A DNA stretch of 7,136 nt, taken from positions 1 through 7,136 of the forward strand of contig JAHQXC010000067.1 of NCBI GenBank assembly GCA_029856525.1. Reading direction: 5' to 3'. Positions 1-7,136 of the stretch are shown piece after piece; within the stretch, counting starts at the first letter, position 1; the number at the start of each line of letters is the position of its first letter. A model generated the notes under the pieces. That model ran no database searches and was not told where the DNA came from. It worked only from the letters and a program-made list of their open reading frames with translations. Both the position numbers and the translations under genes were made by a program. The stretch is from Candidatus Odinarchaeia archaeon. GTDB taxonomy: Archaea > Asgardarchaeota > Odinarchaeia > Odinarchaeales > Odinarchaeaceae.

Positions 1-146
1 CAGAGCCATCTATGCTAGAGAAAAAATTTATGAGCTTGAAAACAGATATAATCGTTCCTTCAATTTCTCAGCTGATTTTAATAATCGAAGATATTAAAAT
101 TAAAGACGGCTGCGAGGTTTTAAAAAAATGCGAACCGCTGATTTGA
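1..146 (+). CDS. 3' end of upstream gene (partial), possibly a HAD-superfamily phosphatase
   Basis: Frame starting at base 3 is open to TGA at 144-146: EPSMLEKKFMSLKTDIIVPSISQLILIIEDIKIKDGCEVLKKCEPLI*. It overlaps the hisB start by 19 nt. 'TDIIVPSISQL' resembles the C-terminal 'ADxII.S..EL' segment of HAD hydrolases. Only 47 aa are visible, so the product call is weak. Confidence 0.4.
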   Translation, partial: EPSMLEKKFMSLKTDIIVPSISQLILIIEDIKIKDGCEVLKKCEPLI

Positions 147-700
147 AAAGAGTGACTAAAGAGACAAGTATTCAAGTTAAACTAAACCTCGACGGTAAAG
201 GTGTTTCAGAGATTAAAACACCTATCAGATTTCTCAATCATATGTTAGCCACGATATCTAAACATTCTCATATCGATTTAATCATCTCCGCTGAAGGCGA
301 TTCCCCTCATCACATAGCTGAAGATGTAGCTATCACCCTCGCTGAAGCTTTAAACAGTGCTTTAGGTGATAAAAAAGGAATTGAAAGATTCGGTGAAGCT
401 ACTATACCGATGGATGATGCTTTAGCCCAGGTCGCCTTAGACGTAGGCGGTAGGCCATATTATATTTTAAACCTTGAGTTTAAAAGAACTTCGATAGATG
501 ATATGGCTACAGAGGATATAATCCACTTTTTGAAAACATTCTCCGCTAACTTGAAAATCAATTTACACGCTAAAATCCTCTACGGTGAGAACGATCACCA
601 TAAGGTTGAAGCGCTGTTTAAAGCTCTCGCTGTTGCACTTAAAAGAGCGGTTAAATTAACAAATCTTGACGCTGTTCCAAGTACTAAAGGAGTGATTTAA
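128..700 (+). CDS. hisB: Imidazoleglycerol-phosphate dehydratase (monofunctional)
   Basis: Metal-binding motifs FLNHML, HHIAED and ENDHHKVEA; RTADLKRVTKET N-terminus; VPSTKG C-terminus; RBS GAGGT at 114-118. Confidence 0.97.
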   Translation: MRTADLKRVTKETSIQVKLNLDGKGVSEIKTPIRFLNHMLATISKHSHIDLIISAEGDSPHHIAEDVAITLAEALNSALGDKKGIERFGEATIPMDDALAQVALDVGGRPYYILNLEFKRTSIDDMATEDIIHFLKTFSANLKINLHAKILYGENDHHKVEALFKALAVALKRAVKLTNLDAVPSTKGVI

Positions 701-701
701 A

Positions 702-1313
702 CTGGTTGAAATCGCAGTAATCGACTATGGTTTAGGTAACCTGAGAAGCATATTCAACGCACTTAAAAAATCCGGCGCTGAGCCTATTATAACAAATGAG
801 AGTAGCCTGATAAAGAAAGCCGCCGCTATAATTTTACCAGGAGTTGGGGCTTTCAAAGACGCGATGATTAATATAAAAAATATTGAGAATCTATTAGTAG
901 AGGAAGTGTTAAACAGTAAGCCTGTCTTAGGGATCTGCCTTGGCCTCCAGTTAATGTTAACTGAAAGCATGGAGGGCGGGTTGAACAAGGGCTTGAATAT
1001 TTTTAAAGGTAAAGTTATCCGTCTACCTGAAACAGTGAAAACACCTCACATAGGCTGGAATACAATAAGACTTATAGATTCAGAGAACCCTATCGTAGAA
1101 GGCATAGAAGATAACAGTTACTTTTATTTCGTACACTCATATTACGCTACAGGATTGGATGCAAAGATTTTAATAGCTGAAACAGAGTATGGTATAAGAT
1201 TCCCATCTATTATAGGTATGAAAAACATTTTTGCAACTCAATTCCACCCTGAAAAATCAGGTGAAAACGGTTTAAAACTGATTAGCAACTTTATTAAATA
1301 TGTTAAAGGCTGA
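702..1313 (+). CDS. hisH: Imidazole glycerol phosphate synthase, glutamine amidotransferase subunit (203 aa, apparent CTG start)
   Basis: The frame of the 864 ORF extends upstream through (L)VEIAVIDYGLGNLRSIFNAL...ILPGVGAFKDAM, the conserved HisH N-terminus. The catalytic GICLG and FHPEKSG motifs are present. An in-frame TGA lies at 693-695, RBS AGGAGTGA at 688-695, and CTG at 702. Confidence 0.96.
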   Translation: MVEIAVIDYGLGNLRSIFNALKKSGAEPIITNESSLIKKAAAIILPGVGAFKDAMINIKNIENLLVEEVLNSKPVLGICLGLQLMLTESMEGGLNKGLNIFKGKVIRLPETVKTPHIGWNTIRLIDSENPIVEGIEDNSYFYFVHSYYATGLDAKILIAETEYGIRFPSIIGMKNIFATQFHPEKSGENGLKLISNFIKYVKG

Positions 1314-1319
1314 TCTGCT

Positions 1320-2039
1320 TTGAAGATTATCCCCGCTGTTGATATTCAAAAAGGTAGAGTTGTTAGATTATATCAGGGTAAAGCTGAAACAGCTAAAGAA
1401 TACTATTCTGACCCTGTAAAAACCGCTAAACTATTCGAAGAAGAGGGTGCTGAAATAATACATGTAGTGGACTTGGATGCAGCTATGGGAAAAGGTGATA
1501 ACATTGATATTATAATTAAAATAGCTGAAGAAGTCAATTCCGAGATTCAAGTCGGCGGTGGGATAAGAACACTGGAAAAAGCTGTGAAATTTTTAAACAG
1601 GGGTATTAAGCGTGTAGTCTTAGGAACAGCTTTCTTCGATGATAAAAGTCTACCTGAGTACTTAATTAAAGAATATGGTAAAGACAGAGTTGTCGCAGCT
1701 GTAGACCACTATAAATATGAAGTTAGAATAAAAGGCTGGCTTCAATCCACTAAGATAAATCTTTTAAATTATATTAAAATAATAGAGGAGATTGGACCCG
1801 GATTCATACTCTTATCTTCGATTGAAGCAGATGGAACGATGAGAGGTCCTGATATAGATACGATAGAAAAAGTTATAGAATATGTGAAAACACCTTTAAT
1901 AATAGCTGGAGGCGTAAGATCACTTAACGATCTAGTATCACTTAAAAAACTTCAACCATACGGTGTGATTGTCGGTCGAGCTTTCTATGAAAAATCTTTC
2001 ACACTTTCAGAGGCTGTTAAAATTATAGGAGGGGATTAA
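1320..2039 (+). CDS. hisA: ProFAR isomerase
   Basis: KIIPAVD..GRVVRLYQG, HVVDLD, QVGGGIR and IIAGGV (beta/alpha)8 motifs; TTG start; RBS-like AGGCTGA at 1307-1313. Confidence 0.96.
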   Translation: MKIIPAVDIQKGRVVRLYQGKAETAKEYYSDPVKTAKLFEEEGAEIIHVVDLDAAMGKGDNIDIIIKIAEEVNSEIQVGGGIRTLEKAVKFLNRGIKRVVLGTAFFDDKSLPEYLIKEYGKDRVVAAVDHYKYEVRIKGWLQSTKINLLNYIKIIEEIGPGFILLSSIEADGTMRGPDIDTIEKVIEYVKTPLIIAGGVRSLNDLVSLKKLQPYGVIVGRAFYEKSFTLSEAVKIIGGD

Positions 2040-2042
2040 AAA

Positions 2043-3194
2043 TTGATAGAGAGAGATGAAATATTAAAAATAGTAGGCGAGTATGATAAAAATAATCTGA
2101 AAATAGGCTGCCTCGGTTCACATTCAGCCCTCGATATAGCAGACGGTGCTAAAGACGAAGGGTTTACAACATATGTCTGGTGTCAGAAAGGCAGGGATGC
2201 GCCTTACACGCGTTTTTTTAAATCAGTCTACTATAATAATAGGTTAGTCAAAGGATGCGTTGACCACCCTATACTATTAGATTCATTTAAAGATGTTCTT
2301 AAATATGATAAAATGATTCGCGAGAACAGTATTCTATGGATTCCGAACAGATCCTTTGTAACTTATTGTGGAATAGAAAACGTGGAAAATAATTTTAAAG
2401 TACCATATGTAGGAAGTAGAAACCTTTTAAGATTAGAGGAGAGAGAGGAAAGGCAAAATTATTATTGGCTGTGTGAAAAAGCAGGTCTGCCTATACCTAG
2501 AAAAATGGAACCCGATCAAATAGACCGGCTTACAATAGTTAAACTACACCACGCTAAAATGAAGCTTGAAAGAGGATTCTTCACGTGCGCGAGTTCGAAG
2601 GAATTCGAAGAAAAGTCTAAAGCGCTTATAAAACAAGGCGTGATAACCGAATCAGATCTTGAAAAAGCACGGATAGAAGAATATATAATAGGCCCGGTCT
2701 TCAACTTCAACTTCTTCTATTCACCTGTATCAGAGAAAATAGGCGAGGAGCCTTTGGAACTACTCGGCATAGATTGGAGGTTCGAATCCTCCTTAGACGG
2801 TTTTGTAAGGATACCAGCCGAACAGCAGCTCACACTCCCTGAATCTCAAAAATATCCGATAATGACAGTGGTAGGTCATAACAGCTGTTCACTGCGGGAA
2901 AGTATTTTAAATAATATATTTCCAATAGCTGAAAAATTTGTTAAAATAACAAAGGAATACTATAAACCTGGTATGATAGGATCCTTCTGCCTGCAAACAG
3001 TGATTACAAGCGAGATGAAACCTGTGATATATGATATCGCTACGAGAACAGGCGGTGGCACAAACGCTCATATGTGGCTGGGCGCACCTTACGGTAACAT
3101 AGTATGGCGTTCTAGAATGTCATCCGGTCGGCGTGTAGCATTAGAGATTAAAAGAGCTGTAGAGCATGATCTTCTCGAGTACATTGTCACCTGA
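2043..3194 (+). CDS. purP: PurP-family ATP-grasp protein (FAICAR synthetase-like, formate/ATP-dependent); probably the PurP-like paralog
   Basis: LGSHSALDIADGAKDEGF, ERGFF, RIEEYIIG, RFESSLDG, GSFCLQ, GGGTN and GRRVALEIK match the archaeal PurP family. TTG start with RBS AGGAGGGG at 2027-2034. Family assignment is strong; the exact activity is uncertain. Confidence 0.88.
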   Translation: MIERDEILKIVGEYDKNNLKIGCLGSHSALDIADGAKDEGFTTYVWCQKGRDAPYTRFFKSVYYNNRLVKGCVDHPILLDSFKDVLKYDKMIRENSILWIPNRSFVTYCGIENVENNFKVPYVGSRNLLRLEEREERQNYYWLCEKAGLPIPRKMEPDQIDRLTIVKLHHAKMKLERGFFTCASSKEFEEKSKALIKQGVITESDLEKARIEEYIIGPVFNFNFFYSPVSEKIGEEPLELLGIDWRFESSLDGFVRIPAEQQLTLPESQKYPIMTVVGHNSCSLRESILNNIFPIAEKFVKITKEYYKPGMIGSFCLQTVITSEMKPVIYDIATRTGGGTNAHMWLGAPYGNIVWRSRMSSGRRVALEIKRAVEHDLLEYIVT

Positions 3195-3206
3195 AAGGTG
3201 GACTGA

Positions 3207-4019
3207 TTGCTAGCTAAACGTATAATCCCCTGCCTTGATATGAAAGACGGGAAAGTTGTAAAAGGAGTCCAGTTTACTAACTTAAAGGAGGCGGGGGATC
3301 CTCCTAGCCTAGCGGAAATATACGATAACCAGGGGGCTGATGAAATAGTTTTTCTAGATGTCACAGCGTCACATGAGAAAAGGGATATTCTAATAGACGT
3401 GGTTAGAAGAACAGCGGATAGAATATTCATTCCATTCACGGTCGGGGGTGGTTTAAACTCTGTTAAATCAATCGGTGAAATTCTCAGAGCCGGCGCTGAC
3501 AAGGTTTCAATCAACACAGCTGCGATTAAAAATCCAGATCTGGTGAGAGAAGCGGCTGAAAAATTCGGAAGTCAGTGTATAGTTGTAGCTATCGATGCTA
3601 AAAGAGTCTACGTAGAGAGTATCGATGATCACAGCGACCATATATACGTCCAGACTCCTAACGGGATATGCTGGTGGGAGGCTTATATATACGGTGGTAG
3701 ACAGCCAACCGGAGTCGACGCATTGAAATGGGCTAAAAGAGTTGAAGAGCTGGGGGCTGGAGAAATATTGTTAACAAGCATGGATTGCGACGGCGTCCAG
3801 CAAGGCTATGACATAGAGCTTACAAGAGCCGCTTCCAGGCTTTTAAAAATTCCTGTAATAGCTTCAGGCGGAGCTGGTAAACCAGAGCATATATTAGAAG
3901 TCTTCACTAAAGGTAAAGCGGACGCAGCTTTAGCAGCCTCTATATTCCATTATAACCAGTATACTGTAAAAGATATAAAAAATTTTCTCGCAGCTAACGG
4001 CGTAGTAGTCCGACTTTGA
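3207..4019 (+). CDS. hisF: Imidazole glycerol phosphate synthase cyclase subunit
   Basis: [50 protein letters not shown] and ALAASIFH motifs; TTG start; RBS AGGTGG at 3196-3201. Confidence 0.98.
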
Positions 4020-4027
4020 ATCTTTAT

Positions 4028-4435
4028 AAACTTCACCGCGGGAAGACTATCTGTTTTAAGCTTTGGAAAATTGCGTTTTCCGTCATTATTATTCACGTCG
4101 TCAATTACTTTTTAATTAAATCGGAGCACAGCTACATGGAAAAATCTAAATACCGGTCTCGCATCCCTCTAGCTATTGTAAACGAGGTATTAGCATCAAA
4201 GCAATGCTGGGGATGCAATTCAACGAAAACAGCTGTTAGAAAGAGTATATTCAAGTGTAGAGACTGTGCATTAGAATACAATCGAGATCTAACCGGCAGC
4301 GTGAATATAGGTAGCAGATCCTCGGCTATACGCTGAAGTGTAGAGCTGATTTGAACAGCCTCAAATCCCCTCAGTATACTTGTTAACTGCTCAATATGTG
4401 AGGGCGAACCCCGTCTTTAGAAACGGGTGGTTCCC
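4028..4435 (+). mobile_element. Decayed non-autonomous IS200/IS605-family remnant (tnpB 3' end plus right-end hairpin); boundaries approximate
   Basis: Contains a TnpB C-terminal fragment, followed by GAGCTGATTTGAACAGCC and the hairpin GAACCCCGTCTTTAGAAACGGGTGGTTC (4406-4433), which resembles IS605/IS1341-group right ends. It sits in an otherwise tightly packed operon. Confidence 0.75.
4136..4336 (+). pseudogene. tnpB: tnpB C-terminal fragment (zinc ribbon plus RuvC-III)
   Basis: IPLAIVNEVLASKQCWGC...FKCRDCALEYNRDLTGSVNIGSR aligns with the TnpB pattern GIPV..V.P..TS..C..C...F.C..CG...DRD.NAA.NI. RuvC-I, RuvC-II and the REC/WED regions are not recognisable. The first ~40 aa of the 4016 ORF are not TnpB-like. 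Confidence 0.8.
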
Positions 4436-4452
4436 AGAAAATGGTGTTGAAT

Positions 4453-4872
4453 ATGATTATCGATGAAGCTGTTGCTAATAAAATCGTGGAAGAGATAAAC
4501 TTTAATAAAATGAACGGGCTTATACCGGTTGTCGTTCAAGATATCGCGGATAACCAGGTATTAATGGTTGCATTCGCTGATAAGAATGCTGTTATTAAAT
4601 CGCTTACAACAGGTTTCACTCATTTTTATAGTAGAAGTAGAAGGAAGATATGGAGAAAAGGAGAGACAAGCGGGCATACTCAAAAAATAATAGAAGTCTA
4701 CTTGGATTGTGATAATGACACTATACTCTTCAAAGTCGATCAGAACATAGCCGCCTGTCATACAGGTTACCGTTCATGCTTTTATAAGAAACTATCTGAG
4801 AAAGGGGAATGGAGTGTTACCGGAGCTAAATTATTCGAACCAAGTCAAGTATACGAGAAAACGGAGGAATAA
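4453..4872 (+). CDS. hisI: Phosphoribosyl-AMP cyclohydrolase (stand-alone, no HisE fusion)
   Basis: GLIPVVVQD, FYSRSRRKIWRKGETSGH, DCDND and ACHTGYRSCF motifs. ATG 4453 is preferred because GGTG at 4443-4446 precedes it; ATG 4441, GTG 4444 and TTG 4447 are in-frame alternatives. Confidence 0.97.
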   Translation: MIIDEAVANKIVEEINFNKMNGLIPVVVQDIADNQVLMVAFADKNAVIKSLTTGFTHFYSRSRRKIWRKGETSGHTQKIIEVYLDCDNDTILFKVDQNIAACHTGYRSCFYKKLSEKGEWSVTGAKLFEPSQVYEKTEE

Positions 4873-4892
4873 TATTATTCTAACTCATCTTT

Positions 4893-4907
4893 AAAAAAAT
4901 TATTATA
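4893..4907 (+). promoter_or_regulatory. Putative archaeal BRE/TATA promoter
   Basis: A-run followed by TTATTATA (4900-4907) in the AT-rich gap between hisI and the next gene. Matched by eye only. Confidence 0.4.
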
Positions 4908-4980
4908 CTAATTAAAATCATATTATATATGGCGTCTTCCAATTTAACATTATTTTCTCGTAAAAACTAGGAGAACCGGT

Positions 4981-5931
4981 TTGCAAGAAAATATAACAGT
5001 GCAAGATAATAAGAGTAAAGAGGACTTACAGTATATAAGCAAGTTTTCAGAGTATTTAAAGAGAGGAGCGACCTCAAAAGTCCTCTATCTTGTAAAAGAA
5101 TTATTAACTCACATAACTCAAGTATGCGTCGAATGTGAAAGCGATAGAATAAGATGCATGCTCAGACCGATGTGCGGTAAAAGCAGACCATACTTATCTA
5201 TAAGATTAGAGTTAGGTTATAGAATCGAGGAGCTCCCTCAATTCTGTTTACAGCAGCATCTGAACTATTTCCGCAATTTTTTGAAGGGTAAAGTTAAAGG
5301 AAGCGTGTTTAAAGACGTTAAAATCACCATAAGCCAGCTGTTAATGTTACTAGACGATATAAAACCTTTATCTATTTATATACCGCCGATAGATCAGAGT
5401 GAAGAAATTTTCAAAATTATTTTAAACATCGTGAAAAAGATTATCCCAGAAGCGGAGATCTATCATGGGAATATACATAGTTATATCAGTGTTTTCGGAT
5501 CGCTTATTCACATAGACTTGAAAAGCGGAATGGTTAATCTTAACCCTTCAGATGAACCTTTAACTTCACCTGACGAGTTGAAAACACTTGTAGAAATTTA
5601 CTCGAAAATATATAATATTAAAGTTGAAATAATAGAGGAAATGTACGGGTTCTGGTACCTCGACTTTTTCGTTAAAAAACTTGAACCAGGGAAAGCTTTA
5701 GAGAAAGAGGAAATGGATACGCTAAGAGTTTTTAGAAAAAAACTAGAAGAGTACTCTAACTATGCAACCTTCTCCATAATTGAAGACGAACTTCACTGCA
5801 TAGTGGATATTCCTACACCCGGTAAAAACGATGTGAGTAGAATGCTGACACCCGGAGTAATACACGCCTTCTTCAAAATAATCGCAGATTATACAAGAAT
5901 TTCCAAAGAAGAATCAGGTGAAAATAACTGA
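4981..5931 (+). CDS. Hypothetical protein, 316 aa, with N-terminal Cys cluster (possible metal binding)
   Basis: Long ORF with TTG start and RBS AGGAG at 4969-4973; an in-frame stop lies at 4945-4947. Contains C-x2-C-x6-C-x5-C-x23-C. I recognise no family. Confidence 0.85.
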   Translation: MQENITVQDNKSKEDLQYISKFSEYLKRGATSKVLYLVKELLTHITQVCVECESDRIRCMLRPMCGKSRPYLSIRLELGYRIEELPQFCLQQHLNYFRNFLKGKVKGSVFKDVKITISQLLMLLDDIKPLSIYIPPIDQSEEIFKIILNIVKKIIPEAEIYHGNIHSYISVFGSLIHIDLKSGMVNLNPSDEPLTSPDELKTLVEIYSKIYNIKVEIIEEMYGFWYLDFFVKKLEPGKALEKEEMDTLRVFRKKLEEYSNYATFSIIEDELHCIVDIPTPGKNDVSRMLTPGVIHAFFKIIADYTRISKEESGENN

Positions 5932-5974
5932 TATTAATTCAACACCTGGTGAAAGGCAAATATATTAGTTAAAT

Positions 5975-5998
5975 AAAAAATATTTATAAATAATTTTT
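5975..5998 (+). promoter_or_regulatory. Putative BRE/TATA promoter for the 6031 gene, within a palindrome
   Basis: AAAAAA followed by TTTATAAA (5983-5990), about 40 nt before ATG 6031; RBS GGTG at 6020-6023. Confidence 0.5.
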
Positions 5999-6030
5999 AA
6001 GCCGCAGACCTCTTTAAACGGTGTTCAAAT

Positions 6031-7136
6031 ATGGCTTTAGAAAAGGAGACTCTTTCTAAACTACTAGTTGATACATTGAACTTATCTGAACTTGAAGCTA
6101 AGGTATATTCCACTCTCCTCCTTTTAGGCCAGTTAACTGTAAGCGAGATAGCTGTGTATTCTGAATTGGATATAACTCAAATACAAAAGATTCTTGATAA
6201 GTTAATTGGAAACACTCTCGTCAAAGAAATACCTGGGATAATTCCACGCTACCAAGCTAACCCCCCTTATAAGCCTCTAATGGTTTACCTTGAAAAATTT
6301 AATGAGATAATTAAGGAAACTGATGCGAGTATCTCAGATTCTATTAAAAAATCTCTTAAAGAATATAAAAATCAATTAGCTGCCTGGAAGGCGAAAATAA
6401 ATCAGGCTGTTGATAAAGAAGTAAGCACGGTCACCTCTTCACTATCTAATTTTACCGGTGAGGCGACCGTTACTCTAACGGAAAGTTTAGAGAATATTAA
6501 AGCCACACTGGATGAGAGAGTGAGTAAAGTCTTCTCTGAAGCAGATTCACTAGTCTCTAGTATTATAGAAGATTTACTTCAAAAATTAAATCAGAATTTA
6601 ATCCAAATACAAGAAGATATCAATACACAGAAGACTAAGCTTTTAAAATTAATAGAGGAAAACAGTGAATCTATTAAAAATCAGAGCACCCTACTAAAAA
6701 GCAAACACATTGAAGTTCTAAAAGAATCTAAACAAAATTTCATCAACGCTATAAATAAAAATTATTCAGCGATCAAAGAATTACTGAAAGATCAATTAGA
6801 AGCTTTGACAAAAATTCTAGAAGATTTGAGAACAGCAACCGCTGATAATCTCGTAAACACCGTTAACTCTATAAGCGGGTTATTAGATGAAGCTGGCTCG
6901 AGAATAAAAACTTCTCTCACATCTTTCAAAGAGCAAGCTTCAAGTCAACTATTAAAATTTAATGAAGATTTTAACAGTGTATTAGATGAATCTGAGAAAA
7001 TACTAGCCGACTCCATACATTCAGCTAGCCAAGATATTACTTTAACAATTGAAACAATAAAATCTGATATAAAACAAACGCTAGAATCATTAAACACGTA
7101 TATTTTAAATTCTCTAAATGAACTTTCAAATAATAA
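6031..7136 (+). CDS. TrmB-type winged-helix protein with long hendecad coiled coil (3'-partial, at least 368 aa)
   Basis: Open from ATG 6031 to the window edge. LNLSELEAKVYSTLLLLGQLTVSEIA...LVKEIPGIIPRYQANPP matches the TrmB N-terminal wHTH pattern (LS.YEAKVY..LL..G..T.SEIA...Y.A.PP). The remainder is helical and amphipathic. Confidence 0.88.
   Translation, partial: MALEKETLSKLLVDTLNLSELEAKVYSTLLLLGQLTVSEIAVYSELDITQIQKILDKLIGNTLVKEIPGIIPRYQANPPYKPLMVYLEKFNEIIKETDASISDSIKKSLKEYKNQLAAWKAKINQAVDKEVSTVTSSLSNFTGEATVTLTESLENIKATLDERVSKVFSEADSLVSSIIEDLLQKLNQNLIQIQEDINTQKTKLLKLIEENSESIKNQSTLLKSKHIEVLKESKQNFINAINKNYSAIKELLKDQLEALTKILEDLRTATADNLVNTVNSISGLLDEAGSRIKTSLTSFKEQASSQLLKFNEDFNSVLDESEKILADSIHSASQDITLTIETIKSDIKQTLESLNTYILNSLNELSNN
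6277..7134 (+). repeat. 26 consecutive 11-aa (33-bp) degenerate protein repeats
   Basis: Residues 83-368 divide exactly into 26 x 11 with mostly hydrophobic residues at positions 1, 5 and 8, e.g. LTESLENIKAT / LDERVSKVFSE ... ITLTIETIKSD / IKQTLESLNTY / ILNSLNELSNN. Confidence 0.8.

Follow-up and report, generated by a model that had tools for sequence, protein, structure and literature searches.

A cluster II PurP-family gene between hisA and hisF in the histidine operon of one Odinarchaeal genus: a candidate outlet for by-product AICAR

Analysis of a 7,136-nt contig of a Candidatus Odinarchaeia archaeon (hereafter the window; it spans contig C121 completely, within an assembly of 1.32 Mb that is 93% complete) revealed a histidine biosynthesis operon in which a gene of the PurP family of ATP-grasp proteins separates hisA from hisF (Table 1). 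Spacers of 3 nt (hisA to PurP gene) and 12 nt (PurP gene to hisF) join the three genes on the forward strand, and inspection of the open reading frame table and the sequence confirmed this geometry, including the ribosome-binding site inside the 3' end of hisA, as described in the initial annotation. The TTG start of the PurP gene appears sound, since its residue 1 aligns with residue 1 of Methanocaldococcus jannaschii PurP and an ATG occupies the position in two sister genomes. The gene shares its strand with the his genes, has no room for a promoter or terminator on either side and keeps its placement in relatives, from which we infer that it is co-transcribed with hisA and hisF; its translation is probably coupled to that of the neighbouring his genes. 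An Rfam search of the window returned no match.

Table 1. Features of the window; positions refer to the forward strand.
Feature	Position	Strand	Evidence and remarks
hisB (imidazoleglycerol-phosphate dehydratase)	128..700	+	Pfam IGPD 9.9e-55; NCBIfam HisB 252 bits, above cut-off
hisH (glutaminase subunit of IGP synthase), probable CTG start at 702	702..1313	+	TIGR01855 161 bits for the part from 864
hisA (ProFAR isomerase)	1320..2039, stop TAA 2037-2039	+	TIGR00007 248.5 bits, above cut-off
Shine-Dalgarno-like AGGAGGGG within the hisA 3' end, 8 nt 5' of the PurP start	2027..2034	+	sequence
Cluster II ('PurP III') PurP-family ATP-grasp gene, 383 aa	2043..3194, start TTG, stop TGA 3192-3194	+	Pfam DUF1246 and DUF1297
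Shine-Dalgarno-like AAGGTGG in the 12-nt spacer 5' of hisF	3195..3201	+	sequence
hisF (cyclase subunit of IGP synthase)	3207..4019, start TTG	+	TIGR00735 392.6 bits, above cut-off
TnpB remnant	4016-4336	+	C-terminal TnpB/Cas12f-like fragment, 106 aa, Pfam Cas12f1-like_TNB 5e-08
hisI (PR-AMP cyclohydrolase), last recognisable his gene of the operon	4441..4872	+	NF000768 163.9 bits, above cut-off
316-aa gene 3' of hisI	4981-5931	+	no family match
Start of a giant TrmB-like coiled-coil gene	6031-7134	+	1028 aa in sister genome

The upstream part of the operon is seen on a long contig of a sister genome, where the genes follow the order hisG-hisD-hisC-[HAD hydrolase, 409 aa]-hisB-hisH-hisA-[PurP-like]-hisF-hisI. 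The HAD-superfamily hydrolase between hisC and hisB (L024:2877-4106) is a candidate histidinol-phosphate phosphatase; its sequence shows no relationship to that of the HAD-like gene in the pur operon described below. The hisH frame, which carries a conserved IAVIDYG motif, is open from 696 (in-frame stop 693-695) and contains no ATG, GTG or TTG before 864; all four junctions compared across the genus keep the CTG at 702, which lies 1 nt past the hisB stop and 9 nt past the GGAG (689-692) of an AAGGAG site. In this genome only, approximately 420 nt of extra DNA including the TnpB/Cas12f-like fragment lie between hisF and hisI (4016-4440), where the sister genomes have 10-30 nt, and seven further contigs carry sequences 75-84% identical to the 3' 100-125 nt of the insert (about 4296-4420), which fits the terminal or guide-RNA segment of a decayed IS200/605-type element. 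The insert may break co-transcription of hisI. Searches of Pfam, NCBIfam and Atlas with the conserved 316-aa gene 3' of hisI (4981-5931) retrieved no match.

Both PurP domains were recovered above the gathering score in the 383-aa protein (PF06849, DUF1246, 133 bits, 5.6e-39; PF06973, DUF1297, 243 bits, 2.9e-72), and residues 1-382 gave a full-length match to the M. jannaschii enzyme MJ0136 (PDB 2r7k; 3.4e-79, 270 bits), with a further match to PDB 2r84 (1.4e-52). As judged from the sequence, this identity to solved PurPs already fixes the predicted fold. Among the NCBIfam models only those for PurP matched the protein, all six of them below their cut-offs (best NF009780, 333 bits against a cut-off of 556), and the PurT model gave no match. 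Brown 2011 (PMC3261824) distinguished a cluster II of PurP proteins by the replacement of Asn258 by His and by a P-loop that is two residues longer and has lost its glycines; this cluster equals PurP III of Zhang 2008 and GBE 2019. The window protein shows both features, with His279 in the context VVGH279N and the loop V166-K-L-H-H-A-K-M-K-L-E-R-G-F-F180, which contains one glycine. Its orthologues have both as well, and across a motif table of 86 sequences the two features go together, except that L014 and L015 have the long loop together with Asn. A tree of 85 proteins (quick IQ-TREE, LG+G4), the groups of which were labelled from the best BLAST hit and motifs, with named reference sequences not among its rows, separated 63 II-like from 22 Ib-like rows at 100% SH-aLRT and placed the window protein on the cluster II side. 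Here it nests within its genus (100), then with the sister Odinarchaeal family (99) and then with other Asgards, which implies vertical descent of the gene within Asgards; the stem branch of the genus (0.18) is similar in length to that of the sister lineage (0.14). The initial annotation had assigned the protein to the PurP-like paralogue group rather than to the M. jannaschii type on the basis of four signatures, all of which are present (HSALD, PNRSF, HAKMKLERGFF and GGGTNAHM), and the cluster II features and the tree bear out this assignment. By its sequence, the window gene is a cluster II (PurP III) PurP-family paralogue, an ordinary member of a known and ancient subgroup.

Alignment with MJ0136, using the ligand contacts as cited by Brown 2011, revealed that the formate contacts His27 and Arg335 (His27 and Arg314 in MJ0136) and the AICAR 5'-phosphate contacts Ser104 and Ser287 (Ser94 and Ser266) are kept in the window protein, as is the ATP-grasp Lys167. 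Conservation of H27 and R335 reaches at least 95% in each of the two clusters. On the same basis, the AICAR-carboxamide contact Asn258 of MJ0136 corresponds to His279, and the glycine-rich P-loop (K/R)GG(K/R)G is missing. Thirteen positions are fixed differently between the two types, and eight of them (D31, N102, R103, H170, E176, H279, G337 and G338) adjoin ligand contacts. This pattern looks like a remodelled active site rather than a decayed one, and the substrate or the reaction may differ, since the carboxamide contact has changed from Asn to His and the loop covering ATP has been rebuilt. The class-specific residues of the window protein are the same as those of orthologues located outside his operons.

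Comparison across the class Odinarchaeia, represented in our collection by seven species genomes (four of this genus and three of another family), showed that the order hisH-hisA-PurP-hisF-hisI is kept in all four species genomes of the genus, which removes the concern, raised with the initial annotation, that the arrangement might be a one-off rearrangement of this genome. The closest named records to the window are Candidatus Odinarchaeota MAGs (90% and 94% identity), and the two named Odinarchaeota MAG contigs with the same order add no species, because their PurP protein is identical to those of the genus genomes G001 and G003. Both junctions and their Shine-Dalgarno-like sites are conserved across the genus, with spacers of 1-15 nt, an AGGAGG at the same place 5' of the PurP start in every genome, an AAGGTG or AAGGTT 5' of hisF, and an ATG or TTG start codon of the PurP gene at the same position. 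The PurP-like protein is the best conserved of the operon, its sequences being 90-94% identical within the genus, compared with 72-89% for HisH, HisA, HisF and HisI. The insertion is stable, having outlasted divergence to 72% HisA identity.

In the loci searched outside the genus the linkage is absent. In the three Odinarchaeia of the other family, the orthologue (72-74% identity) lies between an MBL hydrolase and an MtrH-like gene, and searches of these genomes for HisF and HisA found neither. A survey of 46 cluster II loci from Thermoplasmatota, Heimdallarchaeota, methanogen-like and other archaea detected no his genes within about 6 kb, or up to the contig end where this was nearer; orthologues outside the genus sit beside purM, the Ib paralogue or unrelated genes. 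In all nine other Asgard genomes in which both genes were located, hisA abuts hisF. Confinement of the order to one genus, together with the adjacency of hisA and hisF in other Asgards, indicates that the insertion is derived and genus-specific. Recent horizontal transfer as its source was rejected, because the PurP gene (0.39) and the his genes (0.35-0.44) match the genome as a whole (0.385) in GC content, and the tree shows vertical descent within Asgards. A search for the ancestral donor locus via the neighbours in the sister family (MBL hydrolase, small ORF, MtrH-like gene) gave only weak matches of 25-36% identity, scattered through the window's genome, and defined no such locus. In the literature searched, we found no description of purP or any other AICAR-consuming gene inside a his operon, and the architecture reported here, a cluster II purP within a his operon, is new.

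A second purP, the presence of which the initial annotation had raised as a question together with that of purH and purO, was located in the window's genome between purM and guaA (C36:925-2019, 364 aa). This only other family member belongs to cluster Ib, carries the cluster I versions of the class-specific motifs (GN; AKGG-RGYF) and is more similar to MJ0136 (414 bits) than the window protein is (270 bits). In the closed, 98%-complete sister genome G002, the Ib gene forms part of a 13-gene pur operon with the order purC-S-Q-L-F-D-[HAD-like]-[PfkB kinase]-purE-B-M-PurP(Ib)-guaA; purF, purC and purM were also found in the window's genome. Searches of the window's genome and the closed sister genome for PurH, PurO, PurN, PurT and PurK detected none of them, and neither PurH nor PurO was found across the Odinarchaeia. 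Likewise, PurN (PF00551) and PurT (TIGR01142) were not found in the seven Odinarchaeia or in the Asgard genomes G012, G017, G027 and G028. A hidden PurT in the window's genome was rejected, as the PurT-like matches comprised only carbamoyl-phosphate synthase and an MfnD-like ligase, and the PurP locus was not returned. The Odinarchaeal genomes, in which no PurN, PurT, PurH or PurO is recognisable, would leave up to three purine steps without an assigned enzyme.

Two further gene types recur around these loci. A PfkB/ribokinase-like kinase is paired with a distant HAD-like protein (approximately 360-390 aa) both in the G002 pur operon (L086:7428-9453) and at the purine gene cluster of G017 (L087:12129-14276), a distant Asgard lineage; the two HAD-like proteins are 24% identical, and no PurN, PurT, PurH or PurO is recognisable in either lineage. 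In about 18 methanogen-like loci (e.g. L035:7148-8569), the gene directly 3' of the cluster II PurP encodes an FAD-dependent protein of approximately 460 aa (Pyr_redox_2 / HI0933-like / FAD-depend_C), and a protein of the same type adjoins purM-PurP in G017 (L087:10010-11404). As a partner of the cluster II protein studied here it was rejected, because the orthologue (G000 C8:3991-5361, 54-58% identity) is located on another contig among unrelated genes, away from pur and his genes.

To place these observations in a wider context, 41 Asgard genomes were surveyed. PurP-family genes occur in 22 of the 41, with two PurP genes in 18 and cluster II only in four. PurH was detected in ten genomes and never together with a second, Ib-type PurP (0/41), while neither PurO nor PurT was detected in any of the 41. 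A PurN-like gene is carried by 17 genomes, among them ten of the 22 PurP carriers, in some cases beside the PurP pair. HisF likewise occurs in 17 genomes, including nine PurP carriers, and carriage of PurP and HisF does not track each other (9 both, 13 PurP only, 8 HisF only). Two of the genomes with cluster II only, G017 and G027 (closed, 2.8 Mb), encode their single PurP gene beside purM (G017:C1:22429-23610 and G027:C1:20076-21257) and carry purF, purC, purM and purE; searches of both for an Ib PurP, PurH, PurO, PurN, PurT and the his pathway found none. A full-length PurH accompanies cluster II in G007 and G018. According to PMC6486802, clusters Ib and II always co-occur and every archaeon studied that carries Ib also carries II, which led to the proposal of a heterohexamer. 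G017 and G027 contradict this rule of co-occurrence, and genomes with cluster II only are new. They suggest that cluster II can function by itself in purine synthesis, and an obligatory Ib-II heterohexamer becomes less likely, given that some Asgards carry cluster II without Ib, PurH or PurO.

HisH and HisF release one AICAR for each histidine made. The reading that we favour, at a probability of roughly 55%, is that a cluster II PurP was relocated into the his operon, where it would process AICAR toward IMP while co-expressed with HisFH. In the ancestor of one Odinarchaeal genus, a vertically inherited cluster II gene would have been inserted in the his operon at the exact boundary of hisA and hisF, and would now be transcribed with the genes of the AICAR-releasing HisH/HisF step. 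Its product would carry out ATP-dependent processing of AICAR toward IMP, by formylation with formate to FAICAR and possibly with help in ring closure, and so feed by-product AICAR back into the purine pool at the pace of histidine synthesis; expression of the cluster Ib paralogue would come from the pur operon. We infer AICAR as the substrate and read the protein as an ATP-dependent AICAR-processing enzyme because of its ATP-grasp core, its formate and ribotide-phosphate contacts, the family's context at the last purine steps and the AICAR-releasing operon in which it is encoded. FAICAR synthesis is its probable activity, with a possible part in closing the ring. An attractive split of tasks, in which Ib serves the de novo flux and II the histidine by-product, is less likely than not. 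The initial annotation had proposed that this paralogue disposes of histidine-derived AICAR, and the subtype, the operon placement, the second purP and the conservation of the locus all speak for that proposal; a dedication to histidine-derived AICAR is more doubtful, as the linkage is found in one genus and 13 of the 22 PurP-carrying Asgards have no detected HisF. For the same reasons, and in view of the other gene contexts, general purine synthesis is likely the primary role of the cluster II family, with the his position late and local. The linkage hints, as an independent pointer from a single lineage, at AICAR, and does not settle the reaction.

The position might also have little meaning beyond constitutive co-expression. 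If the protein were a general purine enzyme working with Ib, either in a hetero-oligomer or in consecutive steps, its relocation could have been neutral, which we consider unlikely and nevertheless the strongest competing account. The linkage occurs in one genus only and might persist because removal of a gene from an operon is hard; all class-specific residues agree with those of orthologues outside his operons, the genus stem branch (0.18) is similar to that of the sister lineage (0.14), and Ib was always accompanied by II in the archaea studied previously (PMC6486802). Against this stand the precision of the insertion, with its Shine-Dalgarno-like sites and 1-15 nt spacers and its survival to 72% HisA identity in four of four species, the choice of an insertion point adjoining the sole his step that releases a purine intermediate, and the cluster II-only genomes, which indicate that pairing with Ib is not required. 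If both paralogues had to act together, expression from the his operon would give no independent recycling route, which counts against the preferred reading. A stronger claim, that cluster II is a self-sufficient enzyme of the end of purine synthesis, capable of formate-dependent AICAR formylation and perhaps of ring closure to IMP, can be offered only as a speculative and unlikely proposal. We consider it improbable that cluster II is instead the missing IMP cyclohydrolase or an ATP-dependent cyclase, with Ib formylating AICAR and II closing FAICAR to IMP, the new His serving as base. This idea, raised by Brown 2011 (PMC3261824), would agree with the failure to find PurO or PurH in Odinarchaeia, the non-overlap of two-PurP and PurH genomes among the 41 Asgards and the His at the carboxamide contact Asn258 in all cluster II proteins except L014 and L015. 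It is difficult to reconcile with G017 and G027, in which cluster II stands alone and any other known AICAR formyltransferase is missing, with G007 and G018, where cluster II is kept alongside a full-length PurH, and with an imperfect published pattern, in which Methanosarcinales, Archaeoglobi and some Thermococci have Ib, II and a known cyclohydrolase.

Even less probable is a role as a formate-dependent GAR formyltransferase, i.e. a PurT analogue. The gap left by PurN and PurT in the seven Odinarchaeia, G012, G017, G027 and G028, and an active site that keeps the formate contacts while changing the AICAR-carboxamide contact, would suit such an enzyme; yet it would have no reason to reside in a his operon, ten PurP-carrying Asgards already possess a PurN-like gene, in some cases beside the PurP pair, and PurN or PurT is found in the majority of published cluster II carriers, while archaea without both often have no cluster II. 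The least likely rival, to which we give almost no weight, is recruitment to histidine synthesis itself, for example as a stand-in for an undetected HisE (PR-ATP pyrophosphohydrolase). PRA-PH (HisE, PF01503) was sought in G000-G003 and MazG (PF03819) in G000 and the closed G002, with no match in these genus genomes, and a fused hisIE lies directly 3' of hisF in three other Asgards. However, ATP-grasp chemistry yields ADP and phosphate via an acyl-phosphate and releases no pyrophosphate, the sequence has not changed relative to orthologues in genomes without the his pathway, and the HAD hydrolase of the operon and the 316-aa gene after hisI are better candidates.

Since 2008-2011, it has been asked what the second PurP paralogue does and which protein serves as IMP cyclohydrolase in many archaea (PMC3261824, PMC6797443, PMC6486802). 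Earlier gene context linked cluster II to pur genes only, and here the gene adjoins those for the sole AICAR-producing reaction outside the purine pathway, a position that points to AICAR, or the compound formed directly from it, as the ligand. If cluster II proved self-sufficient, it would supply a long-sought activity in archaea without PurH and PurO (Crenarchaeota, Thaumarchaeota and many Asgards), the genomic evidence being the Odinarchaeal his-operon copy and the closed cluster II-only Asgards; if the position reflects neutral relocation, it would be a minor curiosity of operon evolution. The Ib and II proteins represent a compact, thermophile-derived pair suited to assay.

Comparison with characterised systems places the window protein close to M. 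jannaschii PurP (MJ0136; PDB 2r7k-2r7n), a FAICAR synthetase of cluster Ia (PurP I), with which it shares full-length homology, the two Pfam domains, the formate and AICAR-phosphate contacts and the ATP-grasp lysine. In contrast to MJ0136, it has His for Asn258, Asn-Arg for His92-Gly93, the loop HHAKMKLERG for (K/R)GG(K/R)G and extra insertions. The His at position 258 and the longer, glycine-poor loop are shared with Pyrococcus furiosus PF0421 and other cluster II proteins; PF0421, the sole cluster II protein assayed, is reported in Brown 2011 (PMC3261824, citing Zhang 2008) and PMC6486802 to have no FAICAR synthetase activity. As in Crenarchaeota and Thaumarchaeota, an Ib gene is encoded in the same genome and PurH and PurO were not found here, whereas the window gene differs in position, lying within a his operon and not next to pur genes or to the Ib paralogue. 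PurH (AICAR transformylase / IMP cyclohydrolase), for which no example inside a his operon is known from the literature searched, would serve the same need of converting histidine-derived AICAR into IMP, and its genomes do not overlap with the two-PurP genomes in the Asgard sample; it differs in its unrelated fold and its folate cofactor. The operon itself follows canonical compact his operons (hisG-D-C-B-H-A-F-I/E) in gene order and tight packing, and departs from them in that hisE was not found, a 409-aa HAD hydrolase lies between hisC and hisB, and a purine gene splits hisA from hisF.

Follow-up and report, generated by a model that had tools for sequence, protein, structure and literature searches.

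An Odinarchaeial protein with a TrmB-type winged helix and a rod of about 70 hendecads, and its relatives across the Asgard archaea

A rod gene divided between two contigs

The window, that is, the whole stretch of 7,136 nucleotides analysed here, is an entire contig (C121, G000) and ends inside the gene of an Odinarchaeial (Asgard) protein of 1028 residues, of which it encodes the first third. Because the window ends with the contig, the ORF of this gene, hereafter named the rod gene, is open at its 3' end. Hence, ORF lists that do not admit open ends miss it at 6031-7134, which accounts for its absence from the list used in a preliminary description of this DNA, where the omission had been noticed. 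The features considered in this study are the following.

4981-5931, + strand: 316-residue protein, directly upstream of the rod gene
5983-5992, + strand: TATA-like box TTTATAAATA, 39 nt 5' of the rod-gene ATG, as read from the sequence
7 nt ahead of the rod-gene ATG, + strand: GGTG, read in the same way
6031-7134, + strand: 5' part of the rod gene, codons 1-368 of a 1028-codon gene, the ORF being cut by the contig end
6031-6276, + strand: TrmB-type winged helix-turn-helix (wHTH), residues 1-82, Pfam PF01978
6277-7134, + strand: first 26 of ~70 rod hendecads, residues 83-368, with a hydrophobic a/d/e/h core
Contig C117 (L002:5306-7267), - strand: remainder of the rod gene, 654 codons

Both pieces of the gene align without gaps to intact 1028-residue genes of congeners, the C121 piece to residues 1-368 and the C117 piece to residues 376-1028, and about six codons are absent in the assembly gap between them. 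Two congener genomes that are closed or nearly so show identical synteny around the rod gene. All four Odinarchaeial orthologs are 1028 residues long, with 50-64% identity and not a single indel. The hendecad helix continues past the window, as the preliminary description had anticipated.

The TATA-like box and the GGTG are predicted to be the gene's own promoter and ribosome-binding site, which is probable. The rod gene is flanked by biosynthetic (his) genes and by redox (FAD oxidase/CCG) genes. In its 316-residue neighbour, four cysteines (C49, C52, C59, C65) make up an invariant motif, and IEE.YGFWYL is a second one. This protein adjoins the rod gene upstream in Odinarchaeia and in the sister order, and at two more distant Asgard loci an HMM of it detected no copy next to the rod genes. 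The neighbour has no match in Pfam, and a search of the ESM Atlas gave no usable one. This Cys-rich protein is a candidate partner of the rod protein.

A hendecad rod between two TrmBL2-like end domains

The N-terminal domain is recognized by the Pfam TrmB profile (PF01978) on residues 15-79, with an E value of 5e-13 and a score of 49.1 bits, above the gathering cut-off of 25.6. In addition, a whole-genome scan for the TrmB family recovers the same wHTH at 51.5 bits. The best PDB match of the N-terminus by sequence is TrmBL2 (5bpd, E 1.3e-3, residues 4-97).

Immediately downstream, residues 83-368 form 26 rows of 11 residues. Counting alanine as hydrophobic, position 1 is hydrophobic in 24 of the 26 rows, position 5 in 22 and position 8 in 18; the segment contains three glycines and no proline. 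This agrees with the preliminary description, which had seen a TrmB winged helix fused to 26 in-register hendecads with hydrophobic residues mostly at 1/5/8 and no prolines. The same description had expected a Fourier peak near 3.67 residues and had regarded a dominant heptad period of 3.5 as contrary evidence. The hydrophobicity spectrum of the window part displays a single dominant peak at 3.66-3.67 residues, with a normalised power of 39-45, as compared to 0.1-0.9 at 3.5 residues and to a maximum of 11.9 over all periods in 2000 shuffled sequences. For the full rods, the power reaches 86-88 at 3.67 and at most 1 at 3.5. No DNA tandem repeat was found in the rod region, and identity at lags of 11, 22 and 33 residues does not exceed that given by position-specific composition. 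Therefore, the periodicity is structural and does not reflect a recent repeat expansion.

In both complete orthologs, the 11/3 phase does not drift by more than about ±40 degrees between residues 83 and ~856, which corresponds to ~70 hendecads. The helix, in one register, spans residue 83 to about 856-886, i.e. ~775-800 residues. The rod is thus about 115-120 nm long if straight, or about 58 nm if folded back; the preliminary description had set a lower bound of ~43 nm. Core occupancy is 69% at a, 46% at d, 56% at e and 69% at h. The only proline in these ~775 residues is P440, located at 0.46 of the rod. Among the Odinarchaeial orthologs, rod identity is 0.51 (core 0.62, surface 0.45) and that of the end domains 0.78-0.81. 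The full-length AF2 monomer, computed from a gapless five-row alignment, is helical nearly throughout, with a pLDDT of 49.5 and a pTM of 0.22 that make its geometry unreliable. Several profiles matched the rod below their cut-offs (SpiroCoCo, ZorA and TrlF in NCBIfam; Muted, Baculo_PEP_C and ApoLp-III in Pfam) and were rejected as artefacts of periodicity or composition.

The C-terminal 150 residues were modelled as a PLD-like alpha/beta domain with a pLDDT of 91.7. The top Foldseek matches of this model are TrmBL2 structures (5bpd/5bpi/5box, E 8e-10 to 1e-8). The TrmB effector domain (2f5t) also matches, with an E value of 1.6e-8 and an rmsd of 2.9 over 139 columns, and PLD-fold proteins rank after TrmBL2 and TrmB. 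Sequence identity to TrmBL2 is only 11-18%. The domain alone has no match in Pfam or NCBIfam and gives only noise by sequence against the PDB, while the top PDB match of its profile is TrmB (3qph residues 86-200, E 0.07). Neither the HKD catalytic motif HxK(x)4D nor any conserved His or Lys is present in an alignment of 45 sequences, where the invariant or near-invariant columns are W, R, P, R-D, E-E and A-P. Judging from the model and the alignment, the C-terminal domain is PLD-like, of TrmBL2 type and non-catalytic, which answers the question of its identity raised in the preliminary description.

The protein terminates ~140 residues past the helix, after the PLD-like subdomain, and the sugar-binding subdomain of TrmB is absent. 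This subdomain corresponds to positions ~137-233 of Pfam Regulator_TrmB, a profile that gives marginal matches in short family members, at positions 2-136 only, and no match in the Odinarchaeial protein. The NCBIfam TrmB model scores 21.3 bits, with a cut-off of 600. Since the sugar-binding subdomain is missing, the protein is not a sugar-sensing repressor, in line with the preliminary description.

The recognition helix of the wHTH covers residues ~46-58. In the HMMER alignment, Gln52-Lys53 stand opposite Tyr50-Asp51 of TrmBL2, and the column of the DNA-contact residue Tyr50 is non-aromatic in 79 of 79 family members. As a same-genome control, two short TrmB ORFs (251 and 275 residues) retain VYD/VYR. 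Across the family, the median charge is -1 for the recognition helix, whose net charge is zero or negative in 84% of the members, and also -1 for the entire wHTH; the rod carries a net charge of -26 to -37. The wing has a conserved Arg73-Tyr74 and a net charge of +2, so that DNA binding is still conceivable. As far as these sequences tell, any such binding would be non-canonical, through the wing or the backbone, or else the winged helix would have turned into a protein-binding module. Given the loss of the tyrosine, caution is needed before these genes are annotated as transcription regulators, or before a chromatin role is deduced from homology to TrmBL2.

An Asgard family and the pairing of its rods

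Homologs were collected with HMMER, the C-terminal domain serving as query of an exhaustive search. A word-indexed search with the 368-residue fragment, restricted to near lengths, had found nothing, because of the length window and of the low-complexity rod. The family is present in 37 of the 41 Asgard genomes searched (~90%), often in several copies per genome, and almost no members were detected outside Asgard; the preliminary description had pointed to Asgard archaea as a place to look. Rods range from ~240 to 1700 residues. Measured from the conserved Pro79 to the Trp that is conserved in the C-terminal domain, the spacing is not constant modulo 11 across the family, all residue classes being represented. 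The difference of 190 residues between the rods of Odinarchaeia and of the sister order could not be localised, the rods being too diverged and the profile alignments unstable. Rod length, as deduced from the sequences, is fixed within a lineage and varies between lineages.

The middle of the rod has special properties. In the Odinarchaeial rod, the most conserved interior window of five hendecads spans residues 457-511 and is centred on residue 484, the centre of the helix being at 484.5. In the sister order, a conserved interior plateau (~287-473) is centred near the rod midpoint (~390). The conserved centre is a candidate docking site. Some family members have a Pro/Gly/Lys linker exactly at 0.49-0.51 of the rod, and proline enrichment at the midpoint across the family is not significant (17 observed vs 12.9 expected). 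In the Odinarchaeial rod, neither the mirror autocorrelation of core hydrophobicity nor the mirror correlation of conservation rises above the permutation null. Reversing the chain direction leaves the a/d/e/h set unchanged. Register jumps of more than 80 degrees occur within ±3% of the midpoint in 12 of 52 family members vs ~6.6% elsewhere, a modest enrichment that comes from related proteins, the Odinarchaeial rod itself having no central break.

In TrmB, the coiled-coil contacts Phe81/Ile91' and Phe84/Leu88' are antiparallel and the DNA-binding domains are domain-swapped (reviewed in PMC4158304). By analogy, this geometry together with the special midpoint favours an antiparallel pairing of the rod. 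On balance, we lean towards the view that the protein derives from TrmB/TrmBL2 and forms a paired hendecad rod, most likely antiparallel, acting as a strut, ruler or tether of fixed length and not as an effector-sensing repressor. In place of the pairing helix of ~30 residues that is usual in the family, there is a single helix of ~800 residues with strict 11-residue periodicity and a hydrophobic a/d/e/h seam. This seam would hold together an even number of chains, two or more, in a coiled coil that is almost straight, most likely antiparallel like the helix pairing of P. furiosus TrmB. Each end of the ~115 nm rod would then bear a head in which a winged helix is joined by a PLD-like domain, one of each. 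A fixed-length role is proposed because rod length is exact within the genus despite sequence drift.

Alternatively, the chain may fold at its middle as in SMC/Rad50, giving an intramolecular antiparallel hairpin of ~58 nm with the conserved centre as its tip. Both end domains of one chain, winged helix and PLD-like, would then come together as a compact TrmBL2-like head, and growth of such a hairpin would preserve the ancestral head contacts. The conserved island at 457-511, the central plateau of the sister order, and the midpoint register jumps and Pro/Gly linkers of other family members all suit this arrangement. However, the Odinarchaeial centre contains neither Pro nor Gly, the hendecad phase runs continuously across it, a turn at P440 would leave arms unequal by ~60 residues, the two halves show no mirror correlation, and the low-confidence AF2 model gives no confident hairpin. 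We consider fold-back unlikely. A parallel dimer, with its winged helices together on DNA at one end and PLD-like domains that oligomerise at the opposite one, would be a long-range DNA bridge, a nucleoid organiser or a filament former, close to the DNA-bridging or chromosome-organising role suggested in the preliminary description. It fits the retained wHTH fold, the positive wing with its Arg73-Tyr74, and the fact that TrmBL2, the closest characterised relative, is a chromatin protein that is abundant and binds DNA non-specifically (PMC4158304, PMC8707338). Yet this role depends on DNA binding by the wHTH and is weakened by the replacement of the contact tyrosine throughout the family and by the acidic recognition helix, to which the charges of the whole wHTH and of the rod add. 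In addition, a parallel dimer leaves the special midpoint without a reason and departs from the antiparallel pairing reported for TrmB. We hold the parallel arrangement to be more doubtful still.

An ordinary TrmB-type transcription regulator, with the long helix as a passive linker or sensor, would agree with the Pfam TrmB domain and with the location between his and redox genes. Nevertheless, the effector subdomain and the DNA-reading tyrosine are both lost, ~800 rod residues are length-conserved to the residue, the family spans the Asgard archaea, with several paralogs in a genome and rods that reach ~1700 residues, and the genome already holds two canonical short TrmB ORFs, which makes such a regulator very improbable. 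The 11-mers could also be amphipathic 3-11 helices lying on lipids or membranes, as in apolipoproteins, perilipins, synuclein and LEA proteins. Indeed, Pfam Apolipoprotein A1/A4/E (PF01442) matches both pieces of the gene (E 1.7e-11 and 5e-16), and one family member exceeds its cut-off (93.2 vs 90 bits). However, both pieces remain under the gathering cut-off (44.6 and 59.4 vs 90 bits), proline-punctuated 22-mers are absent, and 3-4 hydrophobic positions out of 11 draw the narrow seam of a coiled coil and not the half-cylinder of a lipid face. The similarity is due to the shared 11-residue periodicity, and we find a lipid-bound helix hardly credible.

The reading as an antiparallel strut can be carried further. 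Many eukaryotic winged helices dock proteins. We tentatively envisage, as a possibility, that the family provides Asgard-specific rulers or struts of ~35-250 nm and of fixed length, built on the scaffold of a transcription factor, in which the winged helix would dock proteins instead of reading DNA and the antiparallel rod would keep two cellular structures at a set distance; nucleoid, membrane and cytoskeleton are examples of such structures. The length pattern suggests rulers or tethers at the scale of the cell, 100-250 nm vs a cell diameter of ~500 nm. No known prokaryotes are more closely related to eukaryotes than Asgard archaea, whose cell architecture is under active study. If true, this class of rulers would represent, in these organisms, a cytoskeletal or architectural element that had so far gone unrecognised.

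Comparison with known systems

TrmBL2 (TK0471/PF0496; PDB 5bpd, 5bpi, 5box, 5bqt), a chromatin protein of Thermococcales, is the best PDB match of the rod protein at both ends, the N-terminus being compared by sequence and the C-terminal domain by fold. Both proteins display the same order of a TrmB winged helix, a helix and a PLD-like domain, and both are devoid of the sugar-binding subdomain. However, TrmBL2 has 264 residues and a connecting helix of ~30, as compared to 1028 and ~800 in the rod protein, and it possesses Tyr50-Asp51 where the rod protein has Gln-Lys. The NCBIfam TrmBL2 model (NF041141) scores 22.8 bits vs a cut-off of 530, short of the equivalog level. A match to an already characterised architecture had been named in the preliminary description as evidence against its reading; the domain order does match that of TrmBL2, but a rod of this kind is absent from all characterised members. 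A search of the literature, mostly outside subscription journals, retrieved no description of the family, which by its sequences would be an Asgard-wide derivative of TrmB/TrmBL2 that we could not find described. TrmB itself (P. furiosus and Thermococcus litoralis; 3qph, 2f5t) shares the wHTH, an amphipathic pairing helix and the PLD-like N-subdomain of the effector domain. Unlike the rod protein, it retains the conserved Tyr50, its helix is short and heptad-like, and a second subdomain binds sugar (G320/E326).

SMC and Rad50 proteins resemble the rod protein in having end domains on a very long coiled coil of conserved length with a special midpoint. In contrast, they possess an ATPase head and a hinge domain, both absent here, and their periodicity is heptad with breaks and not hendecad; fold-back is only hypothetical in the present case.

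With respect to the rod, the closest likeness is with hendecad coiled coils such as the tetrabrachion stalk of Staphylothermus marinus, which shares the 3.67 periodicity, an a/d/e/h-type core and a role as structural spacer. The peripheral stalks of rotary ATPases are likewise right-handed or straight hendecad coiled coils (PMC3293630/PMC6131620). Unlike the rod protein, neither tetrabrachion nor these stalks are fused to a TrmB domain. To our knowledge, ~70 consecutive hendecads in one register are unusually long. The rod would rank among the longest uninterrupted hendecad coiled coils, and would offer a natural test case for the mechanics of straight or right-handed coiled coils.

A gene divided between two contigs

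The source genome (1.32 Mb, 93% complete) contributes the window as one whole contig (G000:C121, 7136 nt). Its his operon has the order hisB, hisH, hisA, a PurP-like gene, hisF, a TnpB-type fragment, hisI; after it come a 316-aa ORF and, at the very end, the ORF encoding the start of the rod protein. The rod ORF has no stop codon up to the contig end. A six-frame scan of the whole genome for 11/3 periodicity returned one other outstanding ORF, a 654-codon minus-strand frame left open by the end of contig C117. It encodes about 480 further residues of hendecad type, and its globular C-terminal domain measures about 150 aa.

Features of the window and of the C117 locus (L002)
864-1313, + strand: hisH-like ORF, 149 aa counted from the first ATG
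2043-3194, + strand: PurP-type gene between hisA and hisF (DUF1246 + DUF1297, E 1e-39 / 3e-72)
4016-4336, + strand: 106-aa ORF between hisF and hisI, Cas12f1-like/TnpB TNB zinc-ribbon domain (PF07282, E 5e-8)
4981-5931, + strand: 316-aa ORF, 99 nt upstream of the rod gene
6031-7134, + strand: rod ORF, first 368 codons
L002:5306-7267, - strand: remaining 654 codons of the rod gene
L002:3812-5197, - strand: GlcD-like FAD-linked oxidase, 462 aa, downstream of the rod gene
L002:2635-3807, - strand: GlcF-like CCG/4Fe-4S protein, 391 aa, downstream of the rod gene

The full gene, cut at the contig end in the preliminary description, could be retrieved. Two related Odinarchaeial genomes (congeners; one closed, one of six contigs) carry it intact at 1028 aa, in the order his operon, 316/329-aa ORF, rod gene, FAD-linked oxidase, CCG/4Fe-4S protein, an arrangement that also results when the ends of C121 and C117 are put together. 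Both pieces align gap-free to the congener orthologs, at residues 1-368 and 376-1028, with about 6 residues missing in the assembly gap. In a fourth Odin ortholog the length is again 1028 aa.

In every Odin genome, and in the sister order too, the 316-aa ORF is the immediate upstream neighbour of the rod gene, on the same strand and at a distance of 99 nt. It encodes an invariant cysteine cluster, C-x2-C-x6-C-x5-C, and an equally invariant IEE.YGFWYL motif, has no Pfam or Atlas relatives, and its profile finds none beside the more distant rod genes; its product is a candidate partner of the rod protein. The GlcD-like/GlcF-like pair, kept in the congeners, probably forms a lactate/glycolate oxidase operon with no relation to the rod gene. 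The position of PurP between hisA and hisF is also kept in both congeners. At the hisH place, congener ORFs measure 168-175 aa vs 149 aa in the window, where the shorter ORF may reflect another start codon further upstream or a frameshift around 700-864. The 106-aa ORF appears to be a relic of an IS200/605-type TnpB within the his operon; judged from ORF spacing, the congeners have just a short spacer there.

Register and length of the rod

Pfam TrmB matches residues 15-79 of the window ORF (E 5e-13, above gathering score), and from residue 83 the ORF consists of 26 proline-free rows of 11 residues, with hydrophobic residues at position 1 in 24, position 5 in 22 and position 8 in 18 rows. This confirms in full the TrmB-like winged helix and in-register hendecads described earlier. 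The hydrophobicity spectrum has one dominant peak at 3.66-3.67 residues (power 39-45), as anticipated (near 3.67); the highest power at any period was 11.9 in 2000 shuffles, and the heptad value of 3.5, named beforehand as the contrary outcome, reaches 0.1-0.9. As no DNA tandem repeat was found in the window rod sequence, and no identity at lags 11, 22 or 33 beyond positional composition in the rod, the periodicity is old and structural in nature, not a recent repeat.

In the complete orthologs, the 11/3 phase stays within about ±40° from residue 83 to ~856, a one-residue register slip being equal to 98°. About 70 hendecads therefore share a single register; a short stretch of 3.5-residue character (~859-886) then leads to the C-terminal domain. 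Positions a, d, e and h form the classical hendecad seam. Large hydrophobic residues occupy 69% of a, 46% of d, 56% of e, 69% of h and 30% of k positions, and positions outside the core are polar (STNQ ~40%) or charged. The rod is acidic (net charge -26 to -37) and contains a single conserved proline, P440. With a rise of 0.15 nm per residue, a straight and unfolded rod would measure ~116 nm over its hendecads and ~120 nm over the entire helix (83-886), which extends the earlier estimate of at least ~43 nm. The four Odin orthologs share 50-64% identity with zero indels over 1028 positions; identity is 0.51 in the rod (core 0.62, surface 0.45) vs ~0.8 for the end domains. Constraint on rod length and register is much stronger than on sequence.

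The end domains and the family

Pfam and NCBIfam gave no match for the C-terminal domain. An exhaustive HMMER search returned 215 representatives among 1.8 billion proteins; nearly all are 340-1907 aa long and end in this domain. An AF2 model built from a 45-sequence alignment showed a confident alpha/beta fold (pLDDT 91.7), for which Foldseek placed TrmBL2 chains at the top (E 8e-10 to 1e-8). Behind them came 2f5t (TrmB effector domain, rmsd 2.9 Å), 3qph (TrmB, full length) and catalytic proteins of the PLD fold. The best PDB match of the sequence profile was 3qph residues 86-200 (E 0.07), corresponding to the end of the pairing helix and the PLD-like subdomain; Pfam Regulator_TrmB matched two short family members marginally, at profile positions 2-136 only. 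Conserved residues in the family alignment are W, R, P, RD-EE and AP, and do not include an HKD motif. The domain order is therefore winged helix, helix and non-catalytic PLD-like domain, as in TrmBL2. The sugar-binding subdomain is absent, which agrees with the initial view that this is not a sugar-sensing repressor.

At least one family member occurs in 37 of the 41 Asgard genomes sampled, often 2-5, as open frames of 460 to 2092 aa. Among representatives with both end domains, 236 to 1701 residues separate the invariant post-wing Pro from the conserved C-domain Trp. Almost all members have a spectral peak at 3.65-3.69 (power up to 148). A motif-seeded, non-exhaustive scan of one genome per prokaryotic species with a single peptide pattern yielded 45 confirmed loci, 44 of them in Asgard-labelled MAGs (Odin, Hod, Hermod, Hel, Thor, Heimdall, Wukong, Sigyn, Borr, Sif, Promethearchaeota) or archaeal MAGs without such a label, bearing out the suggestion of Asgard homologs, and one in a Deferrimicrobium-labelled MAG. 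The latter locus (L044; DATKTP010000090.1, a 13-kb contig) belongs to a MAG whose title names a bacterium, Candidatus Deferrimicrobium sp., and may be a misbinned Asgard contig; it has no nucleotide similarity to Helarchaeota loci of similar protein score. Full-text literature searches of incomplete coverage found no description of the family. The finding is real and robust: the rod protein is a hitherto undescribed variant within a known family.

Three further TrmB-type ORFs of the same genome bear on the winged helix.

Same-genome TrmB-type ORFs
C21, L020:4438-5841, - strand: 468-aa paralog (TrmB winged helix, E 2.8e-9)
C44:7719-7919, - strand: canonical short TrmB-type ORF, 251 aa, retaining VP..VY[DR]
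C37:4557-4757, + strand: canonical short TrmB-type ORF, 275 aa, retaining VP..VY[DR]

The HMMER alignment to TrmBL2 places Gln52-Lys53 opposite Tyr50-Asp51, the DNA-contacting residues in the TrmB literature (PMC4158304). None of the 79 family N-domains aligned has an aromatic residue in the Tyr50 column. On the recognition helix, most exposed positions carry Asp, Glu or Lys; the helix has a net charge ≤0 in 84% of the 79 members, and the median charge of the whole domain is -1; the conserved positions are structural (Y26, L30, G33, T36, L58, G69, R73, Y74, P79). As a same-genome control, the 251- and 275-aa ORFs read VPESKVYD and VPRPNVYR at the recognition position and are the likelier true TrmBL2/TrmB-like DNA binders. 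The 468-aa paralog (an extra ~130-aa N-terminal domain, winged helix, ~110-aa helix and a PLD-like domain matching that of the rod protein at E 3e-11) has Leu where Tyr is expected. TrmB-type operator reading by the family is unlikely, and the winged helix may have turned into a protein-binding module. Since the family wing is basic (+2) with a conserved Arg-Tyr, the rod protein could still contact DNA in a non-canonical manner. DNA binding by the winged helix is where the DNA bridging proposed in the preliminary description is weakest.

Pairing geometry and relation to TrmBL2

The proposed role of the rod protein is that of a coiled-coil strut or tether of fixed length. It would most likely be an antiparallel dimer, ~115 nm long, with one winged helix and one PLD-like domain forming a head at each end. 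The data show its architecture, periodicity, length constraint and family distribution and the loss of the DNA-contact Tyr; oligomer, orientation, length in nm and any function are inferred from them. In TrmB, as summarised in PMC4158304 (citing Krug et al. 2013), the pairing helices cross antiparallel through Phe81/Ile91' and Phe84/Leu88' contacts, with domain-swapped DNA-binding domains. Reversing the chain direction maps a/d/e/h onto itself (a<->h, d<->e). Among interior windows of 5 hendecads, conservation in the Odin rods is highest at aa 457-511, centred on 484 against a helix centre of 484.5, and the identity there (0.70-0.77) equals the winged-helix level; by a post hoc estimate, the chance of such a window lying within one hendecad of the centre is ~5%. 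In the sister order (836-838 aa), a conserved interior plateau (~287-473) is centred near the rod midpoint (~390). Across the family, 12 of 52 mutually related proteins have a register jump >80° within ±3% of the midpoint vs ~6.6% at other positions, and in three subfamilies a Pro/Gly/Lys-rich linker falls at a rod fraction of 0.49-0.51. Only two sites make a discontinuity complementary to itself: the dyad between antiparallel chains and the apex of a hairpin.

A special midpoint has no explanation in a parallel dimer, which is disfavoured. Because the TrmB crossing is antiparallel, the seam self-mirrored and the midpoint both conserved and discontinuous, the balance tips modestly towards antiparallel pairing. 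A fold-back would equally place a discontinuity at its apex, but the centre of the Odin rod is an unbroken, in-phase helix without a register break, so that the extended antiparallel dimer is preferred for this protein. Other results point away from antiparallel pairing: the Odin rod lacks a central break, its mirror-correlation tests were null, midpoint proline enrichment was not significant in the family comparison, the proteins compared there are related, and a full-length AF2 monomer was uninformative (pLDDT 49.5, pTM 0.22). The divergent members P0053, P0061 and P0011 carry an evidently non-helical Pro/Gly/Lys-rich insert of 20-30 residues at the exact rod midpoint.

New here are the loss of the DNA-contact tyrosine, set against a same-genome control, and the statistics on conservation and discontinuity at the midpoint. 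Of the characterised proteins, TrmBL2 comes closest: it shares the domain order and matches the N-domain in sequence and the C-domain in fold. As the Odin protein differs from it in equivalog score, size and Tyr50, it is a TrmB-family member by Pfam and not as a TrmBL2 ortholog, and the chromatin function of TrmBL2 should not pass to it by annotation.
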